DNA of 64,000 nucleotides from an uncultured delta proteobacterium (GCA_963743305.1 CAVUPH010000007.1:160001-224000); one strand, 5' to 3'. Counted from the first letter of the stretch, positions 1 through 64,000 are shown. Made by a program: numbers and translations. The notes: a model not told the origin generated them from the letters alone.

Positions 1-127
1 GGCGCCCCATGAGGAAGCGCTGAAAGAGATTAAAAAGTACGCCGGAATACAGTTCGATCCGTATTTGGTCAGGATGTTTTGTCAGCTTTTTGAACAGCCG
101 AATTCGAATGGAGTGAATCCGTTATGA
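1..127 (+). CDS. HD-GYP domain protein, C-terminal end (partial at window edge)
   Basis: Frame 2 reads APHEEALKEIKKYAGIQFDPYLVRMF...*, matching the typical HD-GYP tail (EA..EI...G.QFDP.LV..F). Its stop overlaps the next ATG (ATGA at 124-127). Confidence 0.7.
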   Translation, partial: APHEEALKEIKKYAGIQFDPYLVRMFCQLFEQPNSNGVNPL

Positions 128-465
128 TTATCAGGAATCTTTTGCACCCCGAGGTCCAGGCCACCCGCTACCGGGCCCACGATGGGGGCGTGGCCCACAT
201 GGTCCTGGACAACCGTCACCTGCAAACGCTTATGTTTCTGGCCCAGGCTGCCGTGCCTTCGGGAGAAAAATTGTCCGGCCACCGGGACCCCATGGAAGAA
301 ATCTATATTATCCAATGCGGGCATGGAAGGATGCAGGTCGGGGAGGAGCGGCAGGAAGTTCAGGCTGGTGATGCCATCCACATTCCCATCGGCCAATATC
401 ATGAACTGATCAATACCGGTCAAGAGGAATTATCCATCTTGGTGGTGGCCGGGCTGATTCCCTAA
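124..465 (+). CDS. Cupin domain protein
   Basis: Cupin motifs H-R-D..EEIYII..G.G and GD.IHIP.G.YH.L.N. Confidence 0.85.
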   Translation: MIIRNLLHPEVQATRYRAHDGGVAHMVLDNRHLQTLMFLAQAAVPSGEKLSGHRDPMEEIYIIQCGHGRMQVGEERQEVQAGDAIHIPIGQYHELINTGQEELSILVVAGLIP

Positions 466-635
466 CAAGGCGGTAGAATTCGGCCCACGTAGGCATTCAA
501 TAATCATTAATAATTAACAGCAGACCGGGCATTCGTCCGGTAGATCGGCGTCGAAAACATAACCGCAAACCTGACAGACATGATAAACGACCCCCCGCTT
601 TTTCATAGATAATTGACCCTCCTGTTTCAATCTCA

Positions 636-664
636 TTGACAGACCCGGCCGATCGGGTTATATT
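636..664 (+). promoter_or_regulatory. Putative sigma70 promoter for the DnaJ-family gene
   Basis: TTGACA (636-641), 17 bp spacer, TATATT (659-664). The spacer contains the short inverted repeat ACCCG...CGGGT. Confidence 0.55.
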
Positions 665-758
665 ATCAGCAATCAAAGGGAAATGAATTTTTTTATTCCG
701 ATCCGACACTTAGGCGTTAAAGAGACCTAGAGTCCCTTGACTGGATAGAAGGAAAGTT

Positions 759-1730
759 ATGCCGGAAAAAGATTATTACAAAGTATTAGGGGTGGAAAAG
801 AAGGCCTCCGAGGAGGCGATTAAGAAGGTCTATCGCAAGCTGGCCATGAAATATCATCCCGACCGCAATAAAGGGGATAAAAAAGCGGAAGAAAAATTTA
901 AGGAAATCAGCGAGGCCTACGCGGTCCTGAGCGACAAGGAAAAGAGAAAACAATACGATACCTATGGGGCCGACGGGTTTCAGCAGCGTTACAGCCAGGA
1001 AGACATCTTTCGCGGGTTCGATTTTAATAATATTTTCAGAGAATTTGGATTCGGCGGCGGTGGCGGAGGTTCTGAAAATATATTTTCAGGTCGGGGACGG
1101 AGCAGCGGCGGGCGCCAGTATCGAACCTATGTCCACCCCGGAGGCGACCGGGCCTATGAGTACGGAGACCCTTTTGGACAATATGGTGGGGGCGCCGGAA
1201 TGCCGCAACAAGGGGCTGACCGTTTATATGAATTGGCCATCACCCTTCAGGAGGCGGCCAAAGGGGGCGAAAAGACCCTCACTTTCCCGTCCAGCAACAA
1301 GATGGAGAAGGTTTCCATCAAAATTCCGGCGGGGATTACCACGGGTAAGAAGTTGCGGATTGCCGCTAAAGGAGAACCAGGGCTATTCAAGGGCCCTCCC
1401 GGAGATCTGTATATCCAGATTAAAGTGTTAGAGGACCCCCTCTTTAAAGTGGAAGGTCATAACCTGGTCGTGGAAAAGACGATCAGTTTTAGTCAGGCGG
1501 CCCTGGGAACCCGGTTGGAGGTCCCTACCTTGGGGGGGAAGGCGTTACAAGTCAAAATTCCTCCGGGAACCCAGCCACAGGCCAAGTTGCGACTTAAAGG
1601 CTACGGGCTCCCCCCTTTCGGCGATAAAATCCAAGGGGACCAGATTGTCAAAATTATCCTGGAAGTCCCTCAGAAACTGACTGACCCTCAGAGAAAAATC
1701 CTTGAAAATCTGGCTAAGGAAGGCCTCTAA
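759..1730 (+). CDS. Type II DnaJ-family co-chaperone (CbpA-like)
   Basis: J domain (DYYKVLGV...HPD), G/F-rich linker and DnaJ C-terminal domain; no CxxCxGxG zinc finger. Confidence 0.9.
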
Positions 1731-1788
1731 ACTGTCGCATCCGGGTCCTGCTTAACGTTCAAGGACTATCCTTGAGAAAGGCCTGCCG

Positions 1789-1819
1789 CCGTCCCGCCCC
1801 CCCGGCGGGATGGTTTTTT
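1789..1819 (+). terminator. Rho-independent terminator
   Basis: CCGTCCCGCC-loop-GGCGGGATGG followed by TTTTTT, downstream of the DnaJ gene. Confidence 0.7.
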
Positions 1820-1892
1820 AAGGGGCATCTTGAGTCCAGTGCCCGCCTTCTCAGCAGCGGCTTCCATTCTTGAGTACCAATCTTTAAACCCT

Positions 1893-2897
1893 ATGCCTAT
1901 TTTTCAACATTTAGCGATTGACTTGGGCACCACCTATTCGGTGGTTTGGATCCAGTCGTCGAATAACTTTGTCCAGGAGCCGACTTTTGTGGCCTTTAAG
2001 CGCCGGGATCGTCAGCCCCTGGCCATTGGTGGGGAGGCCAAACGGATGTCTGGCCTGACCCCGAACCATATTCAGGTCATCCAGCCTCTCAGGGAGGGGG
2101 TCATCTCGGATTTTGAAGTCTGCAGCGTTTTTTTGCAAACCCTGATTAAGAGGGTTTTATCCAAGCGGAAGGGATTCGTTCGAAATGTTCTGTTTTGTCT
2201 CCCTTGGGGGGCTACGGACGTTGAGATCCGAGCCTATCGGAAGCAGTTGGAGCTCTACCCTTTTTCCCGTATTTTTCTAGTCCGGGAGCCTTTGGCTGCG
2301 GCCTTGGGGGCTGATATCCCCATAGAAAATCCCGACGGAAATATTCTGGTGGACCTGGGCGGCGGGACTACGGAAATAACCACCTTGGCGATAAACGGGA
2401 TCGTCCACTGCAATTCTCTGAAAACCGGAGGAAACAGCATGGACCAGACCATTCAGCATGAAATCGAGCTCAAAAAACAATTTTGCATCGGGTTGACCAC
2501 CGCCGAAAGCATCAAAATAAATCATGGGACCATTGCTCCGCTGATCGAAGATTATTCTTTTGACATCAAAGGCTTTAATCGGCGTAATCTTCTTCCTCGG
2601 AGGATGTCCCTGGGGACCGCCGAGATACGAGACAGCTTGGAGCCCATCGTTCAAAAAATACTCCTGGGCATCAATTCGGCCTTCGAGTCACTGACCCCCG
2701 AACTGGCGGCGGACATTTCCACCAACGGGATCACTCTGGTGGGAGGGGGAGCCTATCTGCGGGGTTGGTCGGAGCGAATCAAGGATCGCTTTAATCTGCC
2801 CGTCCATATTCCCTCCAAACCGCACCTCTGCGTTATTAGAGGCATGCAAAAAATACTTAAAAGGTTTAAGACCTACCGTTTTCTTCTTGAGGAATAG
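1893..2897 (+). CDS. MreB/Mbl-family actin-like protein, divergent
   Basis: AIDLGTT, PLREGVISDF, EPLAAALGA, VDLGGGTTE, GITLVGGGA. Start moved from 1830 to the ATG at 1893. Confidence 0.85.
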   Translation: MPIFQHLAIDLGTTYSVVWIQSSNNFVQEPTFVAFKRRDRQPLAIGGEAKRMSGLTPNHIQVIQPLREGVISDFEVCSVFLQTLIKRVLSKRKGFVRNVLFCLPWGATDVEIRAYRKQLELYPFSRIFLVREPLAAALGADIPIENPDGNILVDLGGGTTEITTLAINGIVHCNSLKTGGNSMDQTIQHEIELKKQFCIGLTTAESIKINHGTIAPLIEDYSFDIKGFNRRNLLPRRMSLGTAEIRDSLEPIVQKILLGINSAFESLTPELAADISTNGITLVGGGAYLRGWSERIKDRFNLPVHIPSKPHLCVIRGMQKILKRFKTYRFLLEE

Positions 2898-2932
2898 CCT
2901 TTCTCCTGCCGAGAATCGAGCGCCTTACCGCT

Positions 2933-3424
2933 TCAGAAGATTTCAAAAGGATATTCGGCCAGGAATCGGTTGTCCAGAAAAAGACGGGCTTTCCAGGGTC
3001 CGATAAACTTGCTTTCGGAGGAAGAGAGGTTCCATAATCTTTTCTTGAAAGACAGCCAGCCCCAGGTTCGGTAATTGATGGTACCTTCGGGAACGGAAAA
3101 TTTAAAACGGGTGGTTTCCTGGATTTTTTGATCCGGGCGGACCCAGTATACCATGAACTGATGGGAGTTTTTGAGGCCGGTCCAGACGGTAACCAGGTAA
3201 ATACGATCACTCATAGAAAAGCGGCTGGATGGCGCGAGATTGGTGAGATCCTTGGTCATCAGGGATTGAAAAGTCGGAGCGGGCGCGGAGTGCAGGGTAT
3301 TCGGGAGGAAAAGGATCAGCAGTGCCGCAATAAGCCACCCGGGCCCCCTATTGGATAGAAGCCGACAGCCCTTGACTTTGAATAATTTCTTTGACGAAAT
3401 AGATGGGTTTGTTTTGAGATTCAT
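2933..3424 (-). CDS. Exported hypothetical protein (DUF2914-like C-terminal beta domain)
   Basis: Hydrophobic signal-like segment, then YRTW...GPWKA.L.LD...LAEYPFEI. True start uncertain, probably near 3340. Confidence 0.55.
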   Translation of the reverse strand: MNLKTNPSISSKKLFKVKGCRLLSNRGPGWLIAALLILFLPNTLHSAPAPTFQSLMTKDLTNLAPSSRFSMSDRIYLVTVWTGLKNSHQFMVYWVRPDQKIQETTRFKFSVPEGTINYRTWGWLSFKKRLWNLSSSESKFIGPWKARLFLDNRFLAEYPFEIF

Positions 3425-4313
3425 GATAGGTGCGGACCTGCAACTCCCCGAGAAGTCCGATGCTTATGAATTGTATTCCTATAAATATCAATAAAATCGC
3501 CAGAAGTAAAATGGGACGGTTGGACAGGGCTATTCCCATGAAAAGCCGCTCAATGGATAAATAACCGGCCAGGATAAATCCGAAGAATCCGGACAGGATT
3601 CCCCAGAGACCGAATACATGGATAGGGCGGGTAGAATAGGTCAGTAAAAATTTTACGGTGATCAGGTCCAGAATAACCCGAACTGTACGGGAAAGTCCGT
3701 ACTTGGAGCGTCCAAATTTTCGGGGGCGATGGTTAACCGGGATTTCGGCGATACTGACGCCCATCCAACTGGCAATGGCCGGAATGAAGCGGTGCATTTC
3801 CCCATAGAGGCGGATATTTTTAGCCACCTCCCGCCGAAAAGCCTTCAGGGTGCAGCCGTAATCGTGTAGTTTTACCCCTGTGACCCAGGAGATCATTTTA
3901 TTGGCCCAATGAGACGGAAGCCGCCTGGTTAAAAAGGGATCTTTTCTCTTCTCACGCCAGCCGCTGACAATGTCATAGCCCTCCTTCATTTTCTCCATCA
4001 GCCGCGGGATATCGGTCGGGTCGTTTTGCAGGTCCCCGTCCAGGGTGACGATGATCTCACCTTCCGCAGAATCAAATCCGGCGGCCATTGCCGCGGTCTG
4101 TCCGAAATTTTTACGAAACCGAATTAACCGAAAATGGGTGAATCGGAGCAGCTCTTTCTTCAAGAGTTCGAAGGTTCCATCTCCGCTTCCGTCATCAATG
4201 GCCACCACTTCGTAAGTCCAGTTCGTTGGCTGGAGGGCCTGGTAAATCTCATCCAGGAGGAAAGGGATGTTTTTGTGTTCGTTGTAGAAAGGGATGACGA
4301 TGGAAAGATCCAC
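3348..4313 (-). CDS. Polyprenol-phosphate glycosyltransferase, GT2 (ArnC/DPM1-like)
   Basis: SIVIPFYNE, DDGS.D, NFGQTAA, DGDLQNDP, HDYGCTLKAFR, plus two C-terminal TM helices. Confidence 0.9.
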   Translation of the reverse strand: MDLSIVIPFYNEHKNIPFLLDEIYQALQPTNWTYEVVAIDDGSGDGTFELLKKELLRFTHFRLIRFRKNFGQTAAMAAGFDSAEGEIIVTLDGDLQNDPTDIPRLMEKMKEGYDIVSGWREKRKDPFLTRRLPSHWANKMISWVTGVKLHDYGCTLKAFRREVAKNIRLYGEMHRFIPAIASWMGVSIAEIPVNHRPRKFGRSKYGLSRTVRVILDLITVKFLLTYSTRPIHVFGLWGILSGFFGFILAGYLSIERLFMGIALSNRPILLLAILLIFIGIQFISIGLLGELQVRTYHESQNKPIYFVKEIIQSQGLSASIQ

Positions 4314-4467
4314 TACCGGTCCTCTTAAGGGTCCATCTGTTGGGCTATACCAGGGAGGGCCTTAGCGCCGGAGCCGCCAGGAAGCCTTCCACAATAAAAT
4401 AGAATGGAATTCCCTATAGTTAAAAGATTTCTTGCATCTTGAAGCAGGGGGCATTAAAAGTCAAGGG

Positions 4468-5016
4468 TTATTTGTTGGCTGACTCTTTCCTATATTTCCA
4501 GGAGGCAAACCAGAGTGGAAAGAGGAGACAGCTTTCCACCAGGAGGACGTAGGCATTTTGAGACCAGAAATCAGGTTGTCTAAAATCCCGGACTGAAGCA
4601 GGGAAGATGGGCAGTGGGGAGGTCTGCGGATTATCTGAAAAAGGCCAGAAAAGAGGAAAACCGATGGGGGGGCGATGGTCTTCCGTAAAGAAGTCCAAAA
4701 TAAGATGGGAACCAATGAGGAGCAGCAGAAGGCTGCTCCACTTTATCCAGGAGGATCCGGTATACCGCAGTCGAAGGATTGATCCAAAACTTAGGGCCAG
4801 AACAACGACCACGATCAGGCTGTGGGAATAAGTTTGGTGAAACCGGCTAGGGTCTCCTAAAAGGAGGCCGGGGATGAAATCCAGGTCCGGCGCCAGGGAA
4901 GCGGCCGCCACCCAGCCGTTTAGAGCCCAAGGCTTAATTGGAAAATCCCGACTTCCGAAGGGCCAAAGATTGAAAAGGGTGAATCCCAGCAGGGTATGGG
5001 CAACTGGCGAAGGCAT
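4468..5016 (-). CDS. Metal-dependent membrane hydrolase (YdjM/DUF457-like)
   Basis: MPSPVAH, PDLD, H..YSHSL, SHLILD, G.PLFWPF. Confidence 0.8.
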   Translation of the reverse strand: MPSPVAHTLLGFTLFNLWPFGSRDFPIKPWALNGWVAAASLAPDLDFIPGLLLGDPSRFHQTYSHSLIVVVVLALSFGSILRLRYTGSSWIKWSSLLLLLIGSHLILDFFTEDHRPPIGFPLFWPFSDNPQTSPLPIFPASVRDFRQPDFWSQNAYVLLVESCLLFPLWFASWKYRKESANK

Positions 5017-5226
5017 GCTAAATCGGCAGGTCCAAGCAGTCAAATAAAACGAATATTTTCACCGGCTACCCTCCATAGCTCCGGGGGGAGCAGGTTACAG
5101 GTTGAAAATTGGTTCAATCCATGGGAATATGGACCCTATATTTTATTCTAACGAATTCTTTAGCCCGATGCAAAGGGGAATTCGTCCCATAATCATATAT
5201 TCGTTCCTCTACCTTCAGACCTGCGA

Positions 5227-6729
5227 ATGACGAAAAAGAAAGCCTCCATGAAGCGCCTCTACTGGCTGGGACTCCTTTTGCTGTTGGGGGCCGGGATTCG
5301 CCTGCTTTATCTGGTATACCCCTACATGGATGCGGACCAGGCTATCAACGGGTTGATGGCCCGCCACGTCCTCCTGGGAGAATTTCCGATATTTTTTTAT
5401 GGGCAGGAATATTGCGGCAGTATTGAGGCCTACCTGGTTTCCACCGTCTTTTTCCTCTTCGGTTCCTCCCGGTTTACCCTCGGGCTGACCGTCGCCCTGC
5501 TCTCCCTTTTTCTGATTTTCTTTATTTATCGGCTCACCGCCCTCCTGCTGGACCGGAAAACCGCCCTGGTGGCCGCGTTGTTGACGGCCTTTCCTTCCTA
5601 TTACTTCGTCTTCCATTCGGTCCTGGCTCGATCGGCCTATATGGAATCTCCGGTCCTGGGGGTATTGCTCTTCATTTCAGCGGGCCACCTCCTCTACGCC
5701 CAAGACCGGCATCCCGTCCAATATTTGTGGCTGGGCCTGCTCGGCGGACTGGGTCTCTGGACCCATTTTTTGTTTGTTTTTTATCTGACTCCGGTCGGCC
5801 TGCTCCTGCTGCTCAAGGAAAAGGTCTTCTGGCGGGACCCCAGGGTTTTGGGGTACCTGTCAGCCGGGCTGCTGCTGGGGGGGTTGCCGCTCTGGGTGTA
5901 CAACACGATCCACCCGCTGGCCACCTGGGTCCAACTGCAGCACAGTCCGATCCATGAACCTTTCACGGACTCGCTGATGGCCTTTTTTTCGATCAGGCTC
6001 CCAGAATTGTTAGGCTTGCGCGACAGCCTGACGAATCACTACCTGATTCCCTATCTATCCCCGGCTACTTACGGGTTCCTACTCGCGGGTTTTCTTTATC
6101 TGGTCGCGATCCGGATCCAGTGGTTCGTGCAAGGTGTCCGTAAGGAGGAAGAATCCGGACAGGGTTTGGATCTTCTCTTGATTTTCATTTTCACCTATCC
6201 CTTGATTTTTTCCCTCAGCGGTTTTGCCGCCAACCATACCACCCGATACCTGGTCCCTCTTTATCCGGCGCTTCCGATTTTATGGGCGGCACTTTTTTTT
6301 CATTCCCAAAGAAAGATCCCGACCCTGTCCTGGCTTTTATTGTTGGTGGTCTTGTGGGGAAACGGGTATGGTCTTTACCGATGGTGTTTGGTTTTTGATC
6401 CGGTCAAGGCCCATAGCTACCTGCAAAAAAGAATGGACGAGCGGTCCTTGTTTGCCTTTCTTCAAAGTCGGGGGCTCCGGGAGGTCTACGTGACCGATTA
6501 CTGGAAGGCCGTGCCGCTGACCTTCGATGCGGAAGAGAAGATCATTTTTGCGCAACCTTACCACGACCGCTTTCCATTTTTCACCCGCCTGGTGGACCGC
6601 TCCCCTCACCCGGCCTTTCTCAACACCGGGAACGAAAGCGTTTTTGAGAAAACCGTGGAGGCTATAGGTGGATCGCACAAAAAGGCGGGGCGGTGGCTTT
6701 ATTATGACTTTGTCCCCCCCCCCCTATGA
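5227..6729 (+). CDS. GT-C (PMT/ArnT-like) membrane glycosyltransferase; N-terminal part of a frameshifted gene spanning 5227-7948
   Basis: Polytopic membrane protein with a DADQAI.GLMA loop motif. The frame breaks at a C11 run (~6714-6724); C10 would read FVPPPYDFLE into the next ORF. Confidence 0.8.
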   Translation: MTKKKASMKRLYWLGLLLLLGAGIRLLYLVYPYMDADQAINGLMARHVLLGEFPIFFYGQEYCGSIEAYLVSTVFFLFGSSRFTLGLTVALLSLFLIFFIYRLTALLLDRKTALVAALLTAFPSYYFVFHSVLARSAYMESPVLGVLLFISAGHLLYAQDRHPVQYLWLGLLGGLGLWTHFLFVFYLTPVGLLLLLKEKVFWRDPRVLGYLSAGLLLGGLPLWVYNTIHPLATWVQLQHSPIHEPFTDSLMAFFSIRLPELLGLRDSLTNHYLIPYLSPATYGFLLAGFLYLVAIRIQWFVQGVRKEEESGQGLDLLLIFIFTYPLIFSLSGFAANHTTRYLVPLYPALPILWAALFFHSQRKIPTLSWLLLLVVLWGNGYGLYRWCLVFDPVKAHSYLQKRMDERSLFAFLQSRGLREVYVTDYWKAVPLTFDAEEKIIFAQPYHDRFPFFTRLVDRSPHPAFLNTGNESVFEKTVEAIGGSHKKAGRWLYYDFVPPPL

Positions 6730-7948
6730 TTTTCTCGAGCTGTCGACGAACGGCTGGCAGGCCGGGCCTGATGGACCGGCGGCCGCCGCTACGTCGGCCT
6801 TTGACCGAGACCTTTCGACCCGCTGGAACCTGGGCGGCCCCATGAAACCCGGAGAGGCGTTCCAACTCGATTTAGGGAAAACCGTTCCAGATGTAAGCCG
6901 AGTCGTCCTGTTTGCCGGGAGCCCCGAAGGGATTCCCCGGGGTCTACGGTTGGAAGTATCCCGGGACGCTAAGAATTTTAAAACGGTAGTGGATATTCCG
7001 GATTATTGGACTTCCCTGGTCTGGTCCGGACCCCACCCCTTCTTCCGGGTGGAAAAAGGGATCACCGAGCTGGTGTTTACCCCTCAAGCCGGCCGTTATC
7101 TTAGAATTACCCAAACGAGGACCGACCCCCAAAATGCCTGGGAGATTGCTGAACTATTGGTTTACCGGGGGATACCCCGAGTCCAAAATGGTCTTCCGGC
7201 GGGTATTCCTCGGCTCTCGGCATTGATCGACCGTTTACGCGCGCTAAAAGAGGAGCGGGTTTTGGCCGATCCTTGGATTCAGGCCCAAGTGGCGTTTGAC
7301 CTGCCGGGTAAGAGAGCTGAACGGGAATCGGACAGGCTTCCGGAAACCGTGGGAGACTGCCTCCCACCCTTTCCGTTTCCGGCGATTATAGCCGGTCGTG
7401 AGCAGTCGAAGGCACTGAGGAATGACCTGGAACAGGTGGCTCCAGGAGTTTATTCGGCAGAAGAAATAAATGACCGGGTCCTCTTTGTCGGACGGAGTTT
7501 TGGAAAAGGTTACCGGAAGCTTCCCACTGCCGGGTGGCAAGTGTCGTCCAATTATAATAGACGAGAAGCCGAAAGGGCCATAGATGGTAAAATAAAGACC
7601 CGTTGGACCAGCGGCCGTCCTCAAGTCCCCGGTATGTTTTTCCGGATCGATCTGGGAAAATCGGAAAAGATCGCCCGAATCCGATTACGACTCGGGGATT
7701 CCTATCGGGATTTTCCCCGAGGCGCGGAGATTCGTTTTTCTTTGGACGGCCTTCGCTGGGGAAAGGCGGCACCTCTAAATATTCCTATTTATTGGACCGG
7801 AGAAAAACTCTTCAAAGATGATCGCAGCGGAGAAACGGACCTGGTTTTTCGAGAAACACCGGCGCGGTTTGTCGAGATCCTCCAAACCGGACAAGATTCC
7901 GTCTATTATTGGTCCATCCACGAATTGGAGCTTTTTGCTCACGAATAG
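6668..7948 (+). CDS. Tandem F5/8 type C (discoidin/CBM32-like) domains; C-terminal part of the GT-C gene
   Basis: Two repeats: AFDRDLSTRW...FQLDLG...RYLRI...WEIAEL and AIDGKIKTRW...FRIDLG...RFVEI...WSIHEL. Confidence 0.8.
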   Translation: MDRTKRRGGGFIMTLSPPPYDFLELSTNGWQAGPDGPAAAATSAFDRDLSTRWNLGGPMKPGEAFQLDLGKTVPDVSRVVLFAGSPEGIPRGLRLEVSRDAKNFKTVVDIPDYWTSLVWSGPHPFFRVEKGITELVFTPQAGRYLRITQTRTDPQNAWEIAELLVYRGIPRVQNGLPAGIPRLSALIDRLRALKEERVLADPWIQAQVAFDLPGKRAERESDRLPETVGDCLPPFPFPAIIAGREQSKALRNDLEQVAPGVYSAEEINDRVLFVGRSFGKGYRKLPTAGWQVSSNYNRREAERAIDGKIKTRWTSGRPQVPGMFFRIDLGKSEKIARIRLRLGDSYRDFPRGAEIRFSLDGLRWGKAAPLNIPIYWTGEKLFKDDRSGETDLVFRETPARFVEILQTGQDSVYYWSIHELELFAHE

Positions 7949-7976
7949 GGGAGGGGCCGATCCGGCTCCTCTTCGC

Positions 7977-9926
7977 TCAGGGGTGAAGAACCCGGTAGAC
8001 TATGGCCTCATTCGTCAGTTTTATCGGAGCAAAGAGTTGGGGATTCCGGGAGAAAAGGGCCAGGATTTGTTCTCTTTCCGGTTGGGGGTAATAGGCCAGG
8101 TGGACGATGACGTAACGAACCCCCAATTGATGGATGCGTCTCAAAGTCAATTCAGAAGGAAAACCTTTTAATTCTTCCCGGTAAAGACGAGTATACCCCG
8201 GCGGTATGAAGCCGCTGTACCCGTTCACCAGTTTCTTCCAGTGATAGGTGGAAAAGTAGACGTAAGGGGCGTCCCGAAAAACATCTTCCGGACGCGTGGG
8301 CAGGGGTATTTCCAGGATAGCGAAATCGTCCGGTTGCTGAGCCAACCAGGTATACACCTGGGGGAAGTCGCGACCTACCGGAACGGAAGGCATGGAGATG
8401 GGAAAGGAGGCGTACTCAATCAGCACCAGGAGGGCGAACCCGGAGCCCAGCAACGACCGTTTCCAGGAGGATTGAATTTTGCCCAGGAGCCAGGCCAACC
8501 CATAGCCGGCAAAGACGCTGACCGCCAGGTCCATCATGACTACGAAACGGGCGGGGACCCGTATACCATCAAACCCCGGCACCCACTCATATAACAGCAA
8601 GTAAGGGCCATAGGCGATTTCCACGCCATTGAAGTGGATTATCGGGCCCAGGGCCAGGAGAAAGGAAAGGACGAGCAGGGTAAGATAAAATCGCGGCTCC
8701 GCGGACCCAAACCGGGGAAGCAGGGTCCCTATCTTTTTCCGAAGTGACCGGTCGAGCAGGATTAAGCAGGTCAGCAAAGACAAAAGGGTCATCACCGGGA
8801 TTTTGAGGTCCCGGAAATGGAGCTCCAGGCTTCCGAGGGACAGGGAAAAACCCCCAGTCAGCAGGAAAGAGACGATCCAGATTCCACAAAAAAGGATCAA
8901 GAATCGCAGGAGGCGGATTAGTGCGCTGACCGTCTTGATGAGAGTCAGGAGCCTTGGCGAGAAGGGCTCCGGAGTAGTCTTCCATCGCACCAGGGATCTT
9001 ATCCCGGCCAGGGACATTATCAAGGCGACCAAGCCCATGAAGAGACCGCCTTCCGGTTTCATGAAACCCGCCAATAGCTTTCCCCAGAGGCGGTTTTGAA
9101 CGGGGGTGGATAGAAAGGATACGAAATCGGCTGAGAAAAAGACCGCTTCGCCGAAGGGGCGGATAAAACCAAAGTCCTTTTTTAATTTCAGGTAGGGGAG
9201 ATAGACCGGGAGGATTATCAAAAACGAGAATAAAAAAAACAGGCTGAAATGGCCCGTCAAGCGATAGCGGTCTTCCCAACTTTCCCGCAAGGCCAGGACC
9301 ATGAAAACAACCACGAAAAGGGTCAGGAATAACCCGTAATAGCCGCAGGAATAGAAGGTCAAGATATAAAAAAAGGCCGCCCCGAAAAGAACCCGATACG
9401 AAAAAGACTTCACCGTTTTATGTAAAAACAGGAAAGTCAGGGGCAGCCACTGGGCGGACAATAATTGCAGATGGGCAATGTGGGCGATGCGCCAGGGAAA
9501 AAAGGAAAACAGCAGGCCTGAAAAAAAAGCGGCCTGCCCGTTGCGGGTTAAATACCAAACCAGGAAATACATACCTAGGGCCGTCAGGACAAAACTGATC
9601 AAGACGGAAACGTTGAAGGTCACCAGGGGATCATTAAAAGCCCATTGAATGGGGACCGCGGTTAAGGCCTCCCCCAGCAGGTGCTCCGAATAGGCCAGGG
9701 TGTTTTTATCAGGGAAAAAAATGTTGGCATCAAAGAGGGAGCCCCAGCCCCCCCCGGTGATTTTTCGAACCCCCCAGGCGAGGATCCAGGTATTTAGAAA
9801 AGAATCGACAAAGTCTCCGATAATGGCCACCTTCATTCGAAAAATGGCCGGGTAGGTCATAATCAGAGTGAGAACGGAATAGAGAAACAGCGCCAGAAAA
9901 TGTGGATAAGACCGCCGCAGGGCCAT
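7977..9926 (-). CDS. Polytopic membrane protein, putative GT-C glycosyltransferase
   Basis: GD..D..LNTW.LAW, FDANIFFP...LAYSEH, RVPARF and LVNGYSG motifs; about 12 hydrophobic segments. Confidence 0.65.
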   Translation of the reverse strand: MALRRSYPHFLALFLYSVLTLIMTYPAIFRMKVAIIGDFVDSFLNTWILAWGVRKITGGGWGSLFDANIFFPDKNTLAYSEHLLGEALTAVPIQWAFNDPLVTFNVSVLISFVLTALGMYFLVWYLTRNGQAAFFSGLLFSFFPWRIAHIAHLQLLSAQWLPLTFLFLHKTVKSFSYRVLFGAAFFYILTFYSCGYYGLFLTLFVVVFMVLALRESWEDRYRLTGHFSLFFLFSFLIILPVYLPYLKLKKDFGFIRPFGEAVFFSADFVSFLSTPVQNRLWGKLLAGFMKPEGGLFMGLVALIMSLAGIRSLVRWKTTPEPFSPRLLTLIKTVSALIRLLRFLILFCGIWIVSFLLTGGFSLSLGSLELHFRDLKIPVMTLLSLLTCLILLDRSLRKKIGTLLPRFGSAEPRFYLTLLVLSFLLALGPIIHFNGVEIAYGPYLLLYEWVPGFDGIRVPARFVVMMDLAVSVFAGYGLAWLLGKIQSSWKRSLLGSGFALLVLIEYASFPISMPSVPVGRDFPQVYTWLAQQPDDFAILEIPLPTRPEDVFRDAPYVYFSTYHWKKLVNGYSGFIPPGYTRLYREELKGFPSELTLRRIHQLGVRYVIVHLAYYPQPEREQILALFSRNPQLFAPIKLTNEAIVYRVLHP

Positions 9927-9937
9927 GGAGGAAGGGG

Positions 9938-11803
9938 TTACCGCTGGGGGAAAAAATGGCGATGCCAGATGGCCACGTTCATCAGTGCCCAGAGTAGATG
10001 ATTGTGATTCTGGACCCGGTCCAAGTGTTCTTGAATGACTTGATTTAAGAAGGGCAGTCGGATGGTCTGGCGAATGATCGGGGATTCATTTAACAGGGAC
10101 ACCATATACTCTTTCAACCCTTCGCGGAGCAAGTTCTTAATGGGCAGGCTATAGCCCTGTTTTCCCCGGTTGACGATGGTGTCCGGCAGCCAGCCTTTCA
10201 AGGCCTGGCGAAAAATGGCCTTGGTCTCAAAGCCCTTCAGTTTCCAGGAGCTGGGCAGCGTGGTGGAAAATTCCACCACCCGGTGATCCAAAAAAGGAAC
10301 TCGTATTTCCAGGGCATGGGCCATGCTCATTTTATCCACTTTCATCAGTACCGAATCCGGCATGACGAATTTCAGATCAATATACACTTCCTGATCCAGA
10401 CGATCTTTGGAGGGACAGCGTTCCCGGTACCCCCGGACGGCCCCAAAGGGGTCCGCAGAGATCCTGGATTTGAATTCTTTTTGAAACAATCGGGATTCCC
10501 ACTCGGGTGACATGAAATACTGCCAGCGCAGATGACCCCCGTCCAGCGGTTGGTGGGATCCTTCAATGAATCGTTTGAGGATATTGACGGCCCCCTTTTT
10601 TTGCGGTTGATCCGGGAGGCGTTTCACCGCCGGATAAATGCATTTTTCCCGCAGCCATCCGGGGAGCCGTCGGTAATAATGATCGAATTTGCTGGCCCGG
10701 AAGCGGTCGTAGCCGGCAAAAATTTCATCGCCCCCCTCACCGGAAAGACAGACCGTCACCTGTTTCTTGGCTTCTCGGCAAACCAGGAATAAGGGCAGAG
10801 CGGAGAGATCGGTCATGGGTTCATCCAAATGCCAGACCGCTTCTTCCAAATCCTGAGGGGTAACCTCCGGAATCATCAGCACCTGATGATCGGTTTCAAA
10901 ACGTTCAGCAACCATCTTGGCATAAGGCAGTTCGCTGAAGGAGGGGTCCGGATAACCGATGGAAAAGGTTCGCAGCGGATCGACCCCTAGTTGTCGCATC
11001 AGGGCTACCAGCGTGCTGGAGTCCAATCCACCCGACAGGAAAACACCCAGGGGCACATCACTGATCAGATGCAGACCCACTGTTTCTCGTAAAAGGGCCC
11101 GCAGGGCCTCCACGGCTTCCTCGGGGGACGACCATTCCTCTGAAAATTTGAGGTCCCAATAGGTTTGTATCTCCAACCCCTTATTGGAGAATTTGAGGTA
11201 ACAGCCCGGAGGGAGTTTGGAAATCCCCTCGAACATGGTCCGGGGGCTGGGAACGAACTCAAAGCCCAGGTAATCGTAGAGGGCCGGGAAGTTTACCTGC
11301 CGGGGTATTTCCGGAATGGCCAACAGCCCTTTGATTTCCGAGGCAAAGGCAAAACGGTCCGACTGGTGGTAATAATAAAGGGGCTTAATCCCCAGCCGAT
11401 CTCGAGCAATGAAAAGTTGCTGCCGGGGCCGGTCCCAGAGGGCCAAGGCAAACATTCCCCGCAGCCGCTGGAGGCACCCCTCCCCCCATTCTTCGTAGGC
11501 GTGGATAATAACCTCGGAATCGGATTGACTGGCGAAACAATGGCCCTTTTGCAGCAGGGATTCCCGCAATTCGAGAAAATTATAGATCTCCCCGTTAAAA
11601 ACCAACTGGAGGGAGCCATCTTCGTTGGTCATGGGCTGCCGGCCCTGTTCGGAGAGGTCGATGATGGAGAGACGGCGATGACCCAGGGTAATCCCTTCGG
11701 AAGCGAAAATTCCGCTTTGATCCGGTCCCCGGTGTTTGATGACCTGGTTGCATTTTTCGGCAATGGTCGTGTCCGGCCAGGTAAAACCACAAATTCCGCA
11801 CAT
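9938..11803 (-). CDS. asnB: Asparagine synthase (glutamine-hydrolysing) family amidotransferase
   Basis: MCGICG Ntn start, HRGPD, FNGEIYN, LSGGLDSS, SGEGGDE, DKMSMAH.LE.RVPFLDH. Confidence 0.92.
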   Translation of the reverse strand: MCGICGFTWPDTTIAEKCNQVIKHRGPDQSGIFASEGITLGHRRLSIIDLSEQGRQPMTNEDGSLQLVFNGEIYNFLELRESLLQKGHCFASQSDSEVIIHAYEEWGEGCLQRLRGMFALALWDRPRQQLFIARDRLGIKPLYYYHQSDRFAFASEIKGLLAIPEIPRQVNFPALYDYLGFEFVPSPRTMFEGISKLPPGCYLKFSNKGLEIQTYWDLKFSEEWSSPEEAVEALRALLRETVGLHLISDVPLGVFLSGGLDSSTLVALMRQLGVDPLRTFSIGYPDPSFSELPYAKMVAERFETDHQVLMIPEVTPQDLEEAVWHLDEPMTDLSALPLFLVCREAKKQVTVCLSGEGGDEIFAGYDRFRASKFDHYYRRLPGWLREKCIYPAVKRLPDQPQKKGAVNILKRFIEGSHQPLDGGHLRWQYFMSPEWESRLFQKEFKSRISADPFGAVRGYRERCPSKDRLDQEVYIDLKFVMPDSVLMKVDKMSMAHALEIRVPFLDHRVVEFSTTLPSSWKLKGFETKAIFRQALKGWLPDTIVNRGKQGYSLPIKNLLREGLKEYMVSLLNESPIIRQTIRLPFLNQVIQEHLDRVQNHNHLLWALMNVAIWHRHFFPQR

Positions 11804-12090
11804 AGGTTTGAAAATTCCTTTAAAAAAATAGACCCTCGCCCTGGTCTAACGGCTTAGCAGTTGGTTGCAGGACCAACCGAACCCAGAGGGGGCCTATAGT
11901 TATTAGCAATGTATAGCATCTGATATCCTATTTTCAACATTTTTTAAGAAGGCGGCTTCCCCGGTGCAAAAAAGGATACTTGGCCTGTGGTCGCGGTGTC
12001 AAAAATGGGTTGCCCTTTCCCCTAAATTTATTATAGTATTTTCTTTTGGTTTGGTAAAGTTTTTGAATCCAATCCCTTTTAGGACGATGA

Positions 12091-12876
12091 ATGAATATCT
12101 TGGGCTTATCCGCCTATTATCACGACTCGGCGGCCTGTCTGCTTAAGGAAGGACGGATTGCGGCCGCCGCCCAGGAAGAGCGCTGGACCAGGATAAAACA
12201 TGACCCATGTTTTCCTTCCCAGGCCATTCGCTATTGTCTGCGGGAGGAGGGCCTGACGGTCCAGGACCTGGATCTGGTAGCCTTCTACGACCTCCCCTTT
12301 TTGAAATTTGAACGCCTTCTGGAGACTTACCTGGCCTTCGCCCCCCGAGGACTCCGTTCCTTCCTGCAGGCCATGCCCCTCTGGATCAAGGAAAAACTCT
12401 GGCTCCCGGAGAAGATCAAAAAAGAATTGGGGTATGACGGCGCGCTGCTATTTACGGAGCATCACCAGTCCCACGCGGCCAGCGCTTTCTACCCCTCTCC
12501 CTTCCAGCGAGCGGCCATCCTGACCATAGACGGGGTAGGGGAGTGGGCTACGACTTCTTGGGGCCTGGGACGGGACCACACGATTGATCTGATAGCCGAA
12601 CTTCGCTTCCCCCATTCCCTGGGTCTATTGTATTCCGCCTTTACCTATTTTACCGGCTTTAAAGTCAACTCCGGAGAATACAAGCTTATGGGGCTGGCCC
12701 CCTACGGGGCGCCCAGATATCGGGACTTGATCCTGACTCACCTGCTGGACTTAAAAGAGGATGGGTCTTTCAAACTGAACCTGGACTACTTCAACTATTG
12801 CCAGGGCCTGACCATGACCAATGAGAAATTTGCCGATTTATTCGGGGGTCCCCCCGACAGCCGGAATCCCCCCTGA
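12091..12876 (+). CDS. O-carbamoyltransferase (NodU/CmcH/SxtI family), N-terminal part; frameshifted
   Basis: ILGLSAYYHDSAA, QEER.TRIKHD, EHH.SHAASAF, GEYKLMGLAPYG. One C is missing in the C6 run at 12850-12855; restoring it reads FGGPPRQPESPLTQREMDLA. Confidence 0.88.
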   Translation: MNILGLSAYYHDSAACLLKEGRIAAAAQEERWTRIKHDPCFPSQAIRYCLREEGLTVQDLDLVAFYDLPFLKFERLLETYLAFAPRGLRSFLQAMPLWIKEKLWLPEKIKKELGYDGALLFTEHHQSHAASAFYPSPFQRAAILTIDGVGEWATTSWGLGRDHTIDLIAELRFPHSLGLLYSAFTYFTGFKVNSGEYKLMGLAPYGAPRYRDLILTHLLDLKEDGSFKLNLDYFNYCQGLTMTNEKFADLFGGPPDSRNPP

Positions 12877-12887
12877 CCCAGAGGGAA

Positions 12888-13910
12888 ATGGACTTGGCGG
12901 CCAGTGTTCAGAAGGTTACCGAAGAAGTGGTGCTGCGCCTGGCCCGCCATGTCCACCGGGAAACGGGAGAAAAACACTTGGTGCTGGCCGGTGGGGTGGC
13001 CTTAAACTGTGTAGCCAACGGTCTTCTTCTGCGGGAAGGTCCATTTGAGGACCTCTGGATCCAACCGGCAGCCGGTGATGCCGGAGGGGCCTTAGGGGCG
13101 GCCCTCTATGCCTGGCATCAACACCTGGGGAAGCCCCGCCCGATCATCACCGACCGGCTCGACCGCCAGGAAGGCTCTTATCTGGGACCGGCCTTCCCTG
13201 AAGGTCAGATCCGGGCCTTTCTCCAACAGCAGGGGATCCCAGCCCGAGAATTGTCCTGGGAAGAGCTCCCCCAGGAGGTGGCCCGGTTGATTGCTGAGGA
13301 GAAAGTAGTGGGCTGGTTCCAAGGGCGCATGGAATTTGGACCACGGGCCCTCGGCAACCGTTCCATTCTCGGAGACGCCCGAAGCCCGAAAATGCAATCC
13401 GTGATGAATCTGAAAATCAAATTCAGGGAATCCTTCCGGCCCTTTGCCCCTTCGGTGATGGCGGAACGGAGCAGCGATTATTTCCTCCTGGATCGCCCCA
13501 GTCCCTACATGCTGCTGGTGGGGGAAATCCAACCGGGTATTCGCAGCGAATTGAAACCCGAGGATCAGGACCTATGCGGTCTGGAAAAATTGAAAACCGT
13601 TCGCTCCGTCCTACCGGCCGTTACCCATGTCGATCACAGCGCCCGGGTGCAAACCGTTCACCGGGAAACCAACCCTCTGTATTACCGACTGCTGAAAGCT
13701 TTTGAAGCCTTGACCGGCTGCGGAGTCATCGTCAATACCAGTTTTAACGTTCGCGGAGAACCGATCGTCTGTACCCCCGAACAGGCCTACGCCTGTTTCC
13801 GGCGCACGGAAATGGACTATCTGGTCCTGGGGCCTTTCCTTTTGAAAAAGGACAACCAGCCCCCCTGGCAGGAGACTGCTGACTGGCGAAAAGAAATCCA
13901 GGCCGACTGA
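12888..13910 (+). CDS. O-carbamoyltransferase, C-terminal part
   Basis: AGGVALNCVANG, QPAAGDAGGALG, GRMEFGPRALGNRSIL, KFRESFRPFAP, NTSFNVRGEPIV. Confidence 0.88.
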   Translation: MDLAASVQKVTEEVVLRLARHVHRETGEKHLVLAGGVALNCVANGLLLREGPFEDLWIQPAAGDAGGALGAALYAWHQHLGKPRPIITDRLDRQEGSYLGPAFPEGQIRAFLQQQGIPARELSWEELPQEVARLIAEEKVVGWFQGRMEFGPRALGNRSILGDARSPKMQSVMNLKIKFRESFRPFAPSVMAERSSDYFLLDRPSPYMLLVGEIQPGIRSELKPEDQDLCGLEKLKTVRSVLPAVTHVDHSARVQTVHRETNPLYYRLLKAFEALTGCGVIVNTSFNVRGEPIVCTPEQAYACFRRTEMDYLVLGPFLLKKDNQPPWQETADWRKEIQAD

Positions 13911-14509
13911 TGGCCTTTTTTCAAGAAATCAAAGAACAATTCGGGAATCTCCGTCCGTCTCGAAAAGATCTACGGAATCTGGGGTTGGTATTTTTTATCG
14001 TCCTGGGAATCGTCGGTTCCCTGTTGTGGTGGAAGGGGCGCTCGTCCGCACCCTGGTTTTGGGTGGCGGCTCTGGCCCTGGGTGCCTGGGGGCTGGTCTG
14101 GCCCTCGGGACTGATGCCGATCTACCGGGTATGGATGGGTTTGGGCGTGGTGCTGAACTATTTCATCTCCCGCTTCATCCTGATCCTGTTGTACTATTTG
14201 GTCTTGACCCCCACTGGACTGGTATTGAGGGCCCTGGGCCGGGATCTTCTGGACCTGAAGCTGCAAGACCGACCCAGTTACTGGCATCGGCGAAGCTCCA
14301 CCGAATCGTCCCGCAAACAGCAAAGCGCTTATTCCGAGGTTAAGCAGGGGTCCGGTAAGATCGCCCTGATGGTCCAATTCTGGGTTTTCTTGCGGGCGAG
14401 GAAGAAATTCTGGTTGCTGCCTATCATTCTGATGTTGGTCTTATTAGGGGCCCTGATCATTTTTGGCGAAGGATCAGCCTTGGCCCCTTTTATCTATACC
14501 CTCTTTTAA
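13910..14509 (+). CDS. SxtJ-family membrane protein fused to a DUF5989/SxtK-like peptide
   Basis: SxtJ-like core (LR..GLV...YR.WM.LG..L...LTP.GL.LR.LG.D.L...SYW) followed in frame by FW.FLR.RKKFWLLPII...GSALAPFIYTLF. TGATG coupling to the carbamoyltransferase. Confidence 0.8.
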   Translation: MAFFQEIKEQFGNLRPSRKDLRNLGLVFFIVLGIVGSLLWWKGRSSAPWFWVAALALGAWGLVWPSGLMPIYRVWMGLGVVLNYFISRFILILLYYLVLTPTGLVLRALGRDLLDLKLQDRPSYWHRRSSTESSRKQQSAYSEVKQGSGKIALMVQFWVFLRARKKFWLLPIILMLVLLGALIIFGEGSALAPFIYTLF

Positions 14510-14551
14510 GGAGAACGGCTTCCAGTCCATGCACTCCTGGAAAAAGCTCGC

Positions 14552-16390
14552 ATGACCAGCCCATCCGCCCCTTTGAAATTCCTGAAGATATTTCTGTTCA
14601 TCGCTCTGGGAATCCAGGTCGTGATTGCCCTCCTGCTCTTGGGCAACTACCCCTTATTGTTTCGCGGGGGGCCTTATTCCCAGGTCCGGGTCGATCAGGA
14701 AGGGATGCGGCTGGTTGTTTATGGCGGTCCGAATAGGTCCGGTCCGGCGGAAACCCGCTTTACGCCCAATGCTTCGGCCCGTTTGGAAACCCCACGAACC
14801 TCGCTGGAAGGCTATGGGATTTGGCAGGTTGAAAAGGCCGGGACGTATACCCTGGTGTTTCACTGCGATGATTATGGCAGTTTGTTTCTGGACGGCCACC
14901 TCTTGATCCGCCTCAAGGGTATATCCGCCGACAATATCGGGCAGGCCGTGGTTCCGCTGCAACCCGGTCCGCATCATCTGGTCGTCTATCTCTATAACGG
15001 ACCCCAAAAAGGCTTTTTCCGTCTCGAGGTCCAGGGCCCCGGTGAGGCATATCCCGTCCCTTTGCCTCCCGCCAACCTGCGTCCCTGGAAACCGGGGAAA
15101 GCCGCCTTTTACTGGCGAGTTGCCGATGGAATGCTCTCCTGGATCAGGGGAGGGCTTTTCTGGATAACCTTACCCCTACTGCTCCTCGCCTCCCTGGCTT
15201 TTTTAGGGGCCAAAACCTTAAAACAGGCGGCGCTGAACGGCGGCCTCGTCCTCGGAAGCTGTTTAATGGCGGCGGTCCTGGGGGAGATCGCCGTCCGGCT
15301 TTTTTGGCCCCCACCCCAAAAGGTCTCTATCCGGGAAATGGCCGCGCCGGGACAACGAACGGACCGAAGGGCAGGGACTTTTGTCATCCCCACGGAACGG
15401 GGTTACCGGAATGCCCCCTTAAGTGAATTGGTGATCGAACATCACCCCTGGAGCCCGAACATCCCCTTGGTCTTCAAGACCAATTCCCTGGGTTACCGCA
15501 ACCCGGAAATCGGTCCCAAAAAGGGGAAACGCTTCTTGTTCCTGGGTGACTCCATTACCTTCGGTCATGGAGTGAATGAGGAATGGACCTTCGTCCGCCT
15601 GCTGGAAAAGCTGGCCCGGTCCCAGGGTGACAACTGGGAAGCCGTCAATGGGGCCGTCGAAGGCCTGGGGACCAACGGGGAATTGGCCGTATTGAATGAA
15701 ACCGGACTTGGCCTCAAGCCCGATGTGGTCGTCCTGGATTTTTATTTAAATGATTTCCTGGAATCACCGGGCATATTTATTACCCGACTACCGGGGGTGC
15801 TGGACCGAAGCCGGCTGGCCTATAAACTGGAGCGTTTTTTTACCTCCCGTTTGTTTATTACTACTTCTGAAAAAAATATCTCCGTCATCCAGCCGATGCA
15901 AAAGCCCCCGGACGAAATTTTTGTCTGGCGGGACGAATTCAAAAAAAATTCCACGGTCCTTCCTCTCCATCAAAAACCCGACGCAACGGCTCAGGCCTTT
16001 CAGGAGGCCGTCCTTCAAAATTTTGAAGACTGGGGAGGCGCTTTCAGTCCGCGGGTCTGGAAAAACATGGAGCCGCTGCTGGAGGAATTCGTCCGACTGG
16101 CGAAGGAACATCGCTTTCGTTTTGTCCTGGTGGCCTTTCCCGTCCGTGCCCAGGTGGAAACGACGCCCCTTTTTGACTATCCTCAGCAACGGTTAAGGCA
16201 GATCGCCCGGAACCTCAAAGTCCCTTGTTTCGATCTGCTACCTGTGTTTCGAATGGATTTTGAAAAGAACCAGAAGGTAGAGGACCGGCTTTTTCTCGAC
16301 CATTGCCACCTGACGGCCAGAGGAAATCGAGTCGCCGCCCAGGCCATTTACCGTTTCCTGAAACAAACCCCCCTCCCGGAAGGAAATTAG
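14552..16390 (+). CDS. Membrane-anchored PA14 domain + SGNH/GDSL hydrolase-like protein
   Basis: PA14-like G.YT....DDYGSL.LDG; TNSLGYR; LGDSITFG; N.AVEG; D.CHLT..GN. Confidence 0.75.
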   Translation: MTSPSAPLKFLKIFLFIALGIQVVIALLLLGNYPLLFRGGPYSQVRVDQEGMRLVVYGGPNRSGPAETRFTPNASARLETPRTSLEGYGIWQVEKAGTYTLVFHCDDYGSLFLDGHLLIRLKGISADNIGQAVVPLQPGPHHLVVYLYNGPQKGFFRLEVQGPGEAYPVPLPPANLRPWKPGKAAFYWRVADGMLSWIRGGLFWITLPLLLLASLAFLGAKTLKQAALNGGLVLGSCLMAAVLGEIAVRLFWPPPQKVSIREMAAPGQRTDRRAGTFVIPTERGYRNAPLSELVIEHHPWSPNIPLVFKTNSLGYRNPEIGPKKGKRFLFLGDSITFGHGVNEEWTFVRLLEKLARSQGDNWEAVNGAVEGLGTNGELAVLNETGLGLKPDVVVLDFYLNDFLESPGIFITRLPGVLDRSRLAYKLERFFTSRLFITTSEKNISVIQPMQKPPDEIFVWRDEFKKNSTVLPLHQKPDATAQAFQEAVLQNFEDWGGAFSPRVWKNMEPLLEEFVRLAKEHRFRFVLVAFPVRAQVETTPLFDYPQQRLRQIARNLKVPCFDLLPVFRMDFEKNQKVEDRLFLDHCHLTARGNRVAAQAIYRFLKQTPLPEGN

Positions 16391-16513
16391 GGCGGTTGTA
16401 TCCAACTTGAAAAATAAAAACAAATCCTCACCGGGGAACCTGGAATCGGCAGGTCCCCCGGCAAGGAGACCGGCTAGGGGAGCGGCCGGTGCAAATCTGT
16501 CGGGCCGATCCGG

Positions 16514-17143
16514 CTAATGATAGGCCGACTCGGGGAAAATACTGCCCATCTGAACGCGTCCGCCAACGGATCCCATGGCCCGGTAGGACGGGGGCCCCAG
16601 TCTAAATCCCAGTCGGTCGAAACCGTCGTTGACGATAACGACGGCGGTAGTTTGCGGGGCTTTCTGCATGACCTGCACGACCGCCTGGAGGTACCGACCC
16701 CACCAGGAATCAATTTGACCCCGGGCATTCGATAGGGCTTGGGTCTCACCATCCACGGGGGACCAGTTCATGCCTGCCACGGTGCTGGCCAAGGCATATA
16801 ACTGGGCCGCCCAGCGCCCGTTGAATCCGGCCCGGCCCATCTGGCCAGGGACCAGGTTCAGGTCCGCTATAATGAGTTGGGTCGGCCCCGCTTTGCAGTA
16901 CCCTTCCAGCTTGGTCCAATAAGCGGAATCGAGGCTTTGACCTTTAAAGGGGGTCTGTTCCATCAAATTGACTGTTGCCGGCCCGTGCGTGGCTTGCTCC
17001 GGTTGACTCGTGGAAGTGGTTGCGGGACTGGAATTGGAGCCGCCTCCGGAATTCGTCCAGTTATCCCAATATTGGCAGCCGGTGGCGGCTACCATGAGGA
17101 GCAACAGGGGCAATAAGAGCTGGCCTAGTTTTTTTTTGGTCAT
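16514..17143 (-). CDS. Hypothetical lipoprotein
   Basis: MTKKK plus hydrophobic core, lipobox AATGC and S/T/G-rich linker; RBS AGGAGG upstream. Confidence 0.7.
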   Translation of the reverse strand: MTKKKLGQLLLPLLLLMVAATGCQYWDNWTNSGGGSNSSPATTSTSQPEQATHGPATVNLMEQTPFKGQSLDSAYWTKLEGYCKAGPTQLIIADLNLVPGQMGRAGFNGRWAAQLYALASTVAGMNWSPVDGETQALSNARGQIDSWWGRYLQAVVQVMQKAPQTTAVVIVNDGFDRLGFRLGPPSYRAMGSVGGRVQMGSIFPESAYH

Positions 17144-17182
17144 TAGCCCTCCTGAAATATTATTTTTTTGTAAAGTTAAAGC

Positions 17183-17211
17183 TTTATATTAGAAAAAATA
17201 TAAAATGTCAA
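17183..17211 (-). promoter_or_regulatory. Putative sigma70 promoter of the lipoprotein gene
   Basis: Minus strand TTGACA, 17 bp spacer, TATAAA, in an AT-rich divergent intergenic region. Confidence 0.55.
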
Positions 17212-17469
17212 TACAAAACTATAAGTTCAGCGCTTTTTCTTGATAAGGTTATCTTCATTGGTCAAACAGTTTGGACAAAACCCGTGGTCCGCCAACGGAT
17301 ATCGTCCAGGCTCGGCTGAAAAAGCCAGGGCCGGTAGACCAGCCATTATCCAATTCTTGATTTAAGAGAGAACGAACAGGCCGCGGCCGAGAATCATTTT
17401 TTGTTGCAAAATAGTTCTAAGCTATGATAAAATATTAAGTTTAAATCAACTTCATATGGATGGAGATCA

Positions 17470-18462
17470 ATGGCTGAGACGATAACCCGAGAGCAGATTA
17501 AGGCTATTCAAGAAAAAAACGTGGGGATGTATTCCAAGCATCCCTGGCCGGTCAACCGCCGCACGGCCGAAGAGATGGGCTGGCGCTTGAAGGTCCTGGG
17601 CATTCATCCCAGCGAATTTCAGGGGAAAAGAACCTTGGAGTGCGGCTGCGGGACCGGCAACTATGTCATCTGGTATGCGATGGAAGGGCAGGCCTCGGAG
17701 GCCGTTGGAGTGGACCTCTCGGACGGATCGTTGGCGGTAGCCAATCGCCTAAAAGAAGAAGGCCAAGTCGAAAATGCCACCTTCAGGAAGATGGACGTCC
17801 TGAAGCTGGATTTCCCGGATAACAGTTTTGACTATTCCTATTCCTATGGAGTATTTATGATAACCGGCGACAGTGAAGGGGCCTATCGGGAGATGGTCCG
17901 GGTGACCAAGCCGGGAGGGACCATCACCGTAAGCGTTTATAACACCTTCGGTCGCTGGCCGGTGACCATTCGGCAGAAAATAATCAAGAGAATGGCCCCC
18001 GATGATCCGGATAAGCGGGTCCAGTTGGGAGTGAAATATTTTCCCGGCCCCTTTAAGAAATTGGACAAACGGTACTACGAAATCAATTCCGAACAACTGG
18101 CTTATGATACCTACGGTATTCCCTATGAGGAGGTCCACAGCGCCGGAAATGTTTTGGGCTGGTTAAAGAGGGCCAACGTAAAGTATAAGGGCTCCTTTGC
18201 TCCCCTCCGGATCCGGGACTATTTTTACGCCTTTTCCTTGGACGAGTATAAGGATTTCCGGAGCACCTTTGCTGGTTATCCGGCCGCGCAAAAGGTCAGC
18301 GACTTGTTATTCAAAATCTCCCGCAAGGAAAAACAGAACGAATATAAAACCCAATTCCCCTTCCCGGGCCCATTCTCCCGGGGCCTCTGTCAGCTCCTCT
18401 GGCTCTTGATCGGGGGGAGCCGGTTTTCTTGCTTTACCATTTCCGGCGTTAAACAGAAATAA
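17470..18462 (+). CDS. Class I SAM-dependent methyltransferase
   Basis: LECGCGTG, GVDLS, LDFPDNSFD, RVTKPGG. Confidence 0.85.
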   Translation: MAETITREQIKAIQEKNVGMYSKHPWPVNRRTAEEMGWRLKVLGIHPSEFQGKRTLECGCGTGNYVIWYAMEGQASEAVGVDLSDGSLAVANRLKEEGQVENATFRKMDVLKLDFPDNSFDYSYSYGVFMITGDSEGAYREMVRVTKPGGTITVSVYNTFGRWPVTIRQKIIKRMAPDDPDKRVQLGVKYFPGPFKKLDKRYYEINSEQLAYDTYGIPYEEVHSAGNVLGWLKRANVKYKGSFAPLRIRDYFYAFSLDEYKDFRSTFAGYPAAQKVSDLLFKISRKEKQNEYKTQFPFPGPFSRGLCQLLWLLIGGSRFSCFTISGVKQK

Positions 18463-18474
18463 AGGCTTCCCTCC

Positions 18475-18507
18475 AAGTCCAGCTCGCTCTTTGGGTGGGC
18501 TGGACTT
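18475..18507 (+). terminator. Stem-loop terminator
   Basis: AAGTCCAGCTC...GGGCTGGACTT followed by a T-rich tract, right after the methyltransferase stop. Confidence 0.55.
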
Positions 18508-18531
18508 TCGTTCTCTTTCCACTACTATTTC

Positions 18532-18659
18532 TTTTGGTTGTTCGCATTTTTGGGTGGATACCTCCCATATTTGGTGCATGGCCGCCGAGACCCGGCGGCC
18601 CCGAGACCCGATTTCAAACTAAGCTACCATGGGGCCATCCACCCAAAAAGGTGAAACAA
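18532..18659. repeat. Palindromic MITE-like element, family A, copy 1
   Basis: TTGTTCGCATTTTTGGGTGGAT ... ATCCACCCAAAAAGGTGAAACAA; ends and interior are homologous to 25523-25635. Confidence 0.7.
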
Positions 18660-18680
18660 GATATTTGAAAAGTGGATTGA

Positions 18681-19427
18681 TTATTTCGGAGGGAGTTTCT
18701 TGATAACCCGGGCCGGAGTGCCCAAGGCGATGCTATCGGGGGGGATGGGGGTGTTTACTAAGCTGTTGGCGCCAATAACCGAATGATTTCCGATGTGACA
18801 ATTTTGAAGCACGATGACCTTGGCGGCAATCCAGCATTCGCTGCCTATTTCCAGCGGCAGGGTTTTGCCGACTCCCATATCCTCCGCCAGATAATCGTGT
18901 TCCCCGCCGCTCATGATCAGGCAATAAGGACCAATAAAGGTATGATAACCAATTCGCAGCAGGGTGGTGGAACTGAGGGTGGCATAATAGCCGATATTGG
19001 ATTCGTCCTCCAGAACGATATCCCCGTTCTTGGCCTGAAGTATGGTTCCCTGGCCGATATAAACGTCGTTACCGATCCGGATCCCCTGGTTGGTCATTCC
19101 TTTCGCATCCAATAAAACGCCGTCATCAATAAACACCCGGTCCCCGATAGTGATTTTATGGGGTGAACGGATGGACATATCCCGGCCGAAGATGACCTTT
19201 TTCCCGACTTTTTTAAAGAGGAAGGGATAAAAAACGGACCGTAAAAAAAGACCAAGTGCCCCGGGAAGCCATCCGAAACAAGTGATAATCATTTCGTATT
19301 TTATGAGAGACCACCAGCTCCCGTCTCCCACCATGAAGGCCTTGTATTTCGAAGCCAGTCCGCCGGAGGAGTCAAAAATGGTTCTCGCTCGAAATTGATC
19401 GACCGGTCTGTCTTTTGGGGTGTCCAT
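18681..19427 (-). CDS. Hexapeptide-repeat O-acyltransferase
   Basis: LbH repeats (IGDRVFI, IGNDVYIG, IGSECWI, IGNHSVIGANSLV) and G.PARVIK. Confidence 0.85.
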   Translation of the reverse strand: MDTPKDRPVDQFRARTIFDSSGGLASKYKAFMVGDGSWWSLIKYEMIITCFGWLPGALGLFLRSVFYPFLFKKVGKKVIFGRDMSIRSPHKITIGDRVFIDDGVLLDAKGMTNQGIRIGNDVYIGQGTILQAKNGDIVLEDESNIGYYATLSSTTLLRIGYHTFIGPYCLIMSGGEHDYLAEDMGVGKTLPLEIGSECWIAAKVIVLQNCHIGNHSVIGANSLVNTPIPPDSIALGTPARVIKKLPPK

Positions 19428-19457
19428 GAGTTATCAATCTGACTTGGAAGCCAAAGG

Positions 19458-20861
19458 CTATAAGCCCTTAAGTAATTTGCGAAGGGGTTGGCGAAGTTTT
19501 CCCAAAATCCCCAGCATCCATTCCCCGTAATTGGACAGGAGTACCCGGTAGCCGACGGCTCTGATCTTGGAATAAGGCCAGAAGACCCTAAAGGCAAACC
19601 ACTTCATGGATTTTTCAATCTCCTCCTGCTTAAACTGAGGCATTTCCAGGACGCTTTTTTTATAAATGACATCGTCATCCCCCAACAGGCCGTTTTCTTC
19701 TTTCAGATAGCCTTCTTTTAAACAGAGGTCGTAGAGGTCGGTGCCGGGTAGGGGATAAAAGATGCTGATGCCGGCCACATCGGGCTGAATCTGCTGATTG
19801 AGCCGAACAGTGGCCTGGTGAAGTTCCGGGGTCTCCCCTGGAAGACCGACCATATTCAGTGTTTTGACCTGGAGCCCGACCTCTTTGGCTATTTGGGAGA
19901 CTTCGAGAATCTGCTTATCCGTCATTTTCCTTCTTAAAACGTTACGGCGAAAGGTCTGGTCGCCATGCTCCACCCCGAATCCAACCCGGGTACCCCCGGC
20001 CTCTTTGAGTCGGGTCAGCTTGTCCCGGTCCAGGATCTCCACCCGCCCGGAAAACATAAAGGGAAGGCCGATTTCTTTTTTGTAACGATCGGCGAATTCA
20101 TGGACCAGCTTCCGGTCAATCCAGCAGATATCATCATCGAAGAGAATCTCATTGAAGCGGTATCGGGTCTGCAGCAGTTTGATTTCCTCGATAATGTGGT
20201 TGGCGCTTCGAAAGCGGACGTAGCGTCCCTCCTGAACCTTTCGAATTCGGTGGTTGGAGCAAAAAGTGCAACTGAAAGGACAGCCCCGGCCGGCCAGGAT
20301 GCGAATCTGCGACAGCCCCCAATTATCGATGACCTGCTGATGATCCCTCAATTCCCGGTCGACGAAAGGCAGGCTGTCCAGATCCTGAATCAAAGGACGG
20401 GCCTCATTGCGGATAATCTGGCCGTTCATCCTGATCCAGAGATTTTGGATCCGGGCCACATCGCTTTTCTGATCCAGCGCCCGGGCCAGGTCGAGCAGGG
20501 GATACTCCCCCTCCCCGCGGCAGATCGCATCCAAGCGGGGGGTCTGTTCCAGACATTGAGGATAGATAGTCGGGTGCGGGCCGCCCAGGATGATGAAAGG
20601 GTCCCGAGTCTCCACGGCCTGGATCATTTTCCGGATGAACTGAAACTGAGGGGCCGTGGTGTAGATCCCGATGATTTGAGGTTTGATCCGCTTCAAATCC
20701 TCCTGCCACTTTTCCAGGTAATCCGGGTCAGGATAATAACCAAAATTTATATCGTTATACCCCTGCTGCTTTAGGTAAGCGGAGATGGACATCAGACCAT
20801 GGGCAGCACCCAAGGCCCCAAATCTCTGATTAATTTCGGTTAAAACCAGCAATATCCTCAC
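19458..20861 (-). CDS. B12-binding domain radical SAM protein
   Basis: GGPHPT, RGEGE, RGCPFSCTFC (CxxxCxxC), GVE.G, MVGLPGET. GTG start at 20861 follows an AGGAG RBS. Confidence 0.88.
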   Translation of the reverse strand: MRILLVLTEINQRFGALGAAHGLMSISAYLKQQGYNDINFGYYPDPDYLEKWQEDLKRIKPQIIGIYTTAPQFQFIRKMIQAVETRDPFIILGGPHPTIYPQCLEQTPRLDAICRGEGEYPLLDLARALDQKSDVARIQNLWIRMNGQIIRNEARPLIQDLDSLPFVDRELRDHQQVIDNWGLSQIRILAGRGCPFSCTFCSNHRIRKVQEGRYVRFRSANHIIEEIKLLQTRYRFNEILFDDDICWIDRKLVHEFADRYKKEIGLPFMFSGRVEILDRDKLTRLKEAGGTRVGFGVEHGDQTFRRNVLRRKMTDKQILEVSQIAKEVGLQVKTLNMVGLPGETPELHQATVRLNQQIQPDVAGISIFYPLPGTDLYDLCLKEGYLKEENGLLGDDDVIYKKSVLEMPQFKQEEIEKSMKWFAFRVFWPYSKIRAVGYRVLLSNYGEWMLGILGKLRQPLRKLLKGL

Positions 20862-21097
20862 AAAATGCTCCTTTGGAAAATCCTTTCGCCGAGACTCGGA
20901 GGTCAGACTAGATAGGCGGGAGTTCCCGCCCAAAAAGGCGAGGCGTTTGATTTATTAATTTAACACACCTGCGGTTATTAGACAAGGTTTGATGACGCCT
21001 TGAATGGCCCATCACCGGAAGGGTCCCCGGATTATTTTTTTATTTGAGATTTTGACTGGAAAAGTTACTCTATTCTCAGAAAGGTGTTGAAGAAAAC

Positions 21098-22120
21098 ATG
21101 AAGAAAAAGAGTTTAGGGTGGATACTTGCCGCCCTGCTGCTGACGATTATCGGGGTGGGACTTTACAGCTTCGGATTGCGGGCGGTCTACCGTCATTGGG
21201 GCTACTTCTTTCTCAAATCCGCGGAAACCCAATGGCCCGCCGGGTCCCGGGAAAGGATAAAAAATCTATTGGGGGACCTGAAGGGGAAGGTCGTTTGGGG
21301 GTCGAGCCGCACCAAGACCCACCAGCTTTTTCTGATGACCCTTCCGGATCTCCGGATCTACCAACTGACCGATCATCCTCACGTCAGCTTTCACCCCCGT
21401 TTCAGTCCGGAGGGCCAACGGATCGTCTTCGCCCGTTCCCAGCGACCCTGGGTTTCCGAGAGGGACCAGATCCCCTGGGATATTTATATCCTGCATTTGG
21501 CGGGGGGTAAGGAAAGACTGGCGGCCCAAGACGGCAATTTTCCCCTTTGGCTCCCGGACGGGGAACGGATCCTCTTTCTGCGGAAGGATCAAGTGGTGGT
21601 CAAGGATCTGAACTCCGAGAAGGAGCGAGTATTATTTGACGGTCGAAAGCCGCCCTTTGATGGAGAACCGTCCAACCCGGAAATTTGTCCCTGGGACCCC
21701 AAGCTCCTGAGTGTTACCCTCAGGGGTAAGACCTCCGGAATCTTTATCATCAATTTAAAAACCGGGAGCCATTCCCTACTAACTAGTTCCGGCTGTGAGG
21801 CCCATTGGCGGCCGGACCGGCCGGAAATCATCTGGGTGGAGAACGGCGGCCGCGGTGGGACCCGGATTATGGTCTCCCCCATCGACCGGTTTCAGCGAAC
21901 CGTCTTCATGGACCTTCCCTTTTCTTTCAGTCATGAATACTTCCCTCGTTTTTCAGCCGATGGAAAATGGTTTATCTGGGGGGCCTCCGCGGGGGAACAT
22001 GAGCACGATATCGCTGATTACGAAATCTTCCTTTGGAAAGTGGGGACTCCCTGGGAGCAGGCCGTCCGGTTGACCTTTAATTCCGCCAACGATCGGTTTC
22101 CGGATATTTATTTGGAATAG
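21098..22120 (+). CDS. Membrane-anchored TolB-like (PD40 repeat) beta-propeller protein
   Basis: N-terminal TM helix; repeats PRFSPEG.RIVF, PLWLPDG.RILF, PRFSADGKWFIW. Confidence 0.75.
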   Translation: MKKKSLGWILAALLLTIIGVGLYSFGLRAVYRHWGYFFLKSAETQWPAGSRERIKNLLGDLKGKVVWGSSRTKTHQLFLMTLPDLRIYQLTDHPHVSFHPRFSPEGQRIVFARSQRPWVSERDQIPWDIYILHLAGGKERLAAQDGNFPLWLPDGERILFLRKDQVVVKDLNSEKERVLFDGRKPPFDGEPSNPEICPWDPKLLSVTLRGKTSGIFIINLKTGSHSLLTSSGCEAHWRPDRPEIIWVENGGRGGTRIMVSPIDRFQRTVFMDLPFSFSHEYFPRFSADGKWFIWGASAGEHEHDIADYEIFLWKVGTPWEQAVRLTFNSANDRFPDIYLE

Positions 22121-22123
22121 CAC

Positions 22124-22177
22124 CAAAAAAAAACCTTTTTCACCGCAAAGGCGCAAAGGACGCCAAGGTTTTTTTTG
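22124..22177. terminator. Bidirectional terminator-like inverted repeat between convergent genes
   Basis: CAAAAAAAAACCTT ... AAGGTTTTTTTTG enclosing CACCGCAAAGGCGCAAAGGACGCC. Confidence 0.5.
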
Positions 22178-22420
22178 TCAGGGCTGAATCCCGGCCTTCT
22201 GCACCACGATCCGGTCGATATAGAAAGGGCTGGTGTTGTGGGAAAAGATTCGGAATTCCAGTTCTTCCTCCTCTTTCAGCCTGAAAGGCAGGATAAATTC
22301 CTGGTAGCGGTCAGCCGCCTCAAAATCGCGGCCGGTGATTTCTTGCTGGTTCAGGATAACGGTTCCCCGCTGGGCCGAAACGTCAATCCGCGCCAGAGGC
22401 CCAGTGAAACCCGGCTGCTT
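22178..22420 (-). CDS. C-terminal end of the large GT-C-like protein (after frameshift)
   Basis: PLARIDV...EITGRDF...YQEFILPFRL....LEFRIF...YIDRIVV completes the second copy of a repeated domain. Shift at an A7 run (T7 at 22419-22425). Confidence 0.7.
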   Translation of the reverse strand, partial: KQPGFTGPLARIDVSAQRGTVILNQQEITGRDFEAADRYQEFILPFRLKEEEELEFRIFSHNTSPFYIDRIVVQKAGIQP

Positions 22421-25227
22421 TTTTTCAGCCGGAATCGGGCCTGATAGGCTCCGGGGGGGTAAGTCTGGTAAGGGCCGTAGACCACATAAGCGGGGTGATC
22501 TTCTGCCGGGTTGGTTTTTAAGGCCCATCCCCCTGCGGTTTCCGGATCCTGAACCGGTTTGATCAGATAACGAAATAGATCCAGGGGGCCGAAGCCGGCC
22601 GGCGGAAAGGGGAGGTCGGCGAAAGAAACGACGATCTTATCCGCCCAGGTGGTTTCCCGGCCGAAAGTGTAAAGGCGGAACTCCAGGATCTCCGGTTTAA
22701 GAATTTCAAAAGGAAAAAGAAATCGTTGATAGTTCCCCGCCTGCCGGAAATCCGTGCCGCAAATCTCCTTTCGGGCTACGGATTTTTTCCCCTTAAAAGT
22801 CACCACCTCCGCCAATAGGAGCGGTTGAGGGGAGTCATTTTTCAGGGACTTGACCCTAAATACAGCCTGGTATTTTCCGGAAGGGAAAAACCGATAAACA
22901 TTATAGGCCAATAGCCCACTAGGACCAGCCAAGGCTTGGGTGGCTTTTTTCATCGAAGCCTCCGGGTCAGGCACCACCTGCCCCACGGTGTGCCGCATCT
23001 CCTCGGCCTCCAGGACAACGCCGGTGGATTCCCGGTGTCGAATTGGAGGGCGGTCGATTACTCGCTCCGGGGGGAGGACTTCGAAAAGGGACTGCTCCAT
23101 GTTGGTCATGATCAATTTCAGGTAGGGGGAGTCCATCAGGTTTCTAAAGGCCAAGTGCCCTGAAAAGGGGCTGACTTTATAAAAATAAAGTTCTTGGTGG
23201 TGTACCAGGTGCGTTACACCCAATTGTCGCAGGTGGTCATAGTCCTCCCGGGTTATTTCCCCCACATTCAGACCGATGAGAGGCCAGAAGACTTTTTCCA
23301 CGTACCGTTTGGCCACCACCGGACTATAGCCGTTAACCATGGGTACCCTGGACTGGGTTATATAATATTCGTAGAGGGAGGACTGGTGAGAATCTCCCGG
23401 AAACATGGGTACTCCCAGGGCAACCGGATTTTTTTCCGGCACCCGGTGTAGGGTCTCGTAGACTGGATTACCTTCATCCAGCCGTGAAAGGCCGATTTTG
23501 TTCTGGGGATGATAGTCCCAGACCACCAGGGCGGCTGCCGCCGTTAGAAGGATGACGGGCCTGATCCTTTTCCCGGGCATCCTGGCCTGAAGGCGTCGTT
23601 GAATCCCCTCCAGGCCAAAGGCGACAACGATCCCCCAGCAGAGAAAACTGAGAAAGATGATCCGGGCCGGGTCCCGGGGGTATTTGAAAAAGGGAAAATA
23701 ATTATACATGAATCGGTAAATAGGGAGAACCGGATCAAAATAGGCCCCCAGGGCGATGGCATAACTTAAGATCAGAATCCCCGAAAAAAACCAGAACCGC
23801 CAGCGGTCGGCCCGGTTCCAGGCTGTCGGAGCGAGGAATTGTTCTACCAACAGGAGCAGCAGCAGGAGGGCCGGGATCCAACCCGGATAAACAAACTTTT
23901 CGCTGCCGGTATTATACCGTTTAAAAAGGTCTATGATTTCAGGCGAATAGGAGGTCACCTCGTGCCAGGTCCGTCCCTTCCCGACGATGGAGTCCCCCAC
24001 CAGCTTTTTCCTGTTCTGGAGGGAATATCCGACAGCCAGGGAGATGAACAAAGAGAGCACCAGAACCATTCCGATAATTTTTCGCCAGGGGAGTTCCAAG
24101 AGCGTTCGGGAGGATAAATGCCAGGTTTGACGGCGGTGAAAAAAGATCTTTAGGATGATGATTCCCACAAAGCTAAGGAAAAACAACCCTCTTCGCATAA
24201 AAGCTGAAGAGAACAGGGCGGGATAGGGGGCCAGGAGCAGCAGCAGGGAGGGGAGATAAGAGAGGGCCTCTTTTTTTCGAACCGCCGACAGGGTTTGCCC
24301 AGTGAGGGAGGTCAGCAGTTGACTGGTCAGCAGCCAGCTAAAATAAAACAGCAGCGCATAAAAACCAAGGGTAAACCAGCCGATTAATCCGAACACCTTT
24401 TCCTGATGGAACAGAGCCCGGGTCCAGTAAACGGCAATCCCGGAAAGGAGCCCGAGGATCAGGACCAGGATCAAGGGCCAGAGAGGCCGGTCTGTATCTT
24501 GACGGCGGCTTCCATCCTCTTTCAGCAGTCTCGGACCCAGGATCCGGGCGGGCAGATACAGACACAGAAAAAGGAGGAAGAAATAGAGCAGGTGTGTTTC
24601 CACCATTCCCAGACAAAGAATGCAGAGGCCGGAAAGTACAATGGGCCAATAGCGTCGAGCCCGGTAGCCCTTTTCAAAGAGAAAGAGGGACAGGGGGATC
24701 AAGAACCAGACATAGCCGTTGATATGGCCGGCCAGGAGCTGAGTCTGGCGGCTGGGGGCCAGGGCAAAGACCAGTCCGCCGACAAAGGACGGGAGGGCGG
24801 ACAGGCCCCAAAACCGGACCAGATAATACACCGAAAGGCCGGAAAAAACATAGGTCAAGAGGATCAGGAGGTTATGGGCCGGCACATTTCCGAAAACCGA
24901 CAGGAGAAAGAAAAGGATGGAGACCGGAAACTGGGCATATCCATGCTGGAGATAGCTGCCCGCAATGTGGAATTCGTAGGGATTGGAGAAAAAGGCGGAT
25001 TGGCCGATCAGGTTATCCTTGAAGAGCCAGAACCAGTAGTAGGTCTGGAGATGGTCCCCCGCCACCAGGGGCAGCAGAGCGGCGTTTTCTTCCGGAAGCA
25101 GGACATAGGGAATGGCTTCCCTGAGGTGCAGGATCAGCGGATAGGTGGCGACAAGGGCAACAAGGCAGTAACCGACCGAGACAATCAGCCATTCCCACCG
25201 GAACCGGTTCTGGGAGTTGTTCCCCAC
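22351..25227 (-). CDS. Large polytopic GT-C-like membrane protein with tandem C-terminal beta domains; full gene about 22178-25227
   Basis: GD.LQ.YY.FW loop, many TM helices, R.PAR, MVNGYSP, and an extracytoplasmic repeat GKYQAVFRVK...ICGTDF...YQRF.FPF.....LEFRLY. Confidence 0.7.
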   Translation of the reverse strand: MGNNSQNRFRWEWLIVSVGYCLVALVATYPLILHLREAIPYVLLPEENAALLPLVAGDHLQTYYWFWLFKDNLIGQSAFFSNPYEFHIAGSYLQHGYAQFPVSILFFLLSVFGNVPAHNLLILLTYVFSGLSVYYLVRFWGLSALPSFVGGLVFALAPSRQTQLLAGHINGYVWFLIPLSLFLFEKGYRARRYWPIVLSGLCILCLGMVETHLLYFFLLFLCLYLPARILGPRLLKEDGSRRQDTDRPLWPLILVLILGLLSGIAVYWTRALFHQEKVFGLIGWFTLGFYALLFYFSWLLTSQLLTSLTGQTLSAVRKKEALSYLPSLLLLLAPYPALFSSAFMRRGLFFLSFVGIIILKIFFHRRQTWHLSSRTLLELPWRKIIGMVLVLSLFISLAVGYSLQNRKKLVGDSIVGKGRTWHEVTSYSPEIIDLFKRYNTGSEKFVYPGWIPALLLLLLLVEQFLAPTAWNRADRWRFWFFSGILILSYAIALGAYFDPVLPIYRFMYNYFPFFKYPRDPARIIFLSFLCWGIVVAFGLEGIQRRLQARMPGKRIRPVILLTAAAALVVWDYHPQNKIGLSRLDEGNPVYETLHRVPEKNPVALGVPMFPGDSHQSSLYEYYITQSRVPMVNGYSPVVAKRYVEKVFWPLIGLNVGEITREDYDHLRQLGVTHLVHHQELYFYKVSPFSGHLAFRNLMDSPYLKLIMTNMEQSLFEVLPPERVIDRPPIRHRESTGVVLEAEEMRHTVGQVVPDPEASMKKATQALAGPSGLLAYNVYRFFPSGKYQAVFRVKSLKNDSPQPLLLAEVVTFKGKKSVARKEICGTDFRQAGNYQRFLFPFEILKPEILEFRLYTFGRETTWADKIVVSFADLPFPPAGFGPLDLFRYLIKPVQDPETAGGWALKTNPAEDHPAYVVYGPYQTYPPGAYQARFRLKKSSRVSLGLWRGLTFRPSGEPLS

Positions 25228-25522
25228 GGTCCTTTAGAACCCCTTGAACGCTTTCCGCAAGATCTTCCGAAACCCGCGGGCGGTGTCTTTCTTGGGAAAG
25301 CGGTGGAACATTTTAGGCTTCATAATTGGCCGCCTTACTTTTTCATTTCCCGAGCATTTTATACAAAAAACAGTACCATATCACCAGGAAATGAAACAAG
25401 GATAATCTCGGGATAATCTCCGGAGGTATCCCCCCGGTGGCCTCAGGGCACTGTGCCAATGGATTGGCCGGTCTATTTGTTGAGTTGACAGAACCCGGGC
25501 GTCATGGTAAAAAAAGTGACGC

Positions 25523-25635
25523 TTCGCCCTTTTGGGTGGGTACCCCCTAGATCTGGTATGGCCACGAGGGCCTGATTTCAGTCTAATCTACTAGATATTG
25601 TGGCCACCCACCCAAAAGGGCGAACAACCAAAAAA
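25523..25635. repeat. Palindromic MITE-like element, family A, copy 2
   Basis: Perfect 19-bp terminal IR TTCGCCCTTTTGGGTGGGT / ACCCACCCAAAAGGGCGAA; homologous to 18532-18659. Confidence 0.75.
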
Positions 25636-25781
25636 GTATCACGGAGGGATGAGCGATCGGCTCAAGCCGGTGATTTTGAAGAAGGCTTTCCTTCCGGGGA
25701 ACGAGGGTTAAAAGTCCTCTTCTCTCCCCATCCCGCCCTCGGCCTGGTATCGTTCCGGCGGCCGGCAACGGACAAATCAAG

Positions 25782-26630
25782 ATGAGCGCAGAGATCAACA
25801 GCAAACGGCTGGAGGAGGAGTACCTTCAGCACACCAACTACCATCTGTTCCCCGGCGGCCGGAAGCGTCTAGGGGTTATTATGGAACTTGGTGAGCGGCG
25901 GTCCCGGGACCTGGGAAGACGACTTCGGGTGCTGGATGTAGGTTGCGGAAATGGTTCCAACAGCCTTCCTCTGGCGAGCCGCGGGCATCACCTGTTAGGG
26001 ATCGACATCTCCACCGAGTCGATTCAATATGCCGCCCTGAAGAATTCCTTTCCCAACGCCCGTTTTCTAGTCCATAACCTGATTGAAAAGCCGCTGGACG
26101 AAACCTTCGACCTGGTTCTTTGTTCCGAAGTTTTGGAGCATCTGCCCCATCCGAAACCCCTGGTTCTGGCCATGGCCCGGGTCCTGGAGCCCGGGGGCCG
26201 GCTATTGATTACGGTGCCTAACGGTTACGGGCCCCGTGAGGTACTCGGCCGGATCGAAATCGGTCTGAACCGGAATCGCTCCCTGCAGCCCCTTTTGACC
26301 GGATTCCGCCGTCTGCTGCGGATGAGTTCGGCGGATGAAAAATGCCGGATGCATACTTCCAATCCGGATCAGGATCATGTCCAAAAGTTTACTCCCGGGC
26401 AACTGAGGCGCCTGATTGAATCCGGCGGCCTGAACATTACGGGCTGGGTGAATTCCTTCTGGCTATTGAGCCTTTTCGGAAAGGCCAAGGCCGGGACCAA
26501 CTTCGCCGCCCGAATAGACTCCTGGCTGGCGGACCACGGGCCGAAAATTTTCTCCAGCGGGTGGTACGTGATCTGTGAAAAGAAAAAACCGGTAGCGGAT
26601 GAGGTCGTCGGGAAAAAACAAAATGGATAA
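25782..26630 (+). CDS. Class I SAM-dependent methyltransferase
   Basis: VLDVGCGNG, GIDIS, FDLVLCSEVLEH, L.PGG.LLITVPN. Confidence 0.88.
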   Translation: MSAEINSKRLEEEYLQHTNYHLFPGGRKRLGVIMELGERRSRDLGRRLRVLDVGCGNGSNSLPLASRGHHLLGIDISTESIQYAALKNSFPNARFLVHNLIEKPLDETFDLVLCSEVLEHLPHPKPLVLAMARVLEPGGRLLITVPNGYGPREVLGRIEIGLNRNRSLQPLLTGFRRLLRMSSADEKCRMHTSNPDQDHVQKFTPGQLRRLIESGGLNITGWVNSFWLLSLFGKAKAGTNFAARIDSWLADHGPKIFSSGWYVICEKKKPVADEVVGKKQNG

Positions 26631-27465
26631 TCGTCCTTCCCCGGAGATCCTCTTTTTCGCCGATGCCCATGTTCACATCTATCAGGGTTTTGATGTGCCC
26701 GGCCTGTTGGAAGCCGCCCTAAACAATTTTAAGAGGGTGGCCGAACAACAACGGATCTCACGACCCTGGAAGGCTTTTTTATTCCTGGCGGAAGCCGCCG
26801 GCGAGGATTGGTTTTCCCGCTTTAGCCTTTTGGCCACCGGTCCTCAACAAAAGTACTCGGATAAAATAGGAAACTGGACTTTTAAAAAAACCCGGGAAGA
26901 GTGGTCCCTTTGCGGGGAATCTCAGGACGGGGATGGCCTTTATTTGGTTTCCGGGCGTCAAATCAAAGCCAGCGCTAACCTCGAGGTGTTGGCTATAGGG
27001 ACCCGAGAGCGTTTTCCGGAAGGACTCCCTCTAAAGGAATTGGTGCAAGCCATCGGAAAAACAGGGGCGATGGCGGTCATACCCTGGGGGGTGGGCAAAT
27101 GGCTGGGAGCCCGCGGCCTGATGATAAAAAAGCTCCTTCACGATCCGGAGGTCCCCCGGTTTTTTTTGGGTGACAACCGGAATCGCCCTGTTTTCTGGCC
27201 TCGGCCGGCGTTGTTTGCCGAGGCGGCCGGAAGGGGCTTTAAGACCTTGCCCGGCAGCGATCCCTTGCCGCTGTCGGGACATTTTGCGCTCCCGGGAAGT
27301 TACGGCTTCAGTGCGGAGGGAGTGCTGAATCCGGACTATCCCTGGCGGAGTATGCAAGAAATCCTTTTGGCACCCGATCGTTCCTTACGCCCTTATGGCA
27401 GCCAAGTGGGGCCTGTCGGATTTTTAGGGGCGCAGGTCCGCTTGAAAGTCGGGAAGCGTCCCTAG
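26623..27465 (+). CDS. PHP-fold-like metal-binding hypothetical protein
   Basis: ADAHVH at the N-terminus, LEVLAIG, IPWGVGKW and PGSDPLP. Confidence 0.6.
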   Translation: MDNRPSPEILFFADAHVHIYQGFDVPGLLEAALNNFKRVAEQQRISRPWKAFLFLAEAAGEDWFSRFSLLATGPQQKYSDKIGNWTFKKTREEWSLCGESQDGDGLYLVSGRQIKASANLEVLAIGTRERFPEGLPLKELVQAIGKTGAMAVIPWGVGKWLGARGLMIKKLLHDPEVPRFFLGDNRNRPVFWPRPALFAEAAGRGFKTLPGSDPLPLSGHFALPGSYGFSAEGVLNPDYPWRSMQEILLAPDRSLRPYGSQVGPVGFLGAQVRLKVGKRP

Positions 27466-27469
27466 TCAG

Positions 27470-29141
27470 ATGAAAAGAAAACCGGAGGTTCTGGCAGACG
27501 GTCCGTTTGATGTCCTGGTTATTGGGGGGGGCATCCACGGCGCTGCGATTTTCCATGAAGCAGCCGCCAGCGGCTTCCGGACCGCCTTGATCGAACAAGG
27601 GGACTTCGGCCAGGGAACGTCGGCCAACAGCTTAAAGATTATTCACGGCGGCTTGCGCTATCTCCAGCAGGCCGACCTTAAGCGGGTCCGGCAATCCATC
27701 GGCTGTCGGAGAAAAATGATGGCCTTTGCCCCCCACCTGATAAAACCTCAGCCCTTCCTTATCCCGGTTTACGGCCATGGAATCAAGGGAAAAGAGGCCC
27801 TGGTCCTGGCCCTGACGTTGAACGATCTTTTTGGTTGGGACCGCAACCGAAATCTGCCTGAAAATAATCTTCTCCCCCCGGGTCGGGTCTTGTCCTCTAC
27901 CGAATGTTTGCACCAAATCCCCCATCTGGATAAAAAAGGTCTGACCGGGGGGGCGCTCTGGTACGACGGCCTGGTTCAACACACGGAGCGTCTGACGCTG
28001 GAGTATATTTGGTCGGGCTGGGATCAGGGAGGAGTGGCCGCTAATTATGTCCGGGCCCGCGGTCTGGTATTAGAAGCCGGCGAGGTCCGGGGCATTAAAG
28101 CCGAAGAGGTTTTCTCCGGGACGGAATTTCCCATTCGGGCCAGGATGGTCATCAACGCCTCCGGACCCTGGTTAAACGATCTTCTGGACCCGTTGCCGCG
28201 GCCTCCCCGGATCGCCGCCGATTGGGTTAAGGGTCTTAATCTGATCGTTCGCCGTCCCCTTTTCGGGGAATATGGGATAGGGCTCAATGGGGTCTCCTCA
28301 AGCGGTAGGAAGCCGGGATCCCGTTTTTTCTTTTTTGTTCCCTGGCAGGGGCAGACCATGATCGGTACAGCCTATACCCGGTCTAACGGCCTGGCGGTGC
28401 AAGCCCGGATGGAAGAAAGCGATTTGGATGGCTTTATAAAAGAGATCAACACCATCTACCCCCCGGCTCAATTGACCAGGAAAGGGGTGTCCTTTTATCA
28501 TTTCGGCCTCCAGCCGGTTTCCGAAGGGCAAGCCAGCAACGATCCCCATCCTGATCCGGACCGGCACTCGTTGATTTACGATCACGAATCCCGGGATGGA
28601 CTAAAGGGGCTGATTTCCGTAAAAAGCACCAAATACACCACCGCCCCTCAGTCAGCCGAAAAGATACTGATGCTCATCAGGGCCAAATGGAATGAACCTG
28701 CCGGGTCGTCCACCTCCCCATCCCGGTCTCCCTCCAATGATCAGAAATCGGTTGAGGACGATTTGCGACAGATTTCATTACCTGTACAAGGGGGGGCTTC
28801 CGCAGCCCTGGCCGCTCATTTTTGGCAAAATTATGGCCCGCGGAGCCGGGAAGTGATCCGAAATATTCGCCAGGCGCCAGGGACCTTTCGCCCAATCTCT
28901 TCTGAACCCCCTCTGTTCGGCTGACGAAGTGCTTTATGGCCTCCGGGAGGAAATGGCCCTGAGGCTCTCCGATGTCGTTTTCCGACGAACCAGCCTGGCC
29001 CGGAGCGGCCTTCCGTCTCTGGACACCCTGTGGCAGGTGACCCAGATAATGGCTCTCGAACTGGGGTGGGATGAAAAACGTCAACAAAGGGAAGTCGAAG
29101 AGGTGGTCCGAGTCTATGAACCTCTGAGGGAGAATAAATGA
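27470..29141 (+). CDS. FAD-dependent glycerol-3-phosphate dehydrogenase/oxidase-like protein (GlpD family); frameshift near 28910
   Basis: DVLVIGGGIHG, DFGQGTS.NSLKIIHGGLRYL, VINASGPW, KYTTA. The C-terminal EEMA..LSDV.FRRT is in another frame (28929-29141). Confidence 0.82.
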
Positions 29142-29872
29142 ATCCGGAGTCCAGGAACCGTCAGCCGGAATACGCCGATGTGGAAACCTCGTCCGAAGGC
29201 TACGCCCGACGCTTTTCCGGCGAAGTGGGAAAATACTTTTTAGAGGTTCAAACCCGGATTACCCTGGAGTTGCTGAAACCCTGGCCCCGGGCCCGGGTCC
29301 TGGATGTGGGCGGGGGGCACGCTCAGCTCGCCCTGCCGCTGGTTGAAGCCGGATATGAGGTGACCGTAGTCGGCAGCCGCCCGGAATGCCAGGATCGCCT
29401 CACTCGCCTGCTCCCGGACGGATCGTATACCTTTCAGGTAGGGGACCTGCTGGCCCTGCCTTTTGATGATAAGCGTTTCGATGTGGTCCTTTCGTTCCGT
29501 CTGATCCCCCATCTCGAGGCCTGGCCGGCATTAATCGCCGAACTCTGCCGTTTGGCGGGCCAAGCTGTAATCGTGGACTACCCCGACCTGCGCAGCGTCA
29601 ATATTTTCTCCAAGCTTTTGTTTCAGTTAAAAAAAGCCGTGGAAAAAAACACCCGACCTTTCGCCTGCTTCAGCCGGGGAGAAATTATGAACGAATTCCA
29701 AAAAAACCGGTTCGGGCGGCCACTTTTCCGGCCGGAATTTTTTTGGCCCATGGCGCTCCACCGGGCTTTGAAAAGCGGGGTCGCTTCAAAAAGTCTGGAA
29801 GCATTCGTTCAACGGATGGGCTTAACCGGGCTCCTGGGTTCGCCGATTGTCCTTCGCGTAACTCCGGAATAG
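29138..29872 (+). CDS. Class I SAM-dependent methyltransferase
   Basis: VLDVGGGH, LPFDDKRFDVV; ATGA-type overlap with the preceding gene. Confidence 0.82.
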   Translation: MNPESRNRQPEYADVETSSEGYARRFSGEVGKYFLEVQTRITLELLKPWPRARVLDVGGGHAQLALPLVEAGYEVTVVGSRPECQDRLTRLLPDGSYTFQVGDLLALPFDDKRFDVVLSFRLIPHLEAWPALIAELCRLAGQAVIVDYPDLRSVNIFSKLLFQLKKAVEKNTRPFACFSRGEIMNEFQKNRFGRPLFRPEFFWPMALHRALKSGVASKSLEAFVQRMGLTGLLGSPIVLRVTPE

Positions 29873-29876
29873 CCTC

Positions 29877-31052
29877 TTGAAGATCCTGCTCCTAGCCCCC
29901 TGTCCTTTCTATCAGAACCGGGGGACTCCTATTGCCATTCATCTGGCCGCACGGGTCCTGGGTGAAGCCGGATACCAAATTCATATCCTGACCTACCCGG
30001 AAGGGGAAACTGTTTCCATTCCCAATGTGTCGCTCTCTAGAATTCCGGCTCTGCCGGGCATAAAAAACATCAAGCCCGGCCCCTCCTGGAAGAAGATCGT
30101 CTACGATTTGGTCATGTGCTTTACAATGATCGGTCTGGTCAGGAAAAACCGCTTCGATGTCATCCACGCCGTGGAAGAATCGGCCTTCATGGCCCTGGTT
30201 CTAAAAAAAATAGTTCGGCTCCCCTTTGTGTATGACCTCGACTCTTCCCTCTCCCGGCAGATTGGTGAAAAATATCGGTTTCTGAGACCGTTGACCGCCA
30301 TTCTCCATTGGCTGGAAATAATGGTTATCCGGGAAAGCGCCGGCGCCATAGCCGTTTGCCGGGCATTGGAGGATGAAGTGCTCCAATGCGCCCCTGAAAA
30401 ACTAGTCTGCCGATTGGAGGATATTTCCCTGCTGGCCGACACTGACGGAGAAACCAGCCTGTCCGCCCCAAAAATCTGGGAGGAAGCGGTGATCATGTAT
30501 GTAGGCAATCTGGAAAAATATCAGGGGATCGATCTGCTTTTAGAAGCTTTTCAGCAGGCGCTGCCCCGGGCCGGTGCGGCCCGGCTGGTGGTCATCGGGG
30601 GCGCCGACCCGGATATTAAGCGGTACCGGAAGCGGGGGGAGGAATTGGGATTGACCGGGCGGGTGGATTTTCTGGGACCCAAGCCCCTGGCCGAACTTCC
30701 GGCCTGGCTAGGACAGGCTACGATCCTGGTTTCCCCCCGGATCAAAGGCAACAACACTCCTATGAAAATATATTCCTACCTGGATTCCGGAAAGCCGGTC
30801 CTGGCCACCCGGCTTCCCACCCACACCCAGGTGCTGGATGACGAGATCGCCTATCTCGTCGCCCCCACCCCGAAAGCCCTAGGCGAGGGCCTGGTGACCC
30901 TGCTGGAAGACGAAGTCTTGCGGAAAAAGCTCTCTTCCGCCGCCGGGAAACGCGTTCAGGAAGAGTACTGCTTTGCGGCCTATCAAGAGAAACTGCTTCT
31001 CTTCTACCAGCGCCTGGGAAAAAAATTGGCTGACGGAAAGAGGGCGGTTTGA
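29877..31052 (+). CDS. Glycosyltransferase family 4
   Basis: YVGNLEKYQG.DLL, LVSPR..G.NTPMKIYSYL.SGKPV.AT. Confidence 0.88.
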   Translation: MKILLLAPCPFYQNRGTPIAIHLAARVLGEAGYQIHILTYPEGETVSIPNVSLSRIPALPGIKNIKPGPSWKKIVYDLVMCFTMIGLVRKNRFDVIHAVEESAFMALVLKKIVRLPFVYDLDSSLSRQIGEKYRFLRPLTAILHWLEIMVIRESAGAIAVCRALEDEVLQCAPEKLVCRLEDISLLADTDGETSLSAPKIWEEAVIMYVGNLEKYQGIDLLLEAFQQALPRAGAARLVVIGGADPDIKRYRKRGEELGLTGRVDFLGPKPLAELPAWLGQATILVSPRIKGNNTPMKIYSYLDSGKPVLATRLPTHTQVLDDEIAYLVAPTPKALGEGLVTLLEDEVLRKKLSSAAGKRVQEEYCFAAYQEKLLLFYQRLGKKLADGKRAV

Positions 31053-31103
31053 GTTTTTCAATCAATCGGTTGTTAGGGACCGGTATAGAAGGAGGAGGGA
31101 TTC

Positions 31104-32087
31104 ATGCGGATTTTGGTAACCGGAGGAACAGGGTTTACCGGGAAGGCCCTGGTGAAAAGGCTTCTGGACGAAGGCCATCAGGTGGTGGCCCTGGATTATA
31201 AAGAGGGGTTGAAAACCGAGGAACTCCGCCAATGGGGGGCGGAAGTCGTCATCGGCAGCGTTACCGATAAGGTCGTAGTGGAAAAAAGCATGGAAGGCGT
31301 GGAGCTGGTCCACCACCTGGCGGCGGCGTTCCGGGAATTGAACGTCCCGAACAGCTTTTATGACGAGGTGAATGTTGGCGGCACCGTCAATGCCCTGGAA
31401 GCCGCCTACCGTCAGGGCGTCAAGAAATTCATCTATTGCAGCACCTGCGGCGTTCATGGAAATATCGACCACCCCCCCGGCGGCGAGGACGCTCCAATTC
31501 AACCAGCGGATTATTACCAGTCCACTAAATTCAAGGCCGAGCCCATCGTTCTGGAATATTACCGGAAAGGGTTGAAAACCGTTATCCTTAGACCGGCGGC
31601 CATCTATGGACCCGGAGACCCGGAGCGTTTCTATATGATCTACAAAAGGGTGGCTAAGGGGAAATTCCCCATGTTCGGGAGCGGCAAGACCTTTTACCAT
31701 CCCTTGTACATCGACAACTTGATTGACGCTTTTATGCTGACCATGGAAGAGGGGAAGGGGGACGGGCAGGCCTATCTCATTGCGGATGAGGAATATCTCG
31801 AAATTGGGGAATTGGTCAAGAAAGTGGGGCAGTCCATGGGGATCGAGGTGAAAATCAATCATTATCCCATCATCCCGCTCATCATCGCCGGCCATATCTT
31901 CGAAAAGGTCTGCAAGCCCTTTCACGTCACCCCCCCCATTTTCCCCCGCCGGGTGGACTGGTACCGGCAAAACCGGGCGTTTGATATTAGTAAGGCGAAA
32001 AGAGAACTGGGTTATCAGCCCCGGATAGGGATTGAGGAGGGCTTGCGGTTGACCGCGGAATGGTACAAGAAAGAGGGATACCTGTAA
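31104..32087 (+). CDS. NAD-dependent epimerase/dehydratase (extended SDR)
   Basis: VTGGTGFTG, HLAA, VNVGGT.N, YQSTK, LRPAAIYGPGD; strong RBS AGGAGG. Confidence 0.9.
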   Translation: MRILVTGGTGFTGKALVKRLLDEGHQVVALDYKEGLKTEELRQWGAEVVIGSVTDKVVVEKSMEGVELVHHLAAAFRELNVPNSFYDEVNVGGTVNALEAAYRQGVKKFIYCSTCGVHGNIDHPPGGEDAPIQPADYYQSTKFKAEPIVLEYYRKGLKTVILRPAAIYGPGDPERFYMIYKRVAKGKFPMFGSGKTFYHPLYIDNLIDAFMLTMEEGKGDGQAYLIADEEYLEIGELVKKVGQSMGIEVKINHYPIIPLIIAGHIFEKVCKPFHVTPPIFPRRVDWYRQNRAFDISKAKRELGYQPRIGIEEGLRLTAEWYKKEGYL

Positions 32088-32233
32088 TGACAACCTGGCA
32101 AAAAGTCCAAAACCCTGTCATTGCGAGCGGACGCGAAGCAATCCCCACCAGGCTTACCGGCTGATTCTTGGGGATTGCTTCGTCGCTTCACTCCTCGCAA
32201 TGACAGCGCTGGGGACTTTTTGCGAAACCATCA
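32088..32233. repeat. Palindromic REP/RPE-like element, family B, copy 1 (nested in a second IR)
   Basis: TGTCATTGCGAG..GCGAAGCAATCCCC / GGGGATTGCTTCGTCGCT..CTCCTCGCAATGACA, flanked by GCAAAAAGTCC / GGACTTTTTGC. Confidence 0.8.
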
Positions 32234-32256
32234 ATTATGAGGCTGTTAATAATAAG

Positions 32257-32979
32257 ATGTCCTTTCGATCTTCACTCCGGGATAATCCCGATGAGCAGGC
32301 CCCGCAGCCGGTGGACGTCGTGGTTCCGGTGCTTAACGAGCGGGAGATGCTCCCCCGTTTTTTGAATCGCCTTCAGTCCTTGGGCTTGCCTTTGAACCTG
32401 ATTTTTGTGGATAACGGCTCCACGGACGGGACCCTGGAGTTTCTCGGCGAGCTACCGGGGGTAAAGGTCATCGCCCATGGGCGGAACCTGGGTTACGGAC
32501 GCTCCCTGACCGACGGATTGCTGGCCTCGACCTCCGCGCGGGTCATTATCATCGATGCCGATTGTGAATATCCTCCCGAGGCTATTCGGGCCCTTTTGGC
32601 TGGTCTGGACCGATTCCCCGTGGTTTACGGGAGCCGTTTTTTGGATGGAAAGCGGATCGCTATGTCCCCCTTCCGCCGCTGGGGCAACCGCGCGTTGACC
32701 GGACTTTTTAATGGTCTTTATGGACAGCGGCTTACCGATCTCTACACCGGGATGAAGGCCCTGCGGCGAACAGCCTTTGAGGGGCTGACCTTCACCCGAA
32801 ACGGTTTTGAACAGGTGACGGAACTGGCGGCCAAGGTGGCCCTTCAAGGGGTGCGGATCGGTGAGATCTCGGTGGCTTACGCCCCTCGGCAGACCGGCCG
32901 CTCCAAGATGCGGCATATCCCCGAATTCCTCAAGGCTGTCCACTGCCTGCTTTATTACCGGGTCGGCCGCCATGGCTGA
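32257..32979 (+). CDS. DPM1-like glycosyltransferase family 2
   Basis: VVVPVLNE, VDNGSTDGT, NLGYG, IDADCEY, GSRF, TD.YTGMKA. Start moved because the ATG at 32200 lies inside the repeat. Confidence 0.88.
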   Translation: MSFRSSLRDNPDEQAPQPVDVVVPVLNEREMLPRFLNRLQSLGLPLNLIFVDNGSTDGTLEFLGELPGVKVIAHGRNLGYGRSLTDGLLASTSARVIIIDADCEYPPEAIRALLAGLDRFPVVYGSRFLDGKRIAMSPFRRWGNRALTGLFNGLYGQRLTDLYTGMKALRRTAFEGLTFTRNGFEQVTELAAKVALQGVRIGEISVAYAPRQTGRSKMRHIPEFLKAVHCLLYYRVGRHG

Positions 32980-34411
32980 ACGGATCGGTTTGATTCCCGC
33001 CGCCGGTAAAGGCACCCGGGCTTATCCCTATACCAAAAATATCCCCAAAGGCTTGCTTAAGGTTTCGGGTAAACCGTTGCTGGAACACCTGGTGGAATTG
33101 CAGCGGGACCAGATGGGGTGTCGGCAGGTCTATCTGGTGGTGGGTACCGCGGGGCAGCAGATCCGTGATTATTTCGGGGACGGGGAACGCTGGGGGGTCC
33201 GGATCGATTATCTGCAGAACGACCGGGTGGACCGGGGGCTGGCCTACTCCGTTTCCCTGGGGGAACGGGTTATCCGGGAACCTTTTCTGCTGCTGCTCTC
33301 GGACGAATACTATCAGGATACCAACCACGCGCGCTTGGCCGAGATTTCCCTGCAAGAGGAACTGGGCTACTGCGGCCTATTCGAATCGCAGGACTGGGAT
33401 CGAATCCGTCGAAACTACACGGTTACCCTGGAGGAGGATCGCGTCACCCGACTTCTGGAGAAGCCGCGGGATTGGAAAGGCGACCTGCTGGGAACGGGGA
33501 CCTTCCTGCTTTCCCCCAGGATTTTCGGTCACCTGAATCAAGCCTTGGCCGATTCCGCCGTCCCCCCGGATTTTATCGGGGTCCTGGACCAGGCGGTCCG
33601 GACCGGCGAGATCCTCCGCCCGCTGCTGCTCACCGGTCAGTACCTCAACATCAATGACGTGGACAGCCTGAATTGGGCCAATTTTTTGGGGCGCAGCCGG
33701 CAGTTGCCCCAGGCTGGCCTAAGCGTCATCGTCCAGTCTCTGGGAAGAGAGGAGGGACTTCCCCGAGTCGTGAAGGAGTTCAACGATTTGCCACGGGTCA
33801 TGGAAGTCCTGGTGGTGGTGCCTGCCGGAGCCGACCGCCCGTCCTGGGTCGGTTCGCTTTCCAAGGCGCGCTGGGTAGAGGCGCCGCCCGGGATCACGGA
33901 ATACGGCAGCCTGATTGCCTGCGGATTGGATCAGGCCCGGGGGGACATTCTGACGGTGGTGGAGGGGTCTTATTCTTTCTTTCCGGGAGACCTTCCCAAG
34001 TTTCTGGCCTATCTGGCCGATGCCGACCTGGTCCTGGGGACCCGGACCACCCGCCAACTTATCCAACAGGGCAGCCGGATGAAGGGGTTGGTGCGGCTGG
34101 CCCATATTTTTCTGGCCAAGCTGATCGAAATCCTCTGGATCAACCACCGGATCCGTTTGACCGATGTGGGCTGCACCTATCGGGCCCTCTGGCGGCACAG
34201 TTATCTGGATATCCGGGATCGTTTAAAAAGCGCCGGACCGGAATATGTCCTGGAGATGGACCTTGAAACCTTGCGGGCCCGGAAACGCCTGATCGAGGTC
34301 CCGGTCAGCTTTTTACACACCAACGAAGCCCTGGCCGAGCGCTATCAGCGGGCAGGAGTATTTTTCAGAATGCTGCGAACGATTATCCGGAAGCGGCTGG
34401 GTCGGGATTAA
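32972..34411 (+). CDS. Sugar-phosphate nucleotidyltransferase fused to a GT2-like domain
   Basis: GLIPAAGKGTR.YPYT...PK.LL.V.GKP N-terminal domain; C-terminal DLVLGTR...LTDVGCTYRA...IEVPV. Confidence 0.82.
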   Translation: MAERIGLIPAAGKGTRAYPYTKNIPKGLLKVSGKPLLEHLVELQRDQMGCRQVYLVVGTAGQQIRDYFGDGERWGVRIDYLQNDRVDRGLAYSVSLGERVIREPFLLLLSDEYYQDTNHARLAEISLQEELGYCGLFESQDWDRIRRNYTVTLEEDRVTRLLEKPRDWKGDLLGTGTFLLSPRIFGHLNQALADSAVPPDFIGVLDQAVRTGEILRPLLLTGQYLNINDVDSLNWANFLGRSRQLPQAGLSVIVQSLGREEGLPRVVKEFNDLPRVMEVLVVVPAGADRPSWVGSLSKARWVEAPPGITEYGSLIACGLDQARGDILTVVEGSYSFFPGDLPKFLAYLADADLVLGTRTTRQLIQQGSRMKGLVRLAHIFLAKLIEILWINHRIRLTDVGCTYRALWRHSYLDIRDRLKSAGPEYVLEMDLETLRARKRLIEVPVSFLHTNEALAERYQRAGVFFRMLRTIIRKRLGRD

Positions 34412-34555
34412 ATATCTCGAATATTTTCCTGCGGCTTATCGCCGAGGATAACCGCTGTCTGAAAAAGCATTGGCAAAATCCTTTAAACCGATTATGATCG
34501 ATTCTATAATTCCAGGGGAGCATCTCCCCTCAGCGGATGGATAAGGAGACCGGGC

Positions 34556-34840
34556 ATGCTCGAATCGAAAAAAAAGATGTCTCAGTATTATTCCGATTTA
34601 AAATCAGCCCTGGAAAAAGGGAAGGGAGACCCCCCGACGGTCTTTCGGGACTTTGAAAAGGCCAGCCGGGATTTCCTCGGAGAAACCGGCAAAGTGCCCC
34701 GGGAAGTGGGCGACGATTTCCTAGCGCAAGTGGCCCGGCTGGGGGAGAAAATCAAGGCGGGGGACCTCGCCGGGGCCCTGCATGCATACGAGGACTTGAA
34801 AGACAGGAAAAAATCCTGTCATCATGAATACAAAGATTAG
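34556..34840 (+). CDS. Small helical XXXCH-domain protein (cytochrome c'-like C-terminus lacking the first Cys)
   Basis: 94 aa, helical, ending LKDRKKSCHHEYKD; RBS AAGGAG. Confidence 0.65.
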   Translation: MLESKKKMSQYYSDLKSALEKGKGDPPTVFRDFEKASRDFLGETGKVPREVGDDFLAQVARLGEKIKAGDLAGALHAYEDLKDRKKSCHHEYKD

Positions 34841-34882
34841 GGAATAGCGTCATCCAGGAGAAGTACAAACTTTTAAGAATTT

Positions 34883-35305
34883 TTAAGCGATTAAACTAAC
34901 CCGGGTGCCTTTGGAGGGCAGGGCCAAACGGGGATCGGCCTGGCGCCGGTAGGCTTCAATGAAGGTCTGCTGCAAATAAGGAGGGATCTGAAAGTGCGCC
35001 CCCGCGGAAGGGGCCTGGCAAACGGTTTGGATAGGGTGAAGGGGCTCGACCTCTCCGAAGGAAATCCAATCGGGCGATTTGACGTCTACGATAACCGCAT
35101 CGGCTTCCAGGATTCTTAGGTTATTTACTCTAGGGGCCGCTACCTTTGCCCGAAGTTGGCCAGGGAGGAAGTTATAGTGGTAGTAATTCCGATGGGCTGG
35201 TATCGGAAAAAAGGCTACGGGAAGTGATTGGTCGATGGTCACTTCTCTATTCCCCCATGACCGGACCGGATCCTGATTTCCGCCAAGCCGTTCCATAGGC
35301 GTCAA
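34883..35305 (-). pseudogene. Hypothetical protein, possibly the 3' remnant of a membrane glycosyltransferase-like gene
   Basis: The 140-aa ORF has no good start. Upstream frames carry broken hydrophobic segments (e.g. HYSA; LLWPPIILPLSLGLFIV). Confidence 0.3.
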
Positions 35306-35836
35306 GGACTATGAACAGACCAAGAGACAGAGGCAGAATAATGGGTGGCCAAAGGAGTGTATAGGAAGGCAGTTTTGATGTCACTGCCCCAATTCCTCCC
35401 ATTGATGTTCTATTCATGAATAGGCTGATCCAAGAAATCCACTTTTCGCTTATGCAGAAAACCTTTCCTCTTACTATTAATTACCCCCCCTTCTATTGTT
35501 AGGCAATCCCTCGAAAGTAGGGATTTAATCGTTTATTCGCGAATTTGGAAAATAGGTTTGTGAGGCACCGCGCTCTTTTCCCGGTTGAACTGTATTAGGA
35601 AAAAAGGCCTGCTGGCGAAAGGTTGTTAGGGATTTTCAAAAATATCCCCGCTAGCAATTCTAATCTTGCAGATGTCCGGATGAAATGATGCAGAATGGAT
35701 GGCCAGCGTAAAACAAGACTCCGGGAAGCAATCCCAGAAATTCCTCGAAAAATGCACCCTCGCCTAAATTTCAGGATGCCCCCTACTAGTGTTTACTCTG
35801 AGATATTTCCAAAATCAAGGATTGAGGTATAAATGG

Positions 35837-36690
35837 CTACACCTTCTTTTCTAACGCTTTGGCGATCGCCTCGCCAAGCTCCTCGGACCCAAACGGCTTG
35901 CTCAAGAAGGCTTGGGGCCTATGGGCATGGTCTCCGGACATCACCCGAGCCTCGTCATAGCCACTGGCCAGGACTACCGGGATGTCCGGCGCGAGTTTCC
36001 GCAGGGCCGCCAACGTCCCCCAACCGTCCAGACGCGGCATGGACAAGTCAGACAGAACGCAACGGATTTCGTCCTGATGCTGCCGGAAGACCTCCACCGC
36101 CTCGACGCCATCCTCGGTTGCCAGCACAGTATAACCCAGACGGGTGAGCATGATCGTGACTATTTTGCGCAGTTCCGCCTCGTCTTCCACCAGCAGCACC
36201 GTGCCCGCCTGGGCCTGACCCACTGACAGTCCGCCCTCTTGAATTTCCGGGGTTTGAGCCGCTTTTTCCGGCCTGCGGAGGACTTCTTCGGCAGAGAGGG
36301 GCAAAAAGACCCGGAAGATGCTCCCTTGGCCCGGTTCGCTCTCCACGGTGACGACTCCGCAGTGTGCCCGTACCACCCCCAGAACAACGGCCAGTCCCAT
36401 ACCCCGGCTGGTGAATTTGGTGGAGAAAAAAGGGTCGAAGAGCTTTTCGATTGTCTTTTCATCTATCCCACCGCCTGAATCTGCCAATTCCAGGCAGGCA
36501 TAGGCATTGTCCTGCGCTTGCCAGTCGATGGGGAAGCAGTGCAATTTTGGGATGTCTGCCGGTAAAACCGTTTTGACGGTCAGGTGAATGGCGCCCCGGC
36601 TGTCACCCATAGCCTCCCAGGCATTGGTGGTCAGGATGGTCAGCACCTGTTGTATCTGGTCCGCATTCGCGCTTACGGCTGGGCCGGGGA
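35837..36690 (-). CDS. Hybrid histidine kinase, C-terminal part (HATPase_c + receiver)
   Basis: QIQQVL.IL.TNA.EA, D.G.GI, FDPFFSTK, GMGL, then VLLVEDE...DLSMP.LDG...KPF. Confidence 0.85.
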
Positions 36691-37827
36691 GGGTAACTCG
36701 CTCTCCAAGACCAGATCTTTGGGCAGGACGGCCTGGAGCAAGGGCAGGCTTAAACGGCAGATCTCGGAAAGATCCAAAGGTTCACGCTGGCCGGATGTTT
36801 GTCCGAGGTAAGTCAACAACCACCCGCTTACCTCCGACGCCCGGCGGACGGCCGTCATGGCCTCGGTCAGCATCTCGACAGAACCTCCATGCTGGGGCAG
36901 ATCCATCAGGGCCAATTCCAGGTTTCCCACCACTACTCCGAGCTGGTTATTAAAGTGGTGGGCGATGGCGCCGGCCATGCGGCCCAGGCTTTCGGCCTTC
37001 TCGAGTTGGCGGTTTTGGGCCTCCAGTTCCTCCTTAGCCTCCTCGGCCCGCTTGCGTGCGGTAAGATCTACGATAGCCCCTCTGACTCCCTCCGGAAGGC
37101 CATTATGGTAAATAACACTTGAAATTATCATGGCCGGAAAGATAGATCCATCTAACCTCATTAAAGTATATTCAGTATCTTTTATTTTCTCCCCCATTAA
37201 CAGCTTTTGAATGTTCTGTTTGGATTTTTCAATCTCTTCAGGTGAAAAAAGCCAGGCGCTGAAACCTTTCTTTAAATCCTCTTCCGAACCGCCAAAAGTG
37301 TCACACATGGCTTGGTTAGCAGAAGTAATATTAGCTTCCAAATCCATCTCATAGACCGGGATTGGCAAAAAATCATACAGCACTCGGTACCTTTTCTCGC
37401 TCTCTCGCAGCGCCGCCATCTTAAATTGTAAATTCTTGTTTGCCTCAAAAAGTTCAAATGCCATCTCGATGGACAAACGCAGCACGAAGTCACCGGAATC
37501 CCTGATCACGTACCCGTAGCGGGTGATTTCTTTTACTTGGTCGACATATTCTTTTTCCGAATGGGAAGTGAGAAATATGATGGGAATATTCCTCTTCCTG
37601 AGAATTTGTCTCGCCGTTTCGGGCCCGTCGATTGGCCCCTCGAGATCGATGTCCATGAGGATGAGACCAATCTTTTCATCTTCGATTGCAATTTCCACCG
37701 CCCTCTCGCCGGAGGTCGCGACGATAACCTGATATCCGAAGCTCTCCATCGTCTGCGCCTCATAAATAGCGAGAAAAACCTCGGCTTCAACGAGCAGGAT
37801 GATTTTCTTTTCCTGGTTACTCATCAA
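36673..37827 (-). CDS. Hybrid histidine kinase, N-terminal part (receiver-PAS-HisKA); frameshift at the G4 run near 36687
   Basis: ILMDIDL...DG...IPIIFLT receiver, PAS (RLDGS.FP), ESLGRMAGAIAHHFNN. Adding one C gives PGPAVSANADQIQQV. Confidence 0.85.
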   Translation of the reverse strand: MMSNQEKKIILLVEAEVFLAIYEAQTMESFGYQVIVATSGERAVEIAIEDEKIGLILMDIDLEGPIDGPETARQILRKRNIPIIFLTSHSEKEYVDQVKEITRYGYVIRDSGDFVLRLSIEMAFELFEANKNLQFKMAALRESEKRYRVLYDFLPIPVYEMDLEANITSANQAMCDTFGGSEEDLKKGFSAWLFSPEEIEKSKQNIQKLLMGEKIKDTEYTLMRLDGSIFPAMIISSVIYHNGLPEGVRGAIVDLTARKRAEEAKEELEAQNRQLEKAESLGRMAGAIAHHFNNQLGVVVGNLELALMDLPQHGGSVEMLTEAMTAVRRASEVSGWLLTYLGQTSGQREPLDLSEICRLSLPLLQAVLPKDLVLESELPSPAQP

Positions 37828-38454
37828 TGTTTTCCTGTTTCATAGGAGAACTGTACTTTTGCTCTTCTTCTTTCCATTCTGGAAAAACAATTTCTTCACC
37901 TATCCGAATCCTATTGAAATCCTTAATCGTGGGCCGGAAGTTTTTCCACCGATCGGGAGGAGTGAGGATTTTCATTTCGGAAGAAATCGGGGAGAGGTGA
38001 AGGGGTATGCCTTCTTACCGAACCTATCGAGACCGGCAGAATGGAGGGTCTTTCAGACTCCTTTTCGTTCCGTGGGTTGATCATGGGTACCGAAGGAACA
38101 GCTTGCTTCTCAATGATTTTACTGGTTACTATGCTGTCGATTAAGGCAGTTTCCGAAATTCCCCATTCTCCTACTCCCTCGACGATAAGTTGGCGAAACT
38201 GGAAATTGAGTTTCTTGATTTTGGCTTGAATCGATCAGAAGTATACACCTAATCTGAAATTAGTGAATAGGGGGAAAATAGCTTTTGAGGGCAATGGCCC
38301 GGGGAGAGGAAGCAACAATTTGCGTAAGAAATCTGGCAAGTCGGGCTTAAGTTTAGAAACACCAGTTCAGGAAACGTAATCGACGATGGTTCCACCGGGG
38401 ACTTTTTCAGCGTATTTTTAGCGGCAACCAGGCGCAGAATGACAAAAGGCCCCC

Positions 38455-38510
38455 TTTCCTTTTTTGAGATCCCACGGCCGTTGTCCCGAATCGTCAGTAC
38501 CAAACCCCGA
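38455..38510 (-). pseudogene. Histidine-kinase ATPase fragment
   Basis: GLVLTIRDNGRGISK is a G1 box with no flanking kinase sequence. Confidence 0.4.
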
Positions 38511-38569
38511 CTTCTGATCCCCTAAAAATCTTCAGTTGGTCATGTGCGGGTTTCGCAGGACGTTTTCCT

Positions 38570-38815
38570 TATGGCGTTGCCGGTGTTATTGTAGAATTCA
38601 TCCCAATGGGTCAGGCTGGAGCCTCCCAGGTAGTAGCTGGGGGCAAAGATTTTAGGGAGCGAGCCGCCGTTGGCCGCGGTGGCCTTGGGGCCGTGGAAAT
38701 AGACGTCACCCCCGGATATCTGCCCCAGCAGTTCCAGGGAGGGATTGGGAAAGAGCAGGGTGTTGATCAACTGCTGCGCGGAGCCGTTATACAGGTAAGT
38801 GTCGCCGGCCCCTTA
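38570..38815 (-). pseudogene. Fragment of a secreted metalloprotease-like protein
   Basis: VYFHGP.A.AANGG..PKIFAPS.Y..GSSLTHWDE...NA motif, truncated at both ends. Confidence 0.4.
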
Positions 38816-39323
38816 TCCAAATAAATCCAGGCACCCAGATCATCTTCATTGCGGCTGAATATCTTTTCATCGAACGGCTTTTTTGAAAGGGGGTCCACAA
38901 GAAAACTTCTTTAATTTACAATGGATTTCTCTATCCTGTATTCGGAAAAAAGTCAACAAATTTGGATTCCTTTTTCTGGGCAGTGGGTTTTCAAGAAAGG
39001 CGGGCGGCGAGGCAGGATTATCGTTCAAGCCTTGGCGAAATAATTGCTGGATCTGGCATGGGCACTCAGTCATCAACCGTTCATCTTCCTGTAATCTTTC
39101 CCGGATATAATGGTTGACCTAAAAGGCCCTTCATGGGTGGCTATAGAAAACTTTCAGTAACAAGTTGAATACCATGAAGAATAAGTTTAATCTTTTTTGA
39201 AGATCAATCGCCTAGTCCGGCTGAACCCGAATAATGTCTTGCCTGTAGCCATGGGGGAACCCATTGTTCTCGGGGCAGTATTTATACTTATCGCCTTCAG
39301 GAGAAAGAAGGGGAGCAACCATT

Positions 39324-40706
39324 TTGCAAAAGCGTTTTCTAATTCTGGGTGTGGTCCTGGCGGGTGCCTGCGGCTGTGCCCATTACCAGCCTAAACCACT
39401 CAATTCCCAGCCGACCTTACTGGAACAGGTGCCGCATTTGGTCGTTCCAGCCCAACAGATGCCTTTACCGGAATTGGCGGCCCATCCCTTTAATCCCGAT
39501 GACGGTCTGGATATGACCGAAGTGGCTATAGTAGCCGTGGTCAACAATCCCGATCTGAAAGTGGCGCGGGATGAGCGCGGTATAGCCAGGGCGCAAATGC
39601 TGGCGGCCGGGATTTTGCCCAACCCGCAAATGACGGCCGGGCTAGATTTTCCCGTCAACGGTGATCCGGCCCTGGTGAATGCCTTTAATCTGGGACTGAA
39701 TTACGACCTGAATGCCTTGATCACCCGGAATGCCGCCATTGATGCCGCGCGGGCCGATAGGCTCAAGGTCGATTTGACCGTCCTCTGGCAGGAATGGCAG
39801 GTGGTGCAACAGGCCCGTCTTTTATTTGTAAAAAGCCGGGCGGAAGAAAAAATGAGGCCCATCCTGCAATCGTACCGATCCTTTTTTGCGAACCAGTATG
39901 AGCGCACTCAAAAGGCCCTGGAACGAGGGGACCTGACCCTGGAAACCGCCGGCGCCGATTTAACCGCCTGGCAGGAGGCGGCTACCCGGCTGAATGAACT
40001 GGAACGACAAAGCAGTAAAACCAGCCATGACCTCAAGGCTTTATTGGGATTGGCGCCGACCGTCCAATTGAATCTGACGGGGGAAATGGACTTCTCTGAG
40101 CCGGATTCCTCGAAGATGGCCAACACCCTGTCTCAGTTATCCCAACGCCGTCCAGATCTTTTGGCCCTGCAAGCCGGGTATGCCAGTCAGGAACAGCGTT
40201 TTCGTCAGGCCATCTTAGCCCAGTTCCCGGCCCTGAACATCGGCCTGACACACGCCCGTGATACCAGTGGGATCTATACAGGCGGCTTCGGCATGACGAT
40301 CACCTTACCCATTTTCAATCGTAATCAAGGCAATATCGCCCTAGAGCAGGCTACTCGCCGACGTTTATATGATGAATACCAGGCCCGTTTGAATGAAGCC
40401 TTTTCCCAGGTGGCTCGATTATCGGCCGAATGGAAACTGACGATAAAACAATATGAATCCGCCCGGGGCATTTTGCCCGCACTGGAAGTTTCCGCCAAGC
40501 GTGCTCAAAAGGCCCTGGAAGCCGGCAACCTGGATGGACCGTCTTACACCCGATTTAGGACAGCCTTTCTCAATAAGCAATTAGAGGTCATTACCCTGGA
40601 ACAAACCTTGTTCGAACAACGTATCGCCCTACAGACCCTGCTGGGGAGCGAAATCCCTTTTCCTATTTCTTGGTCTGCAATTAAATTCGACGAAAGGGTC
40701 CGTTAA
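39324..40706 (+). CDS. TolC-family outer-membrane efflux lipoprotein
   Basis: Signal peptide with lipobox-like ACGC, NNPDL, LPNP, RRPDL, ITLPIFNRNQG. TTG start follows GGGGAG. Confidence 0.88.
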   Translation: MQKRFLILGVVLAGACGCAHYQPKPLNSQPTLLEQVPHLVVPAQQMPLPELAAHPFNPDDGLDMTEVAIVAVVNNPDLKVARDERGIARAQMLAAGILPNPQMTAGLDFPVNGDPALVNAFNLGLNYDLNALITRNAAIDAARADRLKVDLTVLWQEWQVVQQARLLFVKSRAEEKMRPILQSYRSFFANQYERTQKALERGDLTLETAGADLTAWQEAATRLNELERQSSKTSHDLKALLGLAPTVQLNLTGEMDFSEPDSSKMANTLSQLSQRRPDLLALQAGYASQEQRFRQAILAQFPALNIGLTHARDTSGIYTGGFGMTITLPIFNRNQGNIALEQATRRRLYDEYQARLNEAFSQVARLSAEWKLTIKQYESARGILPALEVSAKRAQKALEAGNLDGPSYTRFRTAFLNKQLEVITLEQTLFEQRIALQTLLGSEIPFPISWSAIKFDERVR

Positions 40707-40707
40707 A

Positions 40708-41743
40708 ATGAAAAAGATGTTTTCTGTTATGGTTGGTCATAATCCTTATTTTAGGGACTTGCAAGGTCGCCTGGCCGGCGGAATCGGTCACGGCCCTCGT
40801 ACAAACCCAGCCCTTAGGCCGACATGATCTTTCCGCCCATTTGTCCTGTTACGGCACAATAACCCTGAATCCGGAGAAGGTCATCAGTCTCAATTTTCCC
40901 CGGGCCGGGCAGATCACGCGTCTTTTGGTCAGCCCAGGGGAAATGGTTAAAAAAGGCCTGCCCCTCCTGGAATTTGAGACTAGCCCTCAGGACAGTGTCG
41001 GTTATGTGCAGGCCCAATCCGCCGTAGAGCTTGCCCGTCACGAATTATCCCGTTTAAAAAGTCTGGCGGCCGAGCAATTAGCCACCCGGTCACAGGTCGC
41101 CCAGGCCCAAAAGACCTTGATTGATGCCGAAGCCGCCTTAGCCGCCCAAATGAAGTTGGGAACGGACAAGAAAAAAGAACTATTGCTCGCCCCCTTTGAC
41201 GGGCTGGTAAATGATTTGAAGGTTGTCCAGGGGGAACGAATCCAAATGGGAACGACGGCCCTGCAACTGGCCCGGACAGATGGATTGCTGGTGGTTCTGG
41301 GCATTGAGCCGGAAGACCGGACCAAGGTCAAACCAGGCCTATTGGTTCAAGTGACTTCGGTATTTGATGGATCCATTCGGGGATCCGGTATGATCCGGAA
41401 AGTCCACGGCCTGATCAACCCGCAGACTAAACTGGTGGACGTCACGGTTGACCTCAAAAATGAGCAGGCAGCCCCTGTAATGCCCGGCATGTCCGTAAGA
41501 GGGGAGATTATTCTCAATCAGTACCGTGGTCCGGCTGTACCGCGGCAGGCCGTTCTTAAGGACAATCAGGGGGCCTATGTTTTTGTGGTCAGAGAGGGTC
41601 TGGCCCATCGCGTTAATGTAAGGACCGACATCGAAAGCAAGGGATTGGTCGGTATCACCGGACCGTTTCGGAATAATGACCGGGTCGTGGTGTTGGGAAA
41701 CTACGAACTAAAAGACGGAATGGCCGTCCGGGAGGGCCGATGA
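40708..41743 (+). CDS. RND efflux periplasmic adaptor (MFP)
   Basis: Lipoyl-like AGQITRLLVSPGE.V, APFDG.V, PGMSV, VPRQAV...G.YVFVV. The ATG at 40708 is in frame if the A5 run is A4; otherwise the start is 40733. Confidence 0.85.
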
Positions 41744-44700
41744 GCTCTATTATCCTCAAAATACAAGCCCATCGGCGCTCCATCTTGTTTGTCGTCCTGG
41801 TGCTGGCCGTGGCCGGTGCGGTCCTGTCTTTTAAAATACCTGTTTCCTTATTCCCAACGATTGATTTTCCCCGGGTCGTCGTTTCCCTGGATGCCGGAGA
41901 CCGGGCCGCGGAATTGATGGAATTAGAAGTGACCCGACCGGTTGAAGAGGCCTTGCGGGCCGTGCCCGGCGTGAAATCCGTACGCTCCACCAGCAGCCGC
42001 GGCAGCGCTGAAATCTTCGCTGACTTCGACTGGGGGGCCGATATGGTCGCCTCGCTGCTGCAGGCCGAGTCGGCCGTCAGCCGGGTAATCCCACAGTTGC
42101 CGGCCGGGACGACCTTCGAGGTGACCCGGAGGGACCCGACGGTATTTCCCGTGTCGGCCTACAGCCTCGTTTCCGACCGACACTCCCTGACCGAATTGTA
42201 TGACCTGGCCCGATACCGGTTGGTCCCCTTATTGTCCAGCGTGAATGGGGTCTCCCGGGTCCAGGTGCAGGGAGGGGCCAGGGAAGAATACCGGGTCACC
42301 GTGGATCCGGCCCGACTGCACACCTACGGCCTGACCCTGAATGACGTGGCCCAGGCCCTCACCGCGGCCAATGTGATCACGGCGGTTGGACGTCTGGAAG
42401 ATCATTATAAACTGTACCTGGTGATGTCCGATACCCGTCTGACCAGCCTGGACAAAATCCGTCAAACCATCCTGCGCAGCGGTCCGAACGGCTTGGTCCG
42501 CCTGGAGGATGTGGCGGACGTCCAGAGCGATACCGTGCCGCAGTGGCTGCGGGTGACGGCCGACGGGCATGAGGCCGTCTTGGTCGAATATCTACCAGCA
42601 ATTGGGGGGCAATACCGTCCGGATCGCTCAGGACCTCAAGGCCAAACTGGCCGCCTTTCATTCTCAGCTCCCTAAGGATGTCCGCCTCAGCAACTGGTAT
42701 GACCAGAGCGAATTGATTTTGGCTTCGGCCGGCAGCGTGCGCGACGCCCTGATTATCGGCATCCTCCTCGGGGCCCTGGTCTTACTCCTTTTTCTGCGCA
42801 ATTTCAAAATTACCTTGATCGCCGTCATCATCGTGCCCACGGTCCTGACGGCCACCATTCTATTGCTTTATGTGATGAACATGAGTTTCAATATTATGAC
42901 CCTGGGGGGGATGGCCGCGGCCGTGGGACTGATCATCGACGATGTCATCGTTATGGTCGAGCATATCATGCGCCGCCTGCGGGCCGGCGGGGGGAGCATC
43001 GGGGCCGGGTCATGGCTGCGGCCCGTGAATTCGCCCAGCCCCTTTCCGGGTCCTCTTCGGCCACCATCATTATCTTTTTGCCCCTGGCCTTTTTAAGCGG
43101 GGTTACCGGGGCCTTTTTCAAGGCCCTCTCGCTGACCATCGGCGCGGCCCTGGTTTTTTCCTACTTGATCACTTTCTTGGCCGTTCCCCTTCTGGCCGAC
43201 CATCTCTTGGGCAAAAAAGATGCCGAGCAAAAAGAAGGTGGCCGATGGACGACTTATGTGCATGGTCGATATGCCTGGCTGATGGAGCGGGTTCTGAAAC
43301 GGCCTGTCTTTATTTTGTTCGGGATTATTCCCCTGCTGCTGGCGGGGGTTATGGGCTACCGACAGGTGGGGTCCGGTTTTATGCCCCATATGGATGAAGG
43401 CGGCTTTATCCTGGATTGCCGGACCCCGGCCGGAACGGCCCTTTCGGAGACCGATCGCTTATTACGGCAACTAGAGGACATTATTAAAACTACCCCTGAG
43501 GTGCGGACCTACTCGCGGCGCACCGGCACCCAATTAGGCGGAGGCTCTGACCGAAGCCAACTCCAGCGATTTTTTTATTCGTCTGAAACCCTTGCCCAGA
43601 CGTCCCATCGACCAGATTATGGATGAAATTCGAGGTAAAATCGAGCAGACGGTGCCCGGGGTTAAAATTGAATTGGCCCTGCTCATGGAAGACCTGATCG
43701 GGGATTTAACGGCCGTTCCCCAACCCATAGAAATCAAGCTTTATTCGGACAGCCTTTCCGAGCTGCGCTCCCTGGCGCCCAGGGTAGCGGCGGTCATCAG
43801 CCGTGTTCGGGGCGTGGTGGATGTCAAAAGCGGTATCGTCCTGGCCGGGGATGCCCTGGAGGTCAAGGTCGACCGGACCAAGGCCGCTCTGGAGGGCGTC
43901 GATCCCGAGAGTATTACCCGCATGCTGAACGACTACTTGACCGGCGTGGTGATCACCAAGATTCAAAAAGAAGTCAAAATGGTCGGGGTTCGGGTCTGGA
44001 TCCCCCAGGGCCTACGAGAATCGACCAGCACCATTGGCAATTTATTATTACGCGCGCCTGATGGTCATTCATTCCCTTTGAGGCGGATAGCCGAATTAGT
44101 GCCTGTCTCCGGTCAGCCGGAGATCACCAGTGAAAACCTGAAACCCATGGTGGCCGTTACCGGGCGCATCAGCGGTCGTGACCTGGGGTCGGTCATGGGG
44201 GAGATAAACCAGGCCTTGGAGCGTCCCGGGTTAATGCCTCAGGGGGTTTACTTTGAATGGGGGGGCCTGTATAAACAACAACAGATCGCTTTTAAAGGGC
44301 TCCTGGCCGTGTTTGTGGCGGCCATTGCCCTGGTTTTTTTACTGCTTCTGTTTTTATATGAACGCTTTCGGATCGTACTGGCCATCATGGCCATTCCCTT
44401 ATTATCCTTATCGGCAGTATTTATCGGCTTATGGCTGACCGGAATCGAACTCAATATCTCGGCCATGATGGGCATGACCATGATCGTCGGCATCGTCACC
44501 GAAGTGGCCGTCTTTTATTTTTCGGAATTTGAGGACCTTTTATTAATCTCAGAAACCAGGGAGACCCTTCCGGCACTGATCGAGGCCGGCAAAAACCGGA
44601 TGCGGGCCATCGTCATGTCCACCTTTGTGACCGTGCTCACCCTGTTGCCCCTGGCCCTGGCCATCGGCCAGGGATCGGCCATGCAGCAACCCCTGGCCAT

Positions 44701-44818
44701 TGCCATTATTTCCGGGCTGTTGATCCAGATTCCCCTGGTCCTGATCGTCATGCCGACCTTGTATCATTTATTATCATCGAAAAAATCCGTTAGGAATTCA
44801 GCGGCTATCGAGGGCTGA
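41740..44818 (+). CDS. RND efflux permease (AcrB/CusA superfamily), split by three apparent frameshifts (~42586, ~42990, ~43545)
   Basis: LFPTIDFP, VRSTSSRG, NIMTLGG.AAAVGL.IDD.IV.VE, F.P..DEG, R.RAI.M...T.L.LLPLA...G..MQQPLA, spread over four consecutive ORFs. Confidence 0.88.
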
Positions 44819-44824
44819 CCGGCG

Positions 44825-45494
44825 ATGCGGTTATTGATCGTTGAAGATGAAAAGTCCCTGGCCGACATCCTTAAAAAGGGGCTGGAGGAGGAAGGTTATG
44901 CGGTCGATGTGGCCTATGACGGCGAAGAGGGCCTTTTTATGGCTGAACATGAGGCTTCCGACCTGATTGTCCTGGATATTATGTTACCTCTGATAGACGG
45001 AATCGACCATTTTGAAAAATATTCGCCGAAAGGGGGTTCGGACCCCGGTGCTGATGCTGACGGCCAAAGACACCGTCCTGGATAAAATAACCGGGTTGGA
45101 TCACGGGGCCGACGACTATTTGACCAAACCCTTTTCTTTTGATGAACTGCTGGCCCGCCTGCGGGCCTTAGTGAGAAGAAGTTCAGCGGCCGGGTCTTCG
45201 ATGATCGAGATCGCGGACCTGGTGATCGACCTGGCCTCGCACCAGGTGAGTCGAGGAGAAAATCCGGTGGTGCTTTCGCCCAAAGAATATGCCCTCTTGG
45301 AGTATCTGGCCATTCATAAGAATCAGGTGCTCAGCCGGACCGTTTTGACGGAGCATCTCTATGACCAGGATTTTGACCTGGACAGCAACGTGATCGATGT
45401 CTTCATCAACCGCCTGCGGAACAAAATCGACAAGGGATTTGATCAGAAACTGATTCACACCTTACGGGGCGCCGGATATCTGCTGAGAGAATAA
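44825..45494 (+). CDS. OmpR-family response regulator (CusR/CzcR-like); frameshift near 45005
   Basis: LLIVEDE, LDIMLP..DG | PVLMLTA.D...GADDYLTKPF, SNVIDVFI.RLR.KID, HTLRGAGY. Confidence 0.88.
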
Positions 45495-45495
45495 A

Positions 45496-46878
45496 ATGTT
45501 TTCTTCCATCAAGGCCAAAATCATCGTTTTTTATCTGGTCGTTTTGTTTTTCAGCCTGTCGATTTTGGGGATCTTCCTTTATCTGGGCCTCCAGACCATC
45601 GTCTATCGCTCGATCGATTCCACCCTCCTTTCCCGGGCCAGGGCGCTGGCTATGCTGATTCGGAAGGGTGAGCGGGAGGCCGAATTCCCCTTTTCCGATG
45701 ACGCCCTTTGGGAATATCATTCCTCAAAATCCAAGCACTTTTTTCAGATCCGCCGCGGGGACGGCACCACGATCGAAAAATCGGCCTCTCTCCGGGATCA
45801 GGATCTCCCCTGGACGGGGAGGCCGGATTCCAACCGCTTTGAAAATATGTTCTTAAAACGGATTCCACTGCGGGAGATCATTTTCCCCTTCCCCGGGAAG
45901 GAGGGCCGGGGTGAAACCCTCTACATCCAGTGCGCCGAAGACATTCGCGAACAAAAGGATCTATTGCAGGATTATCAGGAGGTGCTTTTCTCGGTCGTCG
46001 CATCCATCTTGATCCTCTCCGCCTTCGGGGGATTTCTGATCTCGCGGAAGGCGCTGGCCCCGATCCAATCGATTTCTGAAACCATGGGCCGAATTTCCGA
46101 AATCAACTTGTCGGAACGCATCACCGGGGAAAATATTCCCCGGGAGTTGGGAACCCTGGCCGCTTCCTTCAACCGGACCCTGGAACGGCTCGAGGGATCG
46201 TTTCAACGCCAAAAACAGTTTGCCGCCGACGCCTCCCATGAGCTGCGGACCCCGCTGGCGGTTATCCTCAGTCAGGGTGAGGTGACCCTGCGGAAAGATC
46301 GAGAAGGGGAGGAATACCGGGACGCCCTCCGGACCATAGTTGGGGCGGCCCGGGTAATGTCCGAAATCATCGAAAAGCTACTCAGTGCGGCCCGCTTGGG
46401 AACCGAAGGTCTGGAGCCGCTACGGGAAGATATCGCCCTCTATTCGGTCATCCGGGAGTCTCTGGACCTGGTCCAGCCCCTGGCCGCGCCGCGGAACATT
46501 CGGATAACGATGGCTGTGCCGGGGCCTCTATCGATCCGCGGGGATCGGGTCCGACTGAAGGAGTTGTTCACCAACCTGCTGGATAACGCGGTCAAATACA
46601 ACGTCCCGGCGGGAAAGATCGATATTTCCGGCAGAAGGACCGGTGATGGGGTGCAGATAGATATCCGGGATACGGGTATCGGTATCCCCGAGGCAGAATT
46701 GGGCCGGGTCTTTGACCGGTTTTACCGGGTGGATAAATCCCGCTCCCGGGATAGCGGGGGGGCCGGGCTGGGCTTGAGCATCTGCCGGGAAATTATAAAA
46801 CAGCATGGAGGCCGTATCGAACTGAAAAGTGCCGGCGGTGCCGGGGTGATGGCTTCGGTATATCTGCCGGTGGGCTGA
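45496..46878 (+). CDS. HAMP-containing sensor histidine kinase (CusS/CzcS-like)
   Basis: Two TM helices, HAMP, ADASHELRTPL, NLLDNAVKY, DTGIGIP, FYRVDKSR, GAGLGL. Confidence 0.9.
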   Translation: MFSSIKAKIIVFYLVVLFFSLSILGIFLYLGLQTIVYRSIDSTLLSRARALAMLIRKGEREAEFPFSDDALWEYHSSKSKHFFQIRRGDGTTIEKSASLRDQDLPWTGRPDSNRFENMFLKRIPLREIIFPFPGKEGRGETLYIQCAEDIREQKDLLQDYQEVLFSVVASILILSAFGGFLISRKALAPIQSISETMGRISEINLSERITGENIPRELGTLAASFNRTLERLEGSFQRQKQFAADASHELRTPLAVILSQGEVTLRKDREGEEYRDALRTIVGAARVMSEIIEKLLSAARLGTEGLEPLREDIALYSVIRESLDLVQPLAAPRNIRITMAVPGPLSIRGDRVRLKELFTNLLDNAVKYNVPAGKIDISGRRTGDGVQIDIRDTGIGIPEAELGRVFDRFYRVDKSRSRDSGGAGLGLSICREIIKQHGGRIELKSAGGAGVMASVYLPVG

Positions 46879-46934
46879 TGGGGCTTAGGTCAGGCCGGAT
46901 GGCGGAGGAGCCTGTAAATAAGGCCAAAGGCTTA

Positions 46935-47032
46935 TGTCATTGCGAGCGAAGCGAAGCAATCCCCCGATTTAGCTTAGAGAGTGATGTAAGCCTACGGGGG
47001 GATTGCTTCGTCGCTTCGCTCCTCGCAATGAC
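46935..47032. repeat. Palindromic REP/RPE-like element, family B, copy 2
   Basis: TGTCATTGCGAGCGAAGCGAAGCAATCCCCC ... GGGGGATTGCTTCGTCGCTTCGCTCCTCGCAATGAC; arms nearly identical to 32116-32205, spacer different. Confidence 0.8.
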
Positions 47033-47089
47033 GTTTATCCAATTGATTATTAATTATTAATGCCCATCCGTTAGGCCAGGGTATCCAGG

Positions 47090-47857
47090 CTAACCTTCCT
47101 TTAAAATCATCCAGATCAATTTCCCTTCCGGCCGGACCAGGGCGGCCGGGTAACTGCTGGTCAAGCGCTCGGTTTGGTCCAGTACTTTGCGGATGATCTC
47201 CTTTTTTTCGGCCTCGGAGATAAAGAATAATACCAGACGGGCGTGTCGCAGGACCGGCAGGGTGAGGGTGGCCCGCGGCAAACGGGGCGGACGGGGTGAT
47301 TTCTGGACAAAGGCCGCCCAGCGCAGGTTCTCTTTTAAGGCCGGATCACCCGGGAAAAGGGAGGCGGTATGACCGTCTTGGCCCATTCCCAGAATAATCA
47401 GATCGAAGACCGGGAAAAAATGCCCCTTGGCATCTTTGGTCAATGATTCACTTTGTGCCGGCAGGTGTTGAAAATATCTTTTCAGCTCCTCTTCATACAG
47501 GAGGGCAATTTGGGGGCTGGGCCCGGCGTATACCGGTATGGGATGGCAATTTTGGGCCGGAATGGGGACCCGGGAGATCAAGTGGCGCTGGGCCATCCCG
47601 TAATTGCTTTCCTCGTGTTCAAAGGGGACGCACCGTTCATCTCCCAGAAAGAGGTGAATCGCCGGCCAGCAGAGGTCCTGAAGATAGGGAGGTTGACTGA
47701 GACGTTCATACAGGGGTTGGGGGGTCTTCCCGCCCGCCAGGGCCAGGGTGCAGACCCCGCACTTGGAAATCCTTTCGGATACCGACCGGCAAATCAGTTC
47801 GGCCGCGGAATCCACCCACCTAGGCTGATCCGTAAAGCTATGGACTTCCGGTATCAA
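47090..47857 (-). CDS. pgl: 6-phosphogluconolactonase
   Basis: LALAGGKTP, GDERCVP...SNY, FDLIILGMG.DGHTASLFP; adjacent to zwf. Confidence 0.92.
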   Translation of the reverse strand: MIPEVHSFTDQPRWVDSAAELICRSVSERISKCGVCTLALAGGKTPQPLYERLSQPPYLQDLCWPAIHLFLGDERCVPFEHEESNYGMAQRHLISRVPIPAQNCHPIPVYAGPSPQIALLYEEELKRYFQHLPAQSESLTKDAKGHFFPVFDLIILGMGQDGHTASLFPGDPALKENLRWAAFVQKSPRPPRLPRATLTLPVLRHARLVLFFISEAEKKEIIRKVLDQTERLTSSYPAALVRPEGKLIWMILKEG

Positions 47858-47946
47858 GGTTCAGGCCTCCTTATGAAACCTGCATATTCTATGAACAGTG
47901 ATTTTCAGAAATACCAAAAGGCAGTCAGATTGTCAAAACAATCCGT

Positions 47947-49497
47947 TTAGACGATCCGCTGGGCGGCCGCCGGTCCCTCACTGCCCGCCGGATAAGGGTA
48001 TAATCGTCGGTCCAGTTGCGAGCAGGTTTCACAGGCGTTGAGGATCGGCGTCAGAAAGGACCAGCAACGTTCCAGCCCGTCCTGGCGCCAGAAGAGCATG
48101 TGGTCCCCCTGGAGGCAGTCGAGCAGCACCTTTTCATAGGCCTCCAAGGGGGGCGATGTGAAACCCTGACGATAGTCGAAGACCATGGTGACCGGCTGCG
48201 ATTGAACCGAGGATCCGGGTTTCTTGGTTTGAAACTGCAGGGTGATGATTTCTTCCGGTTGAATGCCGAGGGTCAGCCGGTTGGACGGGATGGCGTCCCC
48301 GAGGATTCCCCGGAACATGGAATGGGGAATGGACTTGAACTGAATGACGATCTCCGTTTTCTTCCGGGTCAGCCGCTTGCCGGAGGTGAGAACAAAAGGC
48401 ACCCCCTGCCAGCGCCAATTGTCCAGAAAAAGTCGCATTCGGGCGAAGGTGGGAGTCAGGGAATCCGGGCGGACTCCCGGCTCTTGGCGGTAGCCGCGAA
48501 CGGGTTTCCCGTCCGCTGTTCCGGCCTGGTACTGCCCCAGCACCAGGTTCTCAGTCCAGTCATCGATCGGGAACGGACGCAGGGCCTGGAAGAGTTTCAG
48601 CTTTTCATCCTGGACCTGATCGCCCTCGAAAAGGGAAGGGGGTTCCAGGGCCGACAAGGCCAGGAGCTGCATCAAATGATTCTGGAACATATCCCGGATC
48701 ACCCCGGTCTGATCGTAATAGCCCGCCCGCTTTTCGATCCCCAGGGTCTCGGCGGCCGTGATCTGGATGGATTCCACGTACCGGCGATTCCAGAGCGGTT
48801 CGAAAATGGCGTTGGCGAAACGGAACATCAATATGTTTTGCACCGTTTCCTTGGCCAGGTAATGATCCAGGCGGAAGATCTGCCTCTCCTTGAAACTTTG
48901 TAGGAGGACCTGGTTGAGGCTGCGGGCCGATTCCAGGTCCCGGCCAAACGGTTTTTCCACCAGGATCCGCGACCAGCCCTTTCCCGCGGCGAATTCCCGG
49001 GATAACCCGGCTTCGCCCAGGTTCGCGGCGATTTGGGGAACCAGCGGGGCGGGAACGGCCAGATAAAAGATGCGGTTGCCGAGGGTCCGGTGTCGCCGAT
49101 CCAGGTCTTCGAGGGTTCGGGCCAGGTCCTGGTAGGCGCTGGGTGAGTCGTATTGGACGGTGGAATAATAGAGCCGGGAGGCAAAATCGGTCCAGCGGGA
49201 AAGGTCTTCAGTGCCGTGATCGCGCACGGCCTGGTGCATCTGATAGAGGAAGGATTCCCGGTTCAGCGGAGTGCGGGCGCAGCCTAAGATAATGAATTGT
49301 TTCGGCATGCCTTCCTGAATATAGAGCTGATAGAGGGCCGGCAACAGTTTCTTGCCGGTCAGGTCTCCGGAAGCCCCAAAGATGGTGATAATAAAAGGGT
49401 CCTGGCCGCCTGCCACCGGGCAGACTCCCGGGGCCGGACCTCCCAAGTTTAATGGACCGCGGGCCACCGGGGTGTCGATGGGATCGTCCAAGCTCAA
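47947..49497 (-). CDS. zwf: Glucose-6-phosphate 1-dehydrogenase
   Basis: [41 protein letters not shown]. Confidence 0.95.
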
Positions 49498-49607
49498 ATC
49501 TTCTTCCCTCCGGAGGGGGCCGCCGGGTGTCCGCCGAATTCCTGCTTGAGCGCCGGCCGCAACCGGTTAGCTGATAGATTCAGGTTCCGGAACAAAAAGC
49601 GCTGCAT
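49494..49607 (-). pseudogene. gnd: 3' remnant of 6-phosphogluconate dehydrogenase
   Basis: Translates [37 protein letters not shown], resembling the Gnd C-terminus (RF.SR....F.D..LAALR.EFGGH). Its TGA overlaps the zwf TTG start. Confidence 0.65.
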
Positions 49608-49612
49608 TACTA

Positions 49613-50050
49613 TTACTTGAGCTGTTTCAGTTGAGCCTGGTAGAGCACTATTCGGGCCTGATTCAGGCGGACATAATAGTTTTTTATTTTTTTTGCATCC
49701 CCTTTGACCAGGGCCTTGACCAGGTCTCCTTCCAATTCCGCCACTTCCAGCAGGCGGTAGTAATCCAGGGTCTCCTTGAAATGGGCCATAACGATCAGCC
49801 CGGTGAGCAGGGGATGATTATTGGTGACATTGGCGTCGTTGAAGGTCACTCCGTGTTCCAGTTCAACCTCCAGACCTTTACGGAATTCTTCAGGATCGAC
49901 CTTCATTTTTCCGGTGTTGACCAGGCGCAGGATGATTTTGGCTTCCGCCGGGCTGACCAGCGCCTTTTTCTTTTTGGTCCAGTCGCTGATTTTTAATTCC
50001 TGGCAAGTTTTCTTGACTTCGGCCGCGGTTACGTATTCGGGCAATTTCAT
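49613..50050 (-). CDS. DUF5661-like hypothetical protein
   Basis: GLEVELEHG...NVT...P..TG.I..AH.KE..DYY..L. Confidence 0.7.
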   Translation of the reverse strand: MKLPEYVTAAEVKKTCQELKISDWTKKKKALVSPAEAKIILRLVNTGKMKVDPEEFRKGLEVELEHGVTFNDANVTNNHPLLTGLIVMAHFKETLDYYRLLEVAELEGDLVKALVKGDAKKIKNYYVRLNQARIVLYQAQLKQLK

Positions 50051-50215
50051 CGATGGGCTCCTTTTCCCGGATGTTGATTTTCAACCCCTATTAATTTATA
50101 GGATACCAGATTTCCGAGGCAATCCTCAACAGCCCGTCTTCTTTTTTCTTTTCTCCTCTCCTCCTCATTGATCTTCCCCCATCTCCCTTCTTCTCTCTTC
50201 CCTCTCCGTATAGAC

Positions 50216-51664
50216 CTAGGCCATCCAGGAGAGGTCGGGGCGTCGGCGATGCCAGTCGGTGGCCTGTTCATAGGCCGAGGCGATGCGCAGGGCCAGTCCT
50301 TCTTTGAAGGGCGGGGCGTAGATCATCAGGCCGACGGGCAGGCCTTGGCGCGTGAATCCGCAGGGAATGGACAGGGCACAGAAATTGAGGACATTGCCGA
50401 TAAAGGTGTTCCGTAGGTACCGAGCGTTGTAGGCGTAGTAGCTTTCGAGGCTCTGGTCCACGACTTTCAAGGGCGCGGAGGGGATGGGGGTGGTGGGAAC
50501 GATCAGGGCGTCAAAATCCCGCAGCCGTTGACGCACCCGTTCTCGAAGGGATTGCCATTGCTTCCAGGTGGAAAGATAATCAACGGCCAAGAGTTGCCGC
50601 CCTTTGACCATACGTCGGGCAATCACCGGATCCAGTTCTTCGAAGTGCCGCACCAGAAAATCGTTGTTGACCACGCAGGCTTCGGCCGCGGTGATGAGGG
50701 GCGTATGGGGATTTTGGATGATTTCGGCGGCCTCGGGCAGATCCAGACTTTCCACCCGCGCTCCGTTAGAGCACAAAATGGTCCTCGCTGCCCGGACCGC
50801 CGCCTCCACCTCCGAGTCGGTCTGATCGAAGAAAACGGTTTCAGCCAGGCCCAGGCGAAGACCGGCCAGACCGGCCTTTAGACCTCCAAGCCAGTCGGCC
50901 GCCGGGACGCGTCGCGTGGTTTCATCGCCTTGATCGATCCCCTGCAATCCCCGGCCGATCAAGGCCGCGTCTTCCACCGAGCGGGTCAACGGTCCGATCG
51001 AGTCCAGGCGAAAGCTCAGCGGGTACACCCCGCTCCGTCCAACGCGGCCCACGGTGGTTTTCAATCCCACCAAACCGCAGAGGGAGGCGGGGATGCGCAC
51101 CGATCCGCCGGTGTCGGTGCCCAGGGCCGCCGGGACCAGCCCGGAGGCGACGGCCACGGCCGATCCGCTGCTGGAGCCGCCGGGAACATGAGGACGCCGT
51201 TTCCAGGGATTGAGGGGCGTGCCCTGATCGTGATTGATTCCCACCCCGCCGTAAGCGAACTGCACCGTCTGGGTCTTTCCGATGAGCACCATTCCGGCCC
51301 GGCGCAGACGTTGTACGGCCCAGGAATCCGACTGGGCCATAGCGTTCTTCCTCAGGCGGGTACCGGCGGTGGTAGGGACCCCTTGAACGTCAAAAAGGTC
51401 CTTGACCGCGTAGGGAACGCCGCAGAGCGGCCCGGGATCGTCCCGTTTCAGCCAGGCCTGCTCCGCCCGCCGGGCCTCGTTCAGTGCCCGTTCCGGGGTG
51501 AGGGCTATAAAGGATTTCAGCCGGGGGTCGAATTTCTGGATCCGCTCCAGCAGGTGCCGGCTGACCTCCACCGGACTCAATGATCGGTCCCGGTAGCGTC
51601 GGATCAGGTCCGAAATAGTCAGGTAATGAATGGGCGGGTCGGATGCCATAATGGCCTCTTTCAA
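50216..51664 (-). CDS. Amidase-signature family enzyme
   Basis: [31 protein letters not shown]; no gatC or gatB neighbours. Confidence 0.88.
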
Positions 51665-51689
51665 TAAAAGAGAACTTTGGGTAGTTAGC

Positions 51690-51944
51690 TCAAAAAATAT
51701 CGGTTTCCAATCCAGCGGCCAGGAATTGTACCAGTTCCTGCGTGTTGAAGCCGATGAGGAACCGGTCCCCCTTTTGGATTACCGGGACCCGTTTTTGTTT
51801 GGTCAGGCGAATCATGCGGACCATGGCCTCCCGGTCCCGGGACAGATCGAATTCCTGATACGTCACGCCCTTTTGGTGAAAGAACTCTTTCACGGCCAGA
51901 CACTCCGGTCAGGCGGGCAGGGAATAGACCATAATTTCTTCCAT
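51690..51944 (-). CDS. Glutaredoxin-like (NrdH/YruB-type) selenoprotein with UxxC motif
   Basis: GGAG RBS, ATG at 51944, MEEIMVYSLPA-TGA(51911-51909)-PECLAVKEFFHQKGV.YQEFDL...RVPVI...IGFN. The TGA occupies the first Cys position of CxxC. Confidence 0.85.
51876..51893 (-). promoter_or_regulatory. Putative bacterial SECIS hairpin (glutaredoxin-like gene)
   Basis: GUGAAAG-AGUU-CUUUCAC stem-loop starting 15 nt after the UGA, with G in the loop. Confidence 0.6.
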
Positions 51945-52020
51945 GGCATGATCTCCTTGGTTGCCTATAACTTCGAAATACGAAATCCGAAACCAGCCTG
52001 AAGGTCCGAAATCCGGCTAT

Positions 52021-53187
52021 TCAGGTTTTCAGCTTGGTGGTGATGGATTCGATGATTCTCCGTTTAAATACCTCCCGGTCAAAGGTCCGGGCAAAGGATT
52101 GGAGCTTTTCCGGCTGGATCAAGTGAAGATGATCCTCCAAGGTGCGGACGGCCTCCATGAGGGCCTCTTCCGTCTGCTGGTAAAAAAAGACTCCGCTGAA
52201 AAAATCCTTTTTCCCGTCCTGAAGTTCGGTGAGGGGAATCACGGTTTCCAAGGCCCCGCCCAACCCATAGGCCACTACCGGCCGGCCCGAGGCCTGGGCC
52301 TCCAAGGGGGTAATGCCGGCGTCTTCTTCCCCGGGAAAAATCAAGGCCCGGCATTCCCCGTACAACTGTTTAAGCTGTTCAGGATCAGCCCACCCGAACC
52401 AGGTGATATTTTTCTTGGATTCCCCTTGGAGCCGTTCGAGCAGCGGGCCTTTTCCCACGATAATCAGCGGAATTCCTAAGCGATTGAAGGCCCGCACCGC
52501 CAGGTCGACCCGCTTGTAGGGGGCCAGGGCTGTGACCATCAGGTAGTATTCCCGAGGCCCTTCAGCCAGGCTGAATTGGCCCGTGTCGACCGGGACCGGG
52601 ATCACTTCCGCTTCTCGCTGGTAATAGCGCCGGATCCGTTTTCGCACGTGATCGGAGTCGGCTAAAAAGTGATCTACCCGCCGGCAGGTCCGGACATCCC
52701 ATTTCCGAAAAAGAGGGGCGACCAAGGGCATCAGCAGCTTGGGCAGGCGCCCGGCCTGCGATTCCCGACCGAAATAGATGTCGTACATGTCCCAGACGTA
52801 GCGGATGGGGGTGAAAACATAGGAGATGTGCTTCGTCGGGGACTGCGCCCGGGCCGCCTTGGCCACGCAGTGGCTGCTGGACAAGACCAGATCGTAGCCT
52901 TTGAAGGAAAGGCCCTCCATGGCCAGGGGAAAGAGGGGCAGGTAGTTCCGATATTTAGCGGCCAGAAAGGGCAGGTGTTGAATCCAGGTTGTCTGGATGG
53001 GATGCCCTTCGATGGTCGGAGAGACTGTCCCGGGAAAATGGAAGAGGGTATAGAGGTCGGCTTGGGGGAAGATCTCGCAGAAGATCTCCAGGCATTTTTC
53101 TCCACCCCGCATCCCGGTTAACCAGTCATGGACCAGGGCCACCCGCAGGGTTTTCAAAAAGGCCTCGTTCCCTCTGATTTCAGACAT
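52021..53187 (-). CDS. Glycosyltransferase family 4
   Basis: VALVHDWLTGMRGGEK, PYKRVDLA, EDAGITPLEAQASGRPV. Confidence 0.9.
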   Translation of the reverse strand: MSEIRGNEAFLKTLRVALVHDWLTGMRGGEKCLEIFCEIFPQADLYTLFHFPGTVSPTIEGHPIQTTWIQHLPFLAAKYRNYLPLFPLAMEGLSFKGYDLVLSSSHCVAKAARAQSPTKHISYVFTPIRYVWDMYDIYFGRESQAGRLPKLLMPLVAPLFRKWDVRTCRRVDHFLADSDHVRKRIRRYYQREAEVIPVPVDTGQFSLAEGPREYYLMVTALAPYKRVDLAVRAFNRLGIPLIIVGKGPLLERLQGESKKNITWFGWADPEQLKQLYGECRALIFPGEEDAGITPLEAQASGRPVVAYGLGGALETVIPLTELQDGKKDFFSGVFFYQQTEEALMEAVRTLEDHLHLIQPEKLQSFARTFDREVFKRRIIESITTKLKT

Positions 53188-54259
53188 GGCTTTCCTTAAA
53201 AATTTGGAGGACCTTTTGTGCTGAGGCCTTCCAGGAATAAAGGCGGGCCTGGCTCAGTCCGGAGCGGATCATGGTCTGCCGCCGGACCGGGTCGGTCAGG
53301 ATCTGCTTCAGGCCGGAAACCAGGGCTTCCACCTGGAAAGGGTCGACTTGCAGACCCGCTGCGCCGGTGATTTCCGGTAAGGAAGCGGTCCGGCTGACCA
53401 GCACCGGGCAGCCGCAGGCCATGGCCTCCAAAACCGGAAGTCCGAATCCCTCATAGAGTGAGGGGGCCATCAGCACTTGGGCGCTGGAATACAATTGCAC
53501 CAGTTCCGGGTCCGGGCAAAAGGGTAGAACAACCAGTCGTCTCGACAACTCGGCCGGTACCTGATCAGGGGTCAACCCCACCACGACCATTTTCCCCGGA
53601 TAGGTCCCCTCCCGGAGCAATCGCCTGAAGGCCTCCAAGACCCGGGGGAAATTTTTGTGCGGTCGGCTGTTGCCTACATAGAGGATGAAACCGGCCGTAA
53701 GTCCATAACGCTGGAGGAATTCGGGATCTGCCGGCCGGGGGACCCAAAAAGAATCCAACCCATTAGGGATGACTTCGATTTTGGCCTCCTGACCCCCCAG
53801 GTAAGCGACGATGTCCCGCCGGGAACTTTCGGAGACCGTGAAGACCCGCCGGGATCGAACCAGCGCCGGGCGGACCACTAGGCGGTAATACCAGCGGTAT
53901 TTCCAGCCGTAGTCTTGAGGAAAAATCAGGTGAATGAGGTCATGGATCGTCAGGATCGACCGGGAGGCCAGGGCCAGGGGCAGGGCGTAGGTGGGTGAAA
54001 AAAAGAGATCAAAGGGGTCCTTTCTCAGCAGCCAGGGGATCAGCGCCTGTTCCCGAAGGGTGTAGGGGGGAATGGCCACCGTACGCCAGTTGACCCGGGC
54101 GAGGGGCTGAAACCAGTCCTTCACCCAGGGAAAACGGGTTAAGACCAGATACTCGTTTTGAAGGTCCAGGGCCAGCAATTGGTCTAAGAGCTTCAAACAA
54201 AAACGGGCAATGCCATGGGTCTGTTTTTCGATTACCCGAGCATCAAAAATGATTTTCAT
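53180..54259 (-). CDS. Glycosyltransferase family 4 (mannosyltransferase-like)
   Basis: TIHDLI, PHKN, PSLYEGFGLPVLEAMACG. Confidence 0.9.
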   Translation of the reverse strand: MKIIFDARVIEKQTHGIARFCLKLLDQLLALDLQNEYLVLTRFPWVKDWFQPLARVNWRTVAIPPYTLREQALIPWLLRKDPFDLFFSPTYALPLALASRSILTIHDLIHLIFPQDYGWKYRWYYRLVVRPALVRSRRVFTVSESSRRDIVAYLGGQEAKIEVIPNGLDSFWVPRPADPEFLQRYGLTAGFILYVGNSRPHKNFPRVLEAFRRLLREGTYPGKMVVVGLTPDQVPAELSRRLVVLPFCPDPELVQLYSSAQVLMAPSLYEGFGLPVLEAMACGCPVLVSRTASLPEITGAAGLQVDPFQVEALVSGLKQILTDPVRRQTMIRSGLSQARLYSWKASAQKVLQIFKESHV

Positions 54260-54322
54260 CGATGGTTCCCGACAACCCCAAGGTGACCCGGGTTAGATTT
54301 TCACATCCATTGTTCTGAGAAT

Positions 54323-55477
54323 TTAGACAAAAGGGAAACTGAGCTGACCGATCGAACGATACACGTCTAAAGTCTTGCGGGCGGATTCCCGCCAGGTGAA
54401 AAGAGCGGCCTGTTTAAGCCCCCGTTCGCTCAGCCGCTCCCGCTCTTCCGGGTTTTTCAATAAATAAATGATTTTCTCCGCCAGGGCCTGGGGGTCGGAG
54501 GGGTCGATCAACAGCCCGGCGTCCTCCACAATTTCCGGTATGGATGAGCTGTTGGAGGAAATTACCGGGGTGCCGCAGCTCATGGCTTCGAGTACCGGCA
54601 AGCCGAAGCCCTCATAGAGGGAGGGGAAAACGAACACCTCCGCTCCGTTCATAAACAGGGGCAGATCGGTTCGGGGAACATACCCGGTAAAAAGGATCCG
54701 GTCTTTATGGGGATAATCCTGGAGAAAGCGTTGTAAGGACTGGGTCAACCAGCCCGGTTGCCCGCTTAATACCAGGGCGTAATCCTCCTTCATTTCCCGA
54801 CAGACCCGGGCGAAGGCCTGCAAGAGGACGATCAGGTTCTTGCGCGGTTCAATATTTCCGAGGTGATAGAGATATTTCCTAGTCAGGCCGTAACGGTCCC
54901 GCAGGCGGGCTTGCGCCTCTTCCTTTTCCATGGGGCGGAAATGGGGAGTGGGGGCCTCATGGATAACGACGATTTTTTCCGGGGGGACGTTTAAAATGCG
55001 GATCAGATCATCCCGGGTATGGTAGGACACGGAAATAATTTTATCGGCTTGACGCACGGCGTGTTTTAAGATGTAACGCATATAGGCGCCGTATTTGATC
55101 GGAATGGTATGGGGAAAAAGGAAGGCCACCAGATCATGGATGGTGACCACGACGCGAAAACCCGCTTTGCGGAAGGGTATCAGAGAAGCCGGTCCGTGAA
55201 AGACGTCGATGGCCTTTTTTTTTAAGCGAAGCGGAAGAATAAAATGTTCCCAGAGGTCGCCAAAAGGATGGTTTTCATGAGAGAAGATGGTCAAGAGGGA
55301 CCGCACCCGCTGTTGTGACGTGTTCAAGCCAAATAGATTTTCCAGGCGAGACAGAAAAAAATAGGAGGATTCCCGGTCTTCCAGTAGCAGGTTTTCCACC
55401 AGATGGAGCACATAATTACCTACTCCGGAACGAGTGGGTAAGACGGTGCGGATATCGATGGCAATTTTCATTTCCAA
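54323..55477 (-). CDS. Glycosyltransferase family 4 (mannosyltransferase-like)
   Basis: TIHDL, EPRKN, FPSLYEGFGLPVLEAMSCG. Confidence 0.9.
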   Translation of the reverse strand: MEMKIAIDIRTVLPTRSGVGNYVLHLVENLLLEDRESSYFFLSRLENLFGLNTSQQRVRSLLTIFSHENHPFGDLWEHFILPLRLKKKAIDVFHGPASLIPFRKAGFRVVVTIHDLVAFLFPHTIPIKYGAYMRYILKHAVRQADKIISVSYHTRDDLIRILNVPPEKIVVIHEAPTPHFRPMEKEEAQARLRDRYGLTRKYLYHLGNIEPRKNLIVLLQAFARVCREMKEDYALVLSGQPGWLTQSLQRFLQDYPHKDRILFTGYVPRTDLPLFMNGAEVFVFPSLYEGFGLPVLEAMSCGTPVISSNSSSIPEIVEDAGLLIDPSDPQALAEKIIYLLKNPEERERLSERGLKQAALFTWRESARKTLDVYRSIGQLSFPFV

Positions 55478-55498
55478 CCCGGACGATAACGTCTTGCT

Positions 55499-56944
55499 TT
55501 ACTGAGGATACCCGGTAGGGTAATTGAAAAGTCTTTTGACCAGTTGCCAGTCCTCCCAGGCCAGCAGGCGGAAGAGAATCAGCGCCGCCGCGTAAAAGCT
55601 TAGGGCGATCAGACAATAGACGACCACCGGCAGTGTTTTAAACGTCCAGAAAACGATGGCCATCACCGCGCCGCTCAGGGCCAGGGAGGCCGTTTTTCTG
55701 AGCAGGGGAAGGCGTAAAAAAGAGCGCTGCAAGTGAAAGAGATAAAAGGATACCAGGAGCGCTTCCGTGGCTACGGTGATCACACTGGCTCCAAGATACC
55801 CATAACGAGGCAGAAAGAGGAGATTGCTCCCCAGATTGAAAATCAGCGCGAGGGCGCTGCCTATAATGATCAATCTTTCCCGATTCAGGGAGAAGAGGAC
55901 GTGGACCAGGGCGTAATGGACGAAAATGAACGGCACCACCCAGACAATTATTTCCAGGGAAAGAATGGAATTTTGAAAGAGCGGCCCAAAAAGGACCACC
56001 AGCCAGGGATCGGCCAACTGGAAGGTGATGAGGACCAAGGGGATGGCGATCATCACCAGGTAGCCTAAGGATTTTTGATAGGCCTCCTGGAGCAGGGCCT
56101 GGTCCCGGTCGCCCAACAAGGAAAAAATGGGAAAAAGGCCGGACATGATCAGATAGGGGAAGATGGAAAAGGCCTCGATGATCTTGACCGGGACCGAGTA
56201 CCAGCCGATCTCAGCCGTCCCGGACCGTAACAGGGAAAGGAGAATAACGTCTAAGCGGACATAAGCGGTTACAAAGAGAATGGATAAACCGATAGGCCAG
56301 GTGACGCGGAGGAGGTGCTTCCAGAAAGAGAGGTCCATCTGCAACGAGAGGGGAGTGACCCGTTTCCAAATAATGCCCCCGTTCAACAAGAGGCTGAACC
56401 CTTGGGCCAAAACCATAATGACGATCAGCCCCCATAAACCGGCACCCGCCCAGAGAGCGAGCAGGCCGACTAGAACCACCAAACCCTTATTGAGACTTTT
56501 AATGGCCAGTTCGTATTCAAATTTTTCCAGGCTGTTGGTCAGAGCGGCCAGAAATTCCACTAAATGATTGCCGATGAGACTCGACACCCCTAACAAAATC
56601 AAGAGGACCATCTCCCAGGAATACCCCATGGCCGGCAGCAGTCCCAGGGTCAAGAGGACAACCCCCAGGGAGAGCAGCACTTTCAGCGAAAGGATATTTC
56701 CGGCATAGGGCGACAGCAGGTCCCGGCGGCGGGAAACCTCTCGGACCAGCAAAGTGTTTAACCCCAGATCGCAGAAGATGGTAATCAAGCCGGCGAAATA
56801 AAAAACCAGGGAATATTTTCCATAATCTTGGTCGCCCAAGCGGCGGGCCAGGATGACGATGAAGACCACGGCCAAAAGACGAATGACCACTTCCGTGGCA
56901 AATTTTAAGGCAATATTTTTTCGGGCTTGCTTTAGCAGGCTCAT
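55499..56944 (-). CDS. Wzx-type oligosaccharide flippase
   Basis: LARRLG..DYG.YS, DLGL, D.ILL....E.GWY, GYLGAS..TV.TE; about 12-14 TM segments. Confidence 0.88.
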   Translation of the reverse strand: MSLLKQARKNIALKFATEVVIRLLAVVFIVILARRLGDQDYGKYSLVFYFAGLITIFCDLGLNTLLVREVSRRRDLLSPYAGNILSLKVLLSLGVVLLTLGLLPAMGYSWEMVLLILLGVSSLIGNHLVEFLAALTNSLEKFEYELAIKSLNKGLVVLVGLLALWAGAGLWGLIVIMVLAQGFSLLLNGGIIWKRVTPLSLQMDLSFWKHLLRVTWPIGLSILFVTAYVRLDVILLSLLRSGTAEIGWYSVPVKIIEAFSIFPYLIMSGLFPIFSLLGDRDQALLQEAYQKSLGYLVMIAIPLVLITFQLADPWLVVLFGPLFQNSILSLEIIVWVVPFIFVHYALVHVLFSLNRERLIIIGSALALIFNLGSNLLFLPRYGYLGASVITVATEALLVSFYLFHLQRSFLRLPLLRKTASLALSGAVMAIVFWTFKTLPVVVYCLIALSFYAAALILFRLLAWEDWQLVKRLFNYPTGYPQ

Positions 56945-57027
56945 GAGTTTGAAAGCCCGGATTTGGGAGGGAGACTGAGTCCTTTCAGTCGCCGGGTTCA
57001 GTCCTGGGGGGTGTTAACCCGAGGGAC

Positions 57028-58620
57028 CTAATTAAATTCCTGATACAGCTTAATCTTGGCTTTCTGCTGCTGGGCCTTGGTCCATTCCTCCAATAACCGA
57101 CCACTTTTCTGCTGACGCAGTACCGCGGTGAAGCGGTCTTTCTGCTGTTCAAATTCTTCCGACGAGGCCGCCCGATAGGCCTTGAATCCGACGACCCCGT
57201 AGTCGGACCCTATTTTCAGCAGTTTGTCCGCCAGGGGATGGGAGGCGCTCAGGGTCGAGATCGTTTGGAAATTTTCCTGGGAACTGGCCCAGGAGGGGGG
57301 ATTTTTAAAGCGTGAGAAGAATCCGGTTTCTTCCACCGTTAGATTTTTTTCCCGGGCCAGGGCCGTCCAGTCCTTCTGTTGCCGGGCTTCCTTTAGGAAT
57401 TTTTCCGCCTCCGCTTGAGCCAGGAGCGAGGCCTCGTAGACCCTCCAGTCTTGCTCCACGCGAGTGGCGGCCTGGGCGAAAGTCATCGGTTGGCTTTCTT
57501 TACGGTCAACGGATTGAAGAATAAAAAATCCCCGCTGGGGGCCCAGGTCCAGAACGGAGCTGATCCCGCCTTTTTTCAAGGCAAAGGCCTGTTCATAAAA
57601 AGCGGGCTGCCCTTCTAACTCGGTGCCCGGCTTCCCGAAAACCAGCCAGCCGGTTTCCTGGACCTTGGCCTGGACCTTGATTCCAAAAGCCTTTAGGTCT
57701 CCGGATAATAACAGTTGATCATACAGATCCTCCGCCTTCTGCCGGGCGATTTCCCGGATCTTTTCCCCTTTGATGGTCTGACGGATCTTCTCCTGAACTT
57801 GATCCAAGGGCAGGGGCTGGTTCTTCTTCGGGTCCAGGAATTTGGCCTGGTTTTGCTGATAGTAAGCTTGCACCTCTTTTTCCGGCACCTCTACCGAGCT
57901 TTCGAAGTCCCGGGGATCGATCTCCAAGTAGCGGACTCGGACTTCCGCCGGGTTCTGGTAGCGGGCGGAATATTTAGTAAAAAAGGCCTTAACTTGATCG
58001 GGGTGGGGGACGATGTTTTTCTCATAGGCCGCCGGGGAAAACCGGACCAGGTAAAGGTTTGTTTCATCGGAGAGATAGTGGTAAAAATTGCGGACTTCTT
58101 CGGGTTCGATTTTCACGAAATCAGTGATAAAAGATCGCAGCCGTTCCTCCAAGAGGGCGGAGGCCTGTTCGGCTTCAAACTCCTCCGGAGTTATCCGGTT
58201 CGACTGCAGGAGCCCACGGTAACGGGCTGGGCTGAATTTGCCGTTTTCCTGGAAGGCCGGGATTTGTTCGATCTTCCGGGAGAGCGCTTCCGGACTCACG
58301 GAAAATCCCATTTCTTTTCCAAGGTCGGACATAACCTGCTTTTGGATGAGCAAGTCCAGGACTTTCTTTTTAACCTTTAATTCCTTGAGGGCCTTTTCAT
58401 CCAAACGTCCCCCTTCCGTGCCCTGCAGCATTTGAAGGTATTGCTGATAGGCCTGCTGGTATTCATTTTGGGTAATGGTTTTTCCGTTCACCTTGGCGAC
58501 CTTGGCCGTCGGGTCGGATTTGAAGCTGCCCACTCCCCAAAAGACAAAAACGATGGCAATTATGAACAGGGCGATTTTTATCAGCCAGGATTGAGCGTGT
58601 TTGCGCATTAAACTGAGCAT
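57028..58620 (-). CDS. ppiD: PpiD-like periplasmic chaperone (SurA N-terminal domain)
   Basis: MLSLMRK.A.SW..K...FVFWGVG anchor, VAKVNG..I, IPAFQ.NGKF; the parvulin region looks shortened. Confidence 0.8.
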   Translation of the reverse strand: MLSLMRKHAQSWLIKIALFIIAIVFVFWGVGSFKSDPTAKVAKVNGKTITQNEYQQAYQQYLQMLQGTEGGRLDEKALKELKVKKKVLDLLIQKQVMSDLGKEMGFSVSPEALSRKIEQIPAFQENGKFSPARYRGLLQSNRITPEEFEAEQASALLEERLRSFITDFVKIEPEEVRNFYHYLSDETNLYLVRFSPAAYEKNIVPHPDQVKAFFTKYSARYQNPAEVRVRYLEIDPRDFESSVEVPEKEVQAYYQQNQAKFLDPKKNQPLPLDQVQEKIRQTIKGEKIREIARQKAEDLYDQLLLSGDLKAFGIKVQAKVQETGWLVFGKPGTELEGQPAFYEQAFALKKGGISSVLDLGPQRGFFILQSVDRKESQPMTFAQAATRVEQDWRVYEASLLAQAEAEKFLKEARQQKDWTALAREKNLTVEETGFFSRFKNPPSWASSQENFQTISTLSASHPLADKLLKIGSDYGVVGFKAYRAASSEEFEQQKDRFTAVLRQQKSGRLLEEWTKAQQQKAKIKLYQEFN

Positions 58621-58640
58621 AGGGATACCTTAGCACGAAT

Positions 58641-58671
58641 AAAAAAAGGGTCTTACCGAGGCAAGACCCTT
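58641..58671 (-). terminator. Rho-independent terminator of the hdr-flx operon
   Basis: Minus strand AAGGGTCTTGC-CTCG-GTAAGACCC followed by TTTTTTT. Confidence 0.75.
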
Positions 58672-58695
58672 GATGAATAATTAGGCTGGAAGCAA

Positions 58696-60006
58696 TTATT
58701 CTTCTTCCTCTTCCAATTCTTCCATGACCACCCCATCCCGTTCGAACTGGGCGTCGCGCAAAGTCGTGGCCTCGGCGATCTCCTCGTCGCTCCAGGGTTC
58801 GATGACGATGGATTCAGCCAGCAGCTCCCAAAGGTACATGGTTTCAATGGGCAACTGATATTCCTTGGTCAAACCCTTCAGGATCTGATCCCGGCAGTTG
58901 TGGCAGGGGGCGACCACTAGTTCGGCACCGGTTTCGAGGATCTGTTTGGCCTTGACCCGGCCGTAATAGATCCGTTCCTTGTCATAGGGCATCGCCCAGG
59001 CCCCGCCGCCGGCCCCACAGCAATAATTATTCATGTCCGCCGGGTACATATCCACGTAATTGTCTACCAACTGCTGGGTGATCCAGCGGATTTCCGGACC
59101 GTAGCTTTTGCCCAAAACCATCTGGCTCTTACGGGTATAATTGCAGGGATCGTGGGCCGTGGTCAATTGGGGGTGTCGGGATTTATCGATGGTCACCCGA
59201 CCGCTCTGAATATATTCAATCATTAACTCAAACACATTGATTACTTTGAATTCCTTGAAGGCTTCCGGGAACCAGTTTTGCAGACCGACACGGGTCGCAA
59301 AGTAGGCGTGGCCTCACTCCGGTAGGAGGAGGGTTTTGCATTCCAACCTTCGGGCATTCTCCAGTACGCGCCCCACTTGTTCCTTCCAGGCCGGGTCGTC
59401 TCCGGAGAAGAGTCCCCAGTTGACCCCTTCCCAGTTGGTGGAGGAAACGGTCCAGTCCTCCTTGGCGGCGTAGAAGATCTTCCACCAGAATTTCATGTCG
59501 TCCGGTTCGCCGAAGGGTTCCTTGGAGTTGATGGTGGTAATGATATTGGCGCCTTTTTTATCCACCGGCACATAAAACCCGGGGCATCCGTCGTGGGCCA
59601 GTTCCTGCCCCAGATCGGCCAGGAGGCCCAGGAAATCATCCCGGGGGATACCCAGGTTGTTGCCCCGCTGCAGGTTCATCATGGTCCCTTTGTGGATGGG
59701 ACCCGGCACCTTATCCCGGTCCCGTAATCCCCGGGCCTTGCGGAAGGTTTTCATTAAATTGATGCCCATGGGGCACTGGTTCTCACAGCGGCCGCAGAGG
59801 GTGCAGATCCAGGGCCAGCGGGAGGCAATCAGCTCATCATCCAGACCCAGGGCGGCCATACGGATGGCCTTGCGGGGATCGAAGCCGTCTATCCCGGTCA
59901 CCGGGCAACCGCCGGCACAGGTGCCGCAGGTGAAACAGAGATCGGCCATCTTGGCATCCACGGCCAGTTTCCTGTTTTTCTTGTTTACCTTGAGGGGTTC
60001 AGCCAT
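58696..60006 (-). CDS. HdrC-like ferredoxin + CCG-domain Fe-S oxidoreductase (HdrD/GlpC-like), selenocysteine-containing
   Basis: CFTCGTCAGGCP and CTLCGRCENQCP, then LLLPE-TGA(59316-59314)-GHAYFATR in frame with HDPCN, CCGAGGG and APCHNC. Joins two ORF-track pieces into 436 aa. Confidence 0.88.
59277..59301 (-). promoter_or_regulatory. Putative bacterial SECIS hairpin (HdrD-like gene)
   Basis: UUUGC-GACC / CGUGUC loop / GGUC-U-GCAAA, starting 12 nt after the UGA, with a bulged U and GU in the loop. Confidence 0.65.
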
Positions 60007-60076
60007 AGCAACACTCCTTAAGTAGAAAATAAATAAACGATTAAAATATATCTCTTTGTTTCTTGAAATACAAGAC

Positions 60077-60946
60077 TTAATATTCCTTGGGCAGGCTGTT
60101 CAACTTGGCCAGGGTGAAGACCGGACCGTCCTTGCAGACGAATTCCGGGCCGACGCTGCAGCGGCCGCACATGCCGATGCCGCACTTCATCCTGTTTTCC
60201 AGGCTCATGATAATCCGTTCCGCGGGAAAACCCAGTTTTTCCAGCACCGGTTGGGTGAACTTGATCATAATGGGCGGGCCGCAAACCAAGGCGAAAGCGT
60301 CTTTGGCGCCGGGGGCCTTTTTTTCGGTTATGGCCGGGACGAAACCCACGTTGTATTTCCAGTCCGGGTCGTCGGTGCCGTCCACGGTGATATGCATTTT
60401 AATGTCGTCTCGGGCCTCCCAGGCGGCCAATTCTTCCTTGTATAGGAGCATACCCGGTGATCGGGCCCCGTAGATGACGGTAATATCCTTGAAACGGGAT
60501 CTATTGCCGGGTTCCAGAAGATAAATAATAGTGGAGCGCAGGGTGGTGAAGGCAAAGCCGCCGGCCACGATGACGATGTTCTTTCCTTCCATTTTTTCCA
60601 GAGGATACCAGTTACCCAGAGGCCCGCGAACCCCCATAATTTCCCCTTCTTTCATATTATGGAGAAAGGAGGATACCAATCCGACTTTGTTGACCGTGAA
60701 TTTAATGAATCCCTGTTCCGTGGGCGAAGAGGCGATCCCGATAGGGATTTCTCCCCTTCCGGCTATGGACAGTTCGGCGAACTGTCCGGAATGGTAGGAA
60801 AAGCGCTGTTCGTCTGCCGGGTCCAGGAAAACGAATTTAAATGTTTTCAAGTTCCGGTCCTCGGTCTCGGTGACGATCTGATCGATACGGACCGGATAAG
60901 GTTTATAGGGATTTACCACGAAGACACCCCCTCTATTTCGCCTCAA
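60077..60946 (-). CDS. flxA: FAD/NAD-binding oxidoreductase subunit (FlxA / HydG-like)
   Basis: GQFA, RGPLGN, VAGG, VCGPPIM, MKCGIGMCGRC....VCKDGPVF. Confidence 0.85.
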   Translation of the reverse strand: MRRNRGGVFVVNPYKPYPVRIDQIVTETEDRNLKTFKFVFLDPADEQRFSYHSGQFAELSIAGRGEIPIGIASSPTEQGFIKFTVNKVGLVSSFLHNMKEGEIMGVRGPLGNWYPLEKMEGKNIVIVAGGFAFTTLRSTIIYLLEPGNRSRFKDITVIYGARSPGMLLYKEELAAWEARDDIKMHITVDGTDDPDWKYNVGFVPAITEKKAPGAKDAFALVCGPPIMIKFTQPVLEKLGFPAERIIMSLENRMKCGIGMCGRCSVGPEFVCKDGPVFTLAKLNSLPKEY

Positions 60947-61979
60947 AGGCGTTCATAAGATTGCCGACGCGCCGGATATCGATATTCACCGGGCAGAACT
61001 GAACGCAGCGGCCGCAGCCGACACAGGCCACCCCGTTACCGTATTTATCCACGAAATACTTTAACTTATGCATGAACCGTTGCCGGACCCGTTGTAGTTT
61101 CTGCTCGCGGGGGTTATGGCCGGAGCCGTGCAGGGTGAACAGCGGATACATGCAGGCATCCCAATTCCGCATTCGAATTCCCTTTGTCCCTTCCACTTCG
61201 TCCTGGATGTCGAAACACCAACAGGTGGGGCAGAGGTAGGTGCAGGTGCCGCAATTAATGCAGGAAAACTGAACCTCTTCCCAAAAGGGGGCGTTGAAAA
61301 GGGGCAAGAGGGGTTGATCCTTAAGCCGATCGGTAGCCACCTGGATGGGCAGAGCGGTCTCCGCTTCCCGGCGAATGTTTTCCGCCTGCTGCCGTTGATC
61401 GTCGGATGGGTTTTGGGCTTCAGCGGCTTCTTTAAGCAGGGCTTCGCCTTTTTCGGTAATCGCCTGGAGGAGATAGGTTTCCCCCAAATCGGTCAGCAGA
61501 ACATCCAATCCGACCGGGTTAAACGGGCCGCCGCCAACCGAAGTGCAGAAGCAGGTAGAACAGGGCTGGTTGCAACCCAGACCTACCAGGGTGAGGGTGT
61601 CACGTCCATGCTGCCACCAGGGATCCTGGTACTCCGGGTTGACGAAGTTTATCTCCACCAGCTTTAGCGCCTGAGCGTCGCAGGGGCGGACGCCCAACAA
61701 CAGGCGGGGAGTCTCATCCCAGGGGGATTCTTTCAATATATGGGCTTCCGGATCGGAGGGATCCAGACTGAACTGAAACATCCGTTCGGAAGGAGGCTGA
61801 ACCAATTGTTTCGGAGAGAGGCGTGCGTTTTGAAAGGAAAAATCCGGCCCTTCCTCTTCCCCCAGGGCGATGAAGTTAAACTGATCCCCCTGCCGAACCG
61901 GTCCGATCAATTGAAACTGTTGATGGAGACGGCGCAACCAGGCGGCGAAATCTTTCTTGGCAAGACTCTTGGTTGTCAT
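60933..61979 (-). CDS. flxB: 4Fe-4S dicluster subunit (FlxB / AsrA-like)
   Basis: GVRPCD, C..PC.TCFC, CINCGTCTYLCPTCWCF, RQRFMHK, CVGCGRCV.FCPV.IDI. Confidence 0.85.
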   Translation of the reverse strand: MTTKSLAKKDFAAWLRRLHQQFQLIGPVRQGDQFNFIALGEEEGPDFSFQNARLSPKQLVQPPSERMFQFSLDPSDPEAHILKESPWDETPRLLLGVRPCDAQALKLVEINFVNPEYQDPWWQHGRDTLTLVGLGCNQPCSTCFCTSVGGGPFNPVGLDVLLTDLGETYLLQAITEKGEALLKEAAEAQNPSDDQRQQAENIRREAETALPIQVATDRLKDQPLLPLFNAPFWEEVQFSCINCGTCTYLCPTCWCFDIQDEVEGTKGIRMRNWDACMYPLFTLHGSGHNPREQKLQRVRQRFMHKLKYFVDKYGNGVACVGCGRCVQFCPVNIDIRRVGNLMNAFEAK

Positions 61980-62005
61980 GTGTCAGGTCCTTAGTCCGTA
62001 TGGTA

Positions 62006-62956
62006 TTATTTGATAAATTCCTGGAGGTCGTCGGGCAGAAACACATCCAGGGGCGGGCGACCCTCGACGATAACCCCGGCCTCGAAGTGATAACGGTCCC
62101 AGACGTCCTTTTCCAGTTTTTTGGTAAACTGCCGGACCTTGATCCCTACGGGGCAGGACCGTTCGCAGGCCCCGCAATCGGTACAGCGGCCGGCCAGGTG
62201 ATAGGCGCGCATGAAATGAAAGGTCCGGAGGTCAGTTTTATCCAGGCTCTTTCCGACCCATTGCGGTTTGGATTCATCCGCAAAGCACAAGGGGCAGTAA
62301 CACTGGGGACAGGCATTTCGGCAGGCGTAACAGCGGATGCAGGGTTCGATCAATCGCTCGAAATATTGCCACTTCTCCTCCGGAGTCATGGCCTCCACGG
62401 CGCGGATATCTTCGTACCGGTCTACCCCAGTCTGCTCCGGGACAGCTTCGCCTAAAAGCTCATCATAAATAACCGGATTCCGATGGAGACAGATGGCGCA
62501 ATTATCCTGGAGCAACTCCGTCCGGGGAAAACGCTCTTCAAACCCACGGCCCTCCACCAGGACCTGATCCTTCTCCTCCCGGACCTCCAAGGGTTCCCGC
62601 CCCGCAAGCCGGATCCAAACCTTGCGGCGGTCCAACATGCCCAGGCAGGGAGCGCCGAGGATAACCAGTTGATCCCGCTGGATCTGTCCTTCCTGAAGGT
62701 GGACAACGATGTTTCGGCTGTCGCAACCCTTGGCCACAATAGCGATCCGTTCGGTGCGCTTGGGAAGATAATTGGCCAGATTAACGCCGCAGAAGGAATC
62801 CCAGTAGAGCTGATCCGCCTGTTCGGCCCGGCGGATCTGTATCGGTTCATTCATCATGGGGACGGTGCCCCGGCGGTAGCCGATGACTACCTCTACCTTC
62901 CCCTCTGCGAGGAGTCTTTGGGCGGCTTCCTGTATTTTTTCCGTGTAATTCATCAT
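62006..62956 (-). CDS. flxC: 4Fe-4S subunit FlxC
   Basis: KGCD.R, CIRCYACRNACP.CYC..C, H.AGRCTDCGACERSCP. Confidence 0.82.
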   Translation of the reverse strand: MMNYTEKIQEAAQRLLAEGKVEVVIGYRRGTVPMMNEPIQIRRAEQADQLYWDSFCGVNLANYLPKRTERIAIVAKGCDSRNIVVHLQEGQIQRDQLVILGAPCLGMLDRRKVWIRLAGREPLEVREEKDQVLVEGRGFEERFPRTELLQDNCAICLHRNPVIYDELLGEAVPEQTGVDRYEDIRAVEAMTPEEKWQYFERLIEPCIRCYACRNACPQCYCPLCFADESKPQWVGKSLDKTDLRTFHFMRAYHLAGRCTDCGACERSCPVGIKVRQFTKKLEKDVWDRYHFEAGVIVEGRPPLDVFLPDDLQEFIK

Positions 62957-63391
62957 TTATGCTACCTCAGCCAAATGTTTTCTGAAGTGGGGGGATGGCC
63001 CCAGGGCCTTGATATCGTTGGTAACCTCCGTAACCACCTGTTGAAACTTGGTGGCCTCGGCCGATGATATCCAGGAAAATTGCAGACGCCCCGGTTGAAT
63101 ACCCATGTGCTCCAGGAGGCCTTTAAAAAGGGCGAATTTTCTCCGGGCGTAATAGTTGCCGGCGATGAAATGACAATCCCCCGGGTGACAGCCGGAAACC
63201 CAGACGCCGTCCGCCCCGTGGCGAAAAGCCCCCAGGATGAATTTGGGATCCAGACGGCCCGTGCAGGGGATCCGAATGACACGGATGTTGGGGGGATATT
63301 GCAACCGACTGACGCCGGCCAGGTCAGCCCCTCCGTAAGTGCACCAGTTACAGAAAAAAGCAATGATTTTTGGTTCAAACGGTTCACTCAT
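62957..63391 (-). CDS. mvhD: MvhD/FlxD [2Fe-2S] subunit
   Basis: FCNWCTY.GADLAG.SR, PCTGR, GCHPGDCH..GN. Confidence 0.92.
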   Translation of the reverse strand: MSEPFEPKIIAFFCNWCTYGGADLAGVSRLQYPPNIRVIRIPCTGRLDPKFILGAFRHGADGVWVSGCHPGDCHFIAGNYYARRKFALFKGLLEHMGIQPGRLQFSWISSAEATKFQQVVTEVTNDIKALGPSPHFRKHLAEVA

Positions 63392-63484
63392 AACAAATCC
63401 TTTTTACGCTTGGCGCAAAGCGCTGAGCGCGAAGCGTTACTAGGTTTTTTTATCTAAAATTTGGACGCGCTTTTTGTCCAAATT

Positions 63485-64000
63485 TTAGGCGGCATCGATC
63501 ATGGCGAATATCTGGTCCTGGTTGAAGCCCTTCAAGGTGATGGCCCCGGAACGACAGGAGGCCACACAAAGGCCGCAGCCCTTGCAGAGAGCGGGGTTGA
63601 TTTCGGCTTTGGCGGTTTTTTCGTTCCAGCCGGGGGCCGAGTAAGGACAAATAGCCACACAGACTCCGCAACGGCTGCAGATGGCCTGATTGGTCAGGGC
63701 CACGGTCCCGCTGACTTCGATATTCAGGCTGGATAGCAGGGTGACGGCCCGGGCAATGGCGGCCTGGGCCTGGGCGATGGATTCATCCACCGGTTTGGGG
63801 TAATGGGCCAGGCCGCAAAGAAAGACCCCGTCGGTGGCAAAGTCCACCGGCCGCAACTTGGCATGAGCTTCCACGAAAAACCCGTCGTCATTCAAAGGGA
63901 CCTTGAAGAACTGGGCCAGTTCGTGGTCCTTATAGGAAGTGATGGCCCCGGCCAACCCCAAGAGGTCGGCCTGGATCTGGACTTCCTGACTGAGGATATG
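63485..64000 (-). CDS. hdrA: Heterodisulfide reductase subunit A, C-terminal part (partial at window edge)
   Basis: FFVEAH.KLRPVDF.TDGVFLCG.AH.PK...SI.QA.AA, then CSRCG.C...CPY and CKGCG.C...C. The frame is open to the window end. Confidence 0.92.
   Translation of the reverse strand, partial: HILSQEVQIQADLLGLAGAITSYKDHELAQFFKVPLNDDGFFVEAHAKLRPVDFATDGVFLCGLAHYPKPVDESIAQAQAAIARAVTLLSSLNIEVSGTVALTNQAICSRCGVCVAICPYSAPGWNEKTAKAEINPALCKGCGLCVASCRSGAITLKGFNQDQIFAMIDAA

Follow-up and report, generated by a model that had tools for sequence, protein, structure and literature searches.

A UGA-Interrupted HdrD-Like Iron-Sulfur Protein Gene, Very Probably Encoding a Selenoprotein, at the End of a Flx-Hdr Operon of an Uncultured Deltaproteobacterium

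Introduction

The "Fe-S oxidoreductase (GlpC)-like" selenoprotein family was described by Zhang et al. 2006 (PMC1794560), and a 2026 review (PMC13188914) gives UGH as its Sec motif and names PANTHER PTHR43551. In the published descriptions, the U-G-H UGA lies in a COG0247-type Fe-S/CCG protein of Deltaproteobacteria-type anaerobes, and the gene has Sec-containing hdrA and mvhD/frhD genes as cluster neighbours (PMC1794560; PMC13188914). DsrK, HmcF and TmcB are likewise described as HdrD-like proteins with a single CCG motif and with the Cys of (T/G)ECGH conserved (Barbosa et al. 2024, PMC10861901; preprint 10.64898/2026.08.25.746951). As concerns the operon, the FlxABCD-HdrABC system of Desulfovibrio vulgaris is proposed to catalyze the NADH-dependent, bifurcating reduction of ferredoxin and of a DsrC-type disulfide (Ramos et al. 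2015, cited in PMC5947623 and PMC5296606), and in the Hdr/Flox cluster Sfum_1969-1977 of Syntrophobacter fumaroxidans HdrD is reported to replace HdrBC (PMC5947623). Furthermore, hdrD4 of Desulfobacterium autotrophicum HRM2 is listed as a selenoprotein gene, coding a soluble fusion homologous to HdrC and HdrB (PMC2702500).

The window analyzed here is a 64,000-nucleotide stretch from an uncultured delta proteobacterium (GCA_963743305.1, CAVUPH010000007.1:160001-224000), at the end of which an HdrD-like gene with an in-frame UGA closes a Flx-Hdr operon (Table 1). The UGA at a Cys position, the U231-G-H233 motif, the SECIS-type hairpin after the UGA and the neighbouring mvhD and Sec-containing hdrA are as described for the GlpC-like family; whereas the published operon, glpC-hdrA-frhD-frhG-frhA, includes a hydrogenase, here hdrA-mvhD-flxCBA is closed by the gene, which comes after flxA. 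Publications already exist on the UGH family, on Sec-containing HdrD and on an Hdr/Flox cluster in which HdrD replaces HdrBC; the selenoprotein call made for this locus in an earlier note is thus correct but ordinary, both the family and the operon type being in print.

Table 1. Features of the Flx-Hdr operon end, in window coordinates.
Feature	Position	Strand	Remarks
Intrinsic terminator-like hairpin and T run	58646..58671	-	11-bp stem, 25 nt past the stop codon
hdrD-like (HdrC+HdrB fusion, GlpC-like) gene, putative selenoprotein	58696..60006	-	436 codons + TAA stop; TGA=U translation
SECIS-type bulged hairpin	59277..59301	-	starts 12 nt after the UGA; apical loop 59287-59292; RNAfold and pair counts
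In-frame UGA, codon 231, very probably selenocysteine, motif PE-U-GH	59314..59316	-	conserved TGA; Cys equivalence
Shine-Dalgarno AAGGAG	60014..60019	-	7 nt before the ATG at 60006; direct sequence reading
FlxA-like FAD/NAD(P)-binding protein with DHODB-type Fe-S domain	60077..60946	-	PF00970, PF00175, PF10418; NCBIfam hydrogenase gamma/AsrB-like
FlxB-like Fe-S protein (Fer4_22; AsrA/ShyB-like)	60933..61979	-	Pfam, NCBIfam
FlxC-like Fe-S protein	62006..62956	-	Pfam
FlxD = MvhD/FlpD protein, Cys form, CNWC	62957..63391	-	PF02662, E 5e-55
3' end of tandem 1015-aa hdrA	63485..64000	-	gene extends past the window to C7:226532

Results

Reading Frame and Conservation of the UGA Codon

Plain ORF calling gives two minus-strand ORFs at the end of the operon, 59314..60006 (230 aa) and 58696..59235 (179 aa). 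The earlier note had proposed that this split is an in-frame TGA within PE-U-GHA, that the frame runs on to HDPCN, CCG and PCHNC motifs and that the product is one fused HdrC+CCG selenoprotein. Indeed, translation with TGA=U gives a single open frame, in which U231 lies in the context CKTLLLPE-U-GHAYFATR and is followed by HDPCNYT, NYCCGAGGG and APCHNCRDQ; the frame carries both Fer4_8 and CCG domains, with U in the conserved Cys column, and the two ORFs are one iron-sulfur disulfide-reductase gene.

The TGA is found at the identical [LY]PE*GHAY site in all 17 orthologues from related genomes (60-97% identity) and in all 80 of the best genome_contigs loci (62-96% identity). Among 120 full-length homologues the U231 column contains Cys in 95, Ser in 16 and another residue in nine; since Ser or another residue occurs in 25 of the 120 Cys-type homologues, residue 231 is not indispensable everywhere. 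In each of the six DsrK proteins scoring above the NCBIfam cut-off, U231 aligns with the GECGH Cys (ILGGECGH), in agreement with the proposal that it occupies the place of the conserved ECGH cysteine. Paralogues with Cys at this site show PDCGG or CECGT, and a second Sec paralogue carries the motif TE-U-GH. The residue specified by the in-frame UGA, at the catalytic position, is very probably selenocysteine.

The Hairpin Downstream of the UGA

Both the bulged stem-loop and the operon-closing terminator that had been predicted are present (Table 1). The strands of the hairpin folded by RNAfold are UUUGCGACC, CGUGUC and GGU-C-UGCAAA, with a G in the apical loop. Over 82 distinct sequences, 82.6% of the cells are paired, compared with 75.7% in shuffles (none of 500 reaching the observed value) and with 26-47% when the partner strand is slid out of the true register; double-sided changes number 39, as opposed to 9.9 in shuffles, and the observed covariation is again reached by none of the 500. 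Columns 26-39 contain 56 GC, 24 AU, one UA and one GU pair and columns 29-36 contain 70 CG and 12 UA, while columns 28-37 are CG in all 82; a synonymous ACC>ACU change accompanies the Gly>Ser change GGU>AGU. The pair counts indicate that the hairpin is maintained through compensatory changes. Taken by itself, the sequence of this genome folds into a thermodynamically ordinary hairpin (RNAfold z-score 0.04 over 86 nt), and one clade shows a shifted pairing register, which a single consensus misfits.

Decoding Machinery and Alternative Readings of the UGA

The genome encodes SelB (363 bits), a SelD with its own in-frame TGA and a tRNA-Sec with UCA anticodon (75 bits), while selA was not found in the assembly with TIGR00474, PF03841 or tblastn using the SelA of a relative; the expected selenocysteine machinery is therefore confirmed in three components, but not in the fourth. 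The assembly is a draft, 90% complete and with 5.7% contamination, and 18 of 20 relatives, all three congeners among them, do have selA; the 19 kb around selA in two congeners yield only blastn matches of about 0.45-0.7 kb, at 65-68% identity, to unrelated contigs of the present assembly. Most likely, selA is missing due to an assembly gap.

A further tRNA, of selC* type, is located on another contig (C14:100707-100798); it is a tRNA-Cys of 92 nt, with Sec-like architecture, GCA anticodon and U73, and a SelB-like gene (selB*) lies directly 3' of it. Here and in two relatives, a gene for a Cys paralogue of the HdrD-like protein immediately precedes the selC*-selB* cassette on its 5' side; an HdrD-like, MvhD or HdrA gene occurs within about 1.5 kb at nine of the 17 selC*-selB* loci examined, and HdrD-like and HdrA genes also adjoin a SelB-like locus without a called tRNA (L179). 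According to PMC13582414, citing Vargas-Rodriguez 2018, the UCA and GCA forms of selC* both mediate UGA recoding with a SECIS, and selC*-type tRNAs are able to put Cys at a SECIS-linked UGA; the cassette could thus allow Cys at codon 231.

The UGA might then be read wholly, or under selenium shortage, as Cys by the selC*-type tRNA-Cys together with SelB or SelB*, giving a Cys or a mixed Sec/Cys product. The cassette itself, the published recoding by both anticodon forms, the missing selA and genome G028, which has a UCA-form selC*-selB* pair plus a flx-linked TGA orthologue, speak for this reading; we nevertheless consider it improbable, as selB, the UGA-containing selD and tRNA-Sec(UCA) are all in the genome, selA is widespread in the relatives, and the SelB* gene is frameshifted here into 417-aa and 283-aa ORFs, while it is a single ORF of 638-664 aa in genomes G013 and G028. 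Moreover, the TGA is retained in 97 other loci, although one base change would turn it into a Cys codon.

Termination at the TGA would yield two proteins, an HdrC-like one of 230 aa and a CCG-domain one of 179 aa starting from the GTG at 59235, in accordance with plain ORF calling and with canonical Hdr, where HdrC and HdrB are separate subunits. This is very improbable: none of the 97 other loci breaks the frame, the 26 codons from the TGA to the GTG (GHAYFATRVGLQNWF...) are protein-conserved in the Cys homologues, the split would cut an HdrB-like fold spanning residues 153-403, and a Shine-Dalgarno sequence was not seen ahead of the GTG.

Despite the draft state of the assembly and the apparent frameshift in at least one other gene, SelB*, the probability that the TGA results from faulty sequencing or assembly, or marks a decaying pseudogene, is close to nil, because the same site carries it in the 17 orthologues and the 80 best genome_contigs loci, from independent assemblies of many species, protein identity is 60-97% on both flanks, and contigs from other runs, which derive from relatives only, bridge the codon with no variant at 59314-59316 among the differences listed.

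Domains, Clusters and Fold

The gene product belongs to the DsrK/HmcF/TmcB type, being a soluble fusion of HdrC and HdrB. Pfam identifies Fer4_8 at residues 21-82 and CCG at residues 283-374, and the HdrC profile matches at E 2e-15. The two HdrC-like CxxCxxCxxxC motifs, C24/27/30/34 and C68/71/74/78, are conserved in 118 rows of the 121-row alignment (the other three having gaps) and in 120-121 of its rows, respectively; all eight cysteines are invariant in alignment A1. The AlphaFold model of the 436-residue protein (pLDDT 88.8) matches HdrB (5odc_B and 8rvu_B; Z 18-19) over residues 153-403, with 240 residues aligned and all of HdrB covered, HdrC (5odh_I) with Z 9.3, and EtfD of Mycobacterium smegmatis (9ojn) with Z 23.6 over 381 residues, the profile E-value against 9ojn_A being 7.8e-16; EtfD, however, is a membrane-linked protein of 1042 residues.

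Unlike HdrB, a subunit separate from HdrC and equipped with two full CCG motifs, the fusion contains one complete CXnCCGXnCxxC motif (C288, C329-C330-G331, C368 and C371, all invariant); the N-terminal half of the HdrB-like fold is without CCG, and Pfam detects one CCG stretch. Since the HdrB-type fold keeps one complete CCG motif, one non-cubane [4Fe-4S] cluster is probably held. It had been suggested earlier that Sec is a ligand of such a cluster; this is not supported, since there is one complete CCG and not two, and Cys329 of DsrK, the equivalent of U231, is reported to be non-ligating and persulfide-bearing (preprint 10.64898/2026.08.25.746951; PMC10861901). By analogy, Sec231 is probably a non-ligating catalytic residue.

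The best NCBIfam matches are HmcF/TmcB/DsrK-like, all under the curated cut-offs: the DsrK equivalog NF045796 was rejected at 144.5 bits (cut-off 400), also because the operon has no membrane cytochrome gene, HmcF (NF045711) at 203 bits (cut-off 750) and TmcB (NF045724) at 164.5 bits (cut-off 735). The likeness to these proteins consists of the HdrC-like dicluster domain, the single complete CCG and E-[C/U]-G-H aligning column for column with true DsrK; however, the present protein is soluble, has Sec for Cys and is encoded in an operon without a DsrM, Hmc or Tmc membrane partner, and its fifth cluster Cys is retained (CHNC), a position that in DsrK is occupied by Asp (C..AID). Methanogen-type HdrD (HdrDE), with two CCG motifs and HdrE, was also rejected, on the grounds of the single CCG motif and of an operon without a cytochrome b gene, as judged from its ORFs and Pfam.

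The Flx-Hdr Operon

Domain content identifies the products of the preceding genes as a FAD/NAD/2Fe-2S protein, two Fe-S proteins, MvhD/FlpD and HdrA, as expected from the earlier assignment of an hdrA-flxDCBA operon; FlxA, FlxB, FlxC, FlxD and HdrA are encoded together, in the order hdrA(Sec)-mvhD-flxC-flxB-flxA, with the hdrD-like gene last. The operon is conserved in genomes G005, G020 and G028 and in 12 of the 80 best loci. The MvhD protein and the visible HdrA tail use Cys only, as had been stated, but hdrA as a whole carries an in-frame TGA, DCAM-U-IISPKL (CxxU), at C7:226334, just outside the window.

By domain content, the operon resembles FlxABCD-HdrABC of D. vulgaris in having an NAD(P)H-binding flavoprotein, two Fe-S proteins, MvhD and HdrA together; in comparison with the published system, it has no separate HdrB or HdrC, its order is hdrA-flxDCBA-hdrD, and two of its subunits are putative selenoproteins. 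The cluster described as Sfum_1969-1977 has two hdrA genes, instead of the single tandem hdrA found here, and HdrD4 of HRM2, likened by description, is placed in a genomic context that is not Flx in the published account.

Examination of the locus beyond the window revealed no hdrBC upstream of hdrA, where the next gene looks like pyrR. As hdrBC is missing there and the Flx genes are single-copy in the genome, the fusion appears to stand in the place of HdrBC within the Flx-Hdr complex; since five hdrB-like genes are found on other contigs, four of them adjoining hdrC/hdrA matches, it supplements HdrBC at the genome level. Of the two roles proposed previously, replacing or supplementing HdrBC, the former thus applies to the complex and the latter to the genome.

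Discussion

It is highly probable, in our judgement, that the gene encodes a soluble 436-residue HdrD-like Fe-S protein, with Sec231 inserted via SelB and tRNA-Sec, that takes the place of HdrBC in a Flx-Hdr complex. UGA codon 231 would be decoded by SelB and tRNA-Sec(UCA), guided by the hairpin 12 nt downstream. Sec231 and His233 correspond to the conserved (T/G)ECGH Cys and His of DsrK, HmcF and TmcB, this cysteine being the sole remnant of a lost second cluster site. Within an HdrA-based, NADH-linked complex for electron bifurcation, the reduction of the thiol/disulfide (or trisulfide) would fall to this protein, and the selenolate may be the nucleophile taking the substrate sulfur next to the cluster. 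DsrC-bound sulfur would be the likeliest substrate, because the congeners carry dsrA; in the present assembly, searches for dsrA, a true dsrK and a two-Cys DsrC found none of them, so that this genome offers no anchor for the substrate.

The proximity of selC*-selB* cassettes to Hdr/Mvh-type redox genes raises a further, unlikely scenario, in which codon 231 is dual-coded, as Sec via SelB and tRNA-Sec when selenium is available and otherwise as Cys via the selC*-type tRNA-Cys and SelB*, the cassette being dedicated to this class of genes. If dual coding were true, a DsrK-type reductase would exchange the chalcogen of its catalytic E-[U/C]-G-H residue according to the selenium supply.

Reading frame, UGA codon and hairpin

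When TGA is translated as Sec, positions 58696-60006 of the window form a single open frame of 436 codons, which a plain ORF list gives as two separate ORFs. The in-frame TGA at 59314-59316 is codon 231 (U231), in the context ...RRLECKTLLLPE-U-GHAYFATRVG..., and the translation continues through HDPCNYT, NYCCGAGGG and APCHNCRDQ; Pfam places a Fer4_8 domain (HdrC-type dicluster domain) at residues 21-82 and one CCG domain at residues 283-374, while an AAGGAG motif lies 7 nt ahead of the ATG. All the elements that the earlier note had described for this gene were recovered in their places.

Features discussed in the text (positions are those of the window unless a contig is named; C7 denotes the whole contig CAVUPH010000007.1, C14 and C23 other contigs of the same genome)
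Feature	Position	Strand	Remarks
ORF, 230 aa	59314..60006	-	plain ORF list
ORF, 179 aa	58696..59235	-	plain ORF list
Bulged hairpin	59301-59277	-	RNAfold; starts 12 nt past the UGA
Terminator-like hairpin and T run	58671-58646	-	25 nt past the stop of the 58696-60006 gene
hdrA, tandem, 1015 residues	C7:223485-226532 (window 63485 to past the window end)		two FAD/Rossmann modules
selC*-selB* region	C14:98746-105999		loci L002, L024, L174; outside the window
tRNA-Cys, selC*-type	C14:100707-100798		Sec-like shape, 92 nt, GCA anticodon, U73
SelB*	C14:98746-100664		417-aa ORF and overlapping 283-aa ORF (C-terminal SelB-like part)
Second Sec-containing HdrD-like gene, 433 aa	C23:9882-11183		locus L025; VVITE-U-GHAL

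The TGA is found at the same site, [LY]PE*GHAY, in all 17 orthologues (60-97% identity) retrieved when 60 related genomes were searched in six frames. A scan of one public genome per species yielded 574 relatives, and TGA occupies the Sec site in 80/80 of the best 80 (62-96% identity; MAGs labelled Desulfobacteraceae, Desulfarculaceae, Desulfatiglandales, Desulfobaccales, Syntrophobacterales and others), a count that describes the loci nearest the query and gives no Sec:Cys ratio for the family. A protein collection supplied 120 full-length proteins, none of them above 62% identity, as gene callers break up the Sec forms. Their U231 column holds Cys 95 times, Ser 16 times and some other residue 9 times; Ser or another residue thus replaces the ECGH cysteine in 25/120 of these Cys-type homologues. 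The nearest of them (P0002-P0118, ≤62% identity, ~485 aa) carry an N-terminal HTH_17/excisionase-type DNA-binding domain (PF12728), which is absent from the window's protein.

In a search of sequencing runs, the best share of sampled words was 0.25 and half was reached by no run; four runs yielded contigs that all belong to relatives, some of which bridge the TGA, and no variant at 59314-59316 was among the differences listed for them, to which 108 unlisted ones are to be added. One RNA-library contig (X16, record 18) and one DNA contig (X2, record 26) span the codon, which shows its presence and not its expression or decoding.

The folding energy of the 86 nt after the UGA is ordinary (z-score 0.04, single-sequence fold), so the support for the hairpin comes from covariation. 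Across 82 distinct sequences the stem is maintained by compensatory change: the column pair 26-39 is GC in 56, AU in 24, UA in 1 and GU in 1, pair 29-36 is CG in 70 and UA in 12, and pair 28-37 is CG in 82/82. Overall, 82.6% of the hairpin cells are paired, against 75.7% in shuffles, with 39 double-sided changes against 9.9, and 0/500 shuffles reached the observed pairing or the observed number of double-sided changes; slid partners gave 26-47% pairing. A synonymous Thr change, ACC>ACU, is coupled with a Gly>Ser change, GGU>AGU, on the other side of the stem, which is hard to explain without selection at the RNA level. By eye, an AACCCGG..CGGGUU clade pairs in a register shifted by one base; over all 82 sequences this register is 57.7% paired, against 57.0% in shuffles, and since it does not beat them the hairpin of this clade is described here and not statistically supported.

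Selenocysteine machinery and the selC*/selB* pair

The machinery that the Sec reading calls for was recovered in part: the genome (4.9 Mb, 43 contigs, 90% complete, 5.7% contamination) contains selB (363 bits), a selD that itself has an in-frame TGA, and a tRNA-Sec whose anticodon is UCA, while selA was not found in this assembly by TIGR00474, PF03841 or tblastn with the SelA of a relative. The absence is attributed to an assembly gap, since selA is present in 18/20 relatives, including 3/3 congeners, and when the 19-kb regions around selA in two congeners were compared by blastn, this assembly gave nothing better than matches of ~0.45-0.7 kb at 65-68% identity, on unrelated contigs. Similarly, the assembly yielded neither dsrA nor a true dsrK, and its three DsrC/TusE-like proteins all lack the two-Cys tail; that the organism is not a sulfate reducer was rejected, as dsrA occurs in 3/3 congeners and 11/12 family members, and these gaps too are best blamed on the assembly. 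The bin seems to be without the selA region at least, and probably without the dsr regions also.

The genome also encodes, on C14, a tRNA-Cys and a SelB-like gene that are the published selC*/selB* pair. Both anticodon forms of such tRNAs (GCA and UCA) are cited as able to put Cys at a SECIS-linked UGA (PMC13582414, citing Vargas-Rodriguez 2018), so Cys instead of Sec at codon 231 is possible, though improbable, under some conditions. The minus-strand order on C14 is [NiFe]-hydrogenase small and large subunits, protease, MvhD, an HdrD-like Cys paralogue, the tRNA and the SelB-like gene; the paralogue has 47% identity to the window's protein, with MPDCGGGS at the Sec site, and the order paralogue-tRNA-selB* recurs in two related genomes, G013 (GCA) and G028 (UCA). 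In the latter two SelB* is one ORF of 638-664 aa, and its split on C14 reflects a frameshift error or else a pseudogene. In the MPDCGGGS paralogues beside selC*-selB*, no SECIS-like hairpin conserved across five loci follows the Cys codon.

From a search of 300 genomes, 30 SelB-like loci were kept, and a selC*-type tRNA was found at 17 of them. An HdrD-like paralogue lies directly 5' of the tRNA at 5/17, MvhD lies between tRNA and selB* at 3/17, and HdrA is nearby at 2/17, one of which is shared with the five HdrD-like loci; in total, 9/17 have an Hdr-type gene within ~1.5 kb. At a further locus (L179), where no tRNA was called, HdrD-like and HdrA genes lie beside a SelB-like gene. As few lineages contribute these loci, the linkage should be taken as a lead only. 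The term 'Hdr' does not occur in the main text of Mukai 2017.

Identity of the protein and role of Sec231

The top NCBIfam matches, HmcF (203 bits), TmcB (164 bits) and DsrK (144 bits), are all far under the cut-offs, so the protein is a relative and not a member of these families. Sequence search of the PDB matched HdrC (E 2e-15), and family profile search matched Mycobacterium smegmatis EtfD (9ojn_A, E 7.8e-16) and, weakly, HdrB. The AlphaFold model (pLDDT 88.8, pTM 0.89) matches EtfD with Z 23.6 and HdrC with Z 9.3, and its residues 153-403 match the whole of HdrB with Z 18-19; because of these three matches, the modelled protein is identified as an HdrC+HdrB fusion, i.e., HdrD-like. The five-Cys CCG motif is kept only in the C-terminal half of the HdrB fold (C288, C329, C330, C368 and C371, all invariant). 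An internal repeat was not found by hhalign of residues 128-262 against 263-400 (probability 1%); it is the match to whole HdrB, with the literature, that equates the N-terminal half with a CCG domain.

In an alignment with six DsrK proteins over the NCBIfam cut-off, LLLPE-U-GH corresponds to ILGGECGH; the fifth cluster cysteine is kept in the window's protein (CHNC), whereas DsrK has C..AID. Barbosa et al. 2024 (PMC10861901) regard the (T/G)ECGH cysteine of DsrK, HmcF and TmcB as all that remains of a second cluster site which these proteins lack, and assign it a probable catalytic role. A 2026 preprint (10.64898/2026.08.25.746951) reports, from DsrK cryo-EM, that the equivalent cysteine is non-ligating and persulfide-bearing, and that the neighbouring His is conserved in single-cluster relatives. 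Thus, by analogy with DsrK, Sec231 is best read as a catalytic nucleophile beside one non-cubane cluster; the earlier suggestion that Sec might be a cluster ligand does not agree with the single CCG motif, nor with the non-ligating DsrK cysteine.

Operon context and proposed mechanism

Upstream of the gene lie those for a FlxA-like FAD/NAD/2Fe-2S protein, FlxB- and FlxC-like Fe-S proteins, MvhD (FlxD) and hdrA. The latter has an in-frame TGA at C7:226334, in DCAM-U-IISPKL, and CxxU is a known Sec site of HdrA; the operon therefore encodes two selenoproteins. Judged by its sequence, the next gene upstream of hdrA looks PyrR-like and not like hdrBC. The Flx genes are single-copy in this genome, which has five hdrB-like genes elsewhere, four of them beside hdrC/hdrA matches. 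The order hdrA-mvhD-flxC-flxB-flxA-hdrD(Sec) recurs in the related genomes G005, G020 and G028 and in 12 of the best 80 of the 574 public loci, nine of the 80 having <450 bases of upstream DNA and not being judgeable; other Sec orthologues lie directly 5' of hdrA-mvhD (L145, L160, L161, L165) or in other contexts. The protein of the second Sec-containing HdrD-like gene is closer to HmcF and TmcB (499 and 452 bits, still under the cut-offs). Two LutA/GlcF-like CCG proteins with a TGA within the tblastn match (C7:36652-36999 and, on another contig, C13:292491-292853) were set aside: these TGAs end the conserved part (..ILNSR-U-TYEPN..), the read-through translation past them looks non-coding, and they are probably ordinary stops.

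By analogy with FlxABCD-HdrABC, NADH would be oxidized at FlxA and electrons would travel via FlxB, FlxC and FlxD to the flavin of HdrA, which would bifurcate them to ferredoxin and to the HdrD-like subunit. The latter may reduce a carrier in disulfide or trisulfide form; sulfur bound to DsrC is the likeliest candidate, since the congeners carry dsrA. At Sec231 the sulfur of the substrate would be bound as a selenosulfide or selenopersulfide, to be reduced at the adjacent cluster.

Significance

The Sec call is very probably correct, and the gene adds one member to a published kind of selenoprotein. The 'Fe-S oxidoreductase (GlpC)' family appears in a table of 2006, in gene clusters with Sec-containing hdrA and frhD (PMC1794560), and a 2026 review gives its motif as 'UGH' (PMC13188914); a soluble HdrD4 with Sec is reported for D. 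autotrophicum (PMC2702500), and an Hdr/Flox cluster with HdrD in place of HdrBC for S. fumaroxidans (PMC5947623). As the Sec family, a Sec HdrD and the HdrD-for-HdrBC exchange are all published, nothing here is new in kind, and knowledge of the family, catalogued since the mid-2000s, is unchanged. In practice the result corrects an annotation: by splitting the HdrD-like gene in two, gene callers conceal the catalytic subunit of the sole Flx-Hdr complex of this genome, together with the double selenium need of the operon, in HdrA and in the HdrD-like subunit. Selenium occupies the position of the cysteine which recent DsrK studies mark as sulfur-carrying and catalytic, near a single non-cubane cluster, and the Sec forms are a natural probe of the mechanism, through Se-S intermediates and U/C/S variants.
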